DNA of 64,000 nucleotides, from the sequence record OM386658.1; one strand, given 5' to 3'. Source of the DNA: Escherichia phage vB_EcoM_ESCO32. The notes under the pieces are model-generated. The model did not search any database, was not told the DNA's origin, and was given only the letters and a program-made list of their open reading frames with translations. Positions 1-64,000 of the stretch are shown piece after piece (positions within the stretch are counted from its first letter, which is position 1; each line of letters begins with the position of its first letter). The translations under genes and the position numbers were made by a program.

Positions 1-450
1 GCACAGGGCGGTATCCGAAATAGTGTATTAGCAGCTATTGCTCCAAATGAGTCCAGTAGTCTTGTAAGTAATACGACTAACTCTGTGTATCCTGTACGTG
101 ATACTATAGTTTATAAACAAAGCCAAAAGGGTAATGTTCTGTTTATTGTGCCAGACTACGATAAACTAAAAGATATTTACCAATCGGCTTGGGATACACC
201 AGATAAAGATATGGCTGAAGCATATGGGCTGTTGACTAAATTCTTAGATCAAGGTGCATCATGTGATAAGTGGATTGACTATTCTAAGATGGAAGGTGGT
301 CGTTTATCCATTAAATCAGAAATGCAATATATTCTTCAGTTTGCAAAACTTGGTGGTAAATCTTTGTACTATCTAAATAGCAGAACAAAATCGGCAACCT
401 CACTCGCTCAAGAGGATGAAGAATCCGGTTGTGAGGCTTGTAAGATGTAA
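1..450 (+). CDS. nrdA: class Ia ribonucleotide reductase large subunit, C-terminal part (5' end lies outside window)
   Basis: Frame 1 is open from base 1; C-terminal tail ...EDEESGCEACKM carries the redox Cys pair typical of R1 C-termini; nrdB follows. Confidence 0.75.
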   Translation, partial: AQGGIRNSVLAAIAPNESSSLVSNTTNSVYPVRDTIVYKQSQKGNVLFIVPDYDKLKDIYQSAWDTPDKDMAEAYGLLTKFLDQGASCDKWIDYSKMEGGRLSIKSEMQYILQFAKLGGKSLYYLNSRTKSATSLAQEDEESGCEACKM

Positions 451-457
451 TGAAACT

Positions 458-480
458 AGGGGGCTTTGTCCCCCCTTTCT
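458..480 (+). terminator. rho-independent terminator-like hairpin after nrdA
   Basis: GGGGG-cttTgt-CCCCC stem-loop followed by T-rich run; approx coordinates. Confidence 0.45.
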
Positions 481-491
481 TAAGGAGGAAT

Positions 492-827
492 ATGCCTACA
501 TTAGTTGTATTACCTGGAGCAACACCACAAAGACGCTGGGGAAATTATACACTGGTAGATAGTAAAGATTTTACATTCGATTGGTGTTGTCATTATATTG
601 CAGGTTTTCAATTTTCCAGTGTTGAAATATGGGCTTCCAATGATCCCATAGCTACCTGGTATGCTTTAACCAGAGCAAGGTATGAGGGAGAGGTTACTAT
701 ACTACTCACAAAGAGTGTATGGGACGCATTAGAGAAGGCTTACCTAGATGATGGTATGGAGAGAGAACACATTGATACAATAAAAGCAATGTGTGATATT
801 GTGGAGGATTTAAATGGCAGCAATTAA
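492..827 (+). CDS. hypothetical protein
   Basis: Track ORF 450..827 trimmed to ATG 492 preceded by TAAGGAGG; overlaps nrdB start by 14 nt; no recognisable domain. Confidence 0.55.
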   Translation: MPTLVVLPGATPQRRWGNYTLVDSKDFTFDWCCHYIAGFQFSSVEIWASNDPIATWYALTRARYEGEVTILLTKSVWDALEKAYLDDGMEREHIDTIKAMCDIVEDLNGSN

Positions 828-1899
828 CTTATACAACGACACTTACAAAGAAGGTTTCTACCCTGTATTTTTGGGAGAACAGTTAGGTATTTTTGATTCT
901 ATTAATGTAACATACCCAGAAATGCATCGTCTGTACAAACTACAAAAACAGCAAGATTGGGATGAAAACGAAGTAAACTTAGATCAGACACGAAAAGATT
1001 TCGTAGCTTGTTCTAAAAGCAACTATGATGTTATGATCAAAAACCTATCTTTCCAATGGGAAAATGATTCACTTGCTAAATCAATCATCACTTTGTTTGC
1101 ACCATTTTTAAGCAACAACGAAGCATGTGCAATGATGATGAAGCAATCAGAAATGGAAGTTTTACACGCTTTGACATATTCTGAAATTATTCGTCAGTGT
1201 ATCCCTAATCCAAATGAAGTTATCGATCAGATTATGGAGAACGAAAGAATCTTCCAGAGGATGGGTATAGTTGAAGAGATAATGAGTGATCTGGCAGAGG
1301 CAGGACATAAATATGCTCTAGGTCTGATTGAGAAGGATGATAACCTTCGTCTACTGATTCTGAAAGGAATGATTGCACTTATCGGTCTGGAAGGTATTCA
1401 GTTCATCTCCTCTTTTGCTGCAACATTTGCCTTAGCAGAGCAGCAATTGTTTGTAGGTGCAGCTAAACTCATTCAAAAAATTATGTTGGATGAACTATTG
1501 CACGTTAAAATGGATTATGCTATTATTGATGCACTGCTGAAAGATCCTGTCTGGAGAAAAGTATACGAAGATAATATCGACGTTCTGACAGAAATTCTTG
1601 ACACAGTAGTTGGACAAGAGGAAGATTGGTGTGACTATCTGTTTAGTGAAGGAAGGATTATCGTTGGCGGTAACGCAGAGTTGTTCAAACTTTGGGTTTA
1701 CTTCAATGCCGCGCCTATCTATCGCAGACTGAAAATGAAACACAAATTCCGTGCACCTAAGAAAAGTCCACTGCCTTGGATGGATGTTTGGTTAAATCCA
1801 GATCAAATTCAAGCAGCAGCACAAGAGATCCAAATTACAGCTTACAAACTGAATTCAGCAAATAAAGATGTAAGTGATGACGAGGAGTTAGACTTTTAA
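814..1899 (+). CDS. nrdB: class Ia ribonucleotide reductase small subunit (R2)
   Basis: 361 aa; motif EGIQFISSFAATFALAEQQLF...DELLH matches R2 di-iron site pattern; acidic C-terminal tail DDEELDF; GGAGG SD before ATG. Confidence 0.9.
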   Translation: MAAINLYNDTYKEGFYPVFLGEQLGIFDSINVTYPEMHRLYKLQKQQDWDENEVNLDQTRKDFVACSKSNYDVMIKNLSFQWENDSLAKSIITLFAPFLSNNEACAMMMKQSEMEVLHALTYSEIIRQCIPNPNEVIDQIMENERIFQRMGIVEEIMSDLAEAGHKYALGLIEKDDNLRLLILKGMIALIGLEGIQFISSFAATFALAEQQLFVGAAKLIQKIMLDELLHVKMDYAIIDALLKDPVWRKVYEDNIDVLTEILDTVVGQEEDWCDYLFSEGRIIVGGNAELFKLWVYFNAAPIYRRLKMKHKFRAPKKSPLPWMDVWLNPDQIQAAAQEIQITAYKLNSANKDVSDDEELDF

Positions 1900-2117
1900 T
1901 GAAACTACTTTGTGTTGGATTAATTTCTGACTTCAAAGACGTTTTCGAAAAGGGAGCCTCTTACGAGGCTTCCGAATTACAGAATGGTTTCTGTGATGTT
2001 TACGGCAAACGTTTAAAAAAGAATGGTGATCATTGGCTAGGAGTTATGTCTTGCGGTCACATTATAGTTAATGGTGTAGCCAAGTTTGAAATTATCAAAG
2101 GAGAAAAAGATGATTGA
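1899..2117 (+). CDS. hypothetical protein
   Basis: Track ORF; TAATG overlap with nrdB stop. Confidence 0.5.
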   Translation: MKLLCVGLISDFKDVFEKGASYEASELQNGFCDVYGKRLKKNGDHWLGVMSCGHIIVNGVAKFEIIKGEKDD

Positions 2118-2292
2118 TTTTGTTGATGTAGATATTAATTCTGACTTAACAGAAGATGAAGGTGGCGCTTTTGTGTGTTCAGATGGAGAAAAATGTTTTA
2201 CTCTGATGGTAGAAACTTATGACGGTATCACAGAAATTCTATTAACAGAGAATGAGTTAAAACAGATGTTAGAAAAGATTGAGGAGCTTTAA
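2110..2292 (+). CDS. hypothetical acidic protein
   Basis: Track ORF 2086..2292 trimmed to ATG 2110 preceded by AAGGAG. Confidence 0.5.
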   Translation: MIDFVDVDINSDLTEDEGGAFVCSDGEKCFTLMVETYDGITEILLTENELKQMLEKIEEL

Positions 2293-2294
2293 TA

Positions 2295-2441
2295 ATGGAT
2301 GATGTAAGTATTTGTCCTATCTGCGGGGGTACTGGGAATTTTATTGTTAGTATGGAACAATTTATTCCTTGTTGGAATTGTAACGGTTTAGGTTTCGTTC
2401 ATACAGAAGAAAAAGAAGAGGAGGAAGATAGTGGGAGTTGA
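2295..2441 (+). CDS. small Cys-rich (CxxC...CxxC) zinc-ribbon-like protein, 48 aa
   Basis: ORF below track threshold: MDDVSICPICGGTGN...CWNCNG...; starts 3 nt after upstream stop. Confidence 0.4.
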   Translation: MDDVSICPICGGTGNFIVSMEQFIPCWNCNGLGFVHTEEKEEEEDSGS

Positions 2442-2757
2442 TATTGCATGGCGTATGTTACAGGGTGCACCTTTTAATAAATGGGAAGAGGCTGTAGGAG
2501 AAGATCCTAAAATTGAAGAAGAATTTGATGGAGATTTGAACTGGTTCTTACAAGAAGGTCTTGATTTAAGTCGTATCTCTCCTTTCTATGATGCTGATGA
2601 ATCTTATTGCATATATGGCATTTATTTAGAAGGTGGCGAAGGAAGTATAGCTGTAGATCTTGAGCAACTAAATAAGAATGCAAAAGAAGCCTATGCACAA
2701 CTTCTTGAAAAATATAACATTGAAACGGAAACTATTATTTCTCAACACGTTTGGTAA
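2431..2757 (+). CDS. hypothetical protein
   Basis: Track ORF with GTG start 6 nt after GAGGAGG; in-frame ATG at 2455 is an alternative start. Confidence 0.5.
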   Translation: MGVDIAWRMLQGAPFNKWEEAVGEDPKIEEEFDGDLNWFLQEGLDLSRISPFYDADESYCIYGIYLEGGEGSIAVDLEQLNKNAKEAYAQLLEKYNIETETIISQHVW

Positions 2758-2770
2758 GGAGGATAGTAGA

Positions 2771-2968
2771 ATGATGCTAGATCAACTGATCAATGCTCCT
2801 CGCGTAACAGTAAGTCCAAAAACATTTGCATCACTTTTAGAAGATGCTAAAGAGGTTTATAACTTTACTGAAGAAGAGCTTCCTGTTCCTGTTGAAAAAG
2901 GTTCCAGATGGTTGTTTTATGAAGGTATTATTTTTACTGAAGGGAATAATTGGAAGGAGACTAAATGA
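2771..2968 (+). CDS. hypothetical protein
   Basis: Track ORF 2678..2968 trimmed to ATG 2771 preceded by AAGGAGG. Confidence 0.5.
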   Translation: MMLDQLINAPRVTVSPKTFASLLEDAKEVYNFTEEELPVPVEKGSRWLFYEGIIFTEGNNWKETK

Positions 2969-3954
2969 AATACTTAGTAACAGGTGGTTTAGGCTTTATT
3001 GGAAGTGCGGTAGTTCGTTTCCTGGCTAAAAATACTAAGAACGATATTTACGTTATAGATAAATGGGGTTACGCTTCAGATCCTAGAAATTTAGCAGAAA
3101 CACCTAATGTAAAGTTTTGTCGTGTTGACTTGACAAATGCGCAGGTAACTGCTAAGATTGTGGCAGATGTTAATCCAGATTATATAATGCATCTTGCAGC
3201 AGAAAGTCACGTAGATAATTCAATAGCATCACCGAGTGTTTTTATAAATTCAAATATTGTTGGGACATTTAATCTTCTAGAAGCTGTTCGTTTAATGGGA
3301 GATAAATCAAATCTTAAAATGTTCCATCATATTTCAACAGATGAAGTGTATGGTGATCTGGAAGAAGGGGATTATCCGTTTACAGAACAGAATCCTTATA
3401 AGCCAAGTAGTCCATATGCTGCATCTAAGGCAGCAAGCGATCATTTGGTAAGAGCGTGGCATCGTACTTATGGTATTCCGACAGTTATAACAAATTGTTC
3501 AAATAATTTTGGAGCATATCATCATCCAGAAAAACTAATACCTAAAACGATAACAAATATCTTGATGCATAAACCAATCCCTGTTTATGGCAATGGTCTT
3601 CAAGTAAGAGATTGGTTATACGTTGACGATCACGCAGAAGCATTACACCTAGTAGTAACTAAAGGCAAATCTGGAGAAACATATAATATTGGGAGCAGAA
3701 ACCCTAGAACTAATATTGATGTAATCTATATGATTTGTGATTATATGGATGCGGTGTATCCATCTGAAACAGATGCTTGTAGCCTCATTGAGATGGTTAC
3801 AGATAGACCTGGACATGATTTAAGATATGAAGTGAATCCTTATAAGATTGAAAAGGAATTAGGGTGGAAAGCTAAAGGCACATTTGAAGAAAAACTTTAT
3901 TCAACCATTGATTGGTATGTAGATAACAAAGAGTGGTGGGAAAATAAAGTTTAA
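2965..3954 (+). CDS. rmlB: dTDP-glucose 4,6-dehydratase
   Basis: 329 aa; N-terminal TGGLGFIGS Rossmann motif, YxxxK ([10 protein letters not shown]) catalytic motif, overall RfbB/RmlB-like. Confidence 0.9.
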
Positions 3955-3962
3955 GGAGGAGT

Positions 3963-4832
3963 ATGAAAGGTATTATCTTAGCAGGTGGTAGTGGAACAAG
4001 ACTTTACCCAGTTACTAAAGGGGTTAGTAAACAACTATTACCAATTTATGATAAGCCTATGATTTATTATCCGCTCTCTGTCCTAATGCTTTCTGGAATT
4101 AGGGAAATACTAATAATTACAACACCAGAAGATCAAATTAATTTTGTAAATCTTCTAGGTGATGGTTCTTCTTTTGGTATTTCCCTACAGTATGCAATAC
4201 AGGATAGCCCAAAAGGTTTAGCAGAAGCGTTTATTATTGGTGAGAACTTTATTGGTGAAGATTCTGTAGCACTTGTGCTAGGTGATAATTTATTCTTTGG
4301 TCAGAGTTTTGGTAGCATTTTAGATTCTGCTAAAGAACATATTGAAAAGAATGGTGGAGCTAATATTTTTGGGTATCACGTAAATGATCCTGAAAGATTT
4401 GGTGTTGTTGAGTTTGATTCTGAAGGTACAGTGGTGAGTATTGAAGAAAAACCAAAAGCACCAAAAAGCAACTACGCAATCACAGGCTTGTACTTTTACG
4501 ATAATTCTGTTATACAGAAAGCTAAGAGCGTTAAACCTTCTGCTAGAGGGGAGTTAGAGATTACAGATATAAATGAGATGTACTGGAAAGAAAAGACTTT
4601 ACGTGTCTGTAAACTAGGAAGAGGTTTCACTTGGCTGGATACAGGAACACATGAAAGTCTTATGGAAGCATCTCAATTTGTTCATGCAATAGAAAAGCAA
4701 CAAGGTATGAAGGTTGCATGCCTGGAAGAGATTGCTTTTAAAAATGAATGGATTACTTTAGACTCTGTAAAAAGTTCTGGAGAGGTTTTAAGTAAAACAG
4801 ACTACGGTAAGTATTTACTTAAATTAAAATAA
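3963..4832 (+). CDS. rmlA: glucose-1-phosphate thymidylyltransferase
   Basis: 289 aa; N-terminus [18 protein letters not shown]...[17 protein letters not shown] is the RmlA signature. Confidence 0.9.
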
Positions 4833-4844
4833 AGGGGGAATTAA

Positions 4845-5399
4845 ATGATTCAAGCAACAAAAATCGAAGATTTGTTGATCATTCAACCTGACGTTTACGG
4901 AGATGAACGTGGCTTTTTCTTAGAAAGTTTTAATCAGGCTTTATATGATCAATACATAGGTAAACAAAACTTTGTCCAAGATAACCATTCACGTTCTATT
5001 CGAGGAGTTCTACGTGGGCTTCATTTTCAAAAGAAAAACCCACAAGGGAAGTTAGTACGTTGTGTTCGTGGTGAAGTTTATGATGTTGCTGTAGATATTA
5101 GGGTTGGTAGTCCAACATTTGGAGAATGGGTAGGTGTTCTCTTATCTGAAAAGAATAAAACACAATTTTGGATTCCTCCTGGTTTCGCTCATGGCTTTGT
5201 TGTGATTAGTGACATTGCTGATTTTGAATATAAATGTACAGAATATTACGATCCGACTTCAGAGTGTAGTCTTGCGTGGAATGATCCAGATATCAATATT
5301 GATTGGGGTTTTGATTTAATCTTTAATGATATTAATTTTAAACCTATCTTGTCACAAAAAGATCAGGAAGCCAAAACACTAAAGGAGATCATATTTTGA
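4845..5399 (+). CDS. rmlC: dTDP-4-dehydrorhamnose 3,5-epimerase
   Basis: 184 aa cupin-type; RGFFLESF and RGLHFQ motifs typical of RmlC. Confidence 0.9.
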   Translation: MIQATKIEDLLIIQPDVYGDERGFFLESFNQALYDQYIGKQNFVQDNHSRSIRGVLRGLHFQKKNPQGKLVRCVRGEVYDVAVDIRVGSPTFGEWVGVLLSEKNKTQFWIPPGFAHGFVVISDIADFEYKCTEYYDPTSECSLAWNDPDINIDWGFDLIFNDINFKPILSQKDQEAKTLKEIIF

Positions 5400-6226
5400 C
5401 AAAATTTTTAATCTTTGGTTCAAAAGGTCAATTAGGACAATCTTTGGCAAAAGTTGCACCAGAAGATGTTATTTTGATTGAAGCAAGTGATATAGACATT
5501 ACCAACTTTAAAGATGTTATGAATAGTCTTGTACAGCACGTGCCTGATGTTGTTGTGAATTGTGCGGCTTACACGGCAGTAGATAAAGCTGAAGAAGATG
5601 TTAACACCTGTATAAATGTTAATGCATACGGTGCAACAAACATTGCCAAAGCATGTAATGATTTACTGATACAGTTTGTACATATTTCAACAGACTATGT
5701 TTTTGATGGGCATGTTGCTGGCACAGAAGATAGTAAAACAAACCCCTTGAACACCTACGGTTACAGTAAACAATTAGGTGAAACTTTAGTACAAACAGTT
5801 TGTCCTACAGCACTTACTATCAGAACAGCTTCTGTTTATAGTGAATTTGGACATAACTTTTTGAAAACTATGTTGGAACGCTACAACGGTGGTCAAAAAG
5901 AATTTAATGTAGTATGTGATCATTTGTCGTGTCCTACTTATGCACCTGATCTTGCAGAAACAATTTTTAAACTTGTAAAAGATGGTGTAAATAGTAAAAT
6001 TGTACACTATGCAGGTGCAGATTATATTTCTTGGTATGATTTTGCACGAAAGATATTTCTTGTTATAGATTTATCTGTTACAGTTAATCCTGTATCTGCT
6101 TCAACCTATAATTCCAAAGCAGTCAGACCAGCAACATCTTATTTAAAAACAGATCCTACTTTAAATCCGCGAAGTGTTGATAGCGGTATTGTAAGAACTT
6201 TAACTATACTTTTAAACAAGGAGTGA
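5396..6226 (+). CDS. rmlD: dTDP-4-dehydrorhamnose reductase
   Basis: 276 aa; TTG start overlapping rmlC stop, AAGGAG upstream; FGSKGQLGQ Rossmann motif, STDYVFDG motif as in RmlD. Confidence 0.85.
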   Translation: MTKFLIFGSKGQLGQSLAKVAPEDVILIEASDIDITNFKDVMNSLVQHVPDVVVNCAAYTAVDKAEEDVNTCINVNAYGATNIAKACNDLLIQFVHISTDYVFDGHVAGTEDSKTNPLNTYGYSKQLGETLVQTVCPTALTIRTASVYSEFGHNFLKTMLERYNGGQKEFNVVCDHLSCPTYAPDLAETIFKLVKDGVNSKIVHYAGADYISWYDFARKIFLVIDLSVTVNPVSASTYNSKAVRPATSYLKTDPTLNPRSVDSGIVRTLTILLNKE

Positions 6227-6228
6227 AA

Positions 6229-6489
6229 ATGAATTTTATTATCTACGGTAAACCAAATTGTCCTTTCTGCACTAACGCTAAGATTCTACTAGAACAGCGT
6301 GAACAGGATTTTAAATACCTTACCTTAGATGAAGACTATTCTTTAGATCAGATTCAGAATCTGGTTTTAGAGAAAACAGGTGTTCTACCACGCACATTTC
6401 CTCAGATTTTTGTGGAAGATGGTGAACAGCTAACCCACGTAGGAGGTTTTTCTGAACTACGTGAATTCATGGCTCAGATTGCGGAGTAA
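6229..6489 (+). CDS. nrdC: glutaredoxin-like thioredoxin (T4 NrdC-type)
   Basis: Track ORF trimmed to ATG 6229 after AAGGAG; CPFC active site near N-terminus, about 87 aa. Confidence 0.8.
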   Translation: MNFIIYGKPNCPFCTNAKILLEQREQDFKYLTLDEDYSLDQIQNLVLEKTGVLPRTFPQIFVEDGEQLTHVGGFSELREFMAQIAE

Positions 6490-6493
6490 CAAT

Positions 6494-6637
6494 ATGAAAG
6501 GTAAACAGAAACGTAAGATCTTTTCTCGTGCTTTGGCAACAGAGCTTAAGTCCCAAACTAAAAAGACGAAGCCTAAACGTGAAATGTCTCCTGAACACCT
6601 ACTGTTTCAAGAGCTAGATCATGGGGAGGGCGACTAA
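6494..6637 (+). CDS. small basic protein, 47 aa
   Basis: ORF below track threshold with GGAG SD; fills the nrdC-e gap. Confidence 0.35.
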   Translation: MKGKQKRKIFSRALATELKSQTKKTKPKREMSPEHLLFQELDHGEGD

Positions 6638-6649
6638 TATAAGGAAAAC

Positions 6650-7150
6650 ATGGCTAAAGTAGTTGATGTGTTTGATATGTTACGTTTTGATGAAGGACTA
6701 AAGCTAACTGTATATCCTGATACCGAAGGGTATTGGACAGTTGGTATTGGACACCTTCTGACAAAACTCAAAGATAAAGCAGAAGCTATACGCATTCTTG
6801 ATAACTTAGTAGGTAGAAAAACCAATGGAGTTATTACTGAAGCGGAAGCTAGAAGAATCTTTGAAAGTGACGTAAAGAAAGCGATACAACAAATCCATTC
6901 AAGTACCATATTATCTCCTATTTACGATAAAGTAAGTCCTAATCGTAAAATGGCTATTATTAATATGGTATTTCAAATGGGGTTGAAAGGTGCAGAATCT
7001 TTCAAAAATAGCTTGACTTTAGTGAGTAATTCATATTATACTCAAGCCTCTATAAATTTACGTAAAAGTAAATGGTATCGCCAAACGCCTAATCGCGCAG
7101 AGCGTGTAATTCAGGTGCTTAAAACTGGAACATTAGACGCTTATAACTAA
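6650..7150 (+). CDS. e: T4-type lysozyme (endolysin, muramidase)
   Basis: 166 aa; near-collinear with T4 lysozyme: MLRFDEGLKLTVYPDTEGYWTVGIGHLLTK...NMVFQMG...SKWYRQTPNRAERVIQVLKTGTLDAY. Confidence 0.9.
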   Translation: MAKVVDVFDMLRFDEGLKLTVYPDTEGYWTVGIGHLLTKLKDKAEAIRILDNLVGRKTNGVITEAEARRIFESDVKKAIQQIHSSTILSPIYDKVSPNRKMAIINMVFQMGLKGAESFKNSLTLVSNSYYTQASINLRKSKWYRQTPNRAERVIQVLKTGTLDAYN

Positions 7151-7152
7151 AC

Positions 7153-7174
7153 AAAGGGGCGAAAGCCCCTTTTA
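7153..7174 (+). terminator. rho-independent terminator
   Basis: GGGGC-GAAA-GCCCC hairpin plus TTTT directly after lysozyme stop. Confidence 0.6.
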
Positions 7175-7188
7175 TAAGGAGTGCAAAC

Positions 7189-7941
7189 ATGGGAAATAAA
7201 ACCGCAAAGGCTCGTCGTCAATCAGCAGCCAATGATGACAAACGTGCCAGTCGTTATGCGGCTAAAGCAGTAGGAAATGATGATTACCGTCTTGATGAAT
7301 TTACCCCTGTTGGGAATCAAGAAGCTATTGTAAGAAGCATGGTTTGGAATGATTTAACCATTGTTAACGCCCCAGCAGGAACAGGAAAAACGACAACAGC
7401 ACTATGGAAAGCATTGCAAATGCTTAAAGCTGGTGATTTCAGAAAGTTGATTTTCCTTAAAAACCCGACAGAAGTAGGTGATGACCAGATTGGTTTCTTA
7501 TCTGGAGATAAAACTGATAAACTAGCAGCACACTACGAATCAACTAAACGAATTTTCCAACAGTTTATGACTGCAAATAAATTGGAAAACGATATTGCAA
7601 GTGGCAAAATTGAACTTAATATTCCAAACTATGCACTAGGTGCTACGTGGGATAACAGCATTATTCTTATTGATGAAGTTCAACTTATGTCACCAAACAC
7701 AGTAAAACTTCTTCTTGAGCGAGCAGGTCTTAATACACGAATTGTCATTATGGGCGATGTTAATCAAACATATGCAATTAAACGAAGAGCTAACGGGTTA
7801 GGTGATTTGTTAGATCGTGTTGTTCCTATTAACGAAGAAGGAGAAAGGGAAGCTATTGTAGATTTTATTGGTTATGTTGAAATGACAACTGCTGATAACC
7901 AACGTTCCCGTTTGTCTCAGTTCATCACGGAAGTATATTAA
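7189..7941 (+). CDS. phoH: PhoH-like ATPase
   Basis: 250 aa; Walker A GTGKTT and Walker B ILIDEVQ, overall PhoH-like. Confidence 0.85.
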   Translation: MGNKTAKARRQSAANDDKRASRYAAKAVGNDDYRLDEFTPVGNQEAIVRSMVWNDLTIVNAPAGTGKTTTALWKALQMLKAGDFRKLIFLKNPTEVGDDQIGFLSGDKTDKLAAHYESTKRIFQQFMTANKLENDIASGKIELNIPNYALGATWDNSIILIDEVQLMSPNTVKLLLERAGLNTRIVIMGDVNQTYAIKRRANGLGDLLDRVVPINEEGEREAIVDFIGYVEMTTADNQRSRLSQFITEVY

Positions 7942-7977
7942 TAATTACAAGGCAAGGATGCCTGTTATGGAGGTTAA

Positions 7978-8472
7978 ATGACGCTAATTGAGATTGATCG
8001 CAATGGTATTGATGAATGCTATCAAGCTGGCTTAGTTAAGCCGAATGAGTTTAGACAGATTTATATTGACAAGATTGAAAAAGAGATATCTCTTCGTTTA
8101 GAGAACATGACAACTTTGCAAAAAGTTCAGATGTTTTTTAGTTGGTTAAAAGGCGAGGATTGGCTAACTAAATATTACCAGGAATTATCTGATAGTCAAG
8201 AAGGCTTGTTTGAGTGTATAATAAATATAGCTGGGTCTAATTCAGAATTACTCCTGATTGATGAAGAAGATTCTAAACTTCTTTTTCTTAGCAGTATCTT
8301 TCACAAGAAATCTATGTTAGTAAGAAATTGCAGTGATTTACTAAATCATCCACTAACAAGAACTAATAAAATTCTTGTGGATAAAGAAACACTAAGAGCT
8401 ATTGATTACCTCCGTAAATATGTAAGCGGTGGTAAAGCAGTCCTTAAAACACTACAGGAGGAAGTACAATGA
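7978..8472 (+). CDS. hypothetical protein
   Basis: Track ORF; GGAGG SD. Confidence 0.6.
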   Translation: MTLIEIDRNGIDECYQAGLVKPNEFRQIYIDKIEKEISLRLENMTTLQKVQMFFSWLKGEDWLTKYYQELSDSQEGLFECIINIAGSNSELLLIDEEDSKLLFLSSIFHKKSMLVRNCSDLLNHPLTRTNKILVDKETLRAIDYLRKYVSGGKAVLKTLQEEVQ

Positions 8473-9122
8473 CAACAATTATTGCAACACATAACAAAAT
8501 TCTATCTGATGGTAAAGTAACAGTAGGTAATCGAGTAGACACTTTAAATTTCAAGAAAGTGCGTAAAATTGGGGATTACCTTGTTGGTGGTGCAGGACGT
8601 CTGTCTTCTATCCTGACTTTCTTTTCTTGGTTCGAACAAAACTTACAGTGCCAGGCAGCACAAGAGACAATCCCAGGTTTGGTGATCCAGTCAGATCCTG
8701 ATAAAGAAGATGAAGAGTTTGTGGCATTAGTTGTTCACCCAGACGGTAAAATTTATATGCACGAGGGTAACAATCCAACGCGAGCATATCCTTTAACTGA
8801 AGATTATTATGCTGTTGGTAGTGGGGCAGATTTTGCTTTAGCAGCTTTAGACGCTGGGGCAACCCCAGAAGAAGCGATGGAAGTTGCAAAACTGCGAGAT
8901 GCTTTTTCAGGCGGTGAAACTTTTATCGAAGAGATCGAAGAACAACTGGAGTTAACAGCGGAAGATATTCTGAACTTCAGCAAGGAGCAACTAATTAGTA
9001 TGCTGTTGACTGGTGATCCTGATAGTGATGAAGCTGAAAGTATTTTAGCAGAAATGAAAGAATCACAAGAAAAAGTATTGACAGTCTCTGAAAAACTTGA
9101 TAAAGTGTCCTCTGATAATTAA
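8469..9122 (+). CDS. HslV / proteasome beta-like Ntn-hydrolase peptidase with acidic C-terminal extension
   Basis: 217 aa; MTTII N-terminus (Thr directly after Met), KKVRKI, GGAGRLSSILTFFSWFEQNL and YAVGSGADFALAALDAG align with HslV TTIV...KKVRRL...GFAGGTADAFTLFELFE...IAIGSGGPYAQAAA; about 70 extra acidic C-terminal residues. Confidence 0.6.
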   Translation: MTTIIATHNKILSDGKVTVGNRVDTLNFKKVRKIGDYLVGGAGRLSSILTFFSWFEQNLQCQAAQETIPGLVIQSDPDKEDEEFVALVVHPDGKIYMHEGNNPTRAYPLTEDYYAVGSGADFALAALDAGATPEEAMEVAKLRDAFSGGETFIEEIEEQLELTAEDILNFSKEQLISMLLTGDPDSDEAESILAEMKESQEKVLTVSEKLDKVSSDN

Positions 9123-9130
9123 TCTAGTAT

Positions 9131-9152
9131 AAACCCCCGCAAGGGGGTTATT
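9131..9152 (+). terminator. rho-independent terminator
   Basis: CCCCC-GCAA-GGGGG hairpin followed by TTATT. Confidence 0.55.
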
Positions 9153-9162
9153 AGGAGGAGAT

Positions 9163-9591
9163 ATGTTACCAGTACCTGTAATCTTTGTAGAAAAAGCCTA
9201 CTACTCTTTAGAACAAAATTGTAAAAGAGCTAAAAATTTTATTGAAAGTTTAGCAGAACAGCGTTACACTGTATCTAAAAAGGGATGGTTCAGAACTTCA
9301 CAATATTTAGTCAACCCTTTCGGAGAAGTTCGTGTGTTGTATGGCAACACAGAAAATATCTTAGAAAGAATGTTAGAACTAGACAGGATCTCCTCCTGTG
9401 ATTATCAACTGTTGAAATTTTACGATGTGTCAGAAAACGTTAAAAACTTTCTTGATGACTTATGTAAACGAAAAACAGAAGAAGATACAATACCAGTATC
9501 TATGGAAGAATTAACGTTCTTAAGAGATATTATGGTTTTTGAAGAAAACCCTGAAATCACAAAAGAGGAGATTTTAAGTAGTGGCAAATAA
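9163..9591 (+). CDS. hypothetical protein
   Basis: Track ORF; AGGAGGAG SD. Confidence 0.6.
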   Translation: MLPVPVIFVEKAYYSLEQNCKRAKNFIESLAEQRYTVSKKGWFRTSQYLVNPFGEVRVLYGNTENILERMLELDRISSCDYQLLKFYDVSENVKNFLDDLCKRKTEEDTIPVSMEELTFLRDIMVFEENPEITKEEILSSGK

Positions 9592-10090
9592 GTATGATCG
9601 TCCACCAACTGATTACTATCCTACTCCACAAAAATGTATAAATGCATTATTTAGTGTAATAGATTTTAATAACCTTAAAGAAGAAGGTTTTATTTTTGCA
9701 GAACCGTGTAAAGGCGCTGCTGCTGCAATTTATCAACATTTTCCAGAAGGATCAGAATATTGTGAGTTAGAAGAAGGGAAGGATTATTTTAACCACGAAT
9801 GGCATACTAAGCCGGATATTATAATCACAAATCCACCATTCAGACTTGCACTTGAGTTCTTGCAAAAGAGCTTAAAAGAAGCAGACGTTTGCATATACTT
9901 GTTGCGTCTTGGGTTCCTAGAGTCTATTAAACGAAGGGAATTCCATAAACAGAATCCACCAACAAATTTGATTGTTCTTTCTGAACGACCATCTTTTGTT
10001 GCAGGTGGTACTGATAAGACAGCATATGCTTGGTACGTCTACGACCCAAAAAACAGGCTGGGTTTAACTCAACCTTTCTATTTTGTTTAA
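9581..10090 (+). CDS. putative DNA N6-adenine (amino-) methyltransferase
   Basis: 169 aa, GTG start; NPPF catalytic tetrapeptide (motif IV) downstream of YYPTP and AEPCKGAAAA AdoMet-like segment. Confidence 0.55.
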   Translation: MANKYDRPPTDYYPTPQKCINALFSVIDFNNLKEEGFIFAEPCKGAAAAIYQHFPEGSEYCELEEGKDYFNHEWHTKPDIIITNPPFRLALEFLQKSLKEADVCIYLLRLGFLESIKRREFHKQNPPTNLIVLSERPSFVAGGTDKTAYAWYVYDPKNRLGLTQPFYFV

Positions 10091-10103
10091 GAGGAGCATT
10101 TTT

Positions 10104-10334
10104 ATGACCGAGAAATTTATTGTTACTATGGAACTCACCTTTGATGAAGAAGATTTTGATCTTCATGTATCAACTAAAGCAGATAACATTCACACAACAC
10201 AGAGTGTTGCAATCGCTATGTTCTTTAAGCAAGCAATTGCAAAACAAGCTGAAGTGTGTGCTGGTTTAGCTGTAGAGTACGCAGAAGTTGTCAAGGTTCT
10301 TGAAAGTGCTCGCAACAACGATTGGGATGAATAA
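10104..10334 (+). CDS. hypothetical protein
   Basis: Track ORF 10083..10334 trimmed to ATG 10104 after GAGGAG. Confidence 0.5.
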   Translation: MTEKFIVTMELTFDEEDFDLHVSTKADNIHTTQSVAIAMFFKQAIAKQAEVCAGLAVEYAEVVKVLESARNNDWDE

Positions 10335-10537
10335 TGGCATACAATTACTATCTGGTATATTTTAACGAAACTAAGAAAAAAGACACAGGAACTAATGTTT
10401 ATGCGGAATCCGAAGAACACGCAAAAGCTATTGGTTCAGTGCTTCTTTCTAGAATAGCAGGTGAAGAAATTCCTGTAGAGGCTATCTTTGCAGAAGTTGA
10501 CCCTGATATTCAAGAAGATGATATTACCACTACTTAA
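10334..10537 (+). CDS. hypothetical acidic protein
   Basis: Track ORF; TAATG overlap with upstream stop. Confidence 0.45.
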   Translation: MAYNYYLVYFNETKKKDTGTNVYAESEEHAKAIGSVLLSRIAGEEIPVEAIFAEVDPDIQEDDITTT

Positions 10538-10540
10538 CTG

Positions 10541-10569
10541 TTGACTTTAACATTAAGGTAGTGCATACT
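10541..10569 (+). promoter_or_regulatory. sigma70-like promoter upstream of recombinase gene
   Basis: TTGACT - 17 nt - CATACT; approx. Confidence 0.4.
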
Positions 10570-10594
10570 TCCTGCAACAGAACAGGAGGGTATT

Positions 10595-11257
10595 ATGAAG
10601 TTTGTACTGTATCATCGACTTTCTAAGAAGAAACAACAAGGCAACCAGTATGGTATAGAATCACAGGAAGCAGATATCCAACGCTTCCTGGATTCACAAG
10701 AAAATTATACTATTGTAGGTAGCTTTGCAGAGTTTTATTCTGGTAAAGGCGATTGGAAGCAACGTAGAGAGCTTGTAAAAGCTGTTAATCTTTGCAAAGA
10801 AACAGGTGCTACACTTGTTGTTGCTAAGGTTGACCGTCTGGGACGTAACACAGCTTCTGTTGCAACCTTGTTAGAGATGATTAATGTACGGATAGCAACT
10901 ATGCCCTCCGCTGAAAATATGATAATAAATATTTTAGCAGTTCTGGCAGAAGAAGAGGCTCGTGCAATATCTGATCGTGTTAAGAAGAGCCTTAAGGTAG
11001 CAAAAGCGAAGGGAACGCTTCTTGGTGCAGCAAACCCTAAATACAAAAGAACAGATTATACGAAAACGGAAGAAGCAAAACGCTCAAGAGAGTTTGCGCT
11101 TTCTTTAAAAGATTCTTTAGTTGCATACAGAGCTTGTAAAACGCCATATATGACGATTGCAAAGCATCTGAATGAATCAGGAAAGAGAACTATTCGTGGG
11201 AGTTTGTTCGATGCCAAAGCGGTACAACGTCTTTGTGCAAAATTGAATATTAAATAA
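10595..11257 (+). CDS. serine recombinase (resolvase/invertase family)
   Basis: 220 aa; N-terminal YHRLSKKKQ with catalytic Ser, VAKVDRLGRN matches the resolvase DRLGR motif, AVLAEEEARAISDRVKKSLKVAKAKG region, C-terminal HTH-like tail. Confidence 0.8.
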   Translation: MKFVLYHRLSKKKQQGNQYGIESQEADIQRFLDSQENYTIVGSFAEFYSGKGDWKQRRELVKAVNLCKETGATLVVAKVDRLGRNTASVATLLEMINVRIATMPSAENMIINILAVLAEEEARAISDRVKKSLKVAKAKGTLLGAANPKYKRTDYTKTEEAKRSREFALSLKDSLVAYRACKTPYMTIAKHLNESGKRTIRGSLFDAKAVQRLCAKLNIK

Positions 11258-11266
11258 GGAGGAAAC

Positions 11267-11470
11267 ATGGCAGTTCAATCTTTTGAGGAGACTGTTAAAA
11301 AACAATTCCTATCGAAGCGAGCGATGGTTGAATTTTTGCATTTTCTCGAAGTAGATAGGGTACTTATTGAGACTACACCAGATGGTAACTGGCAAGTCTC
11401 GTATATTGCCACCAGGCATATCGTAGACAGTACGAAAGAAGAAAGTTCGGAAGTTACGGTTGCTAGTTAA
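11267..11470 (+). CDS. hypothetical protein
   Basis: Track ORF; AAGGAGG SD. Confidence 0.55.
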   Translation: MAVQSFEETVKKQFLSKRAMVEFLHFLEVDRVLIETTPDGNWQVSYIATRHIVDSTKEESSEVTVAS

Positions 11471-11481
11471 AGGAGTTAAAT

Positions 11482-12054
11482 ATGCGTTTAGCTTTTAACG
11501 GGAAGATAAGCACAGCAAACATATTGTCAGCAGTAGGATTATTAGGTAAAAAATTCACACCTTTCAGTTTACCAGTTTGTGTAGATTTTGATCATGTGTT
11601 TGATATTAATAATCCTTCACGTTGTATCGCCAGAAGTAATATTGATAACCCAAGTGAAAATCTGTTTTATATTACTAAACCATCCCAAGCAATTTTGAAT
11701 CAATGGGAAGCAGGTCTGATTAAACCAGGTAAATATTTTGCATTACTACCTTGTAAATCATTGGCTATAGAGGACAGTCTAAACTATGCAAACAATCTTG
11801 TTGTTACAGCATTCATTGTCTCAGAAAAAGAAGAAACTGCGGCACTTGCAAACACTGTTAAATCTTTGTATGATGCTTTGGGTGTTACTTACACTACCTT
11901 CGTTTGTGAAGATATTCCACATTGCGTTGAATTCGTGGTGAATGGTGTAACTGTATGTCGTGTAGAAACAACTCAAGACGAAGACGTTTTTATTACTGTA
12001 GCCGATGTAATATCTGAACCTGTGTTTAGTTACGCAGTTTCATTAACACATTAA
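11482..12054 (+). CDS. hypothetical protein
   Basis: Track ORF; AAAGGAG SD. Confidence 0.6.
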   Translation: MRLAFNGKISTANILSAVGLLGKKFTPFSLPVCVDFDHVFDINNPSRCIARSNIDNPSENLFYITKPSQAILNQWEAGLIKPGKYFALLPCKSLAIEDSLNYANNLVVTAFIVSEKEETAALANTVKSLYDALGVTYTTFVCEDIPHCVEFVVNGVTVCRVETTQDEDVFITVADVISEPVFSYAVSLTH

Positions 12055-12064
12055 GGAGAAGGGG

Positions 12065-12391
12065 ATGAAAATAACGACAGAACAGGCTTTAATAGACAAA
12101 GGAAGGGAAATCTTAGAAAGTCATTTGGAGGATATTCAAAGGACTCCAGGGTATCTCGGCTGGCGTATACAAGAAGCCGTCGATTTTCTACCCCGTAAAA
12201 ATAAAGAGATTGAAGTAAGATCTCTATTCCTCCTTGTTAAAGTAGATGGTGACGCTATATACAAAGATGTAGCGTCTCACATTGAACAAATAGAAGAAAA
12301 AGCCTACAAAGAATTTGCAGATCTTGTTGTAGAACATAATATAGAAGGTAAAGTTAATATCTTTATACTTATGGATTTTGAGGAGAGTTGA
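12065..12391 (+). CDS. hypothetical protein
   Basis: Track ORF; AAGGAG SD. Confidence 0.6.
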   Translation: MKITTEQALIDKGREILESHLEDIQRTPGYLGWRIQEAVDFLPRKNKEIEVRSLFLLVKVDGDAIYKDVASHIEQIEEKAYKEFADLVVEHNIEGKVNIFILMDFEES

Positions 12392-13134
12392 TGTTAGTAT
12401 ATCAAGAAATTAGTGTAAAAGATGATCAAGACCTGTTTATTATTGGTGATTTACATGGTTGCTTTGATTTGTATCAGAAGGGTGTTAATACTTTAGGTAT
12501 CCGAGATCAAGATGTTGTTGTATCTTTAGGAGATCTTACAGATCGCGGCAAGCAGAATTTTCGTTGTGTTGTTGAATTCACCAGAAAGCTAAATCGTTAT
12601 GGTATTCGTGGAAATCATGAAGATATGATGATTAAAGGGTTGCTAGAAGGTGATAGACGATATTACGAATGTTGGTTTCAGAACGGAGGCCATACAGTTC
12701 TAGACGAGTGTGGAGAAGAGGGTGCAACTGCTCTTGCTTTGATGCTAGAAGATTTACCTGTTGTACTTGTTGTCAATTATCGTAATATGAAACTAGGCTT
12801 TATTCACGGTGGGTATCCTTCAGTTTTGGAACATTTACCAGTAACAGAAGTTTTGCCATTTTGTTTGAATATGAATAAAGAGCAAGTTTCTCGATTCACA
12901 GAATCTTTAATGTGGGATCGTGATATGATAGATTGCGCACTTGAAGGGATTCTTCTTCCTAGGGTTTCAGGAGTAGATTATGTATTTCACGGGCATTCTT
13001 ATGTTCCTAAACCTGTAATTAGCAGTAATAGGGTATATATGGACACAGGATCTTGCTTCAATGGTAATTTAACCTTTGCATATTTTGATGATTCAAATAC
13101 GTTACAATTTTATTCTACTTTAGAGGAGGATTAA
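12391..13134 (+). CDS. Ser/Thr protein phosphatase (calcineurin-like metallophosphoesterase, lambda-PPase type)
   Basis: Motifs GDLHGC, GDLTDRG, GNHE in canonical order; ATG 12391 after GAGGAG. Confidence 0.8.
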   Translation: MLVYQEISVKDDQDLFIIGDLHGCFDLYQKGVNTLGIRDQDVVVSLGDLTDRGKQNFRCVVEFTRKLNRYGIRGNHEDMMIKGLLEGDRRYYECWFQNGGHTVLDECGEEGATALALMLEDLPVVLVVNYRNMKLGFIHGGYPSVLEHLPVTEVLPFCLNMNKEQVSRFTESLMWDRDMIDCALEGILLPRVSGVDYVFHGHSYVPKPVISSNRVYMDTGSCFNGNLTFAYFDDSNTLQFYSTLEED

Positions 13135-13454
13135 TGTATAAAATCACAATTAAAGAAACAGTAGGAGAACTTACGAAAGAAACTACTATTGAGACGGAAG
13201 ATGTTGAGTTAGTCCAAGAGCTTTTATTTCCAAAACCAGAAATAAAAGACAATGATGAACAGTTGGATGAAGATAATGAGACAGCAAGGGATAAATGGAA
13301 GAAACAATTAGCGGAGATTTGGAAAAAGCCTGAAGTAACTCCTCCATACGATCCTCGTAGACCTTATTATCCTTGGGAAATTGGAAGCCCTTGGTTTACG
13401 TACCCTATTACTCCAATTGTTAATCCAATTGTTACTCCCAATATTACTTGTTAA
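13134..13454 (+). CDS. hypothetical Pro-rich protein
   Basis: Track ORF; GGAGG SD. Confidence 0.5.
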   Translation: MYKITIKETVGELTKETTIETEDVELVQELLFPKPEIKDNDEQLDEDNETARDKWKKQLAEIWKKPEVTPPYDPRRPYYPWEIGSPWFTYPITPIVNPIVTPNITC

Positions 13455-13464
13455 GGAGAAAACC

Positions 13465-14043
13465 ATGAGCGATTTATTCTACACAGGTGTTGGTAGCAGA
13501 GATATTACAGACGAAGAATGGGATACTATGGTATCTGTTGCAAAATGGTTATCTACATGGTTCATTTTGCGGTCTGGTAAAGCAGAAGGTGCAGATTCCG
13601 CATTTGAATGCGGGGTATATGATAGTGGGAACAATACGAAGAAAGAAATATACATCCCTTGGCTCTCGTTTAAAGGTAATGAGATAGAGGGAGAGGTTAT
13701 TGTTCTTGACAGACCAGATAGTGTAAACTATGCTTTAACCTTACAATATGCAAAAGAATTGCATCCAGCTTGGGACAGATTATCTCAAGGTGCTAAAAAA
13801 TTACATCAAAGAAATATCCACCAAGTTCTTGGAAGAGATCTTGAGAATCCAAAACCATCTTGTTTTCTTTTAGCTTGTGCAAATACAGATAAAAATGGAG
13901 ATCCTTTAGGTGGTACAAGAACAGCTTGGATGTTGGCTAAAAAGTTTAATGTCCCTTGTTTTAATATTCGAGGTAAAAGTAAAAAACAAATTTTCGAATT
14001 TATTAAGCCTATTTTAGAGGAGAATGGTCTTGTCCAGAAATAA
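13465..14043 (+). CDS. DprA/Smf-like (SLOG Rossmann) protein
   Basis: Track ORF trimmed to ATG 13465 after AAGGAG; GVGSRDITDEE...LRSGKAEGADSAFE fits the GSR...SG.A.G.D pattern of DprA/LOG-type Rossmann domains. Confidence 0.5.
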   Translation: MSDLFYTGVGSRDITDEEWDTMVSVAKWLSTWFILRSGKAEGADSAFECGVYDSGNNTKKEIYIPWLSFKGNEIEGEVIVLDRPDSVNYALTLQYAKELHPAWDRLSQGAKKLHQRNIHQVLGRDLENPKPSCFLLACANTDKNGDPLGGTRTAWMLAKKFNVPCFNIRGKSKKQIFEFIKPILEENGLVQK

Positions 14044-14548
14044 TATAAGCGTCATTAAAGATAGTTTTATTGATGTAACAAACGATATTGTACCTACAAT
14101 ACAATATATAGTTGAGGCACAAGGTTTAAACTTTATACGTGATAAAGTTAAGATTGTTTTTCATAACACTCCAGGTTTTGTAATAGTAGATTCAACAAAA
14201 ACGATGTATCCTACAGATCTGATTACTTTAGACAAAAACTTAACACAAGAAGAAGTAGAAATTCTTAACCTCTATTGGTTAGGTTTTAAAAGATACGAGG
14301 ATACAGCTTTATCCCGAATGTCAACTATTTTAGCTAACATTCTGGTTCGGAAAATTTCTAAACTATGGGATGAAGAAAACCCAGATGAAATAGTTTTACA
14401 CTTTGCTAAACCGGAAGACGGGGCATATGATATAGACACATCTGAAATGGCTTACGGGTTTATTATTTCTGGTAATGTATTACAGATGGAATCTTTATTG
14501 TATGTTGAGACAGTAAAACACAATAACAACTACGAGGAGGTTGTATGA
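14024..14548 (+). CDS. hypothetical protein
   Basis: Track ORF; SD is very close to ATG 14024, so in-frame TTG 14030 may be the true start. Confidence 0.5.
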   Translation: MVLSRNNISVIKDSFIDVTNDIVPTIQYIVEAQGLNFIRDKVKIVFHNTPGFVIVDSTKTMYPTDLITLDKNLTQEEVEILNLYWLGFKRYEDTALSRMSTILANILVRKISKLWDEENPDEIVLHFAKPEDGAYDIDTSEMAYGFIISGNVLQMESLLYVETVKHNNNYEEVV

Positions 14549-14802
14549 AAGGTTTAGAGTTTAACTTTGTAGATGCGTGGGAAGGATGGGATGAACTAGG
14601 AGTAGGGGATTTATGTTTTTATGATGTTACCTTGAAGGAAGAATACAAACATCTAGCTCCTAGTGAAGATTGCGATGTGATTCTATCTATCCTATTAAGT
14701 CAGTCTATAGTGCAATTTGATTTTCTAAAAGGTAGTGAGTGTATTGAAAGTAAAGCATTCCGTTTAGAAGTTTCTCTTGGTGAAGAAGTTCCTGTAGAAT
14801 AA
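14545..14802 (+). CDS. hypothetical protein
   Basis: Track ORF; GAGGAGG SD. Confidence 0.55.
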   Translation: MKGLEFNFVDAWEGWDELGVGDLCFYDVTLKEEYKHLAPSEDCDVILSILLSQSIVQFDFLKGSECIESKAFRLEVSLGEEVPVE

Positions 14803-14805
14803 TAT

Positions 14806-14829
14806 AAACCCGCTTCGGCGGGTTTTTTG
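14806..14829 (+). terminator. rho-independent terminator
   Basis: CCCGC-TTCG-GCGGG hairpin plus TTTTTT. Confidence 0.65.
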
Positions 14830-14858
14830 TTGACAACACCAGTTTTTTCGAATAAACT
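14830..14858 (+). promoter_or_regulatory. sigma70-like promoter
   Basis: TTGACA - 17 nt - TAAACT directly after the terminator, about 25 nt before gene 14885. Confidence 0.45.
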
Positions 14859-14884
14859 ACAGAAAAACAGAAGAGGAGATTAGC

Positions 14885-15295
14885 ATGTATTATAGTGATT
14901 ATTTTGTAAACCCAACAAAAGAACAACTTCAATCAGCAGTGGATAAGATGCAGATTGTAGTTAAAGAATGTGAGAAAATAAGAAAACAACTACAAGAAGA
15001 GACTGTTGTTGCTAATAAATGGTTTGGTCTTAAGAAGAAAGTTGTTAGTAAACACGATATCATCCTTGAAAAAGCAAAAACGACAGGAACTAGTTACGCC
15101 TTACAAGCCTTGTTACTAAATTACATTGATATAGAACAACATTCTCTTCTGCACTGTTGGCTTAACAGCCCTGGTATTGAGGATCTCTTGTTCTGGTTAT
15201 CGTGTGAATCTGTACTTTTAAATGAGAATGAGGCTTATCGTTTAAACTTCTGCCTCAAGGCAGAATTACCAGCTAGTGTTAAGGAGAAGAAGTAA
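14885..15295 (+). CDS. hypothetical protein
   Basis: Track ORF; AGAGGAG SD. Confidence 0.6.
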   Translation: MYYSDYFVNPTKEQLQSAVDKMQIVVKECEKIRKQLQEETVVANKWFGLKKKVVSKHDIILEKAKTTGTSYALQALLLNYIDIEQHSLLHCWLNSPGIEDLLFWLSCESVLLNENEAYRLNFCLKAELPASVKEKK

Positions 15296-15297
15296 TA

Positions 15298-16287
15298 ATG
15301 AAAGTTTTAAGTCTTTTTGATGGTATGTCAGGAGGAATGCTTGCGCTAAAAAGTGCAGGTATTGAAGTAGATACATATTATGCTTCAGAATTAGACAAAT
15401 TCGCCATAGCTGAAAGCCAAGCAAATTTTCCAGATATTATTCAGTTAGGTGATGTTACAAAATGGAGAGAATGGGATATTCCGTGGGGAGAAATTGATCT
15501 TTTGTTAGGTGGTAGTCCGTGTCAAGGCTTCTCTTCTTCTGGTAAGGGTTTGAACTTTCAAGATCCGCGATCTAAGCTATTCTTCGAATATGTTGAGATT
15601 CTTGAACATATTAAAAAGTTTAACCCTAATGTTAAGTTCATGCTTGAAAACGTTAAGATGAAAGTGGAGTGGGAAAACGTGATCACAAGTTACTTAGGTG
15701 TTGATCCCGTATTCATTAACTCCGCAGATTTCACGGCACAAAATAGACAACGTTTATACTGGTGCAACTGGGAAATAAAACCTTGGGATATTACCAATGA
15801 AGTGTTGCAAGATATCATTGAAGATGATAGTATCGTAGACAGAGATAAGGCTTATTGCATAGATGCAAATTATGCCAAAGGTGGTAATATAGAACAGTAT
15901 TTTGAAAAGAGTCGCAGACAACTGGTTTTTTATCCGGCAGCAATATATGGGCGTAGAATTAATGAAAATGGTAAACGTAGTACATCTAAAACTGATCGTT
16001 TGGTACATTGTTTGGAAGTTCAGGACAGTGAAAAAACTCGTTGCCTCACGACTGTGCCTAAAGACGTACTATTAGCCTACATTCCACCTGGAAGATATCT
16101 AGATGCCTTTGAAAAATTGAGTGAAGGCGTACATTATAGAAAGTTAACGGTTAAAGAGTGTTGCCGCTTGCAAGGTGTGCCAGATGATTACTTTAAAGTG
16201 AGTAGTAACACACAAGCATATAAGATGTTAGGCAATGGTTGGACTATACCTGTCATTGCACATATTCTTAAATGTATGGAGGAATAA
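15298..16287 (+). CDS. DNA (cytosine-5)-methyltransferase
   Basis: 329 aa; motif I LSLFDGMSGG, motif IV GGSPCQGFS, motif VI ENV, C-terminal RLQGVPDDY and GNGW. Confidence 0.85.
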   Translation: MKVLSLFDGMSGGMLALKSAGIEVDTYYASELDKFAIAESQANFPDIIQLGDVTKWREWDIPWGEIDLLLGGSPCQGFSSSGKGLNFQDPRSKLFFEYVEILEHIKKFNPNVKFMLENVKMKVEWENVITSYLGVDPVFINSADFTAQNRQRLYWCNWEIKPWDITNEVLQDIIEDDSIVDRDKAYCIDANYAKGGNIEQYFEKSRRQLVFYPAAIYGRRINENGKRSTSKTDRLVHCLEVQDSEKTRCLTTVPKDVLLAYIPPGRYLDAFEKLSEGVHYRKLTVKECCRLQGVPDDYFKVSSNTQAYKMLGNGWTIPVIAHILKCMEE

Positions 16288-16409
16288 TGGAAACATTGTG
16301 GAAAGGCTGGAAGACTGCTCTGATAGCTTTTATAATTCCATTAACTTTTCTTGGTTGGTGTTTTTGGGAATTTATCTTTTGGTTAATTTCCCATATACAT
16401 TGGGGGTAA
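16287..16409 (+). CDS. small hydrophobic peptide, 40 aa
   Basis: ORF below threshold, TAATG overlap with methyltransferase stop; predicted TM helix. Confidence 0.35.
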   Translation: METLWKGWKTALIAFIIPLTFLGWCFWEFIFWLISHIHWG

Positions 16410-16410
16410 T

Positions 16411-17019
16411 ATGACTCAAAAAGTTGCATATCAAGTAGATCGTGAAGATGGTGAAGGTAGTGTTGTAGTTTTTGATACACATGGCCTTGCAGCAAGACGC
16501 AAAGGAGCTTGTCTACTGGACATTGGTGGTGAAGATGAATACTGCACTGTACGTAGAGTAAAAGAATTTGATCAATATGCTGAAAAAGGTTTTGTACCTG
16601 TGAAAGCACTATTAGAAGCTGGATGGTGGATACCTAGTGCACATGATTATGATATTTTGGAAGATACAGATGAATTCAACAGCGAGGATTTTGTTTTTTC
16701 TCTGGATGAAAAATGCGTTTGGAAAGACTGGGATGAAATGGAACGCCATGCTTATTTTATAAACGAAGCATTAGATCGTAAAACTTGGTTTGAAAATACA
16801 GTTAAAGCAGCGTATCCTCAATTTACTTTTACACAGTTTTGGGGTGGCCCACATCATATTACTCATACAGCATATTTCGAGTTCCCAGGTTCACGTTATA
16901 AAGGTACTGTTTATTGGGATTGGGACGAGGACAAAGAACCTTCTGCTCAAGACTTCCGTTGCTATGTTTGTCAAGGTGATCAAGAAGCCCTTGACAAGTA
17001 CCTTAAAAGTCTGGTATAA
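16411..17019 (+). CDS. hypothetical protein
   Basis: Track ORF. Confidence 0.6.
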   Translation: MTQKVAYQVDREDGEGSVVVFDTHGLAARRKGACLLDIGGEDEYCTVRRVKEFDQYAEKGFVPVKALLEAGWWIPSAHDYDILEDTDEFNSEDFVFSLDEKCVWKDWDEMERHAYFINEALDRKTWFENTVKAAYPQFTFTQFWGGPHHITHTAYFEFPGSRYKGTVYWDWDEDKEPSAQDFRCYVCQGDQEALDKYLKSLV

Positions 17020-17035
17020 TCCGTAAAACTTAACC

Positions 17036-17061
17036 AAAGCCCCCAGGCAGGGGCTTTATTT
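17036..17061 (+). terminator. rho-independent terminator
   Basis: GCCCC-caggca-GGGGC hairpin plus TTTATTT. Confidence 0.55.
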
Positions 17062-17074
17062 GTCTGGAGAATAT

Positions 17075-17605
17075 ATGGGTTTTGATGACATGTTATTATA
17101 TGAGGAGGCTTGTGTGAAAGAAGCTATGGCTTTACCAGTTTTATCTATTGATATTACAACAGTAGACACTTTTTCAGATTGTGAAACGTGTGGATCGTAT
17201 TCGTCTATTGTACATGAGGTTAGTGGGGATTTAGGCACTTACGAAGATGGAGATTATGCAAGTTGTTTAGGTGATAATCGAGATGGTGAAGTGGCGAATG
17301 TTGCAAACTGGATTGCTTCTAAGTTAAAAGAAAGAAATCGTCCGTTCCCTAATCTTCTTACACCAGAAGCTATGCTTAAAGCTGAACAAGAGATGTATGA
17401 TTATGGTTATAAAGTAGATTATGACTATAATGATCCTAAATATAAAAAATTGAGTGACAAGTATTGGGAACTAGCTAATGCTTATGATAAATACTACTCT
17501 ACAGAAAACATTGTTAAATTGTTTTTAGATTTTGGAGTAGAAATTAATTGGGATTTCGAAGAGGAAGAGCGTTACGACGCATCTTCTTGGGATGATGATT
17601 ACTAA
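17075..17605 (+). CDS. hypothetical acidic protein
   Basis: Track ORF 17060..17605 trimmed to first ATG. Confidence 0.55.
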   Translation: MGFDDMLLYEEACVKEAMALPVLSIDITTVDTFSDCETCGSYSSIVHEVSGDLGTYEDGDYASCLGDNRDGEVANVANWIASKLKERNRPFPNLLTPEAMLKAEQEMYDYGYKVDYDYNDPKYKKLSDKYWELANAYDKYYSTENIVKLFLDFGVEINWDFEEEERYDASSWDDDY

Positions 17606-17616
17606 GAGGATATTGA

Positions 17617-18429
17617 ATGCGAAGAGTAATTTTTGTTAGTGGCGCAGGTTTAAGTGCAGACAGTGGGATTCGAACGTTCCGAACAGACACAGATAGTGGT
17701 CGTGCCTTATGGGAAGAATATGACTTAGAAGAGGTCTGCGATATTGGAGCTTTCCAAGCAGGTTATCGTGTGAGAACATCTCCAGATCTTCCAGTGGTCG
17801 GTGGTGTAGACGAGAACGGTATGGACTTGTATGCCAAAACACACGAATTTTATAACAAAAGACGTGTTGAGCTTAAAGATGTACAACCTAATGCTGCACA
17901 TATTCAAATAGCAAGGTGGTTTAAGGAATATCCTAACCAAGTAGTAAACTTGACAACAAACGTTGATGACCTACTAGAGCGAGCAGGTGTAGACAGGGAT
18001 TCTGTTATTCACGTGCACGGATATCTTCCTGAAGTAGTTTACCGTATGCATCCTGGAGATTACAAAACACTGGTAGACATTGGTTACAATAGTATAAACA
18101 TAGATGATTATAACTGGGTGAAGCCTAATGTTGTATTTTTTGGTGAGGCTGCACCTTTGTATGCAGATATGGCTCACTTGTTTGATACTTTGACCATGCA
18201 AGATTTGGTTGTTGTAGTAGGATGTTCAAACCAAGTTATCAATTTTAATTGGGAATTATTCCCTGCACTTAATATGGGTACAAAAATGATCGTTGTTAAC
18301 CCAGGAATTAATTACGAAGAAACTCTTCTTTACGAAGATAGAGGAGTCTTTGTTTATAGAGAAAAGGCAGCAGATGCTTTTAGCAATCCTGCTTTCATAA
18401 AAATGATAGAAGATCATTTGACTAAGTAA
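17617..18429 (+). CDS. Sir2-family (sirtuin-like) NAD-binding protein
   Basis: 270 aa; N-terminal VIFVSGAGLSADSGIRTFR matches the Sir2 GAGISxxxGIPxFR motif; GGAG SD. Confidence 0.7.
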   Translation: MRRVIFVSGAGLSADSGIRTFRTDTDSGRALWEEYDLEEVCDIGAFQAGYRVRTSPDLPVVGGVDENGMDLYAKTHEFYNKRRVELKDVQPNAAHIQIARWFKEYPNQVVNLTTNVDDLLERAGVDRDSVIHVHGYLPEVVYRMHPGDYKTLVDIGYNSINIDDYNWVKPNVVFFGEAAPLYADMAHLFDTLTMQDLVVVVGCSNQVINFNWELFPALNMGTKMIVVNPGINYEETLLYEDRGVFVYREKAADAFSNPAFIKMIEDHLTK

Positions 18430-18436
18430 CTTAACC

Positions 18437-18460
18437 AAGGGGGCGAAAGCCCCTTTTCTT
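18437..18460 (+). terminator. rho-independent terminator
   Basis: GGGGC-GAAA-GCCCC hairpin plus TTTT. Confidence 0.6.
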
Positions 18461-18473
18461 ATAGGAGAATATT

Positions 18474-18731
18474 ATGACCACAGAACAAATCGTTAAAGAC
18501 CATTTTATGATGCACTACGTTTATTACTTCAATAATAATCAACAGAAAGGTGAGGGATTTTGTTATCTATCTGCACAACAAGGTTTTGGTATCCGTCAAG
18601 CAGATATTAACGGGGCAGTGGCTGGGATTACAAAAGGCTTGGTTGCAAACCTTAAAGACAATGTTGTTGTTGTCCCAACATGCATCTCTTATCTCTCAAC
18701 CTGTCCTGAAGAAGATTTTATGCATTCCTAA
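18474..18731 (+). CDS. hypothetical protein
   Basis: Track ORF; AGGAG SD. Confidence 0.55.
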   Translation: MTTEQIVKDHFMMHYVYYFNNNQQKGEGFCYLSAQQGFGIRQADINGAVAGITKGLVANLKDNVVVVPTCISYLSTCPEEDFMHS

Positions 18732-18797
18732 AACCTCCTGTAACGCATTCTAACGCACTTTTTATTTTAGTAATACGTTTCCCTACCTTATGCAAAC

Positions 18798-18833
18798 AAA
18801 AGCCCCTAGAAGCGATTCTAGGGGCTTTATTTT
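18798..18833. terminator. bidirectional terminator at convergence of plus and minus transcription units
   Basis: 10-bp stem AGCCCCTAGA/TCTAGGGGCT flanked by A-run and T-run. Confidence 0.6.
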
Positions 18834-18906
18834 AGTCTTCTGTAAAATATCCTATGACAACAATGATAAAGATGATTAACACTACGATACTCTCTAGTAA
18901 AGTCAT

Positions 18907-19128
18907 CTATAAATCTCGTTCATATAGTTCAATTATCAATTCATCCTCTGCTGTTATCGTACCAATTTGCCAAGTGTGAAGATAAACCTCTGTGTAAGAG
19001 TGTATCTTACTATCTAACAAGCACAACCACGTATTGTTGCTTACCTTTTCTTGAATATGAACCTTAACCACGAAAGGGTGAGGGTTATCTACTAAGAAAC
19101 CAATACTACCTTCTACAACTACAGACAT
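18907..19128 (-). CDS. hypothetical protein
   Basis: Track ORF; AGGAGG SD. Confidence 0.55.
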   Translation of the reverse strand: MSVVVEGSIGFLVDNPHPFVVKVHIQEKVSNNTWLCLLDSKIHSYTEVYLHTWQIGTITAEDELIIELYERDL

Positions 19129-19184
19129 AATACCTCCTATTGTTTATGCTAAAAGTGTTTATAACATATAAAGAGCATATATAC

Positions 19185-19210
19185 AAGAAAACCCGCCGAA
19201 GCGGGTTTAT
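19185..19210 (-). terminator. rho-independent terminator (minus strand)
   Basis: ACCCGC-TTCG-GCGGGT hairpin with T-run on minus strand, just downstream of gene 19214..19537. Confidence 0.55.
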
Positions 19211-19213
19211 GCG

Positions 19214-19537
19214 TTATACAATGTGTTTTGTTTTAACGTGCGAAGATTTAAAAATCTTATTATGTAATGAAATACGATTATCACGGAACACATAATAGTT
19301 AGCAACATCTGGCTTATCAACACAGAGTGTAGCCACAACTTTCATAGGTATAGATACATTCTCACGAAGAGTAACACTACCTTTCAAACGTTCAGATGAA
19401 ATGTGAATCAAACCTTCTTTTTCATCAATGACAACTTCTTTAACATTTTTGAAATTATAACAAGAGTTGTCAATATAAGATACCCTTGCCTTTGTTTGCT
19501 TCTGTTTAGGACGAGAACCAGTGTTTATTTTTTGCAT
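19214..19537 (-). CDS. hypothetical protein
   Basis: Track ORF; AAGGA SD. Confidence 0.55.
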   Translation of the reverse strand: MQKINTGSRPKQKQTKARVSYIDNSCYNFKNVKEVVIDEKEGLIHISSERLKGSVTLRENVSIPMKVVATLCVDKPDVANYYVFRDNRISLHNKIFKSSHVKTKHIV

Positions 19538-19545
19538 AGTTTTCC

Positions 19546-19833
19546 TTATTTGCTTTCACGAGCAAAATAATAATTTTCATATTCATTACGTGTAACGATT
19601 TCTGGATGATCAGGTTCACCGTAACTAAGTTTAACTTCAGGATACACTTTGGTGTTGAACAGACACGTAACACCTCTCATATAATATCCTGTAGGACTTA
19701 AAACAACATCATCTTCACTTACACTTGAGAATTTTATTTCACCATTAGTATCTTTGACGACAATAAGAGCATGTTCAGGCCAATCAAGATTTTCTTCTTT
19801 TAGTTTTTCATAAACTTCTTGTACTAGTTCCAT
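19546..19833 (-). CDS. hypothetical protein
   Basis: Track ORF; GAGGAGG SD. Confidence 0.6.
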   Translation of the reverse strand: MELVQEVYEKLKEENLDWPEHALIVVKDTNGEIKFSSVSEDDVVLSPTGYYMRGVTCLFNTKVYPEVKLSYGEPDHPEIVTRNEYENYYFARESK

Positions 19834-19842
19834 ATTGCCTCC

Positions 19843-20016
19843 TCAGATTACAAATTTTTCTTCTTCTGGTTTCTCGTAGTTGGGAGAATAAACGTGGGAT
19901 GGATTAAAACCTTTAAAGCTACCTCGCCCTTTTCGTGGACAATTGAACGTCTTAGCTTGGTGATCACCAAAAGATTTACCACAATGTACACATTTATAAT
20001 TGGTATCTTTGAACAT
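19843..20016 (-). CDS. small Cys-rich zinc-finger-like protein, 57 aa
   Basis: MFKDTNYKCVHCGKSF...FNCPRKG; strong AAGGAG SD; better supported than the overlapping track ORF 19848..20045 in another frame. Confidence 0.45.
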   Translation of the reverse strand: MFKDTNYKCVHCGKSFGDHQAKTFNCPRKGRGSFKGFNPSHVYSPNYEKPEEEKFVI

Positions 20017-20172
20017 TTTACTCTCCTTTGAAAGATAGGCTGCACAATAGTACAGCCTTTTAGAAAATTAGTGTTTAAATTTTTCGATTACTTCGTCAAC
20101 TTTAGCGATGATAACATCCTGATACTTGTGACCAAAATAACCAACAACAACACCAACAATAAACGTCATCAT

Positions 20173-20772
20173 TTACTTCTCCTTTTTAACTATAATGGCT
20201 TCTTCATTCAGAGTAAACAGCAAGGAAGATGTATCACCAACACACCTTGCACCTGGAATGAGTTCTAAAATTTTAGAGGATATAGCAATAGTAGTGTCAT
20301 CCAGTACGTATTCCCCAGGTAACAATCTTAATGTTATTGGAAAATCTACAGATGCCAGACCAGAGAACATCCCATCATTCAGAAGAATAACTTCTAAACC
20401 GCTATCTTCTTGTTGTGCATTATGCACTTTTTCAGGTAAGAAGTCAATACATTGATTTAAAATTTCTACATCTAATTCTACACCAGTCCTAGCCTTATAA
20501 ACTCTAGCCAAATCTATGATCCGAGAATCAATGCTGGCGTAAGGAGATTCCAAGTGTTTTGGGTCAATAGGAGCAACGCGTAATTTACTATCGAGAGATA
20601 CCCACGTTACAATCCACATTTCACCAACCCCAGGTTGATCTCGCGCAGTAAGGAATTCTACTAATGCTCCAGGATTAGGCATTATGTAATCTTGTGTGAT
20701 CAACATGTTCTTCACTCGCAAAAGCATTCCTGGCTTTAGTAAGCCCTTCTCACCACTCCAATATTCTTTCAT
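20173..20772 (-). CDS. hypothetical protein
   Basis: Track ORF 20173..20817 trimmed to ATG with CAGGAGTG SD. Confidence 0.55.
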   Translation of the reverse strand: MKEYWSGEKGLLKPGMLLRVKNMLITQDYIMPNPGALVEFLTARDQPGVGEMWIVTWVSLDSKLRVAPIDPKHLESPYASIDSRIIDLARVYKARTGVELDVEILNQCIDFLPEKVHNAQQEDSGLEVILLNDGMFSGLASVDFPITLRLLPGEYVLDDTTIAISSKILELIPGARCVGDTSSLLFTLNEEAIIVKKEK

Positions 20773-20785
20773 TTTCACTCCTGAT

Positions 20786-21058
20786 TTAATGTCGTAGTTC
20801 ACTAAACTTACAAACAAAGTGAACGTTAAGAAAAGTTAGTTTTCGATCTGGTGTAAACTCTGTTACTGTTTTATACACCTGTGCAATACCGAACCTGTTG
20901 ACAGCAGGTACTGACAATTGGCTTATACACTTTATAGCTGATAGTTTTGCCTCTTCTTCAGATGCAAAATAGGTAAACATACCTTCTTCGTCAACTATAA
21001 TCTCTTGTGTAACACAGTCTACAAAACAAAAGAAGACGTTAGGTAATTTTTCCGACAT
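20786..21058 (-). CDS. hypothetical protein
   Basis: Track ORF 20786..21175 trimmed to internal ATG (the 5' part overlaps next gene in another frame). Confidence 0.45.
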   Translation of the reverse strand: MSEKLPNVFFCFVDCVTQEIIVDEEGMFTYFASEEEAKLSAIKCISQLSVPAVNRFGIAQVYKTVTEFTPDRKLTFLNVHFVCKFSELRH

Positions 21059-21059
21059 A

Positions 21060-21272
21060 TTAGTTGTTCCTGTACTTAGAGAACAAAGTATTGACCAACC
21101 AATCAGCAAACAGTAGTCCAAGTGTACCAATACCGTAACCAATAAGCATAATGTAAGGCACGGCTTTATTTTCATTACCTGTCATTACTTCGGGAAAAAT
21201 CAAAAATACGATACCGTTACCAACGATAATCCAAAACATAAGAAACACAAAAACACGAAGCAACATTCCCAT
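21060..21272 (-). CDS. small membrane protein (two predicted TM helices)
   Basis: Track ORF; AGGAGG SD; hydrophobic. Confidence 0.55.
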   Translation of the reverse strand: MGMLLRVFVFLMFWIIVGNGIVFLIFPEVMTGNENKAVPYIMLIGYGIGTLGLLFADWLVNTLFSKYRNN

Positions 21273-21273
21273 A

Positions 21274-21456
21274 TTATTCTTCCTCCTTCACTTCTTCAAC
21301 TTTACGAAGCATACGTTTATCAAATGTAGCTTTCTGTAGTTGCTCATTAACATCAAACCACACTACTTCGCAAGTATCATAAGTAGATACCATTACAGTC
21401 ATTAACATTTCTTCACTGGCAAGACGTACAATATCACCTGTTTTAATATTTACCAT
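21274..21456 (-). CDS. hypothetical protein
   Basis: Track ORF; GGAGG SD. Confidence 0.5.
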   Translation of the reverse strand: MVNIKTGDIVRLASEEMLMTVMVSTYDTCEVVWFDVNEQLQKATFDKRMLRKVEEVKEEE

Positions 21457-21860
21457 AACTCCTCCAGAAGTTTACCAAGTTTAGTTTTAAATTCATTATC
21501 CCACGCTATACGAACTATGTCAAGATCACCTTGTGCATTACGTTTTGTATCTAAGTAGTAACCACCATGCTCATAGCGGTGTTTTATATGCTCGATCAGA
21601 CGTTCTTTATCACTCTTAGATAAATAATCATCAAACTCCCCATTGAAAAGATCTAAGATTGTTTGTCTATTATCTCCTAATTGAGTGATTCTAAAGCTAA
21701 TCAGACACCCCTGTAAACCTATATCTGTTTGTTTAAGAGAAAACCCATGACCAAAGCCGCCTGTAACTATAACAAGCGGTTTTCCTGTGATAGAGCTTTT
21801 AATAACATCTTGCTTAGGTTCTGCCAAAGATGTTAGAAACCCTTTTAACCATTTGAACAT
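21450..21860 (-). CDS. hypothetical protein
   Basis: Track ORF; AGGAGGG SD. Confidence 0.55.
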   Translation of the reverse strand: MFKWLKGFLTSLAEPKQDVIKSSITGKPLVIVTGGFGHGFSLKQTDIGLQGCLISFRITQLGDNRQTILDLFNGEFDDYLSKSDKERLIEHIKHRYEHGGYYLDTKRNAQGDLDIVRIAWDNEFKTKLGKLLEELW

Positions 21861-21965
21861 AAACCCTCCTGTGTGGCGTGGCTTTGCCTAAGCGCCGAAG
21901 GCGCGGATCAAATATAAGCTGAATTTATTACGCCCAGGTAGCCAGGGCGCATAAATATCAGAAAT

Positions 21966-22214
21966 TTACCATCGAATAACTATTCGAGTAAAGTTTTCAT
22001 CGTAATGAGATGTTTCTGTATCAATAAAAGTTGAAAAACCTTCAGCATCCAAGCTAACTTTTACGAAAGTTGGATAAAGCGTGTATATAGCAGCTTCTCT
22101 GTCCCCATCTTTAGCTGCTCTTTCAATATACGCGTAGATGCTTTGTAAACTCTCTTTTGCTTTGTTAAGTTCTGCGTTTTCTGCCAGTTCTCTCATTTTA
22201 TCTGCTACAGTCAT
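21966..22214 (-). CDS. hypothetical protein
   Basis: Track ORF. Confidence 0.5.
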   Translation of the reverse strand: MTVADKMRELAENAELNKAKESLQSIYAYIERAAKDGDREAAIYTLYPTFVKVSLDAEGFSTFIDTETSHYDENFTRIVIRW

Positions 22215-22483
22215 TTGTCAGTATCCTTTTCAATAAAGCCTGTGGTTTTACAAGGTACACATTCATACATTTGTCCAACATCTGCAACCACCCAACCCAT
22301 TCCATTGCAATAAGGACAGATTGTTTTGTTCTCTTTAGCATACACAGCCAGAAGTCTTTCTTCTAGCTTGTTGTAATCAGCAAGAAGAACATAGTCTCCT
22401 TCTGGATCTGGTACAATATCACATTGACCAGCAGCACCTTGGCTGTACACCTCTAAATCATATCGTGTAACCATTATTCCCAC
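22211..22483 (-). CDS. hypothetical Cys-containing protein
   Basis: Track ORF; CPYCNG...CVPCK pairs. Confidence 0.5.
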   Translation of the reverse strand: MGIMVTRYDLEVYSQGAAGQCDIVPDPEGDYVLLADYNKLEERLLAVYAKENKTICPYCNGMGWVVADVGQMYECVPCKTTGFIEKDTDK

Positions 22484-22692
22484 TCCGCAATCAGTTTTGG
22501 ATTTTCTGCACGAGAATAGAATGTTGTAATGTCACCGTAAGTGTACTCTTGTTCCGACAGTTTTACAAGAGAGATCATTTCACGATCTGGAGTACCAGGA
22601 ATCCAGTCAAATACAGCAACGCCACGTGGTGTTACATAGAAACCAGATGTATTACCCGTAAACTTATCTTTTCCTTTATATAATTTGTACAC
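22474..22692 (-). CDS. hypothetical protein
   Basis: Track ORF, GTG start after GAGGAG. Confidence 0.5.
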   Translation of the reverse strand: MYKLYKGKDKFTGNTSGFYVTPRGVAVFDWIPGTPDREMISLVKLSEQEYTYGDITTFYSRAENPKLIAEWE

Positions 22693-22751
22693 TTTCTACT
22701 CCTCATAGATAGAATCTATTAAAAACCTGCTATCAATCGGTATAAACAGTT

Positions 22752-22818
22752 TTACTTTTCGTAAAAAACATGCTACCCTAATCTTATATACCGAGCGATA
22801 GCGAGGTAGAGAATATTC
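22752..22818 (+). repeat. conserved intergenic element, copy A (promoter-like)
   Basis: 18-nt core AAAAACATGCTACCCTAA plus GAGCGA.AGCGAG.TAG shared with copy B at 51214..51280; reads as TTTACT - 17 nt - TGcTACCCT extended -10. Confidence 0.45.
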
Positions 22819-22899
22819 CATGTTATACATGGAAAGAGTATATGTAATGTTACTAACTCTATAACTAACTATATACTCTTTATACCTTACTTACTACTC

Positions 22900-23142
22900 T
22901 TATTGAAGTTCAAAGATATCCCCATCTCCATCATATCCATACTCTAACTCTCCTGTATCATATAATACAATAAAGTCTGTATCATCTTCAATAAAAGATT
23001 TAGCATAATCTACTAACTCTTCATTATCTTCATACCCTTCCAGGTACTCAATACGACCATTGATACATTTAGCTGCAACAACTCCTGGGCCATTGCTTGG
23101 AGTCCACTCACTGTATACTCGCATACCTAATTCTTTAATCAT
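22900..23142 (-). CDS. hypothetical acidic protein
   Basis: Track ORF 22900..23163 trimmed to ATG after AGGAGA. Confidence 0.5.
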   Translation of the reverse strand: MIKELGMRVYSEWTPSNGPGVVAAKCINGRIEYLEGYEDNEELVDYAKSFIEDDTDFIVLYDTGELEYGYDGDGDIFELQ

Positions 23143-23359
23143 TGTTTGTCTCCTCATAATCAATGTAGTTGTAACACTTATTCTTTAAGAAATCTTCTGC
23201 TTGTTTCTTGTGTTTTAGAATGATGCACTTCTCTTTATTCTGTTCTACATCATTATGTAGATTGTATAAGTTAGATGCACCATACAGAATACCAATTAAC
23301 AAAAGCAAAAAGATTGCGGTTGATAACAAAAATTGTTGCAACTTGTTTACAGACTTCAT
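23135..23359 (-). CDS. membrane protein, paralogue of 27853..28071
   Basis: Track ORF; N-terminal TM helix; C-terminal KEKCIILKHKKQAEDFL shared with paralogue. Confidence 0.55.
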   Translation of the reverse strand: MKSVNKLQQFLLSTAIFLLLLIGILYGASNLYNLHNDVEQNKEKCIILKHKKQAEDFLKNKCYNYIDYEETNND

Positions 23360-23412
23360 AAACCCTCCTTATCGTTAGTACACATTGATACTAACAAGAA
23401 GTTAAGATCGTG

Positions 23413-23586
23413 TCAACATCTTTGTGTTAATTTTATCCACTGTTCACATTCTTCTTTTGTGTCGTACTCTACAGGCTTTCCTGTATCATTTCCACAACCA
23501 TCTCCGAACGTAGCCCACCAGGAGAATAGAAAACAAGTTTCTCTTACTCTCCACTTATTGGCATAAGGTACAACATAATAACTCAT
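23413..23586 (-). CDS. small Cys-rich protein, 57 aa
   Basis: ORF below threshold; ATGA overlap with upstream stop; fills gap. Confidence 0.3.
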   Translation of the reverse strand: MSYYVVPYANKWRVRETCFLFSWWATFGDGCGNDTGKPVEYDTKEECEQWIKLTQRC

Positions 23587-23834
23587 AAGATTGTGATCCT
23601 TAGCTCATTTTCTAAGGTATGTCTCACACATTCTTTGAAATTGTTATCAATATAAACCACACGTACTCCATGAGGTGTTTCTTTACATTCAAACACATTA
23701 TATACAGTGTCAGATAAGACATGTTGTACGTTTACTTGTCCAATACCATCTTTAACCACAACCATTACTTTCAGTAAACTTGTATGGTTTTTAACTTCAT
23801 CTTCTACGTATGCTACAACATCTTTGATATTCAT
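23583..23834 (-). CDS. hypothetical protein
   Basis: Track ORF. Confidence 0.55.
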   Translation of the reverse strand: MNIKDVVAYVEDEVKNHTSLLKVMVVVKDGIGQVNVQHVLSDTVYNVFECKETPHGVRVVYIDNNFKECVRHTLENELRITIL

Positions 23835-24130
23835 CGTTTCTCCTGTTTAAGTACGATATAAGATTGACGAGATTTCCATCGTCCTATCTTAACAAGGCAA
23901 ATAATGCCTCTCTTTAACAGATATTTCATATCTTCGTCATAAGCTGTTTGCAATTGCCACTTACTGTTAACAGGAAGAGAACCATGTACCCTTAAATGAG
24001 CTAACAAATACTTTCTTCGCTCCTTCCCATAAGGCAGATATTGCCATTCTTTCTTTGATACAGGTTCATGTACTTTACGATGCCAGTAAGTAAGGTGTCT
24101 TCTTTTATGTAAACCCCTATTCCTTACCAT
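23831..24130 (-). CDS. hypothetical basic protein
   Basis: Track ORF. Confidence 0.5.
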   Translation of the reverse strand: MVRNRGLHKRRHLTYWHRKVHEPVSKKEWQYLPYGKERRKYLLAHLRVHGSLPVNSKWQLQTAYDEDMKYLLKRGIICLVKIGRWKSRQSYIVLKQEKR

Positions 24131-24369
24131 TATACCTCTACCTCCGTTACCCCAGGATCTCTAGTCCAGGTGTAGTAGAGCATACCATCTTCTTTCAGTG
24201 CAATGCGATCACTTTCGTCTCGAAGATATAGGTCACATACTACGCGCAGTTGCGGATCTGATCCGAGTAGTTCTGAAACAATAAGGTCATCACCGCTCAT
24301 ACGAGCAACAATCACTGCATATTGACCAGTATCTGCATCAAAAATTGGTTGTCCGATGTTTAATTGCAT
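24130..24369 (-). CDS. hypothetical protein
   Basis: Track ORF. Confidence 0.5.
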   Translation of the reverse strand: MQLNIGQPIFDADTGQYAVIVARMSGDDLIVSELLGSDPQLRVVCDLYLRDESDRIALKEDGMLYYTWTRDPGVTEVEV

Positions 24370-24554
24370 TGTGTTGTCTCCTTATTCAGTACGTTGTTTT
24401 GTGCTGCGCACCAGCACTCATAAAAACCTTGGGTTAATGGCATAGTGTAATTTCCAGAAGGATCTCTTTCGAGATCCCCATCTGCATAACAACCACTACC
24501 TAAGAACCATTTTTCAAAATCGGATAAATCATACCAATCTACACTATTTTTCAT
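24360..24554 (-). CDS. hypothetical protein
   Basis: Track ORF 24360..24641 trimmed to ATG adjacent to upstream stop. Confidence 0.4.
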   Translation of the reverse strand: MKNSVDWYDLSDFEKWFLGSGCYADGDLERDPSGNYTMPLTQGFYECWCAAQNNVLNKETTQCN

Positions 24555-24555
24555 A

Positions 24556-25014
24556 TTATACTGTCTTATACCCGACAATGGCAACCTGATTCGTAGGCTT
24601 CCAACGACCAATAATCTCACCAGAAATCTCTGTGCTACCATTTATGTATTGGTAATGGGTATCATCATGATTAACCCACGCCATAACGTCAAGAGTAGGG
24701 GTTTTGACGTGTACCAGTAGTGTAGCCCATTCTGGGGCTTCTTTAATATCTACAGAATCTTGCCAATCTTCTTCGATGTGCCAAGTAGGTTCACCATCAA
24801 CATCTGTAATGAAGAAACGAGCTTTCATACGTTTAAAGAACATTGGTGTATACCCGTGATCGCACTCTGGGATAAAATCATCCATTGTCTCGTCATAGGT
24901 GAAATATTGTCCATCTTTGTAATGAAAAGATGCACAAAATAGTTCATTACGAGCAGGAACATGCCATACAGCTACAAAACTACGACCATGTGGATAATGT
25001 TTAACCTCTTGCAT
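24556..25014 (-). CDS. hypothetical protein
   Basis: Track ORF trimmed to ATG after AAGGAG. Confidence 0.55.
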   Translation of the reverse strand: MQEVKHYPHGRSFVAVWHVPARNELFCASFHYKDGQYFTYDETMDDFIPECDHGYTPMFFKRMKARFFITDVDGEPTWHIEEDWQDSVDIKEAPEWATLLVHVKTPTLDVMAWVNHDDTHYQYINGSTEISGEIIGRWKPTNQVAIVGYKTV

Positions 25015-25030
25015 AGTTTTCTCCTTATTT

Positions 25031-25375
25031 TTATTCAAAAGAATCAATTCGATTTTGTTCTATGTCAATTGCAGCATCTAAGATAAGTTTTAATGCTTCA
25101 AATTGCAAGTGTTCTTCTAAAGAGAAGACGTATAAAACAACGGATTCCAAGTAAGACAGCACCCCAAGACTAAGAGTTGCAATTTCTACTCCTGCATCGG
25201 AGAAGCCTGTTTGCAAAACTTCTTTGAAGAAACGTTGTTTATCAACAATAGCAGATAAAATAAGCGTTTTACACTCGTCTGCTGATCGTACTGTGCAGTA
25301 TATGTTGCTAAAAGAATCTAGCCACATTTTGATCATACCCTGTCGGTACATAAGGATTTCAATATCAGCCAACAT
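25031..25375 (-). CDS. hypothetical protein
   Basis: Track ORF 25031..25474 trimmed to ATG after GAGGAG. Confidence 0.5.
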   Translation of the reverse strand: MLADIEILMYRQGMIKMWLDSFSNIYCTVRSADECKTLILSAIVDKQRFFKEVLQTGFSDAGVEIATLSLGVLSYLESVVLYVFSLEEHLQFEALKLILDAAIDIEQNRIDSFE

Positions 25376-25376
25376 A

Positions 25377-25544
25377 TTATTTCTCCTCTGGAGAGAGATT
25401 AGGATTGATTTGATAGTAAAAATCAAAATCCTTGTGTTGATCGCACCATTCTTGAGCTTCTTTAAATGACGCAAATTGCATAGTGAATGTTGCCATCCAC
25501 GTGTTCATACTTTTATTGAACTTGTCGATAAAAAATGTTTGCAT
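25377..25544 (-). CDS. hypothetical protein
   Basis: Track ORF 25377..25565 trimmed to ATG after GGGAGG. Confidence 0.45.
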   Translation of the reverse strand: MQTFFIDKFNKSMNTWMATFTMQFASFKEAQEWCDQHKDFDFYYQINPNLSPEEK

Positions 25545-25762
25545 TATTCCTCCCATTTTATCCAAAGGCAGTATTCTGGAACATAAACCTCCTTCCCTTT
25601 GTTATTTACAAAGGTGTACTCCACAAATTCTGCTTTATATGTTTTGTTATATTCCTCTGCTGCTGGCACAGGACATTTTGTAATGCGCGTTTCAGTCCAA
25701 CGGCGGTGTATAACCGCCTTGTTCTTTGGATCAAATGGATGTATAAAGTGCGTTTTACTCAT
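25544..25762 (-). CDS. hypothetical protein
   Basis: Track ORF. Confidence 0.5.
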   Translation of the reverse strand: MSKTHFIHPFDPKNKAVIHRRWTETRITKCPVPAAEEYNKTYKAEFVEYTFVNNKGKEVYVPEYCLWIKWEE

Positions 25763-26159
25763 GCGCCATTTCCACCAGATTTTTAATCATAGTCTCTCGA
25801 CAGAGATTCCACATATCTGAAGCAACCATAGAGGCATATTCATCGGGGTTGGATTCTGGTAAAATCTCTTTAACGGCTTCTGGTGTCGGGTTGCACATAG
25901 CGGGTAGTGCTTTAAGTGCATCTTCAATAGAGAGCTTCTTACCTTCACTGTAAATAACTTCGTAATCATAGTCATTTACATCTTCTGGAATATCTCGATC
26001 CAGGAAACGTACAGTAGAGTTATGCATTTTGTTCATAGCTTCACTAACACCAGCGCCACAAAGCTGTGCAACTTCTTTAGAGATACAGTCACAAATAACA
26101 ACTTCGTAAGGCTTTCCACCATAATACTGCGCATTATATTTGATTTTAACAGACCACAT
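25755..26159 (-). CDS. hypothetical protein
   Basis: Track ORF; AAGGAG SD. Confidence 0.55.
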   Translation of the reverse strand: MWSVKIKYNAQYYGGKPYEVVICDCISKEVAQLCGAGVSEAMNKMHNSTVRFLDRDIPEDVNDYDYEVIYSEGKKLSIEDALKALPAMCNPTPEAVKEILPESNPDEYASMVASDMWNLCRETMIKNLVEMAHE

Positions 26160-26169
26160 ATTACTCTCC

Positions 26170-26856
26170 TTATTTAACGTGTTTTAGCAATTCAATGTTG
26201 GCAGAATAGTTTTCACCACAATTAGTAACGCTCAACAGTGACCATTTACAAGAGAATACACCTTTTAGATGATCTGGAACACACATCAGCGGAACATAAA
26301 CTGTTTCTGAATCTTCTGTTTGCTCTGTTTTGTTAACATTGCAACAAAATGGCAATACATCATCATGAATCATTTTACATTCACTCAAATTATCTAACAT
26401 ATGTGAAACTTGTTCTGAAGTTTCAAACATTTGTGCTTCACAAGCCAGCGCACCAACCACTTGATAAGCCTCTCCACACAAATCTTCTAGTTCTAAAATA
26501 CGTTCAGACATAGCTTCGATGATTGCTGATCGTGCTTCCACCTTAGTTTCTGCTTCTTTAATTTTCTTCTCAAGTTCTGCAATGTACTTCAGTAGCGCAC
26601 TAACAACATCTTGAGTATTTTCTTGGTCATCTTGGGAAATTTTTACCAAAGAAGAAGCTGCTTTGCAACGTACTTTAGGTTCTACATAACCAAAAGTCAT
26701 ATTTTCCGAAGAAGATTGTTGTGAAAACCAGTGTTTGTTCGAAGAAAACACAGGTTCATCTTCAAACCAGAACACATCTCCAGTGATATCACGAGCCATG
26801 AAATTTGCATTGTCTGGAACTTCGTAACGATGCCCTTCAAACATAATCTCTTTCAT
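26170..26856 (-). CDS. hypothetical protein with central coiled-coil-like segment
   Basis: Track ORF; GGAGG SD. Confidence 0.55.
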   Translation of the reverse strand: MKEIMFEGHRYEVPDNANFMARDITGDVFWFEDEPVFSSNKHWFSQQSSSENMTFGYVEPKVRCKAASSLVKISQDDQENTQDVVSALLKYIAELEKKIKEAETKVEARSAIIEAMSERILELEDLCGEAYQVVGALACEAQMFETSEQVSHMLDNLSECKMIHDDVLPFCCNVNKTEQTEDSETVYVPLMCVPDHLKGVFSCKWSLLSVTNCGENYSANIELLKHVK

Positions 26857-27440
26857 TACACATCCTCCATTTGGAACATCTCTTTGTGGTTAGAATAGAT
26901 CTGTTTGAAAATCTTGTCAAGGCGTTCATATGATTCTTTATGCTCTTGTTTCCATCCATGATTTCGGATTTTATCTGCCAAATCATAAGCCTCGCATAAA
27001 ACTTTGGCAAAGTTGGTATTATCTATAGCACAAGCCTCAAAACCTTGAACTAAACCCTCTACATCATACCATGTATAGTCAGAGTCACTAGGAGTCTTTC
27101 CTGCATCGGCTAAACGTTGCCTCACCCATTCGATACGTTTTTCATTCAAATGGCACTTACCTTCTCTACACTCTTGTTCTAATTCTTCTTTAGATTCATT
27201 GAATGGGTGAAGGACAGGTAGCTCTGCTTTTTGCAATTGCTCCAGATATTCTCCTACAATGCGCATAGCTTCACTGTGTGTACACTTTCTACCTGTGTGC
27301 CAGTAACGGAAGATACTTTCTGTTAAACAGATGTTTTTACTAAACATCGCATTATCTTTAACATTCGATCTATTAACCCAGTCTATATAATATACATAAA
27401 ACTGCAATAATTCATAACTGCTTGGTATAATTTTACTCAT
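26856..27440 (-). CDS. member of 4-gene paralogue family (LxFY...PFN...H.N..R..WV..R)
   Basis: Track ORF; AAGGAG SD; shares motifs with 28064..28432, 30356..30724, 30714..31091. Confidence 0.6.
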   Translation of the reverse strand: MSKIIPSSYELLQFYVYYIDWVNRSNVKDNAMFSKNICLTESIFRYWHTGRKCTHSEAMRIVGEYLEQLQKAELPVLHPFNESKEELEQECREGKCHLNEKRIEWVRQRLADAGKTPSDSDYTWYDVEGLVQGFEACAIDNTNFAKVLCEAYDLADKIRNHGWKQEHKESYERLDKIFKQIYSNHKEMFQMEDV

Positions 27441-27449
27441 AACCTCTCC

Positions 27450-27617
27450 TTAATTGTGAAAAATGTTATCGATCAGTATGACTAGTAGTACGAGGACAGA
27501 AGGGAGCAGGAATAGAAATCTTAACATTATGTGATGCGTGTGAGAAGCGGCTTTAGCGCCAGCCGCCAATAAGCCTACTAATCCTACAATAAAGAGCAGT
27601 TGTTCAGGGACACCCAT
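27450..27617 (-). CDS. small membrane protein, about 55 aa
   Basis: ORF below threshold; hydrophobic; approx coordinates. Confidence 0.3.
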   Translation of the reverse strand: MGVPEQLLFIVGLVGLLAAGAKAASHTHHIMLRFLFLLPSVLVLLVILIDNIFHN

Positions 27618-27618
27618 A

Positions 27619-27843
27619 TTATGGAACACTTGGATACTCCGTAAGTTTGGCTAATAGTTGGATATGTGGACACGTAAACTGTTGTCCTGGATAGCGTGAG
27701 CTAATGTCATCCAGTAAAGCAATCACAGCATTGTGCAATGCTTCGTAATCCTCATAATACACCATCTCTCCATTAGGATCTTCAACAATATCACAGTGAC
27801 AAGCGTGAGCAGTACACGCATCCCATTCCAGACGTTTTACCAT
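27619..27843 (-). CDS. hypothetical Cys/His-rich protein
   Basis: Track ORF; AAGGAGGG SD. Confidence 0.55.
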   Translation of the reverse strand: MVKRLEWDACTAHACHCDIVEDPNGEMVYYEDYEALHNAVIALLDDISSRYPGQQFTCPHIQLLAKLTEYPSVP

Positions 27844-27852
27844 AAACCCTCC

Positions 27853-28071
27853 TTACTCATACATTTGATAAGATACATAACGATTGCAATCAAGTGCGAG
27901 AAACTTTTCAGCATCTCTTTGATGCTTGAACACAATACACTGTTCTTTTTTAGCTGCACTTTCACGAGCTTCTCTTGCCATATACTCACCTAAACGAATG
28001 ATACTAGAGAATAACACGTATGCAAGAATAAGACAAATAGTGATTGCACAGAAAGTTTTAAACTTAACCAT
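27853..28071 (-). CDS. membrane protein, paralogue of 23135..23359
   Basis: Track ORF 27853..28101 trimmed to ATG after GGAGG; KEQCIVFKHQRDAEKFL shared with paralogue. Confidence 0.5.
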   Translation of the reverse strand: MVKFKTFCAITICLILAYVLFSSIIRLGEYMAREARESAAKKEQCIVFKHQRDAEKFLALDCNRYVSYQMYE

Positions 28072-28432
28072 TGTATTCCTCCATATCACGAATACGATCA
28101 ATCACCCATTGTACACGTTCTTTATTAAGGTGTGCAATGCCTAACTCTGTTTCCGTAAAGTAATGTGAGAAATCTGTATTAAATGGGTGTAAATGGTTCA
28201 AACCCGCTTTCTTAAACTGTTCCTTCATTTCCTCTCGTACAGAGGACTGGAGGTTTGCTACATTCTCAACATCTTTTATCCAAGCAATATTGTACAAGAA
28301 GTCTACAAGACACGTGCAAAGACCATAATGCTTTTTGCTAAAGTTTGTATCTTCTTGTTCTAACCACCACTCATAAAATTGTAGCAAATAGGGGCTGCTT
28401 TTCATGTTACACACTTTATTATTTTCTTGCAT
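28064..28432 (-). CDS. paralogue family member
   Basis: Track ORF; AAGGAG SD; LLQFYEWW...GLCTCL...HPFN...HLNKERVQWVIDRI. Confidence 0.6.
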   Translation of the reverse strand: MQENNKVCNMKSSPYLLQFYEWWLEQEDTNFSKKHYGLCTCLVDFLYNIAWIKDVENVANLQSSVREEMKEQFKKAGLNHLHPFNTDFSHYFTETELGIAHLNKERVQWVIDRIRDMEEYNG

Positions 28433-28441
28433 GGCTTCTCC

Positions 28442-28741
28442 TTAATGCCAATCTACGATCACTGAATCTACAAAACCCTCTTTGGTGTTTAAAGCATACA
28501 CCTTACTAAGCCCACGCTCTCGTAGTGCTTCCATAGCAAGATCAATCAAATCAACTTGGCGTTTCCTTGCTTGTTCATTTGTCGGATAGTCATCCAAACC
28601 GAAAACAGATGGTTTAAATGCTTTGGAGTATTTACCAGTTTTAGCCTGATCATAACAGTCCTGAATAACTTCATCAATAGGAAACCATAAACCTTCCCCG
28701 CTTTGCTTTGCAATACAGCGCAGTTTTTCTGTAACAGTCAT
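28442..28741 (-). CDS. hypothetical protein
   Basis: Track ORF; AAAGGAGAGG SD. Confidence 0.55.
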   Translation of the reverse strand: MTVTEKLRCIAKQSGEGLWFPIDEVIQDCYDQAKTGKYSKAFKPSVFGLDDYPTNEQARKRQVDLIDLAMEALRERGLSKVYALNTKEGFVDSVIVDWH

Positions 28742-28950
28742 TCTTCCTCTCCTTTCAATTTATACTCAAAGATACCATTCTTAATGTTATCTGTCAAATA
28801 AAGGTTATCTTCTATCTCTTCTTTTGTATACACATAAGCCTCCTTTTCCACGTCTGTCAGACCTTGCATCGGAGCTAGTAGCCACCAGCCCCGCCAGTCA
28901 AACATAGGAGACTTATCAGATACACGAAGAATGTATCTGGCATTACACAT
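28738..28950 (-). CDS. hypothetical protein
   Basis: Track ORF; start uncertain. Confidence 0.45.
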   Translation of the reverse strand: MCNARYILRVSDKSPMFDWRGWWLLAPMQGLTDVEKEAYVYTKEEIEDNLYLTDNIKNGIFEYKLKGEEE

Positions 28951-28953
28951 ATA

Positions 28954-29406
28954 TTATACGATGTTCACACTAATATCTGCAACACCAACAAGAGAATAGA
29001 CTTCAACTACACTCTGTGTACGATCCAGCTTGTAACGTTTCGCCTCTTTTTCAACTTCCTCACGGGAGATGGTTTCCATGATCGGAACTCCATCCACTAC
29101 AAGCAGGTATTTCTCTTCGTGTTTACTTTTTGGTGCTTCCTCTAAGACTTCTACAAAATACTCAAACTCACTTTTTGCAAGCAACGTGTAACACTGAAGA
29201 AAGTCTCCTTCATTTTGAGCGATAATTTCTTGTTCTCCTGCTAAGGATTGCAAAGCAGTGACACCATACCAATCATCCACATCTAATACACGAAAATAGG
29301 AATCACCTAAAAAAGAAGCAATCCTGCTATTACACTCAGACATGTTAGCAAACTTACGGATATAAGATGGGTTTTTAAAACGATACACTTTACCAATTTC
29401 AAACAT
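28954..29406 (-). CDS. hypothetical protein
   Basis: Track ORF; AAGGA SD. Confidence 0.55.
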   Translation of the reverse strand: MFEIGKVYRFKNPSYIRKFANMSECNSRIASFLGDSYFRVLDVDDWYGVTALQSLAGEQEIIAQNEGDFLQCYTLLAKSEFEYFVEVLEEAPKSKHEEKYLLVVDGVPIMETISREEVEKEAKRYKLDRTQSVVEVYSLVGVADISVNIV

Positions 29407-29417
29407 TACACAAATCC

Positions 29418-29594
29418 TTATTGTTCAAGAGTAAAAGGAATGATTTCACTATAGCTGTATTGCATGGCATTCACTTCTGCTTCTGCACGTTGTGCTAGTT
29501 CTAATGTTGCACAGATCTTGTAAGGTACAGTGCTGCATTGGCTCCAGCCTGGGGTATTCTTTGTTACTAAGTACACAGTAGTTTGTTTATCCAT
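29418..29594 (-). CDS. small protein, 58 aa
   Basis: ORF below threshold; GAGAGGAAAAG SD; fills gap. Confidence 0.35.
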   Translation of the reverse strand: MDKQTTVYLVTKNTPGWSQCSTVPYKICATLELAQRAEAEVNAMQYSYSEIIPFTLEQ

Positions 29595-29609
29595 CTTCTT
29601 TTCCTCTCT

Positions 29610-29825
29610 TTAAACAGTATATTCGTGTGGAAGGAAAACATAATCTTCTCCTTCAACAACATCAACTACTTCCCACTTCCAGCCAGGTACTTGGCTCATT
29701 GTCTTGAATGACACATAAGCAACTCCGCTGTAAGCGATATCGGCATCTAATATAAGAGGGAAAGCAACGTGTGTCAACCCCAGATAACCACAATTATTTT
29801 CAATACACACCTGAATGCTTTTCAT
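29610..29825 (-). CDS. hypothetical protein
   Basis: Track ORF 29610..29870 trimmed to ATG overlapping upstream stop. Confidence 0.45.
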   Translation of the reverse strand: MKSIQVCIENNCGYLGLTHVAFPLILDADIAYSGVAYVSFKTMSQVPGWKWEVVDVVEGEDYVFLPHEYTV

Positions 29826-29826
29826 G

Positions 29827-30285
29827 TTATGCTCCATTAAAGACGGGGCGTGTAGCATTACGTTCATCATTCACTGTAATAAGGTTTTTCATAACCATAA
29901 CACCCTGAATATAGCCTAGCCAACGATGGCGTTTGGTTTCAGACATACCATTACTCCCATCCTGAATTTCACTCAACATCCACAGTAAGTGGGGAACACC
30001 TGTTTCACTGGTATCTGGATCTTCTACAGAACTAAGAATCGTTTCATAGCGTTCACAAATTTCTGGGTAGAATTCATAATCCTGTTGTACATCTCGCATT
30101 TCTCGAATGAAGTGACGAGCAATAGGCTTCCCACGAAAATATTCATTGATGAAATCAATAACACACATCTCGCTGCCTGTCACCACGGAAGGCGTTCCTA
30201 TGTTAAATTGAACACTCACACCGCATTCTTTTACAAGATTATGTACACGCTCCGTGTTAGCAAGATACAAAGATACAGTTTTCAT
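29827..30285 (-). CDS. hypothetical protein
   Basis: Track ORF; GAGAGGTG SD. Confidence 0.55.
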   Translation of the reverse strand: MKTVSLYLANTERVHNLVKECGVSVQFNIGTPSVVTGSEMCVIDFINEYFRGKPIARHFIREMRDVQQDYEFYPEICERYETILSSVEDPDTSETGVPHLLWMLSEIQDGSNGMSETKRHRWLGYIQGVMVMKNLITVNDERNATRPVFNGA

Positions 30286-30355
30286 TTACACCTCTCATTA
30301 GTAGTTTGTTATGCGCGATATTGCATATTTTATGGAACACAGTGTACAGGCATTT

Positions 30356-30724
30356 CTATTCAATGCAAGCATTATTTGCATCTTCGATTCTGTCTTTCAC
30401 CCATTGAAGACGTAACGTGTTGGTATGACACGCCAAGTCTATACACTCTGAAAGGTAATCCATGCAATCTGCATTGAACGGAAGATTGTAGTCCAGTCCT
30501 GCACATGTAAATTGTTTCCTCATTTCGTATTTCAAACTATCCAACAAACGATCACGCCATCTTTTATCTTCTTCTCTAGTTACCTCACCAACAAAATCAT
30601 CTACATAATCTACCAGACAACCACATAAGCCACTCGTTGTGCGATTCATTGCAGGATGGTTGGCAATCCATGCTTTATAGAATCGTATTAAAGCTGCACT
30701 ACTCAACGGAATATTACTTTTCAT
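30356..30724 (-). CDS. paralogue family member
   Basis: Track ORF; LIRFYKAW...GLCGCL...LPFN...HTNTLRLQWVKDRI. Confidence 0.6.
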   Translation of the reverse strand: MKSNIPLSSAALIRFYKAWIANHPAMNRTTSGLCGCLVDYVDDFVGEVTREEDKRWRDRLLDSLKYEMRKQFTCAGLDYNLPFNADCMDYLSECIDLACHTNTLRLQWVKDRIEDANNACIE

Positions 30725-31091
30725 TATTACCCCCTAACACCAAACATGAATCGGCAATACGATCTTTCACCCACTGCAATCTCCCTGGGTTAGTATGGCA
30801 AGAATGTTTCTTACCTTCATCTTCATAACACAGAAGGTCATCATTAAAGGGCAGGAAGGAGGATAGCCCAGCACACGTGAATTGCAATTTCATCTCTTCT
30901 AGCGTTTTACTACGAACCATCTTGAAATGTTCTATATCTTCTTGCGTAGGTTTTTTCTTTGACATAGTGGTTGCCAGATAATCCATAAGGCAAATACACA
31001 AACCAACATTCTCACGATGCATTGAGGAATGATCTTCCATCCATGCTTTGTAAAATTCTAACAGCAGTGGACTGCTAAGAGGAACACACAT
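30714..31091 (-). CDS. paralogue family member
   Basis: Track ORF 30714..31148 trimmed to ATG after AAGGAG (matches paralogue N-termini); LLEFYKAW...GLCICL...LPFN...HTNPGRLQWVKDRI. Confidence 0.55.
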   Translation of the reverse strand: MCVPLSSPLLLEFYKAWMEDHSSMHRENVGLCICLMDYLATTMSKKKPTQEDIEHFKMVRSKTLEEMKLQFTCAGLSSFLPFNDDLLCYEDEGKKHSCHTNPGRLQWVKDRIADSCLVLGGNNEK

Positions 31092-31461
31092 ATCAGACTC
31101 CTTTATAAATTTACGTTTCATGCCACACATCATACAGCATCTTTTCATCTATTACAAGAACAGCAACATAGAAACATCATTAATGGAGGGCTTAGTATAG
31201 GAATTAGTATAGGTATTCCCTATCAATTATTCTATATATACCTATTATTTTTAACACACCCCTTTGTACATAATATAGACAAATAAATATCTATGCCACA
31301 AAAATTTTCCGGTATACCCGATTTATTTCGACACACCCTTTTTCATAAGCGTAAAGTCAATAATATCAATAACTTGCCGCAAAATACTGCTCGCTTGCGA
31401 GAGGTGCTTAACGCGATTTTCAGCGCCCCCCGATTTCTGCCGACCGTCCCCCTCAAATATC

Positions 31462-31480
31462 AATGAGAATAATTATCATT
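31462..31480. promoter_or_regulatory. Fur-box-like palindrome
   Basis: AATGAGAATAATTATCATT, followed by TTGCAT; approx. Confidence 0.4.
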
Positions 31481-31658
31481 TGCATTATCATTCAATGACT
31501 TATAAGACTTTTGATTATTTTCTGAGCAAGAAAGGTACTACTCACAACAAAACAGATAAATTCTAAGTAAATCAATGGCTTGGCAAGTCTAAACATCTAT
31601 ATACACCTTGCCAAATGAAATGATCTGGCGTGAAATAGTGCCACCCGTGGAAGATAAC

Positions 31659-31675
31659 TGATAATGATTATCATT
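31659..31675. promoter_or_regulatory. Fur-box-like palindrome (best copy)
   Basis: ctGATAATGATTATCATTtgc matches 16 of 19 positions of Fur consensus GATAATGATAATCATTATC; preceded by GATAAC hexamer. Confidence 0.45.
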
Positions 31676-32542
31676 TGCATACTTTCTGTACTATAAAACC
31701 GACTAAAAATCAAGATAATTCTGATTTATTGCGCTTTTAAGAAAGTAGGCTCAACAAATAGGGGAATACATTGCAACAAATGAGGTATGTTATAGGGGCA
31801 ATAGTATGAAAAATCATCTATTCAGATAAAATAATTTTGCGCAATAGTGGCAATATTTTTCTTGACAAGAAAGATTTCTTTGTGTTCACATAGCGCCCCC
31901 TGGAGGGTGGCGCATTATGATCATCAGTGTCATTATTCATTTCAGTGTTATTATTCACCATGTTTATTATATGCAGCTTATATTATAGCCAATGTTCTAA
32001 ACATTAGCTAATAATAACGCACCGCAACAATGTAAGGGAATACAATATACTCGTATATTGTTGCGCTTGCAATTGTTGCAAGCTACATAAGCACAAATAA
32101 TAACTATCGGTGATGGTTATTATGTGGGGTGTGTAGTTGCGTTATTATTAGCCGCCTATGTGTCCGGCATAGGCTGCTAATGATACGCTTGCGAATTATA
32201 TTTCTTGTTATAGTTATTGTATGAAATGATTACTACATGAAATGGTTATTTAGGTAATAGATAGGGAGGTAAAGATTAGATCATAAATAGATAGGATATT
32301 AATTATTTAGCAATGTTACTAACAATTTAATAGTTACTTTGTGCAACAATTCGATAGATTATAGTTATAGTTTTAAGGGTTAGATAGATTATAGTTAGCT
32401 TAGTAATGATTTACATTGATTATTGTTGTTTAATATAAGGTTATCAATAAGATAGTAACAGTATGTTATAAATAAAAGTAAGATAATTAGCTTTAATTTA
32501 GTTAGATAACTTATTATTTTATAAGTTAGATGGTCTTAAGTT

Positions 32543-32561
32543 AAGAATGATTATCATTATT
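32543..32561. promoter_or_regulatory. Fur-box-like palindrome
   Basis: AAGAATGATTATCATTATT. Confidence 0.4.
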
Positions 32562-32597
32562 GCATTATGCAGTTTATTGCATAAATAATCAGCTATA

Positions 32598-32618
32598 AAT
32601 GAAAATGATTATCACTTA
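32598..32618. promoter_or_regulatory. Fur-box-like palindrome
   Basis: AAATGAAAATGATTATCACTT; the segment AATGATTATCACTTA recurs at about 44268. Confidence 0.4.
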
Positions 32619-32821
32619 AGAGGAAAGACAAGAAAAAGGCTGTTTTTGCCAGATAGTTACATTGAGAAATTAAAAATAAGCGGTCTAAAACACGTTGTAA
32701 GCGCCTTATGATCTTCATGGTATGGTTGTTCATCTGCTCCTTGATTAGCTCGATACCGCGATCTATTCACTTTTTTCGGTGAACGTTTTTGATAGGTAAA
32801 AGCTATCATCTTTATTTAGGT

Positions 32822-32850
32822 AAAAAGAAAGGGCGCTTTGTGCGCCCTGG
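32822..32850 (-). terminator. rho-independent terminator (minus strand)
   Basis: GGGCGC-TTTGT-GCGCCC hairpin with T-run on minus strand after gene 32864..33247; same hairpin family at 34304 and 38518. Confidence 0.6.
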
Positions 32851-32863
32851 TGTGAAATGTTAT

Positions 32864-33247
32864 TTACTTATAAGCCGGATCGTTTGTTATATCAATCCAA
32901 TGAGCTAAATTAATTTTATTTTTTGCTTTCATTTTCTCGATCAAACGTTCGGCTAATGTCTCGGAACGAATATAAACATGCTCGCTAAAATCTTGCCCGG
33001 TTTCTTCGTCGATCATCTCGCGATATTCAATTTTCCCGATAAACGCATGATTCAGCGCATAAGTTTTACCCGTGTACCAGTTATGTAAATGGATCTCGCA
33101 TTTATAATCATCGCTATACCCTTCGGTTGTTCTAACTTCAACCAGATCGCCTTTAAACACTGATAAGCACCACATAGGATCACGATCTACAGCGCCGTTA
33201 AAATCTTTACCGTTTACAGTAGCCGCCAGGTTGATGATATTGCTCAT
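32864..33247 (-). CDS. hypothetical protein
   Basis: Track ORF; GAGGA SD. Confidence 0.6.
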   Translation of the reverse strand: MSNIINLAATVNGKDFNGAVDRDPMWCLSVFKGDLVEVRTTEGYSDDYKCEIHLHNWYTGKTYALNHAFIGKIEYREMIDEETGQDFSEHVYIRSETLAERLIEKMKAKNKINLAHWIDITNDPAYK

Positions 33248-33322
33248 GGTGATTCCTCGTTTACCGTTTAAAATTGCTTGCCCTACACGATAACTATAAG
33301 TTAACAGAGGCTATAAAGCAAG

Positions 33323-33553
33323 TTATTTTTCAAAAAATTTTTCTGCTGTGATATTCTTCCCAGTGGGGTTAGCTACTTTCAAAATTTTATCATGTACTGG
33401 ACGCCCGAAAGAATAAGATCCGTATACAGTAAACCAATAATCGCCGTCAGGCTGTACTATTACCGCCGCATAGGGTACGCCTTTTTCGTTATTGCTGACA
33501 AAATAGATCACATTGCCGTTAATAGCCTCAGCGCGTTTAATTTGTTCGATCAT
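33323..33553 (-). CDS. hypothetical protein
   Basis: Track ORF; preceded by PeSL-like cassette. Confidence 0.55.
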   Translation of the reverse strand: MIEQIKRAEAINGNVIYFVSNNEKGVPYAAVIVQPDGDYWFTVYGSYSFGRPVHDKILKVANPTGKNITAEKFFEK

Positions 33554-33571
33554 GATATGATTCCTATATTG

Positions 33572-33632
33572 GGCGGGAAACCATTTCCCGCCTTACGTGA
33601 TACATCTTAGTATAAGGGCGATCCGGTGTCAA
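33572..33632 (-). promoter_or_regulatory. PeSL-like cassette (early promoter + 5' stem-loop)
   Basis: Minus strand TTGACA - 17 nt - TAAGAT, then perfect 9-bp hairpin GGCGGGAAA-cca-TTTCCCGCC, then SD and ATG. Confidence 0.55.
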
Positions 33633-33645
33633 TAGATAAAGTTAA

Positions 33646-33882
33646 TTATTTTGCATAATCAATAACAGCGCATATTTTATCATTTACATCTTGTAAATCA
33701 AAGGCATAGGCGATCTTGCCTTGTAATTTTCCACGGGTGAAACAGATACGATAAACGCCGTTTTTACTGTCATCTTCTGATTTTAGTATTTTTGCAACTG
33801 TTGCAATTAACAGATCATCAGAGTAAGCGATAAAACCGCCACGTAAAATAGGTGATTTTTTGAGGATCATGACTTCTTTCAT
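33646..33882 (-). CDS. hypothetical protein
   Basis: Track ORF 33646..33930 trimmed to ATG after AGGAAAAG. Confidence 0.5.
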   Translation of the reverse strand: MKEVMILKKSPILRGGFIAYSDDLLIATVAKILKSEDDSKNGVYRICFTRGKLQGKIAYAFDLQDVNDKICAVIDYAK

Positions 33883-34303
33883 TTTCTTTTCCTGTTTTCG
33901 TTTTGGGTATGTTCTACCCTCTAAAAACAATATTAAACTGTTGTGATTTATCGGTCAATAGATGAGATTGTAAAGATTTGATAGTTTATTCCTTTGATGT
34001 TTTGTTATTTAATAGATATTAGCTATCAATATATAGCGGGATCTTCCGGTGATTATCTTCCCCTGTCCCCAGGTGCCGCCCGTTCCATAATAATAATCAA
34101 AAGCAGGATAAAAGGCAAGATAAAAGGCAAATTATTCCCTATGTGCTTTAAACGCTCTAAACAGCTTTCTAACAGCTTTTTCATCCTGGCAAGGTGATTA
34201 GTCATTGTTACCTTGTTTAAGCGGTTATAATCGGTTTTAGGCTGTTTTACGCCACCTTTTACGTTTATTCTTTACGTGTTACTTCCATCGTGAAAAAAGA
34301 ATA

Positions 34304-34335
34304 CAAAAAAGGGCGCTTAGTGCGCCCCTTTCTTT
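34304..34335 (-). terminator. rho-independent terminator
   Basis: GGGCGC-TTAGT-GCGCCC hairpin flanked by A and T runs. Confidence 0.6.
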
Positions 34336-34344
34336 TACCGTGTA

Positions 34345-34734
34345 TTAATATTCGTTATAATACATCGCTAACTTTTCATCAAAAGCCGATTGACGATCTG
34401 CATACTCCCAAAACATTTCTTGATCCTGTTGTTCGTCATCATCCATCATGTTGAATTGCGCAACCTCCTGGTAAGTGATCGCCATATTATAACGATAGGT
34501 GATCTCTTCTGCGATGTTTTCCGGTAAAGATGATTCTACACTGTCTAACAGCATATTTAACATCATTTCAGCCGCTTTTTCATCATTATCAAAGCAGTAA
34601 GCAGACCATGCCGCATGATGTTTATTTTTCATCTTTGCAATCAAGCCGTTGACTAAAAAAGGCGCTACGTTGTTAACGATACCCTGTAAAGATTGGAATT
34701 TTTCAACGTTAGAAACAGAAACCAGGTTGCGCAT
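34345..34734 (-). CDS. hypothetical acidic protein
   Basis: Track ORF 34345..34770 trimmed to ATG (longer form would run through the hairpin). Confidence 0.5.
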   Translation of the reverse strand: MRNLVSVSNVEKFQSLQGIVNNVAPFLVNGLIAKMKNKHHAAWSAYCFDNDEKAAEMMLNMLLDSVESSLPENIAEEITYRYNMAITYQEVAQFNMMDDDEQQDQEMFWEYADRQSAFDEKLAMYYNEY

Positions 34735-34757
34735 AGTATTTACCTTTTTGATTACCT

Positions 34758-34816
34758 GGCGGGAAACCATTTCCCGCCTACGTGGTAAATAATACCATAT
34801 TGGGGATCGGTGTCAA
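34758..34816 (-). promoter_or_regulatory. PeSL-like cassette
   Basis: TTGACA - 16 nt - TATTAT then GGCGGGAAA-cca-TTTCCCGCC hairpin. Confidence 0.55.
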
Positions 34817-34822
34817 TACTTT

Positions 34823-35209
34823 TTATTCAATATAAATCAAATTATCTTCACCAATGTAAGCATGCACCGATGGCATTAATTTAGCTGCATTTGTTAGGCG
34901 GTTGGCGGTGTTAGTAGTGTATATTTCAGGGCGATCCCAAAAGCCTACGCCGTGACCGTTACGGGTGAAATGTAAGTCATTCCCGATCTGGTTTGCTGTT
35001 GCGCCGTCGCTCATTGCCTCAGAGATAGCAGCATCATTGGCATCACAATAAGCCGCTACGTCATGAATGATCCGCTGATGGGCTTGATCTGAAAAATCAT
35101 AATCGTCTAAGTTATCAATAAAATAGCCTTCATGATCCCTGGCGGATTCAGCAAAAATAAAGGCTTCTTTATAACCGTTGATGATTTCAATAATGATTTC
35201 AGTTTTCAT
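34823..35209 (-). CDS. hypothetical protein
   Basis: Track ORF. Confidence 0.55.
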   Translation of the reverse strand: MKTEIIIEIINGYKEAFIFAESARDHEGYFIDNLDDYDFSDQAHQRIIHDVAAYCDANDAAISEAMSDGATANQIGNDLHFTRNGHGVGFWDRPEIYTTNTANRLTNAAKLMPSVHAYIGEDNLIYIE

Positions 35210-35421
35210 GCTGTACGCTCGACAATAATAATGGTTTGCGGTATCTCGTTTTCTACTACTAACAAGGCTTTTTTCTGTGTGATAGATATTTTAACACGTT
35301 GTAAAGTAGCGGTAAAATCTTTCATTTCATTATGCGCGGATTTAGTGCAATGCCATATTTCAGGTTTACCAATTTGCAAGCCGCGTAAAAATTCTGTTTT
35401 ACCTGTCTTATTCGTGATCAT
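35206..35421 (-). CDS. hypothetical protein
   Basis: Track ORF 35206..35439 trimmed to ATG after AAGGTG. Confidence 0.5.
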   Translation of the reverse strand: MITNKTGKTEFLRGLQIGKPEIWHCTKSAHNEMKDFTATLQRVKISITQKKALLVVENEIPQTIIIVERTA

Positions 35422-35431
35422 TTGATTCACC

Positions 35432-35536
35432 TTATCCAATACCGTGGGAAGATAGGATCATGTTAGCCATAGTTGCAACCAATCCAACCGATAACACCAG
35501 GCCAACTACTACAACCGTGAAAATTTTCTCTAACAT
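35432..35536 (-). CDS. small hydrophobic peptide, 34 aa
   Basis: MLEKIFTVVVVGLVLSVGLVATMANMILSSHGIG; GAGGGTAG SD; sits behind a PeSL-like cassette. Confidence 0.35.
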   Translation of the reverse strand: MLEKIFTVVVVGLVLSVGLVATMANMILSSHGIG

Positions 35537-35554
35537 GATTCTACCCTCATTAAT

Positions 35555-35616
35555 GGGCGTTGCCTTATTGCCCCGCCCTATGTCGTACACTTTACCAGAT
35601 AACTGAATATTGTCAA
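35555..35616 (-). promoter_or_regulatory. PeSL-like cassette (variant hairpin)
   Basis: TTGACA - 16 nt - TAAAGT then GGGCG...CGCCC hairpin; approx. Confidence 0.45.
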
Positions 35617-35617
35617 A

Positions 35618-35812
35618 CTATTTTTTACAAGGGATCAGTAAACTTCTTGCTACCGCTTCACGTAAACCTTTACTTTTTATTAAATCTATTGTTGCAGGGT
35701 GGCAAGTAAAAGCCTTTGACCATTTTTGATCACCTGGTTTACGGGCGAAAATGTAAACTTCTCCGTCGATTTCATCCCAACGAGTATTGCTTGTTAGTTT
35801 TTTAAGCGCCAT
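35618..35812 (-). CDS. hypothetical protein
   Basis: Track ORF 35618..35842 trimmed to ATG downstream of hairpin. Confidence 0.5.
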   Translation of the reverse strand: MALKKLTSNTRWDEIDGEVYIFARKPGDQKWSKAFTCHPATIDLIKSKGLREAVARSLLIPCKK

Positions 35813-35835
35813 GCTGATTTCTCTTTTAGTTATGA

Positions 35836-35891
35836 GCGGCACTATTGCCGCCCTACGAAATACATTCTACCCGATTTATAATTGTTGTCAA
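35836..35891 (-). promoter_or_regulatory. PeSL-like cassette
   Basis: TTGACA - 16 nt - TAGAAT then GCGGCA-ctat-TGCCGC hairpin. Confidence 0.5.
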
Positions 35892-35892
35892 A

Positions 35893-36162
35893 CTATTTTT
35901 TCAAGCTCGACCAGTCAAAACACGGGGCGATCTCGTTAAAACTTGTGCCCTGTAAAGCACATAATTTTTTAGCAATAGCCGCCGTGACCTGGCGCTGTAC
36001 GCGCGGATCTGCTACTGATTGGAGAAAGTAGGCGGCTTTATATGTGATCATGCTTTCGCCTGTTTCCTTGTTAACGTGGTGCACGGTTTTAGCCTTATCA
36101 TCTTTTACCAGGGTGTAACCGGATTCGATGGCCTTGATTGCAACGTCCAATGATATTTTCAT
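35893..36162 (-). CDS. hypothetical protein
   Basis: Track ORF. Confidence 0.55.
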   Translation of the reverse strand: MKISLDVAIKAIESGYTLVKDDKAKTVHHVNKETGESMITYKAAYFLQSVADPRVQRQVTAAIAKKLCALQGTSFNEIAPCFDWSSLKK

Positions 36163-36181
36163 GATTTATCTCTTTATTGAT

Positions 36182-36203
36182 GGCGGGGAATACTCCCCCC
36201 GCC
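36182..36203 (-). promoter_or_regulatory. leader stem-loop (PeSL-type hairpin without adjacent -35/-10)
   Basis: GGCGGGGAA-tact-CCCCCCGCC, about 20 nt upstream of gene 35893..36162 start. Confidence 0.4.
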
Positions 36204-36210
36204 TTATTAA

Positions 36211-36381
36211 TTACTCTTCATCGTCGCCGTTGTAGTATTCAATGCCGTTTTCATCGGTTACGGTAATATTAACGCCACCGATAGCAACACGATCACGGGC
36301 AAACGTCATGGCTTCATTTAAATCTTCAGACCAAAAAATATTGTGACCTTTGCGCGATACATAAAACATAGTCGGGATCAT
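36211..36381 (-). CDS. small protein, 56 aa
   Basis: ORF below threshold; AGAAGAGAAAC SD; behind a PeSL-like cassette. Confidence 0.4.
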   Translation of the reverse strand: MIPTMFYVSRKGHNIFWSEDLNEAMTFARDRVAIGGVNITVTDENGIEYYNGDDEE

Positions 36382-36404
36382 GATTTGTTTCTCTTCTGTT
36401 GTGA

Positions 36405-36464
36405 GCGGGAAACCACTTCCCGCCCTATGTGATAAACTTTACTACGTTGTTTTTCTGCTGTCAA
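36405..36464 (-). promoter_or_regulatory. PeSL-like cassette
   Basis: TTGACA - 17 nt - TAAAGT then GCGGGAA-accac-TTCCCGC hairpin. Confidence 0.5.
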
Positions 36465-36465
36465 A

Positions 36466-36750
36466 TTATTTTTTAATGTTTTGCCCTACAAAATTGATCA
36501 CTTCCTTAAGCTGTTTCTCAGTCATGATCGTGCCTGGTAATTCTTCTTTGATTTCTTCCGGTAAATAGATATTACCGCGCCAAGTTAATAAACAACAGTT
36601 TTGATCTTCGCAGATGGAATAAGAGAAGATCCACTCATTATCATTCTCAAGCTCCCAAAAGCACAAAAAATCTTCTTTCCCTAAGTTTTCAACGGTTAAG
36701 CATAATCCGCGACGTGCTGCATAGTTGGAAAGTGCTTTTGTGATCTTCAT
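36466..36750 (-). CDS. hypothetical Cys-rich protein
   Basis: Track ORF. Confidence 0.55.
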   Translation of the reverse strand: MKITKALSNYAARRGLCLTVENLGKEDFLCFWELENDNEWIFSYSICEDQNCCLLTWRGNIYLPEEIKEELPGTIMTEKQLKEVINFVGQNIKK

Positions 36751-36769
36751 AGCTTATCTCTTCTTTTAA

Positions 36770-36832
36770 GGCGGGGAAACCATTTCCCCGCTCTATGAGA
36801 TACAATATACTACCCGTTCGGTGTGCTGTCAA
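36770..36832 (-). promoter_or_regulatory. PeSL-like cassette
   Basis: TTGACA - 17 nt - TATATT then GCGGGGAAA-cca-TTTCCCCGC hairpin. Confidence 0.55.
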
Positions 36833-37156
36833 TCAATAATCTTCAATATTTTCTACATTGACAAAAGCATGTTTATTTTCTAAGTTTTCGCCGTACCATT
36901 GCCCCATGTTGATTTCTGCGGTGCGCAACCAGGACATGCCGCGTTGTATCTTTTTACTTGCAATCTCGATCCGGCTTTTGCATAGTGCTTTCGCTTGCAA
37001 TGTAAAAACACTATTGCCCTGTAATGCTTCCAGGTCATCATGTGCAAGGCGATACTCTTTAAAGCCTGATTCTATCATTTCAATAGCATCAAGTAAACGC
37101 GCGCGATGATAGAAAAAATCAGAGTTATCCAAATAAACACCGATCACAGATTTCAT
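36833..37156 (-). CDS. hypothetical protein
   Basis: Track ORF 36833..37216 trimmed to ATG after AAAAGGG. Confidence 0.5.
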   Translation of the reverse strand: MKSVIGVYLDNSDFFYHRARLLDAIEMIESGFKEYRLAHDDLEALQGNSVFTLQAKALCKSRIEIASKKIQRGMSWLRTAEINMGQWYGENLENKHAFVNVENIEDY

Positions 37157-37256
37157 AATTTTACCCTTTTGTTTGCGGCCTTTGCCGTTTTCAAGATATA
37201 TTTTAAAGCATAACAAAAAATTGTCAAACCTTTAAAGCGTACAACTATAAAACCTA

Positions 37257-37376
37257 TTAAAACACAATATATAACAACATGGCTATAGTAGCAATATAAC
37301 ATAAAACCATGCTTGTTTTCCTTCCTTCCTCATATGCTGGATTTATTACGCTATACTGTACGGGAATAACTTTCAT
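37257..37376 (-). CDS. small protein with hydrophobic C-terminus, 39 aa
   Basis: ORF below threshold; AAGGAAAC SD; approx. Confidence 0.3.
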   Translation of the reverse strand: MKVIPVQYSVINPAYEEGRKTSMVLCYIATIAMLLYIVF

Positions 37377-37385
37377 GTTGTTTCC

Positions 37386-37481
37386 TTAATGTCTTAAAAC
37401 GTGGTTTACAATAGAAACAAGTATACAGAAGAAAAAAGATCCTGACAATAAGATCCCGAAAAATAAATGTAAATAGGGCAT
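37386..37481 (-). CDS. small hydrophobic peptide, 31 aa
   Basis: MPYLHLFFGILLSGSFFFCILVSIVNHVLRH; strong TAAGGAG SD. Confidence 0.35.
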   Translation of the reverse strand: MPYLHLFFGILLSGSFFFCILVSIVNHVLRH

Positions 37482-37485
37482 GGTT

Positions 37486-37788
37486 TTACTCCTTAAAAAA
37501 ATCATTGACAATTAAACTGATAACGCCCAGCACCAGATCACCAGGTAGCGCCGCGCTTTCGTTGTTGCTTATTTGCACTTCCTCACTAGTACCAGCATGA
37601 TAAATCGCATGGTAAGCAATAGTATAATAACCTTTCGTTATTTCTTTAAGATTAATGATTAGCACGTTATTTGTTTCATCTTGAAACAATTTAGCGGTGA
37701 TAGTATTGTTTTCTTTTACACTATCGACTTTTATTGATGGATCAGTTACACCAGAAAAAAGAAAAAACGTTTTAGCTATGCCGTTCAT
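37486..37788 (-). CDS. hypothetical protein
   Basis: Track ORF; AAAGGAG SD. Confidence 0.6.
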   Translation of the reverse strand: MNGIAKTFFLFSGVTDPSIKVDSVKENNTITAKLFQDETNNVLIINLKEITKGYYTIAYHAIYHAGTSEEVQISNNESAALPGDLVLGVISLIVNDFFKE

Positions 37789-37835
37789 GTAGTTCTCCTT
37801 TGTTGTGTGTATCTTATAACGTGCTTTCTATGTTG

Positions 37836-38237
37836 TCAATCTTTTATCTCGGTGCATTTTGCTAGGGTATACGTTGCAAGTGCTGACACTAGTTTTTCAT
37901 TGCTACGATCTGCGGCTGTACTGTGTACTTTTTGAATACTTTTTAGCCACGGCGTAAAGTTTTGAGTAGTAAGCACACTAGTAATAATTTCACATGGCAC
38001 GTTTTCATTTAAACCGTTAGCTATAGATTTATCTATTTTTGCCGTTAGTTGTGTAACAGCACCATAAGCGATCATGTGTGAATCCTCCATGATTTCATCG
38101 GGGATCGCATTATTAATGATCATCACGTTTTCCATTGCATCAACGGCGCTTAATTCTGCTACTGTGGAGGATATTGCCGCGTGAGATGTTCCAACCATGC
38201 CAAAAGAGATTAAACCAGCGATCAATAATTTTTTCAT
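37836..38237 (-). CDS. predicted secreted/periplasmic protein (signal peptide)
   Basis: Track ORF trimmed to MKKLLIAGLISFGMVGTSHA-AISS: n/h/c regions with AxA-type cleavage site. Confidence 0.55.
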   Translation of the reverse strand: MKKLLIAGLISFGMVGTSHAAISSTVAELSAVDAMENVMIINNAIPDEIMEDSHMIAYGAVTQLTAKIDKSIANGLNENVPCEIITSVLTTQNFTPWLKSIQKVHSTAADRSNEKLVSALATYTLAKCTEIKD

Positions 38238-38245
38238 TTCTTGCC

Positions 38246-38428
38246 TCATATATGTTTTATTGAGATTATATTGTCACTATATACAACGTTTTTCAACGTG
38301 TCAATAAAAATCTTATTGCCTTCAATCCCCAGGATCACGCCGCTAGTTATGAAGCCATATTGATCACGGTATCGGGCGCATAACCTTTGCCCCTGGGCTA
38401 GTGCCTTGCTTATTTCTTCTAATCTCAT
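38246..38428 (-). CDS. hypothetical protein
   Basis: Track ORF; AGGAG SD. Confidence 0.55.
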   Translation of the reverse strand: MRLEEISKALAQGQRLCARYRDQYGFITSGVILGIEGNKIFIDTLKNVVYSDNIISIKHI

Positions 38429-38517
38429 TTTAAAGCTCCTGTAAAGCCGTCTAACGTTGATTTATAGGCTTGCCCTGGCGTTACCATTGCCTATGGGTAA
38501 CAAGCCTCTATATAAGC

Positions 38518-38546
38518 TAAAAGGGCGCTTATTGCGCCCTTTTTTG
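38518..38546 (-). terminator. rho-independent terminator
   Basis: GGGCGC-TTATT-GCGCCC hairpin plus T-run. Confidence 0.6.
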
Positions 38547-38684
38547 TTATTCGTTCCAGTATCTTTTTGTGCTGCGATCTCTTTTTGTTTTGTTCCGCTT
38601 ATCGCCTTTCTTGGTGATCTCTTCGTTCCAATTTTTACGCGCCTTGCTGCGGTTGAATTTTTCGATCTGCTGTGATGCGTTCAT
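38547..38684 (-). CDS. small basic protein, 45 aa
   Basis: ORF below threshold; AGAGGAAAAAAC SD and own terminator. Confidence 0.4.
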   Translation of the reverse strand: MNASQQIEKFNRSKARKNWNEEITKKGDKRNKTKRDRSTKRYWNE

Positions 38685-38699
38685 GTTTTTTCCTCTTAA

Positions 38700-39059
38700 T
38701 TACGCCACGTTATGCTGTTTTGCCAGGATTACGATCATGCTTGCAATATATAACCAATAATTTTCCCGCTCACGGGTAACGGTTGTTTCTTTGCTTGTTT
38801 CTTTTATGTACTTCCATTCAATTAACAAGTGATCGATCTCGTTATAATCAAAAGCAATATTGACTTCTGACGGTAAACCTTGTAACCATGAGGCTATTGC
38901 CTTGATCACGTTATAATTGTAACGTTTTTGATTATCGGGATACCAGTATTCAGAGTTAAAACGGCGCATCAGTTCGGTGATCTTTTCTTTTTCGGTTGTA
39001 GTACCATCAAAAGAAATAGCCGACACAATGTAAGTTTTAATTGCTTTTACTGATTTCAT
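38700..39059 (-). CDS. hypothetical protein
   Basis: Track ORF; behind PeSL-like cassette. Confidence 0.6.
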   Translation of the reverse strand: MKSVKAIKTYIVSAISFDGTTTEKEKITELMRRFNSEYWYPDNQKRYNYNVIKAIASWLQGLPSEVNIAFDYNEIDHLLIEWKYIKETSKETTVTRERENYWLYIASMIVILAKQHNVA

Positions 39060-39079
39060 AATCTTATCTCTTTATTGAT

Positions 39080-39139
39080 GGCGGGAAACCATTTCCCGCC
39101 GTTGTTGTTACTTTACTTATAAATGATGCTACTGTCAAA
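39080..39139 (-). promoter_or_regulatory. PeSL-like cassette
   Basis: TTGACA - 17 nt - TAAAGT then GGCGGGAAA-cca-TTTCCCGCC hairpin then conserved leader ATCAATAAAGAGATAA. Confidence 0.55.
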
Positions 39140-39145
39140 CGGATA

Positions 39146-39316
39146 TTATTTGTTTTTTAACGTTAATGTTCCCAGCTTATCAGCGTGACGCAGACCAGGA
39201 AAGATCCATTTTCCTGATTCATCTTTTACCGGGGCTTTAAGCGTAGCGCCCAGATTGGCGGCATTAACTTTACGTGCAACGTTGCGAGCGGCTTCACGGG
39301 TGGCGAAAGTGATCAT
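39146..39316 (-). CDS. small protein, 56 aa
   Basis: ORF below threshold; AGAGGAAAACACC SD; behind PeSL-like cassette. Confidence 0.4.
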   Translation of the reverse strand: MITFATREAARNVARKVNAANLGATLKAPVKDESGKWIFPGLRHADKLGTLTLKNK

Positions 39317-39340
39317 GGTGTTTTCCTCTTCTCTTTGTTA

Positions 39341-39401
39341 GGCGGTGGGCTATTCCACCGCCTTGATGAATATAGTTTACTTTATTTTGTTAAGATTGCA
39401 A
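39341..39401 (-). promoter_or_regulatory. PeSL-like cassette (variant)
   Basis: TTGCAA - 16 nt - TAAACT then GGCGGTGG-gctatt-CCACCGCC hairpin. Confidence 0.45.
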
Positions 39402-39407
39402 GCGGTT

Positions 39408-39623
39408 TTATGAAATAATTGTCAAAGTAAAATCATAATCTTTTGACAGTTTATATTGTACCTTGTTCCCGTAATAGTCACCTTTACGTAAAGATCCGCG
39501 AATACCTATTACATCCTTTACATCTTTAAGATTTTTCACGCCTGTAATGTCTTTATTGAAATGATCGTGATCAGAAAATAAAACCTGCTTTGCATTTTTT
39601 AACAATGTGCGGATATTAGCCAT
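39408..39623 (-). CDS. hypothetical protein
   Basis: Track ORF. Confidence 0.55.
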   Translation of the reverse strand: MANIRTLLKNAKQVLFSDHDHFNKDITGVKNLKDVKDVIGIRGSLRKGDYYGNKVQYKLSKDYDFTLTIIS

Positions 39624-39645
39624 TTGATAATCTCTCTCACTATGA

Positions 39646-39701
39646 GCGGCACTATTGCCGCCCTATGAATTACATTTTACTAATTTTAGTTATCTTGTCA
39701 A
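39646..39701 (-). promoter_or_regulatory. PeSL-like cassette
   Basis: TTGACA - 16 nt - TAAAAT then GCGGCA-ctat-TGCCGC hairpin. Confidence 0.5.
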
Positions 39702-39709
39702 TATTATTT

Positions 39710-39937
39710 TTAGTTTAATGCATCCAGGCACAACAAGCGATCAACATTTAGATCGGTTAGGCTAATCGTTGGCACCTGGTAGGATTCGATATATTCGACG
39801 CTCGACCACTGACCAAAATTAGCGACCGCCCAGCTATTCAAGGAAGAGTGAAGATCATCCCCTTTCTTCTCTGTGATGACTGCTACTACCTGGGAGCTTC
39901 CAACCGTACCGGATACGCGAACAATAACGATAGCCAT
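39710..39937 (-). CDS. hypothetical protein
   Basis: Track ORF. Confidence 0.55.
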   Translation of the reverse strand: MAIVIVRVSGTVGSSQVVAVITEKKGDDLHSSLNSWAVANFGQWSSVEYIESYQVPTISLTDLNVDRLLCLDALN

Positions 39938-39959
39938 AATTATAACCTTTCTTTGATTT

Positions 39960-40019
39960 GGCGGGAAACCATTTCCCGCCCTATGTGATAAACTATACCA
40001 GAATATAAAACGTTGTCAA
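39960..40019 (-). promoter_or_regulatory. PeSL-like cassette
   Basis: TTGACA - 16 nt - TATAGT then GGCGGGAAA-cca-TTTCCCGCC hairpin. Confidence 0.55.
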
Positions 40020-40028
40020 CTGTTTTTA

Positions 40029-40268
40029 TTACATTCCAACCATAGCGGCACGGATTGCAGTTTTACTATACTTGAATCCGTCCGGTGTTTTATCTTGTCC
40101 AGTTTGCTCCAGGAATAACATCATATCACGCGCGGCATCATTCTTATTTGTATTAGCTGCGATAAATTCACGCGCAAGATTATAAAAACCTTCATCGTTG
40201 TTGATCCAAAGGCTTACATTCCAATGAGTTTTGTTTTTGTGACCGTTGTACATTTTAGATTTAGCCAT
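40029..40268 (-). CDS. hypothetical protein
   Basis: Track ORF 40029..40325 trimmed to ATG downstream of hairpin. Confidence 0.5.
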   Translation of the reverse strand: MAKSKMYNGHKNKTHWNVSLWINNDEGFYNLAREFIAANTNKNDAARDMMLFLEQTGQDKTPDGFKYSKTAIRAAMVGM

Positions 40269-40292
40269 GATGTTAATCTCTTTTTCAGTGAG

Positions 40293-40351
40293 GCGGGAAC
40301 TATTCCCGCTCTCTATGCAAAACATTATACGCCTTTAAACCTAGTTTGCAA
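40293..40351 (-). promoter_or_regulatory. PeSL-like cassette
   Basis: TTGCAA - 16 nt - TATAAT then GCGGGAA-ctat-TCCCGC hairpin. Confidence 0.5.
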
Positions 40352-40370
40352 GTGCTTTTTAAAAATATGC

Positions 40371-40601
40371 TTAGATTGCAATCGCGTCTAGGCTATAATA
40401 ATAATAAGTGCCGTATTGGTGTACTTTATTACCTTTTATTTCAGTGCTGAATGAATCCGAACGATTAGCATATGATGTTAATTTATAATACTTTGCTTTA
40501 CTAATACGTTGCCATACACCGCAGATCCGCTGTAAGTAAGTAGTTTTATTAGTAGTAGTATCTTTTACGGTTTTAACTTCGGTCATATACATATTAGCCA
40601 T
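40371..40601 (-). CDS. hypothetical protein
   Basis: Track ORF 40371..40634 trimmed to ATG downstream of hairpin. Confidence 0.5.
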   Translation of the reverse strand: MANMYMTEVKTVKDTTTNKTTYLQRICGVWQRISKAKYYKLTSYANRSDSFSTEIKGNKVHQYGTYYYYSLDAIAI

Positions 40602-40621
40602 TTTATTATACCTAGTTATAG

Positions 40622-40683
40622 GCGGGGGAACCATTCCCCCGTCCTGATATGAAACATTTTACGCTTTTTATTCGTGCTGTCAA
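40622..40683 (-). promoter_or_regulatory. PeSL-like cassette
   Basis: TTGACA - 16 nt - TAAAAT then GCGGGGGAA-cca-TTCCCCCG hairpin. Confidence 0.5.
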
Positions 40684-40689
40684 TGCTTT

Positions 40690-41055
40690 TTATAAATCTT
40701 TTTTACGTTTAACATCGCTTGCATGACTGTATACAGCGATCCCATTGTCACGGCAAAAACGGGAAAGGTAAGCATAATTTGAAAAGTCTTTGCCTTCCAG
40801 GTTGATGACCTTGCTAAACTCTTCCAGGGCAACGGTATCAAAATGATCCCCGTAACCATAGTGAAACGGAACGTTAACGACTTCAATCAGTTTACCGCCG
40901 ATCTCAACGTCAACCATCAAAGAGAAATAAGTATTACCATAAGACTTTTGAAACCAGCGACGGGCGCTAATATGTACCGCTTCAATGCTGGATAGTTCAA
41001 TTTTAGCAGTGTTAGCCAGGGTAGCATAAGCAGAAACATTGATATTTTTAGCCAT
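40690..41055 (-). CDS. hypothetical protein
   Basis: Track ORF. Confidence 0.55.
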   Translation of the reverse strand: MAKNINVSAYATLANTAKIELSSIEAVHISARRWFQKSYGNTYFSLMVDVEIGGKLIEVVNVPFHYGYGDHFDTVALEEFSKVINLEGKDFSNYAYLSRFCRDNGIAVYSHASDVKRKKDL

Positions 41056-41150
41056 AGTCTTTAATCTCTTTTGATTAGTTAGGAGTATTCCCGATAAAAG
41101 TTATTATGCTTGTACTATCGTTCGTTGTCAATAGCACAAGACTAAAACTT

Positions 41151-41330
41151 TTAACGATAATCATCATATGCTTTATTGACCTGGCGAATATAGCATTCAA
41201 AAGCTAGATCAATAGATTTATATTCACGGATATAATTACCATAGGAAACCACATACATTTCTATAGCTTCCTCATATGCCAGGAGGATAGAATCTAAACC
41301 TACGATCTCAGTCTTCGCAATAATAGCCAT
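41151..41330 (-). CDS. hypothetical protein, 59 aa
   Basis: ORF just below track threshold; TAAGGAATAAAAGC SD; own TTGACA-16-TATAAT promoter. Confidence 0.45.
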   Translation of the reverse strand: MAIIAKTEIVGLDSILLAYEEAIEMYVVSYGNYIREYKSIDLAFECYIRQVNKAYDDYR

Positions 41331-41389
41331 GCTTTTATTCCTTAGTAATGTTTCAATCTATATAAGCATTATAGCTTACTGATTTTAGG

Positions 41390-41472
41390 TGTCAACTGAT
41401 TTTTTATTTCACCTTTGAGAAGTTGCCCCGCTCTATGTGGTACATATTACGGGGCTTGTTTGCATATGTCAA
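41390..41472 (-). promoter_or_regulatory. tandem sigma70-like promoters with variant leader hairpin
   Basis: Two TTGACA boxes about 77 nt apart with TATAAT / TAATAT -10 elements and GCCCCG...CGGGGC hairpin between them; approx. Confidence 0.4.
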
Positions 41473-41475
41473 CCC

Positions 41476-42030
41476 TTACACAATGCAATTTTCATAATTT
41501 TTTAAGGCTTGTATTTTTTCCTCTTCTGTCGGCGTGTATGGCTGGATCTCTTCCTCTTCCATGTTAGGCATGATTTCTTCCTCTTCCTCCTGGTCGTCCT
41601 GGTCTTCCTCTTGCGCTATGGTAACAAGTTTATTGATCTTCTCCTGGGCTTTAATCAATTTTGCATCTAGCACCATTTTAGCGGTGTTGTATACAGTCCA
41701 TGCCATGCGCTTTTCTTCGTATGCCTTATCTAGTGCGGCTAATTTAGCGGGATACTCTTCTAACACCTTAAAAGCCGGATCAATGCTATATAAGGGATTA
41801 TTTTTAGCGTCATCGCTTGGATCTGCGGCGCTTGCAATGTCAGCGTTACCGTTTGCCAGCCAACCAGGGCGAACGGATCGCGTCTTTGTGTGACCGTTGC
41901 TCTTTGCCGCTCGATTCCCTATCTGCTCCCCGCTGTACCCTACCATGTGATCGATCATGTCATCTGGTATTATGCGCGGATCATTAGCGTCATGCTTTAC
42001 CCATGACTGGATCACATATTCACGCCCCAT
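41476..42030 (-). CDS. hypothetical protein with acidic coiled-coil C-terminus
   Basis: Track ORF. Confidence 0.6.
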   Translation of the reverse strand: MGREYVIQSWVKHDANDPRIIPDDMIDHMVGYSGEQIGNRAAKSNGHTKTRSVRPGWLANGNADIASAADPSDDAKNNPLYSIDPAFKVLEEYPAKLAALDKAYEEKRMAWTVYNTAKMVLDAKLIKAQEKINKLVTIAQEEDQDDQEEEEEIMPNMEEEEIQPYTPTEEEKIQALKNYENCIV

Positions 42031-42292
42031 GTTCGTTCGCCTCTTCTGTTAGTAGTTTACACACCTTAAACATGCTTGCCGCGTCTTTTGACGGTAGCCA
42101 GCCTATGCGATACACTCCAGGATCTGGATTCGTTATATCCGTTAGTTGGGCATTACGATGATTAAAAATAGTGTAACCGCCGCCAGCACGGGGATAAACA
42201 TTATCTTTAAACCTGATAGCGTATCTCGCCAGGTTGAACGTCGTAGCATGTTCAAAAGCGATCACATTATCAAAAACTTTTAGAAAAAACAA
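42020..42292 (-). CDS. hypothetical protein
   Basis: Track ORF, TTG start 7 nt after GGAGGA. Confidence 0.5.
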   Translation of the reverse strand: MFFLKVFDNVIAFEHATTFNLARYAIRFKDNVYPRAGGGYTIFNHRNAQLTDITNPDPGVYRIGWLPSKDAASMFKVCKLLTEEANEHGA

Positions 42293-42294
42293 GA

Positions 42295-42441
42295 TTATCC
42301 TCCCCAGCGTTTAAAGCCCGTTGCACGGTTATTTTTTAACTCTCGTTTTAGTCTCTTGCAACGGTTTACAAGTGCAAACCGTGCCGGAGTGGTAACAGTA
42401 GCGCCGTTTTTGGTGTGAATACTCATTACATATTGTTTCAT
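42295..42441 (-). CDS. small basic protein, 48 aa
   Basis: ORF below threshold; AGGATAAAA SD; behind PeSL-like cassette. Confidence 0.35.
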   Translation of the reverse strand: MKQYVMSIHTKNGATVTTPARFALVNRCKRLKRELKNNRATGFKRWGG

Positions 42442-42460
42442 AAAGTTTTATCCTATGTAA

Positions 42461-42513
42461 GCGGGAACTATTCCCGCTTTAAGATAGCTTATCAGGTTTT
42501 AGTGCAATGTCAA
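42461..42513 (-). promoter_or_regulatory. PeSL-like cassette
   Basis: TTGACA - 16 nt - TAAGCT then GCGGGAA-ctat-TCCCGC hairpin. Confidence 0.5.
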
Positions 42514-42519
42514 CCGTTT

Positions 42520-42882
42520 TTATTCGTAAATTTTACCGCTTTCCACCCATACCATAACACGGCGCATGTTATCCCATGCATCTTGTCGCAGATTTAAGGC
42601 ATGCAATTCTTCCGTGGTGCTCATACCTGGAACGGGCTTATTATACGTTACAAAGAGATCGCCAGCATATTCATAAGCCAGGGTAAGATCACATTGAATC
42701 ATCTTTTTAATCATAGCATCAAGCATCATATTAGCGGCATGTTGATCACGTTTTAACGGTAATGTCGCGATCTGTGTGCGATAGCTTTCGATCCGTGCAT
42801 CCACTGCATCACGCGAAAGATTTTTCACGTCATCGCGGAAAGATACCAGGTTTAACATGATAGTATTGATTTGCTTGCTCAT
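42520..42882 (-). CDS. hypothetical protein
   Basis: Track ORF. Confidence 0.6.
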   Translation of the reverse strand: MSKQINTIMLNLVSFRDDVKNLSRDAVDARIESYRTQIATLPLKRDQHAANMMLDAMIKKMIQCDLTLAYEYAGDLFVTYNKPVPGMSTTEELHALNLRQDAWDNMRRVMVWVESGKIYE

Positions 42883-42904
42883 TGTGTTACCCTTTCTTTG
42901 ATTT

Positions 42905-42964
42905 GGCGGGAAACCATTTCCCGCCCTATGTGGTATATATTACTAAATTATTTTTCAGTGTCAA
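42905..42964 (-). promoter_or_regulatory. PeSL-like cassette
   Basis: TTGACA - 16 nt - TAATAT then GGCGGGAAA-cca-TTTCCCGCC hairpin. Confidence 0.55.
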
Positions 42965-42967
42965 GCC

Positions 42968-43240
42968 TTAAAGCAAAAATGCTACATCTTGCGCTTTTAG
43001 TGTAGTGTCGATCATTTTCGGGCTTTTATAATCAACAAAGCGCGCGGTTTTTTCAATAGCGAAACCTAAATAATCTTGCTTATTGAAATTACATTCTTTT
43101 TTAAATGTTTCCCGTGCCACGGTGATCGCTGCATCCAGGGATAAACGCCCATCAATATTAATATTAGCGAAAGATCCGCCACCGCGCATAGGTTTACCAG
43201 TGATACCCATTACGATCATTGATGCGCTATATGATGCCAT
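42968..43240 (-). CDS. hypothetical protein
   Basis: Track ORF. Confidence 0.55.
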   Translation of the reverse strand: MASYSASMIVMGITGKPMRGGGSFANINIDGRLSLDAAITVARETFKKECNFNKQDYLGFAIEKTARFVDYKSPKMIDTTLKAQDVAFLL

Positions 43241-43254
43241 GATTATTTCTCTCT

Positions 43255-43310
43255 TCTGTTATGAGCGGCACTATTGCCGCCCTATGTGATACATCTTATC
43301 AGATTAAAAA
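43255..43310 (-). promoter_or_regulatory. PeSL-like cassette
   Basis: TTGATA - 16 nt - TAAGAT then GCGGCA-ctat-TGCCGC hairpin. Confidence 0.5.
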
Positions 43311-43328
43311 ACGTTATCAAGAATATTT

Positions 43329-43424
43329 TTAAAAAATAATAACCGCTACTACAACCCAAAATGGAACGGCGAGAATGATAGCGTTAATCGTTCCAACCGC
43401 CAAGCTGTTTTCTTTCTTGATCAT
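43329..43424 (-). CDS. small hydrophobic peptide, 31 aa
   Basis: MIKKENSLAVGTINAIILAVPFWVVVAVIIF; weak SD; approx. Confidence 0.3.
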   Translation of the reverse strand: MIKKENSLAVGTINAIILAVPFWVVVAVIIF

Positions 43425-43692
43425 CGTTATCAACCTTTTATAAGTAATGTTATTGTGACGGTGGATTGTGGAGATCCTCACCTTTGCCCGTCCTGCATTG
43501 CGCCCTCCTTTTGTTTATTGTCGTTGTGCCTCGCCCCCCTCGACAAGATGAATAATACGCTACCAGGTGAGGAACGTCAACCCCTTTTTTAATCTTTTTT
43601 TCATTTCTTTTTTGCTTGCTATCTATAAAGGAAAGGGGCTATTATCTTTCTACCGCGCCAACCAGGGCGCACATCAAAGAAAGGGCGATACC

Positions 43693-43959
43693 ATGACAAA
43701 TACTACTTTACACCTCATGCACTCATTAGGCTGGCAAGGCGGCACGGTGCACCAGGTAGCAAGCGCAACGGGCTTAAAGGTTGAAACCGTTCTCAACCTG
43801 GGCGATCATAAGGTGGAAGAAATAGATCATTTTGATACGTTCGCAAATGGTTATCTATGGGCTTGCAGTGGCGGCGGGGAAAGCAAGATCCCACCAGGGG
43901 CGCGGGGTGATATGTATTTTTGGTTAGGTGTCCTATCCTGGCAAGAAAACAAAAAATAA
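43693..43959 (+). CDS. hypothetical protein (lone plus-strand gene at edge of minus-strand block)
   Basis: Track ORF 43567..43959 trimmed to ATG 43693; upstream TTGCTA-18-TATTAT and small hairpin. Confidence 0.45.
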   Translation: MTNTTLHLMHSLGWQGGTVHQVASATGLKVETVLNLGDHKVEEIDHFDTFANGYLWACSGGGESKIPPGARGDMYFWLGVLSWQENKK

Positions 43960-43961
43960 TA

Positions 43962-43990
43962 TTGACAAGCCCAGGGATCGGGCTTATACT
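43962..43990 (+). promoter_or_regulatory. near-consensus sigma70 promoter with no ORF downstream
   Basis: TTGACA - 17 nt - TATACT; downstream about 200 nt are GC-rich with inverted repeats and no SD-ATG ORF. Confidence 0.5.
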
Positions 43991-44221
43991 GTCTTACATA
44001 CAGAAGAGGAAGCGCCACCCCCACGGCGTAAAGGCGGGGCTAACATACCAGGGCACTACTGGTTGGAAGGTTGATCGCCGGTAGCTCGTCTAAAATAAAT
44101 TTGTAAAGAAATGTAAAGATAAAAATAATTGCTTGCTTTTGTTGTTGGTTATGCTATTCTTATTGTATGGCGAGGGGACACGGGAGCGCGAGACAAACAC
44201 CGCCCCTGCGCGTTATTCTCT

Positions 44222-44332
44222 AAATGAGAAAATTCTCATTTGCTAATGATTCTCATTCTCTTACTGAGAATGATTATCACTTACATAGTTAAATGATAAT
44301 GATTCTCATTTACAAATGAGAATCATTATCAT
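44222..44332. promoter_or_regulatory. cluster of five Fur-box-like palindromes
   Basis: AAATGAGAAAATTCTCATTT; TAATGATTCTCATT; GAGAATGATTATCACTT; GATAATGATTCTCATTTAC (15 of 19 to Fur consensus); AATGAGAATCATTATCAT. Confidence 0.45.
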
Positions 44333-44354
44333 ACGCACACCTATAAAAACACGA

Positions 44355-44557
44355 AATTGAACTTTTCATTTTTGATTTTTCTACGGAAAAAGGCAAAAAA
44401 ACTTTAAATAAACTGGGGAATTTTTAAAAAATTGAAGTTTTCATTTTCTAAACCTGGATAGAAATACGTACAAAAACTTTAAATAATTTTGACCAAACTT
44501 GAACTTTTCATTTTCTAAATTTGTACCCAAAAATCTGTAAAAACTTTAAATAATTTT
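44355..44557. repeat. three tandem direct repeats of a 66-76 bp unit
   Basis: Each unit has TTGAA(C/G)TTTTCATTTT and AAAAACTTTAAATAA boxes separated by about 22 variable nt; approx. Confidence 0.55.
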
Positions 44558-44772
44558 GTCCTTTTTATAAAAATGATTTTACTGTTCTGTTATAAATAGT
44601 AGCTAAGAGATAATGTGTCTTTTAAAAACCAAATAGCATAGTCCAACAAACAAATTAAATAATTTATTAACAGAGTACAAAATAATACTTACTCTGGATA
44701 TATTATTCAGAGGGTGAATTTCCGTACATGAAACCCACACCCCTTTTTATAAAAATAAAAATTTTCAAAATA

Positions 44773-45324
44773 TCAGGAAATATCAGATTGTGCTTTTAGA
44801 TAAACAGCAAGGTCTGTATGCCATTTTCCTAAAAGATTTTGTCCTTTCCAACAGTCCTTATTTTCCACATCACGATCCCACATCCCCATTTTGATACCAT
44901 AAATAGAATCATAAGGGCTTGCCTCTACGAACTCCTTATCGGCGTAAGCAATAAGTTTATTTTTGAGATCTTCATTTTGTGTGTATTTAAGATACAAACC
45001 ACGCTTGACAATCTTCTCTCGTAAAGAAGTCCAGGTATCTTCATCATAATCTTTAACTAATCTGCCTAGTCGCTTATAATATGCTTGTTCTTTTTCTCCT
45101 GTATATCTTAGACCTCCGGTTAAAATAGAAGATGCAATGTTGTAATCATAAAATAAACATGCTTTTCTCCACATCATATATTGTTCCACACAAGTAAATT
45201 CAACAGAACTTGTAATAGAATTATTATACTTGGGAGCTAAAGGTTCAATAAAAGATGATAGATACCAGTTGCTAAATTCATCTTTTGCCGAGAAGAAGAA
45301 CACATACTTATCAGTAATCCGCAT
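44773..45324 (-). CDS. NADAR-domain protein (YbiA/DUF1768-like)
   Basis: 183 aa; FSNWY...VEQYMMWRKACLF...GQNLLGKWHTDL resemble YbiA/NADAR motifs FSNF...SEHYFQAQKF...N.LG; AAGGAGG SD. Confidence 0.55.
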   Translation of the reverse strand: MRITDKYVFFFSAKDEFSNWYLSSFIEPLAPKYNNSITSSVEFTCVEQYMMWRKACLFYDYNIASSILTGGLRYTGEKEQAYYKRLGRLVKDYDEDTWTSLREKIVKRGLYLKYTQNEDLKNKLIAYADKEFVEASPYDSIYGIKMGMWDRDVENKDCWKGQNLLGKWHTDLAVYLKAQSDIS

Positions 45325-46503
45325 TTACACCTCCTTACTGTATACTAACTTGCCACCATGTTGTGTAATAATTTTTTGAAGATTTTCCAAATCAGAAGCA
45401 CTTACTGTTTCTGTATGACCATCTTTCAACTCTCTTGCTGTTAAAATACCAGTTTTTAGTTTTTTCTTTATAGCTCTTTCAGCAGCCTTACACTGTTTCA
45501 CTGTACTAAAATCATATAAACAAATACGCTCCATAAAAAACATATTATGCCTATTTTGATTGTTTAATCGCCTGTCACTATCTTTAGCTATGCCAAACTT
45601 AAGAGCAACTATAATATCATTATCTTTAACAATATTAATATATAATTGCTGTTGACTATGACCTGCACATTGTGGACAACCTTGACCGTGGCTTAATAAG
45701 TTATTAACACGCCCTATCTGCTCCCCATGCACAAGACAAAGATATTTAAACTTACCTGTAGAAGATGGTTTGGTAATCCAATCTACCCAGACATACCCTT
45801 TCCCTTCTACTTCCTTTTTTACCCTATAGGTGATCTGGTCTTCTGTATACTGATAGTTCCCACAACGACACGGAATGTACCCTTGTTTAAGGCGATTTCC
45901 TTTAGAGTAAAATTTACCATCACAAACACCTGCTTGAACATATTCATCATGAGAGCAAACAGGACATTCAACCATCCAGGTAATATGCCTACATCCTTTA
46001 CCCCGTGTTCCTGTGTTAGTGAAGATAGTGCCTTCCTTAAATTTCCCTGTAGAAAAGAAACCTGCAATATGTTGATCGTCGGACATTGTTTGTTTCTCCC
46101 TCCTACATTGTGGACAACCTCGACCGACTTTAAATTGATCAATTGCTGTACTTTGCCATCTATTCCCACAATGGCACAACAAATCAAGTTTTGTGTAACA
46201 CCCTTTCCATTCTCCAACGTACCCTAATACTTGATACTCCTTCTTCTGTGCTATCTCTTCCAAGATCGGTAATTCTGCTTCCCATGTTAACGGCTTATTC
46301 CTTGCACATGTCGGACAACCACGTCCATTCTTAAAATCATTAATGCTCGTGGTGTTCCATTCTCCATGATCAGAGCAAGATAGCTTAAGTTTAGTCTTGT
46401 TCCCTTTCCATTCTCCCGTCCATCCTAAGATTTGGATTTGCTTACTCTCTGCTATTGGTTGACACTCTTCTTTATATTGTTCCCATGATTTTGGTGCTAC
46501 CAT
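45325..46503 (-). CDS. putative nuclease: triplicated Zn-ribbon repeats plus C-terminal GIY-YIG-like (T5orf172-type) domain
   Basis: 392 aa; three repeats of G(W/Y)xGEWKG..TKLxLxC...GRGCPxC; C-terminal LYINIVKDNDIIVALKFGIAKDSDRRL resembles the T5orf172 pattern. Confidence 0.5.
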   Translation of the reverse strand: MVAPKSWEQYKEECQPIAESKQIQILGWTGEWKGNKTKLKLSCSDHGEWNTTSINDFKNGRGCPTCARNKPLTWEAELPILEEIAQKKEYQVLGYVGEWKGCYTKLDLLCHCGNRWQSTAIDQFKVGRGCPQCRREKQTMSDDQHIAGFFSTGKFKEGTIFTNTGTRGKGCRHITWMVECPVCSHDEYVQAGVCDGKFYSKGNRLKQGYIPCRCGNYQYTEDQITYRVKKEVEGKGYVWVDWITKPSSTGKFKYLCLVHGEQIGRVNNLLSHGQGCPQCAGHSQQQLYINIVKDNDIIVALKFGIAKDSDRRLNNQNRHNMFFMERICLYDFSTVKQCKAAERAIKKKLKTGILTARELKDGHTETVSASDLENLQKIITQHGGKLVYSKEV

Positions 46504-46540
46504 CTACTACTCCTTTTATTAAATCTGGCATCAATACAAG

Positions 46541-46566
46541 AAAACCCGCCGGAGCGGGTTTTTATT
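46541..46566. terminator. bidirectional rho-independent terminator
   Basis: AACCCGC-cgga-GCGGGTT hairpin flanked by A and T runs, downstream of gene 46578..47705. Confidence 0.6.
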
Positions 46567-46577
46567 TGCTGGCTTAC

Positions 46578-47705
46578 TTAAAACACGCTTGCCAAAGTTG
46601 CACCATTGGTGATAGTTGGTTCCAGAACAATACGGAAAGAATCTTCTGGATCATCACTAAACACAACGATTTTACCACCTGTAATAAGATCTGCTTTCAT
46701 TTTTGTCGCATTCAATGGAATTCGAGCATCGCCTTCATCATCAAAAACCACGTAAGAGCTATTAGCAAGGGCTTCTTTAGAGTCTGCATCACTTGGAGAT
46801 GACAAGTACACGTCTAGTGTGCACGAGCCACCTAAAAAGATTGCAGGTGTAAAGTTATGCCAACTAGATACCCAGCTAACTTTCTGAAGTTTTCCATTAA
46901 TAACAACGCTACTGATATCCCATTTATTACCCCCACCCAAAGAAACGCCCATCATAGAGATACATTCTTTAAAGGATAAATCAGGGTAGAAATTAAGTTC
47001 TTCTACTATACCTTGGATCACATCAAAGGACAACTCTAAACTTACATCCCAAAGTCTTTGGAAATTATCAAAGTGTGCTTTGTTATCCAGGTTTTTATCT
47101 AAATAGTCAATCATAGTTTCTAGTGAGATTTTATCATAATTAAAATTATAAAACACACGACTAGGACGATTTAAAAAGAATTCAGAGATAAAACCACTGT
47201 TTTTAGTCAGAATAAACAGTTTATTACCACTGCCAGTACCATCTAACAAAGTGAGAAGTGCTTCTTGATCTTGTTTCTTCTCATACACTTTATCAAACTC
47301 GTCAAAAATAATCACTGCTTTGTCGGTGATCTTGCTAATAAGTTCAATGAAATTAGCATCACTGTAGGCTTGAGTAACCATAATAGTAGGAATACCTTCT
47401 TCTACAAGGTCACGACTAATGAGTTTGGCTAACATAGTTTTACCACTACCCTTAGTTCCTGTCAGAAGCAATCCTGTATTTTTACCTTGTGCACTCCGGC
47501 GATGGAATGTACGGATAACGTGATTTGCTCGTTTTTCTGTTTCACCATACAGAACATCCGGTACACCTGTCAGATTACCACGGCTTAAAAAATAATTGCC
47601 AAGGGGATCACGACTAACAGTATAGAATCCAGGTGGAAGATAGTTAGATTCCACGCCCATATCTTTATTTACACTTACAATATCACCATAAATCGTGTAT
47701 TTCAT
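46578..47705 (-). CDS. P-loop (AAA-like) ATPase, paralogue of 62467..63627
   Basis: 375 aa; Walker A GTKGSGKT, Walker B IIFDEFD; collinear similarity to the 62467..63627 product. Confidence 0.65.
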   Translation of the reverse strand: MKYTIYGDIVSVNKDMGVESNYLPPGFYTVSRDPLGNYFLSRGNLTGVPDVLYGETEKRANHVIRTFHRRSAQGKNTGLLLTGTKGSGKTMLAKLISRDLVEEGIPTIMVTQAYSDANFIELISKITDKAVIIFDEFDKVYEKKQDQEALLTLLDGTGSGNKLFILTKNSGFISEFFLNRPSRVFYNFNYDKISLETMIDYLDKNLDNKAHFDNFQRLWDVSLELSFDVIQGIVEELNFYPDLSFKECISMMGVSLGGGNKWDISSVVINGKLQKVSWVSSWHNFTPAIFLGGSCTLDVYLSSPSDADSKEALANSSYVVFDDEGDARIPLNATKMKADLITGGKIVVFSDDPEDSFRIVLEPTITNGATLASVF

Positions 47706-47716
47706 TTTAACCCCTT

Positions 47717-48154
47717 TTATTTTTGTTGAGATGAACGAATTAAATCAGCAGCAAATTCAATCAGATACACTTTTGGTGCAATAATGATTTTTAGCCAATC
47801 AAAATTCGAAAAGAAAATAACAAATCCTAAAAAGAAAAAGAAAGCACAGACAACAAGGCCAACAATAGGTAAAGCAGATACTTCACCATAGCGATCTCGT
47901 GACCACAGGCATTCTTTATCTTTAATTGCTTTTACGAGGTTCCGCACAGCAATAAAAGTAATAAACATAAAGCAAATACTAAAAAGTTGCCATAAACCTG
48001 CGGATACTGCTTTCCACACTAATAGTTGATGGATTACTTCTGGAATTTGTTGTTTTCCAAACTCTACAACATCACTCATTGTTTGAATAGTGACGTTAAC
48101 CATGTTCAGAAGTACATCCGTTGCTTTATCTGCGATTGCGTTTGTTTTACTCAT
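47717..48154 (-). CDS. membrane protein (multiple TM helices)
   Basis: Track ORF; hydrophobic segments. Confidence 0.55.
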   Translation of the reverse strand: MSKTNAIADKATDVLLNMVNVTIQTMSDVVEFGKQQIPEVIHQLLVWKAVSAGLWQLFSICFMFITFIAVRNLVKAIKDKECLWSRDRYGEVSALPIVGLVVCAFFFFLGFVIFFSNFDWLKIIIAPKVYLIEFAADLIRSSQQK

Positions 48155-48168
48155 TCTTTATTCCTCAC

Positions 48169-48342
48169 TTACCTTTTAAGGAAACCAATCATAATGAAGA
48201 ACCACATCCAGGCAGGAGAGATAATAAAGCCAAAGAAACCGCAAATAACCGCTTTCTTAATCTCTTCCAGACAACCCACCAGGAAAAGAACGAGTGAGAC
48301 TACAATCCAAATAGCCATAAATACTGTAACAAAGAAACTCAT
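48169..48342 (-). CDS. small membrane protein, 57 aa
   Basis: ORF below threshold; GGAGAAAGG SD; two hydrophobic segments. Confidence 0.4.
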   Translation of the reverse strand: MSFFVTVFMAIWIVVSLVLFLVGCLEEIKKAVICGFFGFIISPAWMWFFIMIGFLKR

Positions 48343-48362
48343 ACCTTTCTCCCGTCTGTATT

Positions 48363-48614
48363 TTAAAATTCAACCACCACTTTATCGAGGTGCTCTGCTT
48401 CAACTTGATCTAATGTTAACACCTCAACTAAACCCTTGTCAATACCTAATTTAATAACATCAACATATTGTCCAAACAGATCCTGGATAGATATCTTGTG
48501 TTCGACAACAACAACCACTTCATTCCCTTTTGTGAATTCTCTCCATACACGTCCACATTTGAAAATAAAGTCTGCTTCATCTGCTGTTATCATTTTAGGT
48601 TTGATACTTAACAT
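48363..48614 (-). CDS. hypothetical protein
   Basis: Track ORF. Confidence 0.55.
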   Translation of the reverse strand: MLSIKPKMITADEADFIFKCGRVWREFTKGNEVVVVVEHKISIQDLFGQYVDVIKLGIDKGLVEVLTLDQVEAEHLDKVVVEF

Positions 48615-48952
48615 TATAAAACTCCGTACTCTGGTTCAATATTATGCTTACGACAAATGGCATCCCAACGCTCATTACCAAAACTTCTTCCATGTAGTGC
48701 ATCGTATGCGAAATGTTCTGCCAACCACATTACTACACCATCTGGTTCAGTGTCAAGCGGAATTCGAAACTCTCGATCATAACGCATACGGAGAACAAAC
48801 TCATTACCGTCTTCCAGCAGGTGCATATGACTTTTAGCTCGTGATGCCAAATCGAAGAAAGGAGGTTCATCGTTCCAAACGTGACGCTCAACTTCAACAC
48901 CATGATCAACTACCAAAGTGGCAATTACTTCTCTCATTTCTTTACTAAACAT
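48614..48952 (-). CDS. hypothetical protein
   Basis: Track ORF; AGGAGGG SD. Confidence 0.55.
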   Translation of the reverse strand: MFSKEMREVIATLVVDHGVEVERHVWNDEPPFFDLASRAKSHMHLLEDGNEFVLRMRYDREFRIPLDTEPDGVVMWLAEHFAYDALHGRSFGNERWDAICRKHNIEPEYGVL

Positions 48953-49050
48953 ATTAAAGCCCTCCTAATTTAATAGTCCACTCAACACCTGTTAGATAAC
49001 TTCTTTACACAAGTATACTAAGAACATATAAGTGATTTTACCAGATATGT

Positions 49051-49404
49051 TTAGCTCCACAAATTATGGAAATACTTAGCAAACAAAATACGACCTTCTA
49101 AACGCTTTTGCCGTTGTTTTTCATTAACTTCTTCAGGTGGAGTTGAATCCTTAAAAGAGGACTCCATTTTTTCAAGAATTTCTAACCAGTGTTCTGCTGC
49201 TCGTTCTTCCATATAAGGTAGATAGTCACCTTTAGCGTGTGGGTACATCCGACGAAGTAACCCGCTAGGAATTTTAACATTGTTTGTGGCTATCACTTTT
49301 GCACGATATGCAGAAAGTGCGTTGTAGATCAGTTTACTTAGTGTCACATCCAGATCAAGAAGATCACTCTCTTCAAATTGAATTTTATCGTGTACAATTT
49401 TCAT
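49051..49404 (-). CDS. hypothetical protein
   Basis: Track ORF; AAGGAG SD. Confidence 0.55.
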   Translation of the reverse strand: MKIVHDKIQFEESDLLDLDVTLSKLIYNALSAYRAKVIATNNVKIPSGLLRRMYPHAKGDYLPYMEERAAEHWLEILEKMESSFKDSTPPEEVNEKQRQKRLEGRILFAKYFHNLWS

Positions 49405-49415
49405 ATCACTCTCCT

Positions 49416-49706
49416 TTATAGTAAAACACGTTTTGCACTGCTTGGTGCATTGTCGAACATGTTTATCACTTTGTCAAGTTTGTGTATTAACTCGTTCGTA
49501 ATGTTCCACTCTTTGTATGATCTCCATTGTTTCTTATTCTCACCTACCTGGTGTAAAACTTTGATTGGTGCATTCAAACGTACATTGCGTTCTTTGTCCT
49601 CTTCAAAAGAGGCTAACCATTTTTCGTTATGCCCATGAACAGCAATAATAATGCCAAAACCATCAAAAGTTTCTGTAATATTCTTAGTTGCTAGTGTGAT
49701 GTTCAT
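49416..49706 (-). CDS. hypothetical protein
   Basis: Track ORF; AGAGG SD. Confidence 0.55.
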   Translation of the reverse strand: MNITLATKNITETFDGFGIIIAVHGHNEKWLASFEEDKERNVRLNAPIKVLHQVGENKKQWRSYKEWNITNELIHKLDKVINMFDNAPSSAKRVLL

Positions 49707-49765
49707 ATCTAACCTCTTTTGTTACGATACCCACAGAGTACCAGAAACTAATTTCAAATCAAGTA

Positions 49766-49793
49766 TTGACATACATTTTTATTTTGTTAAGAT
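49766..49793 (+). promoter_or_regulatory. sigma70-like promoter at strand switch
   Basis: TTGACA - 16 nt - TAAGAT, about 30 nt before gene 49825. Confidence 0.45.
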
Positions 49794-49824
49794 TAGCGCA
49801 TACCAAATGAAAGGAGAAAAACAA

Positions 49825-50004
49825 ATGCAAAACATCGAACTAACTTCTATCGAAGCTAAAGAAGCAATGAAGGAAGATAGACGTGTTGAACATAACCGTT
49901 TTTGCGGTGGTGAGTGGTTTGAGATGGAATTCAGATCGGAAGTTTGGCAAGGGAGTGATGGGGCTGTAATCAAAAAGGAAAGAAGAAATGATCTACAAAA
50001 ATAA
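49825..50004 (+). CDS. hypothetical protein, 59 aa
   Basis: Track ORF 49651..50004 trimmed to ATG after AAAGGAG. Confidence 0.5.
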   Translation: MQNIELTSIEAKEAMKEDRRVEHNRFCGGEWFEMEFRSEVWQGSDGAVIKKERRNDLQK

Positions 50005-50140
50005 GTTCACTGGCTGTCTGCGTAAATTTATTGACAAAAAAGGGTATGTTTCTGTTGACAATGGTGTTACGTGGGTGCAAAATGGCACTTCAGAACAACT
50101 GGTCAAGGCTTTACCTTACTACGAGGAGTTTACAAAATGA
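49988..50140 (+). CDS. small protein, 50 aa
   Basis: ORF below threshold; AAAGGAAAG SD; ATGA overlap with next gene. Confidence 0.35.
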   Translation: MIYKNKFTGCLRKFIDKKGYVSVDNGVTWVQNGTSEQLVKALPYYEEFTK

Positions 50141-50337
50141 CAGAATGGGTAAAAGTAGAAGATCCATACGATATCCCACTAGGTGAGTATGTGGTGGTAA
50201 TGGAAGATGGTGAAAAAGGGTATTGTGAAGTGCATAAAAGTATGTCTGGTAAGATTATTGTGGTGAACCATCATTTTCACTTTGATTACCCTCCTATTGT
50301 GGCATATATGCCTTTACCTAAATATGAAGGGGATTAA
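50137..50337 (+). CDS. hypothetical protein
   Basis: Track ORF 50071..50337 trimmed to ATG 50137 after GAGGAG. Confidence 0.5.
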   Translation: MTEWVKVEDPYDIPLGEYVVVMEDGEKGYCEVHKSMSGKIIVVNHHFHFDYPPIVAYMPLPKYEGD

Positions 50338-50484
50338 ATGTTATTCTTTAAACTTAATATTGCTTTTTGTTTGTTTGCAAACATTGCATTCTGGGTACTA
50401 GGTAGTGTAAAATTAGGCTACTTCTTTACTGTACTACAAGCTATTTGTTTAGCTGGTCAAATAATCACTAAGGGGCGAGTATGA
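50338..50484 (+). CDS. small membrane peptide, 48 aa
   Basis: ORF below threshold; hydrophobic; ATGA overlap with next gene. Confidence 0.3.
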   Translation: MLFFKLNIAFCLFANIAFWVLGSVKLGYFFTVLQAICLAGQIITKGRV

Positions 50485-50909
50485 CACAACAAATTCAAGA
50501 CAAATTTAATGAACTCTATCCAGCAAGTGAAAGCGGCACTCATAACGTGCGTAAATCGCTCTATAACGTCTTTAAAGCAGGATGGGAGGCTTGCCTTCAG
50601 GCTCAAGAAAAACCAGCGTCAGAGACGCGTAACGGCTTTTATATCCCGATTGTTGAAAGTGAGGAAGGATGGGGTAGCAAACATGATGGTTATATGGTAG
50701 GATTCACCATAGAAGATCTTGAAGAACGCCGTAAAGTCTTTGAGGCAGCTAATACAGAAAAGTATGGCTACTATTATGAACGACCTGTTCGTTACATTCC
50801 TGTTGTGCTTAGTCCTAAAGCTGTTGAAACAATGTCTGCAACAGAAAAAGAAAGGACGCGCCATTGTGTATGGTTTGATGATATTGACGACTTTCGATTT
50901 GGAGAATAA
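50481..50909 (+). CDS. hypothetical protein
   Basis: Track ORF. Confidence 0.55.
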   Translation: MTQQIQDKFNELYPASESGTHNVRKSLYNVFKAGWEACLQAQEKPASETRNGFYIPIVESEEGWGSKHDGYMVGFTIEDLEERRKVFEAANTEKYGYYYERPVRYIPVVLSPKAVETMSATEKERTRHCVWFDDIDDFRFGE

Positions 50910-50912
50910 TTT

Positions 50913-51185
50913 ATGAAAAATAAACACCCTTACTATCAACTATTGCATGTACTGCGCCGATTGCGCAATAAGCAGATTGAAGATTTCCGTCACTTCAAGC
51001 GTGATCGTGTGAATCGTCAATGGATGGATCATCGTTTCTTCTCTTTAACTGTACGTAAGTTCCGTGAAGAGATTAAGAAGACAGACCAGGTAATTGCAGG
51101 TGCTAAACGTGCAATCTCTATGTCAAAAATCACAGGTGTAAATCATATGTACGACTTCAAAACAGACTCTGTTGTACCTATGTAA
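50913..51185 (+). CDS. hypothetical basic protein
   Basis: Track ORF. Confidence 0.55.
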   Translation: MKNKHPYYQLLHVLRRLRNKQIEDFRHFKRDRVNRQWMDHRFFSLTVRKFREEIKKTDQVIAGAKRAISMSKITGVNHMYDFKTDSVVPM

Positions 51186-51213
51186 AGTATTTTGTAAAGT
51201 TTTGTGGAGAGTA

Positions 51214-51280
51214 TTGACTTTTTCAGAAAAACATGCTACCCTAAACCTGAAAGGTGACGAGCGAAGCGAGTTAGTATTCT
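51214..51280 (+). repeat. conserved intergenic element, copy B (promoter-like)
   Basis: TTGACT - 17 nt - TGcTACCCT with the same 18-nt core AAAAACATGCTACCCTAA and GAGCGAAGCGAGTTAG as copy A; followed by hairpin GTTCCTG...CAGGAAC and gene 51349. Confidence 0.5.
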
Positions 51281-51348
51281 CTATAGATATTGTTCCTGTC
51301 ACTCATGGAGGGGCAGGAACAGAGTATATTACTGTATAGGAGAATGCT

Positions 51349-51555
51349 ATGGATATTACTACACTAAAGTTTATACTTCTCTTCTTACTTATAGTTATAG
51401 GATTAATTGTTATACCCTATCTATATGTCTACATGTTATCTCGTAAGTATGGTTATGAGCGTATACCATTTTACTATTTAATACCTGTCTTAGTTATCTA
51501 TCTATTTCTCTTTTGTAGATATTGTCCTGAACTAGTCCTGAACATTGGAAGTTAG
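51349..51555 (+). CDS. small membrane protein
   Basis: Track ORF; AGGAGAA SD; two hydrophobic helices. Confidence 0.55.
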   Translation: MDITTLKFILLFLLIVIGLIVIPYLYVYMLSRKYGYERIPFYYLIPVLVIYLFLFCRYCPELVLNIGS

Positions 51556-51674
51556 AACCTGTTGAAGTTTACCATCGTGTATGGAAGACAAAATACAGAT
51601 CTAACAGTAATTAGTTATTGACTCTATCTACTAAATAATCTAGACTCTATGTAAAGTTTACTAAGGAGATTACT

Positions 51675-51839
51675 ATGCAAAACATTTCTATCACTAAAAC
51701 AAAAAGATCTGTACCTAAACTTACTCACTCTACCTACCCTGTTATCATCCGAAAAGGAAAAGAATGGATTAAAGATGATCATGGTGGTTATGTAGAAGTG
51801 TCAAAGCTGAAAGAAGCAGAAGTTAACTTTGTACGCTAA
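51675..51839 (+). CDS. small protein, 54 aa
   Basis: ORF below threshold; AAGGAG SD; N-terminus MQNI like gene 49825. Confidence 0.4.
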   Translation: MQNISITKTKRSVPKLTHSTYPVIIRKGKEWIKDDHGGYVEVSKLKEAEVNFVR

Positions 51840-51849
51840 GGAGTAGATT

Positions 51850-52131
51850 ATGACTGAAGAGTTTAAGCAATGGTTTGATAAAAACTTTCTACCCCATCTG
51901 TGGCCTAATGAAGAAGAACGTCAAGAGATGATGATCTACACTTGGCTTGCCTGGCGGGATGGCATCCGTAGCAAAGAAGCACAGGAAGAGGAACCTATTG
52001 CTTACATCTTTAAACATCCGGCAGGTAAGTTGTTTTGGGCTTTAACAGACGAAAGTAATAAAGATCACCATGATGTTATTCCTGTGTATGCCAAGAACAA
52101 TGTGAAGGATCAATCAGATGACAATGTATAG
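51850..52131 (+). CDS. hypothetical protein
   Basis: Track ORF; AAGGAG SD. Confidence 0.55.
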   Translation: MTEEFKQWFDKNFLPHLWPNEEERQEMMIYTWLAWRDGIRSKEAQEEEPIAYIFKHPAGKLFWALTDESNKDHHDVIPVYAKNNVKDQSDDNV

Positions 52132-52600
52132 CATATGGGGTAGAATGGGTGAAGACCATGACTACTATTGCTTGAAAAGTAACGTTGAACAGGCAGATGT
52201 TGATCAAATTATAAAGCACTACCTGAAAACATGGCGTGAGGTGGAGTTTAGAGAGTTCGCTATCCTCCATAGTCAAGAAGGAGAAAAGGAGATAGACATG
52301 AGTACACTAACTAAAGCAGTACAAACGCATAAGGAATACGAGGAAGCAGTTAAAGACGAAGTGAACCCTACTTCACTGACGTTCGAAAACCTTACTCCTT
52401 TATTTTGGTCATATGATGGTAATGAAATTTTTACACATGATACACCAGAGGCTGTTAAAAATTGGGAAGGCTGTTGTAATTCCTATGAGGTATTATATGT
52501 CGTAGAAGAAGATGATACGTACATTATGTTCCGCATAGATAACGGTTGTGGTGATCAGTGGGATATTGTTCTTTCTAAACATTTGCAATTGGGTGGTTAA
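52118..52600 (+). CDS. hypothetical protein
   Basis: Track ORF. Confidence 0.55.
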   Translation: MTMYSIWGRMGEDHDYYCLKSNVEQADVDQIIKHYLKTWREVEFREFAILHSQEGEKEIDMSTLTKAVQTHKEYEEAVKDEVNPTSLTFENLTPLFWSYDGNEIFTHDTPEAVKNWEGCCNSYEVLYVVEEDDTYIMFRIDNGCGDQWDIVLSKHLQLGG

Positions 52601-52601
52601 A

Positions 52602-52964
52602 ATGCTAAAGTACCTGATGATCACTTGGTTATGTTTACTTTCATTTGCGGGACATGCAACAGAGGGTTTTAAACTTGGTGCTGACGGTACTAAATTCTTT
52701 ACATATTGGGGTGGGAAAGCCTTATACCAAGAAGAAAAGAATAGCATAGAGTGTACGGTTAGTAAGAAGATTAAATCAGTAGATCAATATGGGGATGCCT
52801 ATACTGGTGTAGGTTTTAACTGTGGAAAAGATTTATTTCTATTTGTTAAGAAGTATTTAGATGTTAACCTTGTATTGCTTATTGTTGTAGATCCTGCTAA
52901 GTTTGAAGAGCGTAAAGCATATCGTGCAGATATGTTCCTAGAATATGATGATAAGGAGAAATAA
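52602..52964 (+). CDS. predicted secreted protein (signal peptide)
   Basis: Track ORF 52548..52964 trimmed to ATG 52602; MLKYLMITWLCLLSFAGHA-TEG signal-peptide-like N-terminus. Confidence 0.5.
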   Translation: MLKYLMITWLCLLSFAGHATEGFKLGADGTKFFTYWGGKALYQEEKNSIECTVSKKIKSVDQYGDAYTGVGFNCGKDLFLFVKKYLDVNLVLLIVVDPAKFEERKAYRADMFLEYDDKEK

Positions 52965-53315
52965 ATGCTTGATGTAATTATTAATGGTGTTAAATATATT
53001 CCTTATGTAGAGAAAAGCAATCCTGATGCCTTGGATGTTATGTTTGAGGATTCAGATCTTGGTACTGTCACTGTACGGGAATATTTCCGACAACTACTCT
53101 CTACGTTATGGAGAGAAGAAGAGTGTTTTAATGGTAAACGTCCATTTGGTAACTCATGCTGGCAATTTGATATGATCCGCGCCTTAATTGAGGCAGGGTA
53201 TATTGAAGGTACAGTTGTGTACGATGAAGATGGATATCCAGAAGAGACTGACTACGACAGCAAAGAAGCTAATAAATTTATACAGGGCTTGATTGCACAG
53301 ATGTGTTTGGGTTAA
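52965..53315 (+). CDS. hypothetical protein
   Basis: Track ORF; AAGGAG SD. Confidence 0.55.
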   Translation: MLDVIINGVKYIPYVEKSNPDALDVMFEDSDLGTVTVREYFRQLLSTLWREEECFNGKRPFGNSCWQFDMIRALIEAGYIEGTVVYDEDGYPEETDYDSKEANKFIQGLIAQMCLG

Positions 53316-53316
53316 T

Positions 53317-53703
53317 ATGAAAGTATTAAATTTTTACCACTTAGGTAAAGTAATACCTGAAGGTGCAGTTTACATTGGCAGAGCTATGCCTCATATGGGG
53401 TTAAAAGCCTCAAAGTTTGCAAATCCTTTTAAGTTAAAGGATGATGAACCACGAGGGTCAACTATACAAAGATATAAAGAGTGGTTGTGGGAACAAATTC
53501 GTTGTGGTAAAATCACTCTTGAGGATTTGTTAGAATTAGAAGGGAAAGACTTAGTTTGCTTCTGCGCACCTCAACCTTGTCATGGTGATGTGTTGGTAGC
53601 AGCGGTTGCTTGGGCTAGAACAGAGTGGGATAAAAGGCATCCTACTTACACAGATGATTATTGGATTTGGGAGGATATTTATGAAGACTACACAAGAAAT
53701 TAA
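53317..53703 (+). CDS. DUF4326-like protein
   Basis: Track ORF trimmed to ATG 53317; YIGRAMP...FANPF...CFCAPQPCHGDVL motif pattern recalled for DUF4326. Confidence 0.45.
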   Translation: MKVLNFYHLGKVIPEGAVYIGRAMPHMGLKASKFANPFKLKDDEPRGSTIQRYKEWLWEQIRCGKITLEDLLELEGKDLVCFCAPQPCHGDVLVAAVAWARTEWDKRHPTYTDDYWIWEDIYEDYTRN

Positions 53704-54046
53704 GGTATTTGATCTGTCAGGCTTAGATATGGAAAAAGCAACCCTGTATCATCACGATAAAGATAATATTACGTACATCTACATCGGAGCAGATAAATAT
53801 AACATTCCTGAAAACTCCCTAGCGGTAATGAAGGAAGGGGATATGCCTTTGCAAGAGAAGATGATTGGTTTTTCCTTTCGTCAAGATGTTAAGATGGATG
53901 GTGTTATTGCTATCTTCCAGGTAGACGAGTTTTATATGGTTACTTTTGTCACACCAAATTTCACCAATATCAATGGGGAAGAGGCAGCAAACGATGTTAT
54001 TGTTCTAACGTTGGGTAATGCCTTAAAAGATTTAGAAAACGTTTAA
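53681..54046 (+). CDS. hypothetical protein
   Basis: Track ORF 53606..54046 trimmed to ATG 53681. Confidence 0.5.
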   Translation: MKTTQEIKVFDLSGLDMEKATLYHHDKDNITYIYIGADKYNIPENSLAVMKEGDMPLQEKMIGFSFRQDVKMDGVIAIFQVDEFYMVTFVTPNFTNINGEEAANDVIVLTLGNALKDLENV

Positions 54047-54067
54047 CAAACCAATAAGGAAAATATA

Positions 54068-54583
54068 ATGTTTTTTGATGCTCAATCTCCACTTGTTGAC
54101 TCTGTAAGCAGGGCGGTAATATATCCAGACTTTGATGAAAGAGAAATATGGCTTAAGGAACACCACTATGATCCAGAAAATGTCAACTGGTGCAATCTGG
54201 ATGTTGGTAAGTATCCGCGAGATAAGGGCATCTTGAAATATTATGCTTGCTATACGGTGGATAACATCTATGAATACTACGTGTTTCGTAGTTTGATTAT
54301 CCATTTAAATAAATTGGGTGCTCTAACAGGGGATTCTCAATTCACTCTAGGCCACTATAAACCATTTAAGAAAGGTGGAGAGCACTTTCCAAGCAATTGG
54401 ATTATACAAACATTAAAAGATAATTCTCGTGCTAGTGATGTTATCCCAGACAAAAAAGAAAAGTGGACATGGCATGAGCAAATGGAGTATATTATACAAC
54501 ATATGCCACAACGTGTATTGTATGAGGAAAAGTTGGTCAACCGTTGTGCCGAGTTAATACAGATTGTTAAAGGGTTTTACTAG
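54068..54583 (+). CDS. hypothetical protein
   Basis: Track ORF; AAGGAAAA SD. Confidence 0.55.
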   Translation: MFFDAQSPLVDSVSRAVIYPDFDEREIWLKEHHYDPENVNWCNLDVGKYPRDKGILKYYACYTVDNIYEYYVFRSLIIHLNKLGALTGDSQFTLGHYKPFKKGGEHFPSNWIIQTLKDNSRASDVIPDKKEKWTWHEQMEYIIQHMPQRVLYEEKLVNRCAELIQIVKGFY

Positions 54584-54591
54584 GGGGAAAT

Positions 54592-55068
54592 ATGTCTAAA
54601 CGTTTTGGTCGTAATCAAAAAAGAAAGTTAAGTGCTCAACTAGCAGCTTTGCAAAAAGAGGTTAACACTTTACAAAAAAGTGTTTGTGAACTTAAGGAAC
54701 AAAACCAACTTGAAAAAGAGTGTATCCAGCTTACACAGGAAGTTATTGGTGAGTATTTTCCTTCACTAGTTCCTAAGAAGGTGGCTCTTAGGGAAAATCT
54801 ACCTTTTACCTTGTCCTTAATGCAAGCAAATGATAGATTCCAAACTGAAACTGATGATTTGATGTTTGCAATGCATCAATTACATGGTTTAGAATATACA
54901 GCACAAGTGGATAAACTTCGTAACATGTTATATGTGCGGGTAGAAACACCTAAAGGTGAGACAGTAGCTTTTAATTATAATTTCCAACAGCTACCTGATC
55001 ATATTATTGAACAAATTTTAAAACGAGATTTTGTTCCTATGCTTGTTAAACAAATTAAGAGAGGTTGA
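54592..55068 (+). CDS. hypothetical protein
   Basis: Track ORF; AGGGGGAAA SD. Confidence 0.55.
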   Translation: MSKRFGRNQKRKLSAQLAALQKEVNTLQKSVCELKEQNQLEKECIQLTQEVIGEYFPSLVPKKVALRENLPFTLSLMQANDRFQTETDDLMFAMHQLHGLEYTAQVDKLRNMLYVRVETPKGETVAFNYNFQQLPDHIIEQILKRDFVPMLVKQIKRG

Positions 55069-55069
55069 A

Positions 55070-57844
55070 ATGGCTAAGAAAGAGTTGAGCTTCACTCCGA
55101 CAGAAGAGCAAACAGCTATTAAGGAGGCTTTTCCAGACCATCGCTTTTTAACTATCCAAGCTAAATCTGGGTCAGGCAAAACGTCAACACTTTATTTGCT
55201 GGCTAACAGTACAGAAGATCGCATTCTTTACTTAGCTTTCAATAAAAGCATGGCAGAAGAAGCACGACGTAAGATGCCACTAAATGTAGAATGCCGTACA
55301 TTGCATTCTATTTGCTATCAATTCCTGGATCATCGTTTACGTGCAAAACTGTCACGACCAGAAGGACAGTATGTTAACGTTGCAGGTACAGGTAGTGAGA
55401 TAGCAAAGAAATTTAAGATTAATAATCTTATTGATAAACGAGGGAAAACACTTTTAACTCGTGCTATGATCGGTTTAATGATCAAGCAAACCGTAGGTAA
55501 GTTTGAATTTTCGGATGATCCTTTTATCAGCCGTAAACATTTTCCTAGTGTACATCTTGCAGATATTAAAAGAAAAGGTATTAACGAACACAAACTAATT
55601 ACAGAAGTAGTTAAGTATGCAAAACAATTGTGGCGAGAGCGCATCGATCCTAACACAGACACTTTGATGACGCATGACACCTATGTAAAATTGTTTGAAT
55701 TATCTGGTGCTGATCTTGGTTATGATATTATTTTTGGTGATGAATTCCAGGATGTTAACCCTGCATTCTTATCTATTCTGCGAAATGCTAAATCTGCAAA
55801 ACAAATTGTGGTAGTGGGCGATGAATTCCAATGTGTGTCGGAAAACACGGTACTTAATACCGAGAATGGTCAGGTTACAATGAAAGACCTGCAAATCGGT
55901 GATAAGGTAGAGTCTTATTCTAATGGTAAAGTTACATTTAGAAAAGTAACAAATAAGACTTTATCTACACGTACAAAAGGTAGGAATATTATTACTGCCA
56001 CAGGTAAAACTTTAGATATGACACATAACCATCGTATTTGGGCTTCATCCTATGTTCTGAAAGATGATCAGATGGTGGTATACCTAATGTGGAGGAAAGA
56101 TTTAGGTTTCCGAGTAGGGATCACTAACAAATTCGATGATAAAGAAGGTTTTTCTAAACTGGGGCAACGTACACGTTCTGAAAAAGCACAGAAATTGTGG
56201 GTGTTGGATATTGTTGAAAACCGTGAAGCTGCTATGGAAAAAGAAATGGCATACAGTTTACAATATGGCATTCCTACTTGTGTATTTGAAGCAAGTTCAC
56301 GCGGCATTAATCAAGAAAGGATCAATAACATTTTTGAACAATTCGGACAAAACGGTTTTAAACTTTTAGAGGATAAAGATTATCATTTTGCTTATCCACA
56401 TTGGCACAGCATCAATTGTGCAGTAGATGAAAGAAAAATGTTAACAGTGACTTTGCGAGCACAAGGTTGTAAAGGAACACAAGTTAGTTTTGAGTGGACA
56501 GAAAGTGAAATGTCAATCTATGCTTCACTCATTGAAGCAGGTGTAAGCGTAAGTGTTGCTAAGTTGGAAGGTCGTTACCGTGTACGTAAATATTTCAATT
56601 CTTATCGTGAAGCATTGAGTTTTGCACAAAAGATCCTTGAAATAGTGCCGTTTGCATCTTTAAAAGAATGCATGTCCTCTGTGAACACCGCCAAATATAC
56701 TTTAATTCCGGCGGCGGGTTTGTTTAAAGGCATGTCTGTGTTGGTAAAAGATGGTGATACTGTAACGGCAGAAGAAATTGTGGACATTGTAGATAGTGAA
56801 GGTATCTATTATGATATTGAAGTAGAGGATACTGCTAACTTCTTTGGCAATGAAATTCTTAGCCACAACTGCATTTATCAATTTAGAGGTAGCTCTAATA
56901 TGATGATTGAAACAGCTAAGTATGGGGCAGAGCTTCCATTAACTGCTTGCTTCCGTTTTGGCCCCAAAGTGGCAAACATTGCCAATATGATTTTAAGCGA
57001 TAAAGAACCTTTGCGTCATCCTTTGGTTGGTAAAGGCTTTGATACTGTAGTAGGTAGCTACAAATCAGATGTTGTAGACTATACAAAACCTTACACTATC
57101 ATCTTTCGCAAGAATTTAACCTTGCTTATGGAGGCAATGGATCGTATTGCAGATGGGGAAGAAATTATTATTAACGTAGACACCAGGGATTTTATCTCTA
57201 TGGTAGATAGTGTTAATGCTCTTCGGAGAGGAGATATTGAGAAAGTAAAACATGAAACTGTATTACCTTACGCAGACTGGGATGAATTTGTTGAGTGTGC
57301 AGAGGCTGATCCAGATGCTAAACGCTTGTTAAACATTGTAGTTTCTGGTAAGGCAAACACTATAGCACATACACTTAGAACGCATAGAAATTCTCCTACA
57401 GCAAAAGTCACACTGACTACAGCACATAAGTCTAAAGGTTTGGAGTGGGATCAGGTTATTGTTGCTAATGATTTTCCTTCCAATTATGATAAAAAGACTG
57501 GTGAGTGGGTAGGACTAGAAGAGGCAGAGCGAAACCTACTGTATGTAGCGCATACCCGTTGTGTTAAATGCTTACAATGGAACACAACCGTACAGGAGAT
57601 TATAGATATCAACCGTGTTGCAACAGAGAAAGTACCAACAAGCACCACTTTACCGATCAATGGTATTAAACTTGGTGTATTTGGCGCTGGCACATCTCGA
57701 AAAGCTGTAGAAAAATTTGTTGCAGATTCTTTTGATGGTAACTATAATCATGCACAAGCATATGAGAGTTGGCTAGAGGAAGGTGAAGGTGATTTTTTAG
57801 GTGAAATAAATCTTTTACCAGACATAAATAAACTGGTAAACTAA
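55070..57844 (+). CDS. UvrD/PcrA-like superfamily 1 helicase containing an intein
   Basis: Track ORF trimmed to ATG 55070; Walker A AKSGSGKTST, motif II IIFGDEFQD; motif III is split (VVVGDEFQ / CIYQFRGSS) by a 346-aa insertion. Confidence 0.8.
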   Translation: MAKKELSFTPTEEQTAIKEAFPDHRFLTIQAKSGSGKTSTLYLLANSTEDRILYLAFNKSMAEEARRKMPLNVECRTLHSICYQFLDHRLRAKLSRPEGQYVNVAGTGSEIAKKFKINNLIDKRGKTLLTRAMIGLMIKQTVGKFEFSDDPFISRKHFPSVHLADIKRKGINEHKLITEVVKYAKQLWRERIDPNTDTLMTHDTYVKLFELSGADLGYDIIFGDEFQDVNPAFLSILRNAKSAKQIVVVGDEFQCVSENTVLNTENGQVTMKDLQIGDKVESYSNGKVTFRKVTNKTLSTRTKGRNIITATGKTLDMTHNHRIWASSYVLKDDQMVVYLMWRKDLGFRVGITNKFDDKEGFSKLGQRTRSEKAQKLWVLDIVENREAAMEKEMAYSLQYGIPTCVFEASSRGINQERINNIFEQFGQNGFKLLEDKDYHFAYPHWHSINCAVDERKMLTVTLRAQGCKGTQVSFEWTESEMSIYASLIEAGVSVSVAKLEGRYRVRKYFNSYREALSFAQKILEIVPFASLKECMSSVNTAKYTLIPAAGLFKGMSVLVKDGDTVTAEEIVDIVDSEGIYYDIEVEDTANFFGNEILSHNCIYQFRGSSNMMIETAKYGAELPLTACFRFGPKVANIANMILSDKEPLRHPLVGKGFDTVVGSYKSDVVDYTKPYTIIFRKNLTLLMEAMDRIADGEEIIINVDTRDFISMVDSVNALRRGDIEKVKHETVLPYADWDEFVECAEADPDAKRLLNIVVSGKANTIAHTLRTHRNSPTAKVTLTTAHKSKGLEWDQVIVANDFPSNYDKKTGEWVGLEEAERNLLYVAHTRCVKCLQWNTTVQEIIDINRVATEKVPTSTTLPINGIKLGVFGAGTSRKAVEKFVADSFDGNYNHAQAYESWLEEGEGDFLGEINLLPDINKLVN
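55832..56869 (+). mobile_element. intein (346 aa) inserted in helicase motif III
   Basis: Starts with Cys (CVSENTVLN, block A), block B LDMTHNHRIW, C-terminal blocks YYDIEVEDTANFFGNEILSHN ending His-Asn, followed by +1 Cys; size implies an internal endonuclease-like domain. Confidence 0.75.
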
Positions 57845-57854
57845 GGGGGTTAAA

Positions 57855-58106
57855 GTGGCAGGGTATCATTTGAAGGAGATTAGCAAAGAGGAATATGGTT
57901 CTGTTGCTAAGATTCAAGAAGAGCTTTATGAACTTCAAGATGCTATTGATCAAGATTGCAAGCTGATGCAACTTATTGAGTTATCAGATATTGTAGGCGC
58001 TGTTGAAGGTGTTCTTGAACAGCATTTTCCTGGTATGACGCTTCAAGATTTGATCACTATGTCAAACATTACTAAACGTGCATTCCGCAATGGAGGTCGA
58101 TCATGA
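57855..58106 (+). CDS. possible MazG-like nucleotide pyrophosphohydrolase
   Basis: 83 aa, GTG start after AAGGGGG; EExxEL...ELSDIVGAVEGVLE pattern weakly like MazG-family helices. Confidence 0.35.
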   Translation: MAGYHLKEISKEEYGSVAKIQEELYELQDAIDQDCKLMQLIELSDIVGAVEGVLEQHFPGMTLQDLITMSNITKRAFRNGGRS

Positions 58107-58675
58107 ATGTTGCAGTAATAGCTCAAGCTATTGATTACTATGGTCGATTTGCACAAATGTTAGAAGTTCCATATCTCGTGGATGCTGATATACTGGCGTA
58201 TACACTACCAGAAAATAAAGAGGATCGCCCATTAGGGCATCCTAACGGTAAATACTATGTAGCTAGTGCAGAACAATCTTTCCTGCAAATGGAGAAGGAT
58301 GGTTTTGAATTTGCAGTAGGTAATCCGTATATGGCACTAACACCATGTTACCGCACAGAAGAAAATTTAGATGATACCCATTTTAATATTTTCTTGAAAT
58401 TGGAGTTGATTGAGTTCTACCCTGATGCTACAATTGAAGAGTATGCTAACTCTATACGCTGTTTCTTCTCTACTTATTATGGAGTTAAAACATATTTAGT
58501 ACCCACTAATATTGGGGTTGACGTAGAGGATGAATATGGTTTAGAATTAGGTTCATTCGGTATGAGGGAGTCTCCAAGAGGTCATCCTTATATCTATGCA
58601 ACAGGTATTGCGGAGCCTAGGGCTTCACTGGCAATAAACCGTGTTGTAAATAACATTCAAAGCATTAGCAAATAA
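58103..58675 (+). CDS. hypothetical protein
   Basis: Track ORF. Confidence 0.55.
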   Translation: MNVAVIAQAIDYYGRFAQMLEVPYLVDADILAYTLPENKEDRPLGHPNGKYYVASAEQSFLQMEKDGFEFAVGNPYMALTPCYRTEENLDDTHFNIFLKLELIEFYPDATIEEYANSIRCFFSTYYGVKTYLVPTNIGVDVEDEYGLELGSFGMRESPRGHPYIYATGIAEPRASLAINRVVNNIQSISK

Positions 58676-58687
58676 AAGGAGAATAGA

Positions 58688-59122
58688 ATGTCTATTGTGA
58701 CACAAATGAAAGCAGATCGTATCTTAGCACGTACAACCGATAAGGGTGCTTTTGCTTTGTTAACTAATATTATTGGTGAGTTTGACCTTGCTCGTACTCA
58801 AAAGGCAAATCTAAACAAATCAGAAGACGATATTATGATTAACATTGTTAAGATTGGTATTGCACACGCTAAAGAGGAACTAGACTCACTTAAGAAAGTT
58901 AATGCCTCCATTAGCAAATGTGAGCGAGCTATGCGTGATATCACCACTCTGGAAAAATATTTGCCAGAAATGCTATCTGAAGATGATCTTCGAGCTATTG
59001 CTGAAGAATTTGCCTTGACAGGCAAGAAAATGCCAGATATGATGAAACACCTTAAAGCAGAGTATCCGAATCAATATGATGGAAAACTTGCTTCTACCAT
59101 TGCAAAAGAAATTTTAAACTAA
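58688..59122 (+). CDS. GatB/YqeY-domain protein
   Basis: 144 aa; EKYLPEMLSEDDLRAIAEEF matches the YqeY motif EEYLPEQLSEEEL; AAAGGAG SD. Confidence 0.6.
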   Translation: MSIVTQMKADRILARTTDKGAFALLTNIIGEFDLARTQKANLNKSEDDIMINIVKIGIAHAKEELDSLKKVNASISKCERAMRDITTLEKYLPEMLSEDDLRAIAEEFALTGKKMPDMMKHLKAEYPNQYDGKLASTIAKEILN

Positions 59123-59139
59123 TTTAGAAGGAGAACATA

Positions 59140-60090
59140 ATGATTGCATTTTACGCTAATAAACTGGAAGTTAAAAAAGCAGCAGAAGAGATGGGTATCC
59201 TGCATATTCTTAACGAAGCAATTCACAAGAGTTTTGGTTACACAACTGAAGCAGAAATCAATGATCTGATTCACAGTGTTAATGATTTGTTCTTCTACCC
59301 TAACTTTCTACAGCAGTTAGATGGTTGTGGATTTGAATATATGGAGCTTCATCCTGAATATACATTTATGGAAGTAACACCTGAAGGTTTTCTGGAGATT
59401 ATTCGTACTGAATATCTTGCTAAAGAGGATAAAGAAAAAGATATGGCTGAAAAAGTACAACTGACTGTGCATAATACGTGTTTCCTGGATACTGAGGCCA
59501 CGGAAGAAAATATTAATTATCTGCTTTCCGTTTGTAATCCTCGTTGTCCACAACCACATTGGAAAAATGCAGATCATTATCTAATGTATTCAACTGAAGA
59601 AAACATTACTTTCTTCGATGAAAACAGTGGTATTAATGGTGCACATAAGAATTCTCCATATAGGAAAGATCGGTTTGTAGTTGATGTAAAAACATTTACT
59701 AAACTGTTTGATGAGTATTATTCAAAAAATGAAAGTAAGACTGAATCTTCACCAAAACCACGTTTTCGCCGACCGCGTAAACCTGTGCCTACTCGTTCTG
59801 TAAGTTATGTTCGTATCATTTACACTACACAGCAGGTATATACTCTTAAGAACGTAAGTGCTCTTACTGTACAAGAAGATGCAATTAATATTGTGCGCAA
59901 TAATGTTATTACAGAGGGTATTGAGGAAAAGATTATGTCTGTTATCGATCCTAAACTTGTTATGGCAATCATTATTAATGAACCAAAAGGTGTAACAACA
60001 TTGTTCCGAAATATTCACGGTACTTGGGAAACTCAAGTTGACGGTTTGACTTCTGACGGTTGTACACGTATTACCAAAAACCTTGACTAA
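59140..60090 (+). CDS. hypothetical protein
   Basis: Track ORF; GAAGGAG SD. Confidence 0.6.
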   Translation: MIAFYANKLEVKKAAEEMGILHILNEAIHKSFGYTTEAEINDLIHSVNDLFFYPNFLQQLDGCGFEYMELHPEYTFMEVTPEGFLEIIRTEYLAKEDKEKDMAEKVQLTVHNTCFLDTEATEENINYLLSVCNPRCPQPHWKNADHYLMYSTEENITFFDENSGINGAHKNSPYRKDRFVVDVKTFTKLFDEYYSKNESKTESSPKPRFRRPRKPVPTRSVSYVRIIYTTQQVYTLKNVSALTVQEDAINIVRNNVITEGIEEKIMSVIDPKLVMAIIINEPKGVTTLFRNIHGTWETQVDGLTSDGCTRITKNLD

Positions 60091-60137
60091 GATCAAGGAC
60101 AATCTTACGAAAAAGATTTAAAATAAAGATCCACCCT

Positions 60138-60166
60138 AAAGCCAGCTTAATGCTGGCTTTTATTTT
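60138..60166 (+). terminator. rho-independent terminator
   Basis: GCCAGC-ttaat-GCTGGC hairpin plus TTTTATTTT. Confidence 0.55.
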
Positions 60167-60179
60167 CCACGGAGGATTA

Positions 60180-61979
60180 ATGACCCAAAAACTATATGAG
60201 GATGTAATCGGATTCCTCGAACAAACATCCGAAGAATTTACTCGTGAAAATGCAAACAAACCTGCAATGATTGTTAATACTCACCGAGACTTACTAGCAG
60301 GTATCCTAAGCAAGCACATGGCAATGACCCATATTTTACCGGAAGATCTGGCAGAATGGCATAAGAGTGGGTATGGTCACATTCACGATTTAGATTATTT
60401 ACTCTCACCTCTAACTAATTGTTGCCTGGTAAATTACCAAGATATGCTTGAGAACGGTTTCCGTATTGGTAATGCGCATATTGAAAAACCAAAATCTATT
60501 GGCGTAGCAACTACTGTCCTAACTCAAATTATTCAAGCAGTAGCTTCTAGCCAATATGGTGGACAAACTTGTGCACATGTTGATACTGGGCTTAGTCAAT
60601 ACGTTAAAGCAAGTTTTAATAAAATATATGCCGATGTTGGCGATTATGATATTGCTATGCGTATGGTAGATAAACAGGTCTATGATGCAATGCAAACTTT
60701 AATCTACCAGGTGAACACTCTAATGAGTGTAAATGGTCAGTCACCTTTTATAACAATTAGTTTAGGTTTGGATACCTCTGCTTTTGGTAGAATGATCACT
60801 AAAAACTACCTAATGGTGCACAAACAAGGATTGGGAAAAGATAGGGTAACTCCTGTGTTTCCTAAAGTTATCTTCTTCTTGGAAGATGGTGTTAACATGA
60901 AAGCTGGCGATCCAAATTATGATTTGAAGCAACTGGCAATGGAGTGTTGTGCTGAACGCATTTATCCTGATTTTATCTCTGTACCTTTAAACAAAGAAGT
61001 TACAGGATCTTCAGATGGTCGCGTTACAAGCATGGGTTGCCGTAGCTTCTTGTCATACTATGCAACAGAGCAAGGTGAAAAATATGATGGTCGTTTCAAC
61101 TTAGGCGTAGTTTCTTTAAACTTACCTATCATTGCAGCAGAGTCCCGTGAAAAGGGCATCTTATTTACTGAACTGTTGGAACAACATATGGAGATGGCGT
61201 ATAAGGCACATATGCTACGTGTTAACCGTATTAGACATACCAAAGCATCTCAAAACCCTACATTGTTTATGGAAGGGGCTTTAGCTCGACTAGAAGCTAA
61301 TGAAGAGATTGGTAAACTATTCGAAGGTGGTTATGCCTCTATTAGTATCGGTTATGTAGGTTTAGCAGAAGCTATGGAGATTTTATACCCAGGTAACACC
61401 AATCCAAAAGCAATGGGTAAAAACATCCTTCAATATATGAAGGATATCTGTGGCACATTTAAAGAACGTTCTGGTTTAGCTTTTAGTTTGTATGGAACAC
61501 CAGCAGAATCCTTGTGCTATAAATTTGCCAAAGCATTAAATGATCGCTATCCTGGTTCTATTGATCGTGACTACTTGACAAACTCTTTCCATCAACCTGT
61601 GTGGATGCACACTACCCCGTTCCAAAAGTGGGATTATGAGGAAGGTTTTGCACAAATCAGTAATGGTGGGAACATAGGTTATGTAGAAACACCAAACCTT
61701 AAAAATAACTTGCAAGCACTGGAAACTCTTGTAGATTATGCCTACAACAAAATTCCTTATTTTGGCGTGAACCAACCTGTAGATCAGTGTTTCAAATGTG
61801 GTTTTCATGGTGAATTTAAGGCAACAGCTAAAGGCTTCGAGTGTCCAAGTTGTGGCAATCATGAGGAAGAATCTATATCTGTAATCAGAAGAGTGTCAGG
61901 ATATCTTTCTGCCCCTAACTCTCGCCCTTATAATAAAGGTAAAATGCAAGAGGTATTAGAAAGGGAGAAACATTTTTGA
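60180..61979 (+). CDS. nrdD: anaerobic ribonucleoside-triphosphate reductase (class III)
   Basis: Track ORF trimmed to ATG 60180 after GGAGG; about 599 aa; C-terminal Cys cluster CFKCGFHG...CPSCG and glycyl-radical-type RRVSGYL motif. Confidence 0.85.
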   Translation: MTQKLYEDVIGFLEQTSEEFTRENANKPAMIVNTHRDLLAGILSKHMAMTHILPEDLAEWHKSGYGHIHDLDYLLSPLTNCCLVNYQDMLENGFRIGNAHIEKPKSIGVATTVLTQIIQAVASSQYGGQTCAHVDTGLSQYVKASFNKIYADVGDYDIAMRMVDKQVYDAMQTLIYQVNTLMSVNGQSPFITISLGLDTSAFGRMITKNYLMVHKQGLGKDRVTPVFPKVIFFLEDGVNMKAGDPNYDLKQLAMECCAERIYPDFISVPLNKEVTGSSDGRVTSMGCRSFLSYYATEQGEKYDGRFNLGVVSLNLPIIAAESREKGILFTELLEQHMEMAYKAHMLRVNRIRHTKASQNPTLFMEGALARLEANEEIGKLFEGGYASISIGYVGLAEAMEILYPGNTNPKAMGKNILQYMKDICGTFKERSGLAFSLYGTPAESLCYKFAKALNDRYPGSIDRDYLTNSFHQPVWMHTTPFQKWDYEEGFAQISNGGNIGYVETPNLKNNLQALETLVDYAYNKIPYFGVNQPVDQCFKCGFHGEFKATAKGFECPSCGNHEEESISVIRRVSGYLSAPNSRPYNKGKMQEVLEREKHF

Positions 61980-62446
61980 ATTACGCCGGATATGAACCTG
62001 TTGACATGCTCAACGGTGACGGTGTAAGATGCTCTTTGTGGGTGAGCGGTTGTAGCCACGGTTGCCGTGGCTGCTTTAACCAGAAAGCCTGGTCGTATAA
62101 CTACGGACAAGAGTTCACTACTGAAACATTAGATCTTATCTTGAAAGATTTATCTCGACCTTTCATTAAAGGATTAACAGTTTTAGGTGGTGAACCTCTT
62201 GACAAAGAGAACATTGACACTGTAGCGTATGTTCTTGAGAAGGTAAGAGATTGTTTTGGAAACAAAAAAGATATTGTCTTATACACAGGATATCTTTTTG
62301 AAGAAATTCCAGAGAAAATTAAAAAACTGGTTGACATAGTGATAGATGGTAAGTATGATATGAATCAACCAACAACGAAACGTTATAGAGGCTCAGATAA
62401 TCAACGAATGTGGGTTAAGAAAGACAACATTTGGGAATCTGACTAA
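61976..62446 (+). CDS. nrdG: anaerobic RNR activating protein (radical SAM)
   Basis: 156 aa; TTG start overlapping nrdD stop; N-terminus NYAGYEPVDMLNGDGVRCSLWVSGCSHGCRGC parallels T4 NrdG MNYHQYYPVDIVNGPGTRCTLFVSGC...C..C. Confidence 0.85.
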   Translation: MNYAGYEPVDMLNGDGVRCSLWVSGCSHGCRGCFNQKAWSYNYGQEFTTETLDLILKDLSRPFIKGLTVLGGEPLDKENIDTVAYVLEKVRDCFGNKKDIVLYTGYLFEEIPEKIKKLVDIVIDGKYDMNQPTTKRYRGSDNQRMWVKKDNIWESD

Positions 62447-62466
62447 ATTAAATAGAGGAGAAAACT

Positions 62467-63627
62467 ATGTTTACAGTATTCGGCAATCAAATCTTCCTGC
62501 GTCAGAAATCTGGTACAGATATTGAAGAAATTCCAGCAGGAACTTTTGGTGTAGGTGTTACTCAAAGTGGTGAGTTCTTCCTGTATCCTAAAAACGATAT
62601 GGAAGTGCCTTCAGTAACATACGGTGATACTGATGATAAATCAGAACGTATTATCAAAACGTTCCTTAGCCGCAAAGGTAAAAACACAGGTGTTCTCCTT
62701 GAGGGTACGAAAGGTAGCGGTAAAACTTTGCAAGCTAAAATGCTGTCTTCTGCTCTTCGTGAAATGGGTATTCCTACTATTTCTATCGGCAGTGCTTTTA
62801 ATGGCGAAGGTTTTATCAATTTTATGTCTAAAATCACACAACCTGTGATGATTATGATCGATGAATTTGATAAACTGTATGCTGAAAAAGATGCACAAGA
62901 TGGTTTGCTTACCCTGTTGGATGGTGTTGGTGGCTACGACAAACTGTTTGTATTGACTAAAAATGATGGTTATGTATCAGAATTTTTGCGTAATCGTCCT
63001 AGCCGTATTTTCTACAGTTTTAGCTATAAGAAACTACCTAAAGCTACTATGGATGATTATCTGGCTAAAAATCTGGAGAACAAAGCCTTCTTACCAGATT
63101 TTGAAACGCTTTATAATCTCTCCGTGGATTTGAACTTTGATATTGTTCAGTCATTAGTAGAAGAACTTAACCGTTACCCTAATGACAAATTCTCTGATGC
63201 ACTTGCATTGATGGGTATCAGTATTACTGAACACCGCTATGCTGCAAAAGAGGTTAAACTTCTGAAAGTTAACGGTGTAGATCGTACAGGAGATGTTTCG
63301 TCAGATACCGATATTGACGGTATGACAGCACAAGGTTTGTTTAGCGGTAATCGTTATGTTGTAGCTGTAGACCATAAACTAGGTGAAGAGCATCTTCCTG
63401 AAATGGAAGGGATTGTTACCGTAGAAGATAAAGATGAAGAAGGTGACTACTACTGGGGTGTAGACCGTATCTTGCTAACGTATGATGAAAAACACATTCG
63501 TACAATGGGTGGTGACGGTTATCACTTTATGTTCACCGATGATAAAGGTAACAACATTGAAGTTGTTATTAAAAACAAAGAACGTAAAAACTACACAGAG
63601 TATGTGTTTGGTGGTCGTTCTTACTAA
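62467..63627 (+). CDS. P-loop (AAA-like) ATPase, paralogue of 46578..47705
   Basis: 386 aa; Walker A GTKGSGKT, Walker B IMIDEFD; AGGAG SD. Confidence 0.7.
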   Translation: MFTVFGNQIFLRQKSGTDIEEIPAGTFGVGVTQSGEFFLYPKNDMEVPSVTYGDTDDKSERIIKTFLSRKGKNTGVLLEGTKGSGKTLQAKMLSSALREMGIPTISIGSAFNGEGFINFMSKITQPVMIMIDEFDKLYAEKDAQDGLLTLLDGVGGYDKLFVLTKNDGYVSEFLRNRPSRIFYSFSYKKLPKATMDDYLAKNLENKAFLPDFETLYNLSVDLNFDIVQSLVEELNRYPNDKFSDALALMGISITEHRYAAKEVKLLKVNGVDRTGDVSSDTDIDGMTAQGLFSGNRYVVAVDHKLGEEHLPEMEGIVTVEDKDEEGDYYWGVDRILLTYDEKHIRTMGGDGYHFMFTDDKGNNIEVVIKNKERKNYTEYVFGGRSY

Positions 63628-63633
63628 GTGATA

Positions 63634-63660
63634 AAAGGAGGCGAAAGCCTCCTTTATTTA
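63634..63660 (+). terminator. rho-independent terminator
   Basis: GGAGGC-GAAA-GCCTCC hairpin plus TTTATTT. Confidence 0.6.
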
Positions 63661-63673
63661 TATGGAGGGTATT

Positions 63674-63865
63674 ATGGATCATTATTTTGTTTTTAAAGAT
63701 AAAGTTGATACCGCAGGTGGTCACGTTGCTAAAAATGATCGTGACATTAAAGAAGTATTAGGAGATCTGATTAACATTTTAGAACAAAAAGAGTTGCTTT
63801 TAGATAAGGATATTGCTAGACTTCTGGGTGTGGGGATAAGTGACATACAAAGATTACCATTCTAA
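63674..63865 (+). CDS. hypothetical protein
   Basis: Track ORF 63662..63865 trimmed to ATG after GGAGGG. Confidence 0.5.
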   Translation: MDHYFVFKDKVDTAGGHVAKNDRDIKEVLGDLINILEQKELLLDKDIARLLGVGISDIQRLPF

Positions 63866-63876
63866 AGGGGAAGAAA

Positions 63877-64000
63877 ATGCTTACAGATGATGAATATAAA
63901 GCTATCCAGGAAAAACTAACGGAGCTTGAAATTCTTGCTGTCAATATTAAAGATCAATCACATGCTGGAAAGTTACTACAGCAAGAGATCAATAAAATTA
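63877..64000 (+). CDS. hypothetical protein, N-terminal part (3' end outside window)
   Basis: ATG after AAGGGGAAGAAA; open to end of window. Confidence 0.4.
   Translation, partial: MLTDDEYKAIQEKLTELEILAVNIKDQSHAGKLLQQEINKI

What the first reader, a model, noticed from the sequence alone, without database searches (positions are those of the whole stretch)
44222..44332. Family of Fur-box-like palindromic operators shared by both non-coding islands
Nine copies of a palindrome built on AATGA(T/G)AAT / ATT(A/C)TCATT half-sites occur: four in island 1 (about 31462, 31659, 32543, 32598) and five packed into 110 bp here. Several copies match the enterobacterial Fur consensus GATAATGATAATCATTATC at 15-16 of 19 positions (best: ctGATAATGATTATCATTtgc at about 31659, preceded by a GATAAC hexamer). 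This is either host Fur-dependent, iron-responsive control of a phage locus, or the operator set of a phage-encoded repressor with a Fur-like site. Either would be unusual for a T4-like virus.
Basis: partly seen in the sequence, partly recalled or inferred. Interest (0 to 1): 0.8.

Follow-up and report, generated by a model that had tools for sequence, protein, structure and literature searches.

The report
Host Fur-box arrays in phage non-coding islands
A virulent E. coli phage of the phi92 group (not T4-like) carries conserved clusters of DNA sites that cannot be told apart from the binding sites of the host's iron sensor protein Fur. The same clusters occur in phage T5's unexplained "injection stop" region, so these phages probably use the host's iron sensor on their own DNA.

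Summary
Nine copies of AATGAKAATNATTMTCATT lie in two non-coding islands (31462-32616 and 44223-44333), against 0.43 expected by chance. The window is a phi92-like myovirus (Justusliebigvirus), not T4-like.

- **Match to host Fur sites.** A matrix built only from the phage sites, scanned over 50 kb of E. coli K-12, ranks the three known Fur-regulated ent/fep promoter regions as its top six hits. A matrix learned de novo from ten K-12 Fur promoters scores the phage sites at 13-24 bits; the host's own sites score 9.6-22.5. Six phage sites reach 16 bits or more, against 0.01-0.1 expected.
- **Conservation.** In a complete relative, every site of 16 bits or more lies in these two islands. The island-2 array keeps its position and a 29-bp spacing across Stephanstirmvirinae and Vequintavirinae, always just 3' of two conserved promoter-driven non-coding elements.
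- **T5.** T5 and T5-like phages carry the same arrays in the injection-stop repeat region.
- **No phage-encoded binder found.** No phage Fur homolog and no co-distributed phage DNA-binding protein turned up.

Best reading: these are cis-acting arrays that bind host Fur. What Fur does there is inferred, not shown; an iron-dependent block on transcription is my leading guess. The boxes do not overlap the conserved core promoters, and two of them lie inside the probable terminal repeat.

The parts
31462..31480 (.). Fur box I-1 (AATGAGAATAATTATCATT), inside the probable terminal repeat
   Evidence: 22.8 bits with the host-derived matrix. Same position in phAPEC8 and Klebsiella phage phi1_175008. 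Lies at position 57 of the 328-bp terminal repeat of Mt1B1_P17.
31657..31675 (.). Fur box I-2 (ACTGATAATGATTATCATT; core is a perfect 7-1-7 motif), inside the probable terminal repeat
   Evidence: 19.6 bits. 17 of 19 to the classical consensus. Conserved in phAPEC8. At position 236 of the Mt1B1_P17 terminal repeat.
32540..32558 (.). Fur box I-3 (weaker copy)
   Evidence: 14.6 bits. The aligned position in relatives is partly conserved.
32598..32616 (.). Fur box I-4
   Evidence: 18.1 bits. Conserved in phAPEC8 (18.5 bits) and Klebsiella phage phi1_175008.
44223..44240 (.). Fur box II-1, degenerate in this genome (18 bp, one base lost from the central A run)
   Evidence: Read from the sequence. 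A proper 19-mer scoring 17.1 bits in phi92 and IMG/VR relatives.
44239..44257 (.). Fur box II-2
   Evidence: 17.3 bits.
44263..44281 (.). Fur box II-3
   Evidence: 12.9 bits. 29 bp from II-4.
44292..44310 (.). Fur box II-4 (AATGATAATGATTCTCATT), the best site in the window
   Evidence: 24.0 bits. Zero mismatches to the family pattern.
44315..44333 (.). Fur box II-5
   Evidence: 21.9 bits. Forms a perfect 19-nt inverted repeat with II-4.
43962..43990 (+). Sigma-70-type promoter PA (TTGACA-17-TATACT); its spacer is a GC-rich hairpin
   Evidence: 11 of 12 consensus matches. A promoter at the aligned position in all 9 phages compared, with compensatory changes in the hairpin.
43997..44095 (+). Conserved structured non-coding element A
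   Evidence: 83-86% identity across subfamilies. 16-sequence alignment with a conserved fold and one compensatory pair. No Rfam match.
44130..44157 (+). Promoter PB (TTGCTT-16-TATTCT)
   Evidence: Read from the sequence. The aligned promoters score 9-10 of 12 in the other phages.
44166..44215 (+). Conserved non-coding element B, directly upstream of the first Fur box
   Evidence: Alignment. The first box sits at a fixed offset of 181-194 nt from the element A core in 14 of 14 IMG/VR contigs.
44354..44574 (+). Three tandem repeats of about 70 bp, each carrying AAACTTTAAATA, directly after the array
   Evidence: All three exact copies of the motif in the 64-kb window lie here.
31411..31750 (.). 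Probable direct terminal repeat (physical genome ends); boundaries are approximate
   Evidence: A 328-bp exact terminal repeat in Mt1B1_P17 aligns here. GenBank records start or end at window 31410, 31751 and 31774.

Best explanation
The palindromes are genuine binding sites for the host's iron sensor Fur (the Fe2+-loaded ferric uptake regulator), kept by the phage as cis-acting arrays. What is shown: the sites are sequence-equivalent to E. coli Fur operators, they are as strong as the best host sites, they are confined to two non-coding islands, and they have kept their positions across two phage subfamilies. What is inferred: when the host has enough iron, Fur dimers coat the arrays. The five boxes at 44223-44333 would form a protein-DNA complex of roughly 110 bp. 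That complex would block or insulate host RNA polymerase. In island 2 the array sits about +50 to +170 from the conserved promoter PB, with no intrinsic terminator in between. Fur would therefore act as a roadblock that limits the PA/PB non-coding transcripts to their structured 5' parts. When iron is scarce, Fur leaves the DNA and transcription can run on across the repeats. In island 1 the boxes bracket a third structured element, and two of them lie inside the terminal repeat. The net effect would be to tie activity of these non-coding control regions to the iron state of the infected cell.
For: A matrix built from the 8 phage sites ranks the three known Fur-regulated ent/fep divergent promoters as the top 6 hits in 50 kb of K-12; the next hit outside them scores 11 bits against 15-24 for those six. 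De novo motif discovery on 10 K-12 Fur promoters gives AATGATAATCATTATCATT. With that matrix the phage sites score 13-24 bits and the host's own sites 9.6-22.5. Enrichment is 6 sites of 16 bits or more against 0.115 or 0.011 expected. In a complete 148-kb relative, all sites of 16 bits or more lie in the two islands. The array is conserved in position, with 29-bp spacing between box centres, in Phapecoctavirus, Mydovirus, Certrevirus, Seunavirus and unclassified relatives, and in 14 of 14 IMG/VR contigs that carry element A. That fixed position argues for a role in cis. Within a site, the two halves are no more complementary than independently drawn half-sites would be (0.803 observed against 0.790, P = 0.13). 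This fits a protein that reads two half-sites and does not fit selection for an RNA hairpin. No phage Fur homolog was found. Unrelated T5-like phages, and T5 itself, carry the same boxes, which points to a shared host factor.
Against: No binding or expression data exist. None of the strong boxes overlaps the -35/-10 of a conserved promoter, which is the usual geometry for Fur repression. In Seunavirus and Mydovirus a third promoter lies about 18 bp downstream of the last box, a geometry closer to upstream activation or anti-silencing than to repression. Position 6 of the half-site is mostly G in the phages (63% G, 33% T) but mostly T in the host (58% T, 15% G). That could mean a different reader protein or a different selective pressure. 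Two boxes lie inside the probable terminal repeat, and the T5 boxes lie beside the injection-stop point, which hints at a role in handling DNA and not in transcription. Roadblock repression by Fur is not an established mechanism, to my knowledge.
Confidence: 0.4

Rival explanations
1. Fur binds the arrays but serves as an architectural host factor for a DNA transaction, not as an iron switch. Candidates are pausing or anchoring of the incoming genome, or processing and packaging at the terminal repeat.
For: Two boxes lie inside the probable 330-350-bp terminal repeat, 50-100 bp from each boundary. The island-2 array lies about 13 kb (8.6-8.8% of the genome) from the left end in Mt1B1_P17. In T5 and T5-like phages the same boxes sit in repeat region 3 of the terminal repeat, between the paired DnaA boxes and the DRD repeats, beside the estimated first-step-transfer shear point near 9.6 kb or 7.9% (Davison, bioRxiv 10.1101/866236). 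The boxes avoid core promoters. The regular 29-bp spacing (35 bp in T5-like phages) suggests an ordered protein-DNA structure.
Against: The islands contain no DnaA boxes. No homologs of proteins encoded in the T5 terminal-repeat region were detected in the window (coverage was limited). Nothing suggests stepwise DNA entry in phi92-like or rV5-like phages. The genome ends are inferred from how database records are cut, not from sequencing reads. An essential structural step that depends on iron-loaded Fur would be fragile.
Confidence: 0.2
2. A phage-encoded protein (or a host protein other than Fur) is the real reader of AAATGAGAATNATTCTCATTT, and the resemblance to the Fur box is convergent or incidental.
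For: The phage sites systematically prefer G at half-site position 6, where host sites prefer T. The conserved palindrome extends to 21 bp with AAA/TTT flanks. A small + strand gene (the gp224 homolog, 43693-43959) sits directly upstream in Stephanstirmvirinae. T5 is said to encode a DNA-binding pre-early protein, A2 (my recollection; not checked).
Against: No Fur-family protein occurs in these phages. gp224 has no DNA-binding domain hit in Pfam. It is absent next to the arrays of KP13-16, BIS47, POP15, KaOmega, SalP219, 4MG, ABPH49 and the T5-like phages. Only one unrelated protein is shared between the window and 146 kb of T5-like flanking sequence. Whatever else may bind, sites this close to consensus should be occupied by the abundant host Fur in iron-replete cells (inference).
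Confidence: 0.15
3. The arrays act as a Fur decoy. As the genome replicates, about ten strong sites per copy soak up Fur and switch on the host's iron-uptake and iron-sparing genes for the phage's benefit.
For: The sites are as strong as or stronger than the best host operators. There are nine to ten per genome. Multicopy Fur boxes are known to derepress the regulon; this is the principle of the Fur titration assay (my knowledge).
Against: A decoy would not need a fixed offset from element B, 29-bp spacing, or placement in the terminal repeat, yet all are conserved. T5 degrades host DNA early (abstract listed), so derepressing host genes could not be the purpose there.
Confidence: 0.1
4. The palindromes work as nucleic-acid structures (RNA hairpins acting as terminators of the PA/PB transcripts, or DNA cruciforms) and not as protein-binding sites.
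For: No intrinsic terminator follows elements A or B on the + strand. Each box can form a hairpin of about 9 bp followed by U residues. II-4 and II-5 together form a perfect 19-nt inverted repeat.
Against: The stems are AT-rich and were not picked up as terminators on the + strand. Complementarity within sites is no higher than for independently drawn half-sites. Variation between sites keeps the Fur consensus bases and does not co-vary.
Confidence: 0.05

Closest known systems
Fur operators of E. coli, including multi-site arrays such as the aerobactin (iucA) promoter and the fepA-fes, fepB-entC and ryhB operators
   Same: Same 19-bp palindrome (host de novo consensus AATGATAATCATTATCATT), same score range, and tandem or overlapping sites.
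   Different: The phage sites lie on a virulent phage, in gene-free islands. They do not overlap conserved core promoters, are spaced regularly at 29 bp, prefer GAGAAT over GATAAT, and two lie in a terminal repeat.
Palindromes and DRC repeats of phage T5 repeat region 3 (the injection-stop region), function unknown
   Same: The same motif in tandem arrays (19-25 bits), in a long non-coding, highly conserved region inside a terminal repeat, about 8% from the left end (10.1101/866236).
   Different: T5 has paired DnaA boxes and DRD repeats next to the array and a 10-kb repeat. The window has neither DnaA boxes nor detectable homologs of proteins encoded in the T5 terminal-repeat region. Matching the boxes to the named T5 palindromes rests on their order along the sequence, not on published coordinates.
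Fur boxes on temperate phages that carry host-like cargo genes (sitABCD on lambdoid coliphages, PMC6969025; the stx1 promoter, from my own knowledge)
   Same: A host Fur operator carried on phage DNA.
   Different: Those are single boxes at the promoter of an iron-related cargo operon on a prophage. Here, arrays sit in non-coding control regions of virulent phages with no iron-related gene attached.
Host nutrient-regulator sites in virulent cyanophages (PhoB boxes upstream of pstS/phoA; NtcA sites); from my own knowledge, not checked here
   Same: A virulent phage uses a host nutrient-sensing transcription factor.
   Different: Those sites sit at promoters of metabolic genes carried by the phage. 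Here the sensor is for iron, no coding target is evident, and the arrangement is an array.

Membership tests
Fur box (operator of the ferric uptake regulator) | 19-bp inverted repeat matching GATAATGATAATCATTATC, or the 7-1-7 form TGATAATnATTATCA | tested here: met
   Six matches with up to 3 mismatches against 0.04 expected; best is 17 of 19. The core at 31659-31673 is a perfect 7-1-7 motif.
Fur box (operator of the ferric uptake regulator) | Scores within the range of real host operators using a matrix derived only from the host, and above composition-matched background | tested here: met
   Phage sites 13-24 bits, host sites 9.6-22.5 bits. Six sites of 16 bits or more against 0.115 (window composition) or 0.011 (island composition) expected.
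Fur box (operator of the ferric uptake regulator) | Reciprocity: a matrix built from the candidate sites recovers known Fur operators in the host genome | tested here: met
   The top 6 hits in 50 kb of K-12 are all in the fepA-fes, fepD-entS and fepB-entC intergenic regions.
Fur box (operator of the ferric uptake regulator) | Operator overlaps the -35/-10 region of the regulated promoter | tested here: not met
   The conserved promoters PA and PB lie upstream, placing the boxes at about +50 to +170 of PB. Only weak promoter-like matches (9 of 12, not conserved) overlap boxes. This feature is typical of Fur operators but not strictly defining.
Fur box (operator of the ferric uptake regulator) | Metal-dependent binding by Fur protein, and Fur- or iron-dependent expression | not testable with these tools
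   Needs gel-shift or footprinting, a Fur titration assay, ChIP, and RNA-seq in a fur-deleted host.
Operator set of a phage-encoded repressor | A cognate DNA-binding protein encoded by the phage and found wherever the sites are found | tested here: not met
   No Fur homolog. gp224 has no DNA-binding domain hit and is not co-distributed. No protein is shared with T5-like flanking sequence near the boxes. The search was not exhaustive.
T5-type injection-stop region (repeat region 3) | Pairs of DnaA boxes within large inverted repeats; A1/A2 pre-early genes | tested here: not met
   No TTWTNCACA in either island. No hit from window reading frames to T5-like terminal-repeat loci other than one unrelated protein.
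T5-type injection-stop region (repeat region 3) | A long, conserved non-coding repeat region in or near the terminal repeat, about 8% from the left end | tested here: inconclusive
   Island 1 contains the probable terminal repeat, and island 2 lies 8.6-8.8% from the left end in Mt1B1_P17. The ends are inferred from database records only.
Intrinsic terminator / RNA hairpin | GC-rich stem followed by a U tract; base pairing kept through compensatory change | tested here: not met
   No + strand terminator call in the array. Pairing is no greater than for independent half-sites.
Iteron-type replication origin | Iterons together with host initiator (DnaA) boxes and an AT-rich unwinding element | tested here: inconclusive
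   Three repeats of about 70 bp adjoin the array, but there are no DnaA boxes. GC skew turns follow gene orientation only.

The most novel reading that the evidence does not exclude
The Fur-box arrays are the shared working core of a DNA-entry checkpoint in two unrelated groups of large virulent coliphages. Iron-loaded host Fur would clamp the incoming genome at an array about 8% from the left end: the T5 injection-stop region, and island 2 of phi92-like and rV5-like phages. It would also mark the terminal repeat. On this reading, the unexplained palindromes of T5's injection-stop region are Fur sites, and phi92-like and rV5-like phages also deliver a first block of small early genes before the rest of the genome.
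Probability: 0.07. Interest if true: 0.9.

Novelty: new variant of a known kind. Interest (0 to 1): 0.68.

Why it matters
Fur boxes are textbook elements, but they are known on phage DNA only as promoters of iron-related cargo genes on prophages. Here, near-consensus arrays are a conserved and apparently undescribed feature of the non-coding control regions of two major groups of virulent enterobacterial phages.

- **Groups involved.** They are the phi92/rV5 supergroup and the T5-like phages.
- **Prior literature.** No paper in the searched library links Fur to either group.
- **Phage therapy.** If Fur binds, these phages read or exploit the host's iron state. Both groups are used in phage therapy, and infection sites are iron-poor.
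- **T5 injection stop.** The finding gives a concrete, testable candidate for the conserved palindromes in T5's injection-stop region. The most recent analysis of that region called their function impossible to guess (10.1101/866236).
- **New non-coding elements.** It also flags three conserved, structured non-coding elements that have no Rfam family.

Tried and rejected
- **Known RNAs.** tRNA and tmRNA scan: none. Rfam at gathering thresholds over the whole window, and at E-value thresholds over both islands: only chance-level hits.
- **Phage-encoded Fur.** Rejected: tblastn with E. coli Fur finds only contaminant or host-like records.
- **gp224 as the binder.** No DNA-binding domain hit in Pfam, a PHROG family of unknown function, and no co-distribution with the array.
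- **Shared proteins with T5-like loci.** One unrelated hit.
- **DnaA, IHF and GATC sites in the islands.** No DnaA boxes, nothing notable otherwise.
- **Origin of replication from GC skew.** The turns only track gene orientation. The rV5 genome paper reached the same conclusion (PMC3606486).
- **AAACTTTAAATA as a general phage promoter.** Rejected: all three exact copies are in island 2.
- **A small peptide in element B.** Rejected: the reading frame is not conserved in KP13-16 (read).
- **Promoters overlapping boxes.** Only weak, non-conserved matches.
- **Locus retrieval.** Fetching loci through the neighbouring NADAR/YbiA-like protein gave only 5. The 15-mer scan for element A returned mostly chance matches; 14 of 86 were real.
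- **Host-gene screen.** The Keio screen for the V5-like phage LL12 does not mention fur or iron (PMC7229145).
- **Wasted search.** One literature search was too broad and gave nothing useful.

Full report
**What the window is.** The region around the finding is 97-98% identical to phi92-like myoviruses such as Escherichia phages outra, phi92 and alia (genus Justusliebigvirus, subfamily Stephanstirmvirinae). It is not a T4-like virus. Existing annotations call the flanking genes hypothetical and leave both islands unannotated or marked only as a repeat region. The rV5 genome paper shows a box labelled "non-coding" without interpreting it (PMC3606486).

- The pattern AATGAKAATNATTMTCATT with up to 3 mismatches occurs 9 times against 0.43 expected. 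Four copies are in island 1, four in the 110-bp cluster, and one weak outlier is at 56369.
- The fifth cluster copy (44223-44240) has lost one base compared with relatives, where it is a normal 19-mer.
- The classical Fur consensus with up to 3 mismatches occurs 6 times against 0.04 expected. The best match is 17 of 19, and its core at 31659-31673 is a perfect TGATAATnATTATCA.

**Is it the Fur motif? Three independent tests.**
- *Phage matrix on host DNA.* I built a matrix from the eight phage sites alone and scanned 50 kb of E. coli K-12 that contains the enterobactin cluster. The six best hits all fall in the three known Fur-controlled divergent promoter regions: fepB-entC, fepD-entS and fepA-fes. 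The best hit outside them scores 11 bits, against 15-24 for those six.
- *Host matrix on phage DNA.* I ran expectation-maximisation on ten K-12 Fur-regulated promoter regions with no phage input. These were fepA-fes, fepD-entS, fepB-entC, fhuA, tonB, ryhB, cirA, fecI, fecA and fhuF. The result was AATGATAATCATTATCATT. With this matrix the phage sites score 12.9-24.0 bits and the host's own best sites 9.6-22.5. Six phage sites reach 16 bits or more, against 0.115 expected in composition-matched 64-kb sequence and 0.011 in sequence with the islands' own AT-rich composition.
- *Direct comparison of matrices.* The host matrix and a phage matrix built from 35 distinct sites correlate at r = 0.94. 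The one systematic difference is half-site position 6: G 63% and T 33% in the phages, T 58% and G 15% in the host.

GAGAAT half-sites also occur in real host operators such as fecI and ryhB.

**Distribution and conservation.**
- *Genome-wide.* In a complete 148-kb relative, every site of 16 bits or more lies in the two islands.
- *Island 2.* The region was aligned across nine phages from Justusliebigvirus, Phapecoctavirus, an unclassified Klebsiella phage, Mydovirus, Certrevirus and Seunavirus. Their listed hosts are Escherichia, Klebsiella, Salmonella, Pectobacterium and Acinetobacter. All share one layout on the + strand:
  1. a sigma-70-type promoter, PA, whose spacer is a hairpin that changes by compensatory substitutions;
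  2. a very conserved structured element, A;
  3. a TGTAAAGA direct repeat;
  4. a second promoter, PB;
  5. a second conserved element, B;
  6. immediately after B, two to five Fur boxes whose centres are 29 bp apart.
- *IMG/VR contigs.* In 14 of 14 contigs that carry element A, the first box starts 181-194 nt after the element's core.
- *Island 1.* Boxes I-1, I-2 and I-4 keep their positions in phAPEC8, and I-1 and I-4 in a Klebsiella phage.
- *Protein site or hairpin?* The box sequences differ between phages but stay on the Fur consensus. The two halves of a site are no more complementary than independently drawn halves would be (0.803 against 0.790, P = 0.13). That is what a protein-binding site looks like, not a selected hairpin.

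**An unexpected relative: T5.** A sensitive DNA search matched the cluster to the left terminal repeat of T5-like phages.
- In a T5-like phage and in T5 itself, three to five boxes of 19-25 bits form an array. It lies between the paired DnaA boxes and the run of DRD repeats.
- This is repeat region 3, next to the estimated first-step-transfer shear point.
- The latest analysis of that region lists these palindromes and DRC repeats, says their function cannot be guessed, and does not mention Fur (10.1101/866236).
- My matching of boxes to the named T5 palindromes rests on their order along the DNA, not on published coordinates.
- No paper in the searchable library connects Fur with T5-like, rV5-like or phi92-like phages. 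The only hit concerns Fur boxes upstream of sitABCD on temperate lambdoid phages.

**Who binds?**
- No Fur-family protein is encoded by these phage groups (tblastn).
- The small + strand gene just upstream of PA (the gp224 homolog) has no DNA-binding domain hit in Pfam.
- That gene is missing next to the arrays of most Vequintavirinae and of all T5-like phages.
- Only one unrelated protein is shared between the 64-kb window and 146 kb of T5-like flanking DNA.

Two unrelated phage lineages share the motif but no candidate binder, and the motif equals the host's. The simplest reader is therefore host Fur. This is an inference; binding was not tested.

**What does binding do?** The usual repression geometry, a box over the -35/-10 hexamers, is not seen at the conserved promoters.
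- *Position relative to promoters.* The island-2 array lies about +50 to +170 from PB. No + strand terminator follows elements A or B. In Seunavirus and Mydovirus a further promoter lies about 18 bp beyond the last box.
- *Best-supported mechanism.* Iron-loaded Fur coats the array and blocks or insulates host RNA polymerase, so transcription across the island depends on iron. I give this 0.4.
- *Decoy.* The fixed position and spacing argue against a pure decoy role. So does T5, which degrades host DNA early.
- *Structural role.* A role in DNA entry or end processing is a serious rival, for the reasons in the next section.

**Genome ends.**
- The Phapecoctavirus Mt1B1_P17 record carries an exact 328-bp direct terminal repeat. 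It aligns to window positions of about 31411-31745 and contains boxes I-1 and I-2.
- Other records start at window 31410 or are cut at 31751/31774.
- Both boundaries carry a related motif, AGGTGCTTAAC or GGCTCAAC.
- With these ends, island 2 lies about 13 kb (8.6-8.8%) from the left end. It bounds a block of small minus-strand genes. The T5 boxes lie about 8% from T5's left end.
- There are no DnaA boxes in the islands and no detected homologs of proteins encoded in the T5 terminal-repeat region. The parallel is therefore one of position and motif only.

**Verdict.** The taxonomic label was wrong and the phage-repressor alternative is not supported. The functional consequence remains open. The finding is a new variant of a known kind: host Fur operators used as conserved arrays in non-coding control regions of virulent phages. 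It gives a directly testable link to the long-standing T5 injection-stop problem.

Noticed in passing
window 31397-31760 (island 1): Probable physical genome ends. A 328-bp exact direct terminal repeat in the Phapecoctavirus Mt1B1_P17 record aligns here. Other GenBank records begin at 31410 or are cut at 31751/31774. Both boundaries carry a related motif (GAGAGGTGCTTAACGCG at 31397-31413; GAAAGTAGGCTCAACAAAT at 31738-31756), possibly the terminase cutting site.
   Followed up: partly
window 43997-44095 (+), promoter at 43962-43990: Element A is a non-coding element with very strong sequence conservation (83-86% identity across subfamilies). It sits behind a near-consensus sigma-70 promoter, has a predicted multi-stem fold with a possible pseudoknot (loop CCCC against GGGG), and has no Rfam family and no terminator.
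   Followed up: partly
window 44130-44215 (+): Promoter PB and element B, with a conserved loop GAGACAAACACC. An 18-codon reading frame here is not conserved in relatives. The element ends directly at the first Fur box.
   Followed up: partly
window 32009-32185: Element C in island 1 is a structure of about 175 nt. It is closed by a 15-bp stem (GCTAATAATAACGCA / TGCGTTATTATTAGC) that changes by compensatory substitutions in phAPEC8 and a Klebsiella phage. Inner hairpins also co-vary. It is flanked by Fur boxes on both sides and has no Rfam match.
   Followed up: partly
window 44354-44574: Three tandem repeats of about 70 bp, each with TTGAAC/GTTTTCATTTT and AAACTTTAAATA, found only here in the window. 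Vequintavirinae have different GATC-rich repeats (TCGATCGAGAAC, AATACGATC) at the same place. They look like iterons, but no initiator or DnaA box was found.
   Followed up: partly
window 43965-43987: A GC-rich hairpin forms the spacer of promoter PA and is followed by a T-run on the minus strand. Its stem changes by compensatory substitutions between phages, so one sequence may serve as both a terminator and a promoter.
   Followed up: no
window 32563-32582: Between boxes I-3 and I-4 there is a second conserved inverted repeat, TTATGCA-N6-TGCATAA. It is also present in phAPEC8 and Klebsiella phage phi1_175008 and may be a site for another dimeric protein.
   Followed up: no
window 44096-44115: A direct repeat TGTAAAGAAATGTAAAGA between element A and PB is conserved in all nine phages aligned.
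   Followed up: no
L003 1100-1700 (T5-like pork27) and L101 3450-4050 (T5): The T5 injection-stop repeat region holds 3-5 Fur boxes of consensus strength with about 35-bp spacing, between the paired DnaA boxes and the DRD repeats. The T5 literature I could read does not mention Fur.
   Followed up: partly
search results: Several records labelled 'Campylobacter phage' (A145, A110a, C3, B15), and one each labelled Serratia, Pseudomonas and Acinetobacter, are 70-98% identical to this E. coli phage group over these regions. Their host labels look doubtful.
   Followed up: no
window ~12381-13130 (+): A reading frame of about 250 aa is the only protein in the window with a homolog (30% identity, E = 1e-39) in the T5-like flanking loci examined. 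It lies far from the Fur boxes in both genomes.
   Followed up: no

What the first reader, a model, noticed from the sequence alone, without database searches (positions are those of the whole stretch)
44355..44557. Three tandem direct repeats (66-76 bp unit) with two conserved boxes each
Each unit contains TTGAA(C/G)TTTTCATTTT and AAAAACTTTAAATAA separated by about 22 variable nt. The arrangement sits right next to the palindrome cluster and resembles iteron arrays of replication origins or a battery of repeated promoters. A single exact T4 late-promoter core (TATAAATA) lies just downstream at about 44569.
Basis: seen in the sequence. Interest (0 to 1): 0.6.

Follow-up and report, generated by a model that had tools for sequence, protein, structure and literature searches.

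The report
Conserved three-unit repeat array, phi92-like phage
Three real, evolutionarily conserved ~70-bp tandem repeats sit in a large gene-free control region of a phi92-like E. coli phage and look like phased docking sites for a phage-specific DNA-binding factor, perhaps at a replication origin, but nothing here shows what they do.

Summary
There are three units, with starts 75 and 67 bp apart. Each carries box A (TTGAASTTTTCATTTT) and box B (AAAAACTTTAAATAA), and these boxes occur nowhere else in the window or in a 146-kb close relative.

The window is a phi92-like myovirus (Justusliebigvirus). The array lies in an ~810-bp gene-free region. The layout of that region is conserved across Stephanstirmvirinae and three genera of Vequintavirinae: two sigma-70 promoters with conserved GC-rich RNA-like segments, a CpxR-type box, Fur-box palindromes, three ~70-bp repeats and an AT-rich tract.

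- Within Stephanstirmvirinae the boxes and their 46-bp core-to-core spacing are conserved, while the spacers diverge by about 50%.
- Box A has changed in parallel in all three units of this lineage.
- Vequintavirinae have three repeats at the same place, with the same 141-144 bp first-to-third span, but with different box sequences.
- There is no consensus RNA fold, no recurrent promoter geometry, no conserved ORF and no Rfam match.

Best reading (confidence 0.35): an iteron-like array of phased bipartite sites for a lineage-specific DNA-binding factor, possibly a transcription-activated origin. No binding protein or initiator was found. The promoter-battery and T4-late-promoter readings are not supported.

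The parts
44354..44428 (+). Repeat unit 1: box A1 at 44357-44372 (TTGAACTTTTCATTTT), a 24-nt variable spacer, and box B1 at 44397-44411 (AAAAACTTTAAATAA). The 3' flank AACTGGGGAATTTTTAAAAAA is specific to unit 1 and conserved in form in three of the five other type-S lineages read (Tr1, phi1_175008, FKP3).
44429..44495 (+). Repeat unit 2: box A2 at 44432-44447 (TTGAAGTTTTCATTTT), spacer, and box B2 at 44472-44486.
44496..44557 (+). Repeat unit 3: box A3 at 44499-44514 (TTGAACTTTTCATTTT), spacer, and box B3 at 44539-44553.
44591..44598 (+). TATAAATA, 46 bp downstream of the box B3 core. It may be a degenerate fourth half-site. It is present in some close relatives only and is not a T4-type late promoter.
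43962..43990 (+). Context: promoter P1 (TTGACA-17-TATACT, 11/12 matches) with a hairpin in its spacer. It is conserved in all lineages examined.
43997..44090 (+). Context: conserved GC-rich segment downstream of P1 ('RNA1'). It ends in the invariant ATCGCCGGTA (44074-44083).
44103..44117 (+). Context: GTAAAGAAATGTAAA. This matches the CpxR consensus GTAAA-N5-GTAAA as I recall it from memory. It lies just upstream of P2. Both GTAAA half-sites are kept in 13 of the 15 lineages listed (GTAAA-N5-GTAAA); L047 and L064 have CGTAAA in the second.
44133..44213 (+). Context: promoter P2 (TTGCTT-16-TGcTATTCT, read by eye in the window; the tool recovered the equivalent sites in 4MG and Tr1) followed by a conserved GC-rich hairpin-forming segment ('RNA2').
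44215..44335 (.). Context: cluster of Fur-box-like palindromes, including a perfect 19+19 inverted repeat at 44293-44332.
44558..44692 (.). Context: AT-rich tract that is not conserved in sequence. The least stable 100-mer of the region is 44529-44629, fourth least stable in the 64-kb window.
44693..44752 (+). Context: two hairpins followed by CUUUUUAU, a weak terminator-like end on the + strand. phAPEC8 has a clear hairpin plus U-run and Tr1 a weaker one at the equivalent place.
44768..44785 (+). Context: AAATATCAGG AAATATCA tandem pair at the right edge of the gene-free region. Two to four AAATATC(A)-like copies are present at this place in both subfamilies.

Best explanation
The three repeats are a cis-acting array of three bipartite recognition modules. 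In each module a box A core and a box B core lie exactly 46 bp apart. In relatives both boxes share the core AAAsTTTAAAT, which gives six sites, perhaps seven.

I read them as phased docking sites for a sequence-specific DNA-binding factor that differs between phage lineages and is therefore probably phage-encoded. The array is the AT-rich centre of an ~810-bp gene-free control region. That region lies behind the early-gene block, about 12.9 kb from the predicted right genome end.

Proposed mechanism: the factor binds the phased sites cooperatively and builds a nucleoprotein complex of fixed geometry (141-144 bp from first to third unit) on easily melted DNA. Two strong host-type promoters, P1 and P2, transcribe towards and possibly into this DNA, and they are flanked by host-regulator sites (a CpxR-type box and Fur boxes). 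This is the architecture of a transcription-activated, iteron-type phage replication origin. Less likely, it is a transcription switch region.

Shown here: the repeats exist; the boxes and spacing are conserved; box A evolves in concert; the array is unique in the genome; the DNA has low duplex stability; the layout is conserved across two subfamilies.

Inferred, not shown: that a protein binds, which protein it is, and that the complex starts replication.
For: - Exact boxes with fixed internal spacing occur only here.
- In six divergent Stephanstirmvirinae lineages there are always three units (the middle one is degenerate in phAPEC8). The core-to-core distance is 46 bp and box B-to-box B spacing is 75-77 then 66-67 bp.
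- Information content is 0.92 bits per column in box A and 1.00 in box B, against 0.50 in the spacers. The spacers differ at about 50% of positions.
- Box A evolves in concert. The window's three copies differ at 0-1 of 16 positions from each other but at 4-7 of 16 from the orthologous units of other lineages. The phi92-like and phAPEC8-like phages both infect E. coli, so a host factor would not demand this change.
- Three Vequintavirinae groups (Seunavirus, Mydovirus and a third, GC-richer group from metagenomes) have exactly three repeats at the same position in the same layout. Spacing is 63-68 then 74-78 bp (141-143 in total), with different boxes: AATACG-N19-CGATCGAGAACC.
- The protein genes next to the region in Vequintavirinae have no detectable counterpart beside it in the window, so the gene-free region is better conserved than its neighbours.
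- RNAalifold finds no consensus structure on either strand for either repeat type, and Rfam has no match. Selection therefore acts on primary sequence and spacing.
- 44250-44850 is a 600-bp trough of low duplex stability, with its minimum at unit 3 and just downstream.
- P1 and P2 point into the array.
Against: - No initiator-like gene is adjacent. The neighbours are a NADAR protein, a CapR/T5orf172 endonuclease and an AAA ATPase.
- The region has no DnaA box, IHF consensus site or GATC within the array.
- Cumulative GC skew shows no inflection here.
- Three other 100-mers in the window are less stable.
- Erwinia phage Hena1 keeps RNA2 and one Fur box but has no array, so the array is not universal in the wider group.
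- The two repeat types cannot be shown to be homologous in sequence: 24/71 identities in register, against 19-29 in shifted registers.
- The + strand probably carries transcripts through the array, so an RNA-level role is not excluded.
Confidence: 0.35

Rival explanations
1. RNA-level element. The array is part of a non-coding transcript running from P2 (or from P3 in Seunavirus and Mydovirus) to the terminator-like hairpins near 44745. The repeated A/U-rich boxes would be single-stranded binding modules that sequester or recruit an RNA-binding protein, acting as a sponge or decoy.
For: All promoter-like elements of the region point the same way. Terminator-like hairpins with a U-run close the region on the + strand in the window, and more clearly in phAPEC8 and Tr1. 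In 4MG a strong promoter (TTGACA-18-GAAAAT preceded by TG, 10/12 matches) ends about 10 nt before unit 1. The same element is seen by eye in other Seunavirus and Mydovirus sequences. The array is very poor in C and G, which is unlike a Rho-loading site.
Against: There is no consensus secondary structure and no covariation on either strand, and no Rfam family matches. Unit-to-unit and intra-unit distances are held to within 1-2 bp across subfamilies. That is expected for helical phasing on DNA and is not needed for a sponge RNA. Type S phages and the GC-richer, third Vequintavirinae group have no promoter next to the array. No transcript data exist for these phages.
Confidence: 0.2
2. Battery of three tandem promoters, either host sigma-70 type or a phage-specific class, with box B (TTTAAATAA) as a -10-like or T4-late-like element and box A as an upstream element.
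For: Box B resembles TATAAATA at 7 of 8 positions. Box A lies about where an UP element would sit if box B were a -10 element (my inference from the sequence). The fixed A-to-B distance is promoter-like.
Against: No -35/-10 pair with 16-18 bp spacing recurs at the same unit position across lineages. The boxes occur nowhere else in the genome, so they are not a promoter class. TATAAATA and TTTAAATA are not enriched and lie mostly inside genes. Nothing conserved lies downstream to be expressed, and transcription would run antisense into gp223. Type V boxes (CGATCGAGAACC) are not -10-like. rV5-group phages lack gp33/45/55 homologues (PMC3606486).
Confidence: 0.08
3. Host-interaction or DNA-entry element analogous to the phage T5 injection-stop (iss) region. 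The gene-free region, including the array and the Fur-box palindromes, would bind host or phage proteins on incoming DNA to pause or anchor the genome after the first ~8-9% has entered. Alternatively it would act as a multi-copy decoy for host regulators.
For: The Fur-box-like palindromes match the T5-like left terminal repeat at ~9.5 kb, next to paired DnaA boxes. Davison places iss in that repeat region (bioRxiv 10.1101/866236). The region lies 11.2 kb (7.6%) from the mapped right end of phi92 and ~12.9 kb (~9%) from the predicted end here. T5 first-step transfer is 7.9%. The genes between the region and the genome end are small early-type genes. Vequintavirinae share daunorubicin sensitivity with T5-like phages (PMC13250531).
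Against: Two-step injection has not been reported for these phages, and which end enters first is unknown. The region has no DnaA boxes. The three repeats themselves have no counterpart in the T5 region. The array sequence differs between phages of the same host, which argues against a host factor for the array itself.
Confidence: 0.07
4. Each unit encodes a tiny peptide starting at a TTG inside box A.
For: Short + strand TTG-initiated ORFs of 9-39 codons exist in the units. In relatives they read through box B as K-T/S-L-N-N. Gene callers annotated such ORFs in Tr1 and cardinal.
Against: The start position and reading frame are not conserved between the window lineage and its relatives. Stop positions vary. 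No Shine-Dalgarno sequence precedes the TTGs. The spacer 'codons' diverge freely.
Confidence: 0.03

Closest known systems
Iteron-type replication origins (lambda ori, P1 oriR, iteron plasmids; T4 oriE with a promoter plus short iterons). Properties recalled from memory, not tested.
   Same: There are several direct repeats of a short recognition core, unique in the genome. The core is lineage-specific and evolves in concert. An easily melted AT-rich tract and a promoter firing into the region lie alongside.
   Different: The sites are bipartite, with a 46-bp internal spacing and 67/75-bp unit spacing, rather than 17-22 bp iterons in ~22-bp phase. No cognate initiator gene is recognisable nearby. 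There are no DnaA or IHF sites. Origin activity is untested.
Promoter-plus-unwinding-element origins (T7 primary origin; T4 oriF/oriG). From memory.
   Same: Two tandem strong promoters lie upstream of an AT-rich, low-stability tract. The transcripts carry G-rich segments that could favour an R-loop.
   Different: Those origins have no repeat array or host-regulator boxes between promoter and unwinding element. Here about 190 bp (RNA2 plus the Fur boxes) separate P2 from the array.
Phage T5 Repeat Region 3 / injection-stop region (Davison, bioRxiv 10.1101/866236)
   Same: Both are large conserved untranslated regions, better conserved than the neighbouring ORFs and packed with direct repeats and palindromes. 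Both contain Fur-box-like palindromes that align by BLAST with those upstream of this array. Both lie roughly 8-9% from a genome end.
   Different: T5 has paired DnaA boxes at 52-bp spacing, two 66-bp DRE repeats and nine DRD repeats, and none of these resemble boxes A or B. The T5 region lies inside a 10-kb terminal repeat, whereas phi92 has a 343-bp terminal repeat elsewhere.
phi29 p4 binding-site array in the early/late switch region. From memory.
   Same: T-tract and A-tract half-sites are separated by a fixed spacer and repeated several times between promoters. They are thought to build a bent multimeric nucleoprotein complex.
   Different: p4 sites are inverted repeats 15 bp apart that flank the promoters they control. 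Here the cores are direct repeats 46 bp apart and lie downstream of the promoters. There is no p4 homologue.

Membership tests
Iteron-type replication origin | Multiple direct repeats of one recognition sequence, conserved against variable spacers | tested here: met
   Three units make six AAAsTTTAAAT-like cores. The boxes carry 0.92-1.00 bits per column against 0.50 in the spacers.
Iteron-type replication origin | Iterons of ~17-22 bp in regular ~2-turn phase | tested here: not met
   Core spacings are 46, 29, 46, 21 and 46 bp. Unit spacing is 75 and 67 bp.
Iteron-type replication origin | Cognate initiator (Rep/O-like) gene at or next to the iterons | tested here: not met
   [not shown]
Iteron-type replication origin | Adjacent AT-rich DNA-unwinding element | tested here: met
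   There is a 600-bp low-stability trough. Its minimum at 44529-44629 is the fourth least stable 100-mer of the 64-kb window.
Iteron-type replication origin | Host accessory sites (DnaA boxes, IHF) | tested here: not met
   No TTWTNCACA or WATCAANNNNTTR match occurs in 43960-44790. Fur-like and CpxR-like boxes are present instead.
Iteron-type replication origin | Replication initiates there | not testable with these tools
   GC skew follows gene orientation only and shows no inflection at the region. Marker-frequency or 2D-gel mapping is needed.
Sigma-70 promoter battery | -35 and -10 hexamers 16-18 bp apart at a conserved position in each unit | tested here: not met
   Only one 9/12 match falls inside the window's array, and no match recurs at the same unit position in Tr1, phAPEC8 or 4MG.
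Sigma-70 promoter battery | A conserved gene or RNA downstream to express | tested here: not met
   The downstream 44558-44770 is not conserved between lineages (BLAST matches end at the array). It runs into the 3' end of a converging gene.
T4-type late promoter | TATAAATA used as a promoter class upstream of late genes | tested here: not met
   There are 3 copies in the window against 7.4 expected. The 146-kb relative has 14 copies, only 4 of them intergenic.
T4-type late promoter | gp55/gp33/gp45-type late transcription proteins | not tested
   Reported absent from rV5 (PMC3606486). Not searched for in this phage.
Known structured RNA family (Rfam) | Match to a covariance model, or a conserved secondary structure with covariation | tested here: not met
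   No plausible family match at E <= 1 in 43000-45500. RNAalifold returns an empty consensus structure on both strands for 21 type S and 40 type V units.
Type III toxin-antitoxin antitoxin-like repeats (ToxI mimics) | Near-identical 34-45 nt tandem repeats conserved along their whole length, next to a toxin gene (features recalled from memory) | tested here: not met
   The units are 67-75 bp with ~50% divergent spacers. No toxin-like gene is adjacent.
T5 injection-stop region | Paired DnaA boxes in inverted repeats inside the first-transferred DNA | tested here: not met
   No DnaA boxes are present. Only the Fur-like palindromes are shared.

The most novel reading that the evidence does not exclude
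The whole gene-free region, with the three-unit array at its centre, is a DNA-entry or genome-anchoring checkpoint of the kind proposed for the T5 injection-stop signal. It sits about 8-9% from the genome end, behind a block of small early genes. It shares Fur-box palindromes with the T5 iss region and carries a CpxR-type envelope-stress box. The array would be the docking site for a phage protein that releases or resumes the process. This would extend two-step genome delivery, or a sensor-gated early programme, to the rV5/phi92 group of myoviruses.
Probability: 0.07. Interest if true: 0.85.

Novelty: new variant of a known kind. Interest (0 to 1): 0.55.

Why it matters
Phages of the rV5/phi92 group are widely used as broad-host-range therapeutic candidates, yet no study located here maps their replication origin or early regulatory logic. 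This region is the largest conserved non-coding module in their genomes apart from the termini, and it is better conserved than the genes around it. If the array is the origin or a master switch, it gives a defined target for engineering, for example minimal replicons, host-range-independent control or decoy plasmids. It would also be a natural case of a recognition sequence being swapped while the geometry of the complex is kept. The host-regulator boxes beside it (Fur, CpxR-type) would mean that the phage reads iron status and envelope stress at this locus.

Tried and rejected
- General promoter motif: boxes A and B occur nowhere else, even with 2-3 mismatches near gene starts.
- T4 late promoter: the motif is depleted.
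- tRNA or known RNA: ARAGORN finds no tRNA in the window or in eight related loci, although one Mydovirus record annotates tRNAs over the region. Rfam gives nothing.
- Conserved RNA hairpin in the units: hairpins seen by eye in individual units do not survive alignment.
- Packaging site: the phi92 terminal repeat maps to window 31409-31751, about 12.9 kb away.
- GC-skew origin signal: none.
- Relatives outside these phages: an IMG/VR scan for three box B copies returned AT-rich noise apart from two phi92-like contigs. The plasmid search gave one marginal 48-nt hit (E = 5e-3) and complete E. coli genomes none.
- Sequence homology between type S and type V units: not demonstrable.
- Small peptides: the reading frame is not conserved.
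- Host-factor motifs (OmpR, Fis, H-NS, ArgR, Lrp, IHF) were compared by eye from memory and none fitted convincingly.
- Two literature searches were badly phrased and returned nothing relevant. The phi92 genome paper is not held.

Full report
**What is there.** Window 44354-44557 holds three tandem units whose starts are 75 and 67 bp apart. TRF reports the last two units with score 171.

Each unit has box A (TTGAASTTTTCATTTT at 44357, 44432 and 44499) and box B (AAAACTTTAAATAA at 44398, 44473 and 44540). These are the only exact copies in the 64-kb window. Allowing 2-3 mismatches yields only scattered hits at chance frequency. The start-to-start distance from A to B is 41 bp in every unit. Measured between the TTGAAC and TTTAAA cores it is 46 bp.

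The one error is that the exact TATAAATA lies at 44591-44598 rather than about 44569.

**Where it is.** The window is a phi92-like myovirus of the genus Justusliebigvirus in Stephanstirmvirinae. It is 96-98% identical to phi92, muut, alia and others over this region.

The array lies in an ~810-bp gap without ORFs. The gap runs from a small + strand gene (43693-43959, the phi92 gp224 homologue) to the 3' end of a converging - strand operon, which ends with the gp223 NADAR gene at 44773.

The 343-bp terminal repeat of phi92 maps to window 31409-31751. The array is therefore about 12.9 kb (~9%) from the predicted right genome end. In phi92 itself the region is 11.2 kb (7.6%) from that end. Between the region and the genome end lie some 24 small early-type genes. 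Their relatives in phAPEC8 are each preceded by an annotated promoter.

**Anatomy of the gene-free region, + strand, left to right.**
- P1: TTGACA-17-TATACT at 43962-43990.
- A conserved GC-rich segment ('RNA1', about 43997-44090) that ends in the invariant ATCGCCGGTA.
- GTAAAGAAATGTAAA at 44103-44117. This matches the CpxR consensus GTAAA-N5-GTAAA as I recall it.
- P2: TTGCTT-16-TGcTATTCT, about 44133-44160, read by eye in the window. It is followed by a conserved GC-rich hairpin ('RNA2').
- A cluster of Fur-box-like palindromes at 44215-44335.
- The three repeats.
- An AT-rich tract.
- Two hairpins followed by a U-run at 44693-44752.
- AAATATCAGG AAATATCA at 44768-44785.

**Conservation within Stephanstirmvirinae.** I collected 32 distinct copies of the region from GenBank phages, IMG/VR and metagenomes. 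I used BLAST and the invariant 36-nt pattern ATCGCCGGTA-N16-TTTGTAAAGA.

- In Tr1, phi1_175008, FKP3, phAPEC8 and one further lineage the array is present, always with three units. The middle unit of phAPEC8 is degenerate.
- In those relatives box A reads TTTAAATTTTGsTTTT, so boxes A and B share the core AAAsTTTAAAT.
- The core-to-core distance is 46 bp in every unit, except for a +1 insertion in phi92 unit 3. Box B-to-box B spacing is 75-77 and then 66-67 bp.
- Column information is 0.92 (box A) and 1.00 (box B) bits, against 0.50 in the spacers. The spacers differ at about half of their positions between any two units.
- Box A shows concerted evolution. The three copies in this window differ at 0-1 of 16 positions from each other, but at 4-7 of 16 from the orthologous units of other lineages.
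- Among six close relatives the substitutions seen fall in the spacers, not in the boxes.

**Comparison with Vequintavirinae.** Seunavirus (4MG, GAP31, GEC_vB_MG), Mydovirus and a third, GC-richer group of contigs have the same region in the same order. That order is P1/RNA1, the GTAAA-N5-GTAAA box, P2/RNA2, Fur boxes, exactly three tandem repeats, and then AAATATC(A)-like repeats.

The repeats there have a different sequence: AAAAATTTTTT, then AATACG-N19-CGATCGAGAACC. Their internal distances are constant and the unit spacing is 63-68 and then 74-78 bp. The first-to-third distance is 141-144 bp in both subfamilies, apart from 138 bp in phAPEC8.

The two repeat types cannot be shown to be homologous in sequence. 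They share 24/71 identities in the core-anchored register, against 19-29 in shifted registers. What is conserved is place, number and geometry.

The protein genes next to the region in Vequintavirinae have no detectable counterpart beside it in the window. Erwinia phage Hena1 keeps RNA2 and one Fur box but has no array.

**Tests of the alternatives.**
- RNA structure: RNAalifold gives an empty consensus on both strands for 21 type S and 40 type V units. Rfam gives no plausible match.
- Promoters: consensus scans recover P1 and P2 in Tr1 and 4MG, and P1 in the window and phAPEC8 (P2 there read by eye). In 4MG they also recover a strong P3 that ends about 10 nt before unit 1. No promoter-like match recurs at the same unit position.
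- Promoter class: the boxes are not used anywhere else in the genome.
- T4-type late promoters: TATAAATA is under-represented. The rV5 paper reports no gp33/45/55 homologues.
- Coding: small TTG-initiated ORFs exist, but their start and reading frame are not conserved and they lack a Shine-Dalgarno sequence.
- Packaging: the genome ends are elsewhere.
- Origin indicators: 44250-44850 is a 600-bp low-stability trough. Its minimum at 44529-44629 is the fourth least stable 100-mer of the window. However, GC skew shows nothing, and there are no DnaA or IHF sites.

**Interpretation.** Selection acts on two short boxes and on distances held to within 1-2 bp. It does not act on a fold or a reading frame.

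The box sequence differs between phages that infect the same host, and it changes in all three units together. This points to a trans-acting factor encoded by the phage rather than by the host. It also points to a complex whose geometry matters, which is more natural for double-stranded DNA than for an RNA sponge.

The setting is a unique, gene-free and easily melted region, fed by two strong promoters and flanked by host-regulator boxes. It most resembles a transcription-activated, iteron-type origin; a switch region of the phi29 p4 kind is second. I put 0.35 on the DNA-level protein-binding array with a probable origin role.

The rivals are:
- 0.20 on an RNA-level module.
- 0.08 on promoters.
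- 0.07 on a T5-iss-like entry or host-factor element.
- 0.03 on peptides.

The rest is unassigned. None of the trans-acting steps has been shown.

**Literature.** The rV5 genome paper shows a 'non-coding' box in its map but does not discuss it, and its skew analysis found no origin. The muut, alia and inny records annotate 'repeat_region' features; in muut, the one inspected, they lie over the Fur palindromes only. I found no description of the three-unit array, but the phi92 genome paper could not be read.

Noticed in passing
window 43962-44090: A strong sigma-70 promoter (TTGACA-17-TATACT) is followed by a ~90-nt GC-rich segment ('RNA1') that is conserved across two phage subfamilies. A 12-lineage alignment gives a consensus fold in which four pairs keep pairing through changes on both sides. 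By eye, a possible pseudoknot (loop ACCCC with downstream GGGG) changes to CCAA/UUGG in FKP3. Rfam has no match. This may be an undescribed phage non-coding RNA.
   Followed up: partly
L067 (phage cardinal) 484-1211, equivalent to window ~44083: In phage cardinal a 197-codon ORF is inserted inside RNA1 at ATCGC|TGGTA. By eye it looks like a homing endonuclease. A second, FKP3-type copy of P1 plus RNA1 follows it, a pattern typical of homing into a conserved target.
   Followed up: partly
window 44103-44117: GTAAAGAAATGTAAA matches the CpxR consensus GTAAA-N5-GTAAA as I recall it. It lies just upstream of the -35 of P2. Both GTAAA half-sites are kept in 13 of the 15 lineages listed, while two or three bases of the N5 spacer vary (pattern GTAAAGAnnnGTAAA); L047 and L064 have CGTAAA in the second half-site. 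It is the only such site in the window (1 found, 0.33 expected).
   Followed up: partly
window 44215-44335; also 31462-31495, 31660-31678, 32543-32561, ~32600, 56372-56390: Fur-box-like palindromes are strongly over-represented: 6 hits at up to 3 mismatches to GATAATGATAATCATTATC, against 0.04 expected. Two lie inside the predicted terminal repeat (31409-31751). Similar clusters match by BLAST in the left terminal repeat of T5-like phages, next to the iss DnaA boxes, and in the terminal repeat of jumbo phage Muenster. They might titrate Fur or make the region iron-responsive.
   Followed up: partly
window 44768-44785, and the equivalent places in L003-L006, L040-L043, L048: AAATATCA is repeated two to four times at 10-13 bp spacing at the right edge of the gene-free region. 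Unlike the three large repeats, its sequence is conserved in both subfamilies. In this window it overlaps the stop codon of the NADAR gene.
   Followed up: partly
L040 ~1735-1870, L042 ~1685-1790, L006 1865-1890; window 44607-44614: TTTGAGATAA(T), which reads as an extended -10 (TGnGATAAT), recurs two to four times downstream of the array in several relatives. The window has only GAGATAAT.
   Followed up: no
window 31150-32650: This is a second large gene-free region. It contains the homologue of the phi92 343-bp direct terminal repeat (31409-31751), so the physical genome ends fall inside this window. It also holds the least stable 100-mer of the window (32429).
   Followed up: partly
[not shown]
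   Followed up: yes
GenBank MG065639, MG065645, MG065656, MG065689 (L009-L011): Records labelled 'Campylobacter phage' (marked UNVERIFIED) are 98% identical to this E. coli phi92-like phage. They are probably mislabelled or contaminant assemblies.
   Followed up: no
L042 1232-1385 (Klebsiella phage vB_Kpn_K45PH128C2): That record annotates tRNA-Ile and tRNA-Met on the opposite strand, across the end of RNA1, P2 and RNA2. ARAGORN finds no tRNA there or in any related locus.
   Followed up: yes
window 45325-46503: The neighbouring gene (gp222 homologue) combines four CapR-homology repeats with a T5orf172 domain. It looks like a homing-endonuclease-like protein, sitting between the NADAR gene and an AAA ATPase.
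   Followed up: no

Follow-up and report, generated by a model that had tools for sequence, protein, structure and literature searches.

A predicted NADAR ADP-ribosylglycohydrolase in a phi92-like Escherichia coli phage, orthologous to AdfN^Bas60 and probably directed against DarTG1

The DNA analysed here (the window) is a stretch of 64,000 nucleotides from Escherichia phage vB_EcoM_ESCO32 (record OM386658.1), a phi92-like E. coli myovirus of the genus Justusliebigvirus (Stephanstirmvirinae). Positions 44773..45324 of its minus strand hold an open reading frame (ORF) of 183 amino acids, running from ATG to stop, that is predicted to encode a stand-alone NADAR ADP-ribosylglycohydrolase orthologous to AdfN^Bas60 and Phi92_gp223. 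The gene has its own signal for translation: the motif AAGGAGG (45330..45336, minus strand), a strong Shine-Dalgarno sequence, was read from the DNA within the final codons of the upstream endonuclease ORF, at a spacing of 5 nt from the NADAR ATG, which is itself abutted by the TAA stop of the endonuclease gene (45325-45327). The 5.2 kb around the NADAR gene show 94-96% full-length identity to many Justusliebigvirus myoviruses of E. coli with genomes of ~145-150 kb, including the BASEL phages PaulScherrer (Bas60), EmilieFrey (Bas61) and JohannJBalmer (Bas62).

The 183-aa product matched the Pfam NADAR model PF08719 with E=3.2e-36 and 125.5 bits (gathering cut-off 35.1), the match spanning residues 13-168 of the protein and positions 9-154 of the 163 in the model. 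Matches were also obtained to phrog_1017 (E=3e-50) and to the NCBIfam model TIGR02464 (109.7 bits, cut-off 73.7), a domain-level equivalog in which YbiA and other Glu-type NADARs are not told apart. The observation is far beyond chance. The original prediction, made from the sequence alone, had described the product as resembling YbiA/NADAR enzymes; the ORF is indeed real, and its NADAR identity was borne out by the profile search and by the predicted fold. The exact 183-aa sequence is already present in GenBank as UPW38597.1 of the same phage, in a 90% cluster (n=108) that includes Phi92_gp223 and the Bas62 protein QXV81452.1, annotated as 'putative YbiA-like N-glycosidase'. More than 55 phage records share the gene with an amino-acid identity of at least 95%, the differences being mostly synonymous.

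Around the NADAR gene lie genes for a T5orf172 endonuclease and an AAA ATPase, along with others whose small products have no known function. Directly upstream, positions 45325..46503 of the minus strand encode a putative homing-type endonuclease of 392 aa, in which four tandem CapR zinc-finger repeats (PF21817, 131.3 bits against a cut-off of 24.2, in four stretches) are combined with a C-terminal GIY-YIG-related T5orf172 domain (PF10544, 23.8 bits, cut-off 20); the protein also matched phrog_681, 'endonuclease', with E=7e-85. Between the AAA ATPase and endonuclease genes, a consensus scan picked out a GC-rich, terminator-like hairpin with a weak T tail (46541..46562, minus strand). Promoter and terminator scans around the locus found about as many matches as expected from shuffled sequence and gave no firm boundaries of transcription units, and in an Rfam scan nothing in the entire window, with the ORF-poor gap that follows the NADAR gene, reached gathering thresholds. 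Since the NADAR gene belongs to a long run of small genes read leftward, an arrangement typical of early regions, it is probably expressed early.

The endonuclease is the most divergent and most indel-prone gene in the locus. Its length is 392 aa here, 390 in Bas62, 467 in Bas60, 325 in Bas61 and 486 in ESCO13, the differences being indels of whole repeats. The zinc-finger part shows 83-94% nucleotide identity to the BASEL phages, with repeat indels of 201-225 nt, whereas the NADAR and ATPase genes are 97-98% identical between the same phages; in the last 110 codons of the endonuclease gene, about half of the substitutions are non-synonymous. Homologues were found in 446 phage records, mostly of phages unrelated to NADAR and including 'putative homing endonucleases' of ICP1. 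Barth et al. 2023 (PMC10448857) described T5orf172 homing endonucleases with tandem CapR, DUF723 or DUF4379 (also given as DUF4397) zinc fingers, in which the number of repeats shifts by intragenic recombination and which are usually flanked by essential genes. No allele of the exact locus without the endonuclease was found among close relatives, and the gene is presumed mobile from its family membership.

An AlphaFold2 model of the NADAR protein, built on an alignment of 54 sequences, reached a mean pLDDT of 97.4 and a pTM of 0.91. The best Foldseek match was the NADAR of Phytophthora nicotianae (PnNADAR) in complex with ADP-ribose (8BAU; TM 0.77, E=1e-9), followed by E. coli YbiA (2B3W; TM 0.69), and these two, the two solved NADARs, were the only PDB matches at E<=0.001. 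Profile score, alpha-helical core fold and catalytic residues together place the protein in the NADAR superfamily PF08719. Seven residues (F10, S18, E47, K54, K84, E134 and D139) are invariant across the 54 homologues, and three of them align with residues shown by mutagenesis to be important in other NADARs. Glu47 (codon 45184..45186, minus strand) corresponds to the conserved ribose-positioning Glu (PnNADAR E43, E. coli C7 NADAR E88, T4 AdfN E36), and Lys54 (codon 45163..45165, minus strand) to the conserved diphosphate-binding Lys (PnNADAR K50, C7 NADAR K95, T4 AdfN K43). Glu134 (codon 44923..44925, minus strand) occupies the third catalytic position and is equivalent to PnNADAR E125 and SCO5665 E167, with 'VEAS' of the phage protein aligned to 'YEAS' of 8BAU. 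The roles of the Glu and Lys are taken from PMC11543638 and PMC11825919, and those of all three positions (ribose positioning, diphosphate binding and catalysis) from Schuller et al. 2023 and a 2026 cytidine study. The third catalytic position is Asp in DarG1-type NADARs and His in T4-type AdfN; Glu134 is neither.

Comparison with the BASEL phages revealed that the NADAR protein is 98-99% identical at the amino-acid level to bas60_0111, bas61_0107 and bas62_0106, differing at three residues from Bas60, at one from Bas61 and at two from Bas62. A glycine at position 71, in a surface loop, replaces the Asp found in all four relatives compared; the further substitutions are N62S and A178T relative to Bas60 and D96T relative to Bas62, and all lie outside the conserved positions. 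The order AAA ATPase, T5orf172 endonuclease, NADAR and AT-rich gap is shared with Bas60, Bas61 and Bas62. Near-identity and genomic position, together with 96% nucleotide identity across the 5.2 kb, place the protein in the orthologous group of AdfN^Bas60, an equivalence drawn through the bas60, bas61 and bas62 locus tags and the sole NADAR match found in each phage genome. Judged by sequence and position, the window gene is the AdfN^Bas60 gene for practical purposes. The gene differs from the four relatives by 10-18 nucleotides and by only 1-3 amino acids, a pattern that clearly points to purifying selection.

The NADAR of Bas60, Bas61 and Bas62 was named AdfN^Bas60 by Johannesman et al. (Nat Commun 2025, PMC11825919). 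In their report, AdfN^Bas60 neutralises the toxicity of DarT1, a guanine-specific DNA ADP-ribosyltransferase, in uninfected E. coli, and its ectopic expression lets three unrelated phages, RB69, T5 and Bas25, reach full titre again on hosts with DarTG1, while it has no effect on the thymidine-modifying defence DarTG2. The same text describes the protein as sufficient alone when supplied from a plasmid, with no other phage factor. The assays found in that text for AdfN^Bas60 are in vivo, the in vitro dot-blot having been performed on T4 AdfN. Every NADAR subfamily tested so far hydrolyses guanine-ADP-ribose (guanine-ADPr) in vitro. In the published text searched, as far as it was available, neither a phi92-like phage deleted for this gene nor a challenge of such phages with DarTG1 hosts was found.

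By analogy with these data, the window gene very probably encodes an orphan-antitoxin-like NADAR DNA ADP-ribosylglycohydrolase of the Bas60/phi92 AdfN type that counters DarTG1. When a phi92-like phage infects E. coli carrying the DarTG1 toxin-antitoxin defence, DarT1 would transfer ADP-ribose from NAD+ to guanine bases of the phage DNA and block replication; the phage NADAR would then cleave the guanine-ADP-ribose bond, yielding unmodified DNA on which replication could proceed. It would act as a stand-alone enzyme, with no need for other phage factors, and would leave the thymidine adducts of DarT2 untouched. The presumed activity of this NADAR in infected cells is to hydrolyse guanine-N2-ADP-ribose directly on the DNA of the phage, and action against DarT1 is its presumed main role in natural infection. 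A counter-defence function against DNA ADP-ribosylation, which the original prediction had proposed together with a challenge by DarTG-type hosts, remains the best explanation of the gene, and PMC11825919 reports such a challenge for a protein that differs at 1-3 residues.

The protein passes the TIGR02464 cut-off and has a Glu-type site like that of NADARs with broader specificity (guanine and cytidine, and RNA), so DarT1 adducts may not be its sole or main substrate. A far-reaching reading would combine a broad nucleic-acid de-ADP-ribosylase for guanine and cytidine adducts of DNA and RNA, which would shield phi92-like phages against ADP-ribosyltransferase (ART) defences beyond DarTG1, with an endonuclease that carries adfN as cargo. 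This combination is doubtful, and mobilisation of the adfN allele by the endonuclease is in itself unlikely. If true, it would mean that a counter-defence gene is spread between co-infecting phages by homing-driven recombination, and that a homing-endonuclease island has been built around an anti-defence gene and not around an essential one.

As to the substrate, the enzyme might act on cytidine-ADPr in DNA, on guanine-ADPr or cytidine-ADPr in RNA, or on soluble immune signals derived from ADP-ribose, with the anti-DarT1 activity as one facet. Glu134 is in keeping with this possibility, since Glu is also the residue of those NADAR-family and YbiA enzymes able to remove cytidine-ADPr as well as guanine-ADPr, whereas the guanine-only DarG1 type has Asp and the T4 type His at this position. 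Soluble ADP-ribose derivatives were proposed as the targets of phage NADARs by Iyer et al. (PMC9503650). Relatives with ~41-44% identity, moreover, are encoded on large phage-like contigs with genes of the NAD-salvage type, which follow the NADAR gene at 3.7 kb in one locus and directly precede it in the other. The two long contigs examined for a possible cellular origin among the nearest homologues outside the family both looked like large phage genomes, not bacterial chromosomes. Against a different substrate stand the activity against DarTG1 demonstrated for the orthologue and the literature surveyed, which knows no cytidine-ADP-ribosylating defence in E. coli. As a replacement for the guanine-directed activity, a broader or different substrate is improbable; as an addition it is plausible and compatible with the DarTG1 explanation.

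The guanine-directed, anti-DarTG1 reading assigns no part to the adjacent nuclease, which the original prediction had joined to the NADAR gene as a candidate counter-defence module. The nuclease-like character of the neighbour was upheld by its T5orf172 and phrog_681 matches. The module was not: the neighbour is a homing-type gene that diverges independently of the NADAR gene. A joint function, such as the excision and repair of ADP-ribosylated DNA, would suit two ORFs that abut (TAA followed by ATG) on the same strand and are probably co-transcribed. Bas60, Bas61, Bas62 and VivaForever show the same adjacency as the window. It does not hold further out. The locus of the Phapecoctavirus ESCO13 is syntenic (ATPase 64%, endonuclease 39% and NADAR 57% identity), yet its endonuclease and NADAR genes have two small genes between them, and in the Klebsiella phages 05F01 (NADAR 61%) and KPP-1 (45%) no such endonuclease was found within 4 kb of the NADAR homologue. 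The neighbour is built like a selfish homing endonuclease, from a T5orf172 domain and tandem CapR zinc fingers, and belongs to a family whose 446 records are, as noted above, mostly unrelated to NADAR. A functional NADAR-nuclease module is rejected because of the divergence and repeat indels of the endonuclease, the synteny in ESCO13 and the Klebsiella phages, the family identity of the neighbour and the published capacity of AdfN^Bas60 to work alone, and is judged highly improbable. The most likely meaning of the adjacency is that a selfish element has settled beside an accessory gene. The endonuclease shares with the ICP1 gp165/gp174 type the C-terminal T5orf172 domain, the N-terminal tandem CapR repeats and the gain and loss of repeats from allele to allele, and differs from it in adjoining an accessory anti-defence gene instead of essential genes.

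Three further genes had been drawn into the proposed repertoire, and all three are present in the window: a Sir2 gene (17617-18429; PF02146, E=3e-22; phrog_2162), a gene for a DprA-like protein (13381-14043; phrog_768, E=1e-59, with no Pfam match at 1e-3) and a gene for a Metallophos/NinI-like phosphatase of the calcineurin type (12388-13134). All are 26-32 kb distant from the NADAR gene, on the opposite strand, in a rightward block that also contains ribonucleotide reductase, sugar-nucleotide enzymes, PhoH, HslV and DNA methyltransferases. NADAR, SLOG, Macro, Nudix and sirtuin domains co-occur in large myoviruses and were suggested, from comparative genomics, to form a possible viral NAD+/ADP-ribose network (Iyer et al. 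2022, PMC9503650). The functional link of the three genes to the NADAR gene was not sustained, given their distance and the opposite orientation of their block.

A housekeeping role as a YbiA-like N-glycosidase that hydrolyses reactive intermediates of riboflavin biosynthesis would account for the TIGR02464 score and for the several records named 'YbiA-like N-glycosidase' or 'GTP cyclohydrolase II'. The homologue profile, however, fits 8BAU (1e-36) far better than YbiA (5e-18), in the same order as the Foldseek matches, and neither a fusion to a riboflavin gene nor such a neighbour was found. PMC11825919 places AdfN^Bas60 outside the YbiA-like group in its tree, and the activity against DarT1 is demonstrated there for the orthologue. 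The riboflavin N-glycosidase role is rejected as hardly tenable, the protein being closer to a non-YbiA NADAR and lacking a riboflavin context, despite the TIGR02464 match. Barely credible is a self-immunity antitoxin for a phage-encoded ADP-ribosyltransferase, of the kind seen in YarT-YbiA or DarT1-DarG1: NADARs elsewhere do act as antitoxins beside ART toxins and the phage encodes a Sir2-family protein, but the Sir2 gene is 26 kb distant on the other strand, no ART domain was detected in the flanking genes or in the larger ORFs scanned across the window, a part of the ~147-kb genome, and the annotation of the syntenic 64 kb in a relative lists none.

A protein of 98-99% identity was characterised in a 2025 publication and GenBank already contains the exact sequence, so that the gene is known, as are its family and its counter-defence role. 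The apt label would be AdfN-type anti-DarTG1 NADAR, where many records say 'hypothetical protein', 'YbiA-like N-glycosidase' or 'GTP cyclohydrolase II'. Because phi92-like phages infect a very broad range of hosts and attract therapeutic interest, a probable enzymatic anti-DarTG1 factor in them is worth knowing of.

Among known NADAR systems, membership of the DS32_2 anti-phage NADARs (NF053876) was rejected (26.1 bits against a cut-off of 240). DarG1 of E. coli C7 and Geobacter lovleyi belongs to the same fold family and performs the reaction presumed for the phage protein, the reversal of guanine ADP-ribosylation by DarT1. Membership of the DarG1 family was nevertheless rejected: the phage gene has no adjacent DarT1 gene, its product carries Glu134 instead of Asp and no N-terminal extension (its NADAR core begins near residue 7 of 183), and a homologue-profile search of the PDB returned no DarG1 chain at E<=0.01. 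E. coli YbiA shares the NADAR fold with the phage protein, which passes TIGR02464, but is the weaker profile match and, unlike AdfN^Bas60, gives no protection against DarT1 in vivo. The best match is to 8BAU and the strict NADAR family (SCO5665 and the NADAR of the E. coli sigma70 operon), with the same Glu/Lys/Glu set; identity to 8BAU is 28%, and the phage protein has extra loops at about residues 26-41 and 70-78, while the cellular proteins of this family are without known anti-defence role. AdfN^T4 (gp30.3), the first phage anti-DarTG1 NADAR, belongs to the same superfamily and follows the same counter-defence logic, with E47 and K54 aligned in the profile comparison to its E36 and K43, which Johannesman et al. 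mutated. It has His at the third position and needs the context of T-even infection, whereas AdfN^Bas60 acts alone and the protein described here has Glu134. Membership of the T4 AdfN family was rejected on this residue and on the near absence of similarity (BLASTP E=2; hhalign probability 17%), and the window-type and T4-type AdfN look like independent acquisitions. Closest of all is AdfN^Bas60 itself, with the same length of 183 aa, 98-99% identity, the same locus and the same genus, from which only 1-3 substitutions set the window protein apart.

The T5orf172 endonuclease gene, which abuts the NADAR gene, occupies 45325-46503 of the window and has counterparts at four loci of other phages (L001, 11327-12499; L002, 2823-4226; L003, 2823-3800; L007, 1992-3452). 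Whole CapR zinc-finger repeats have been gained or lost in this protein among phages that are otherwise 96-98% identical, and its size across the compared phages is 325 (Bas61), 390 (Bas62), 392 (the window), 467 (Bas60) or 486 aa (ESCO13). This length variation is an ongoing case of intragenic repeat recombination, which would alter the DNA-binding array of the endonuclease. Directly upstream of the endonuclease-NADAR pair lies an AAA-type ATPase gene (46578-47705), with a paralogue at 62467-63627; over an N-terminal stretch of 254 residues the two proteins share 47% identity, and their C-terminal regions are unrelated. No protease domain was detected in these proteins, for which databases give differing names ('FtsH-like protease', 'ATPase or Zn metalloprotease'). 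In the interval between the ATPase gene and the endonuclease gene, the coding strand has a GC-rich 9-bp hairpin (46541-46562; AAAACCCGCTCCGGCGGGTTTT), possibly an RNA-processing site or partial terminator that delimits the endonuclease-NADAR pair.

NADAR relatives with ~41-44% identity (L009, 4001-4480; L011, 4001-4477) are carried by metagenomic contigs of 310 kb and 456 kb that look like large phage genomes. A NAMPT/NAPRTase gene is located 3.7 kb downstream of the L009 copy; the L011 copy is flanked by GIY-YIG endonuclease genes and immediately preceded by a CTP_transf_like (NMN-adenylyltransferase-type) gene.

Elsewhere in the window, the 937-aa ORF of a UvrD/Rep-family helicase (55031-57844) contains an intein, with Intein_splicing and Hint matches at residues ~267-613. 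The VivaForever orthologue has just 578 aa and therefore lacks the intein; thus, the intein shows a presence/absence polymorphism. This lytic myovirus has a gene for a C5 cytosine DNA methyltransferase (15298-16287; PF00145, E=1e-43) and another, at 10595-11257, for a protein of the serine recombinase/resolvase type (PF00239, E=8e-22). Phages of this group were described in the BASEL paper as unusually sensitive to restriction-modification systems.

The AT-rich, ORF-poor gap directly downstream of the NADAR gene harbors two repeat elements. Three tandem direct repeats of ~67-75 bp each (44354-44574), all containing the motifs TTGAACTTTTCATTTT and AAAAACTTTAAATAAT, which occur nowhere else in the window, have the appearance of iterons or tandem promoters; they had no match in Rfam, and phages alia and inny carry a 'repeat_region' annotation at the matching position. 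In the second element (44232-44332), conserved in Bas60, Bas61, Bas62 and VivaForever, a 19-nt inverted repeat without mismatches (ATGATAATGATTCTCATTT / AAATGAGAATCATTATCAT) is accompanied by two additional copies of AATGAGAATCATT. The Fur consensus, allowing <=3 mismatches, has 6 matches in the window versus 0.04 expected, those outside this element being at 31660, 32543 and 56372. The element may be a site of Fur- or iron-responsive control, the operator of a phage regulator or an origin element; its inverted repeat and AATGAGAATCATT copies are similar to the Fur boxes of E. coli (GATAATGATAATCATTATC).
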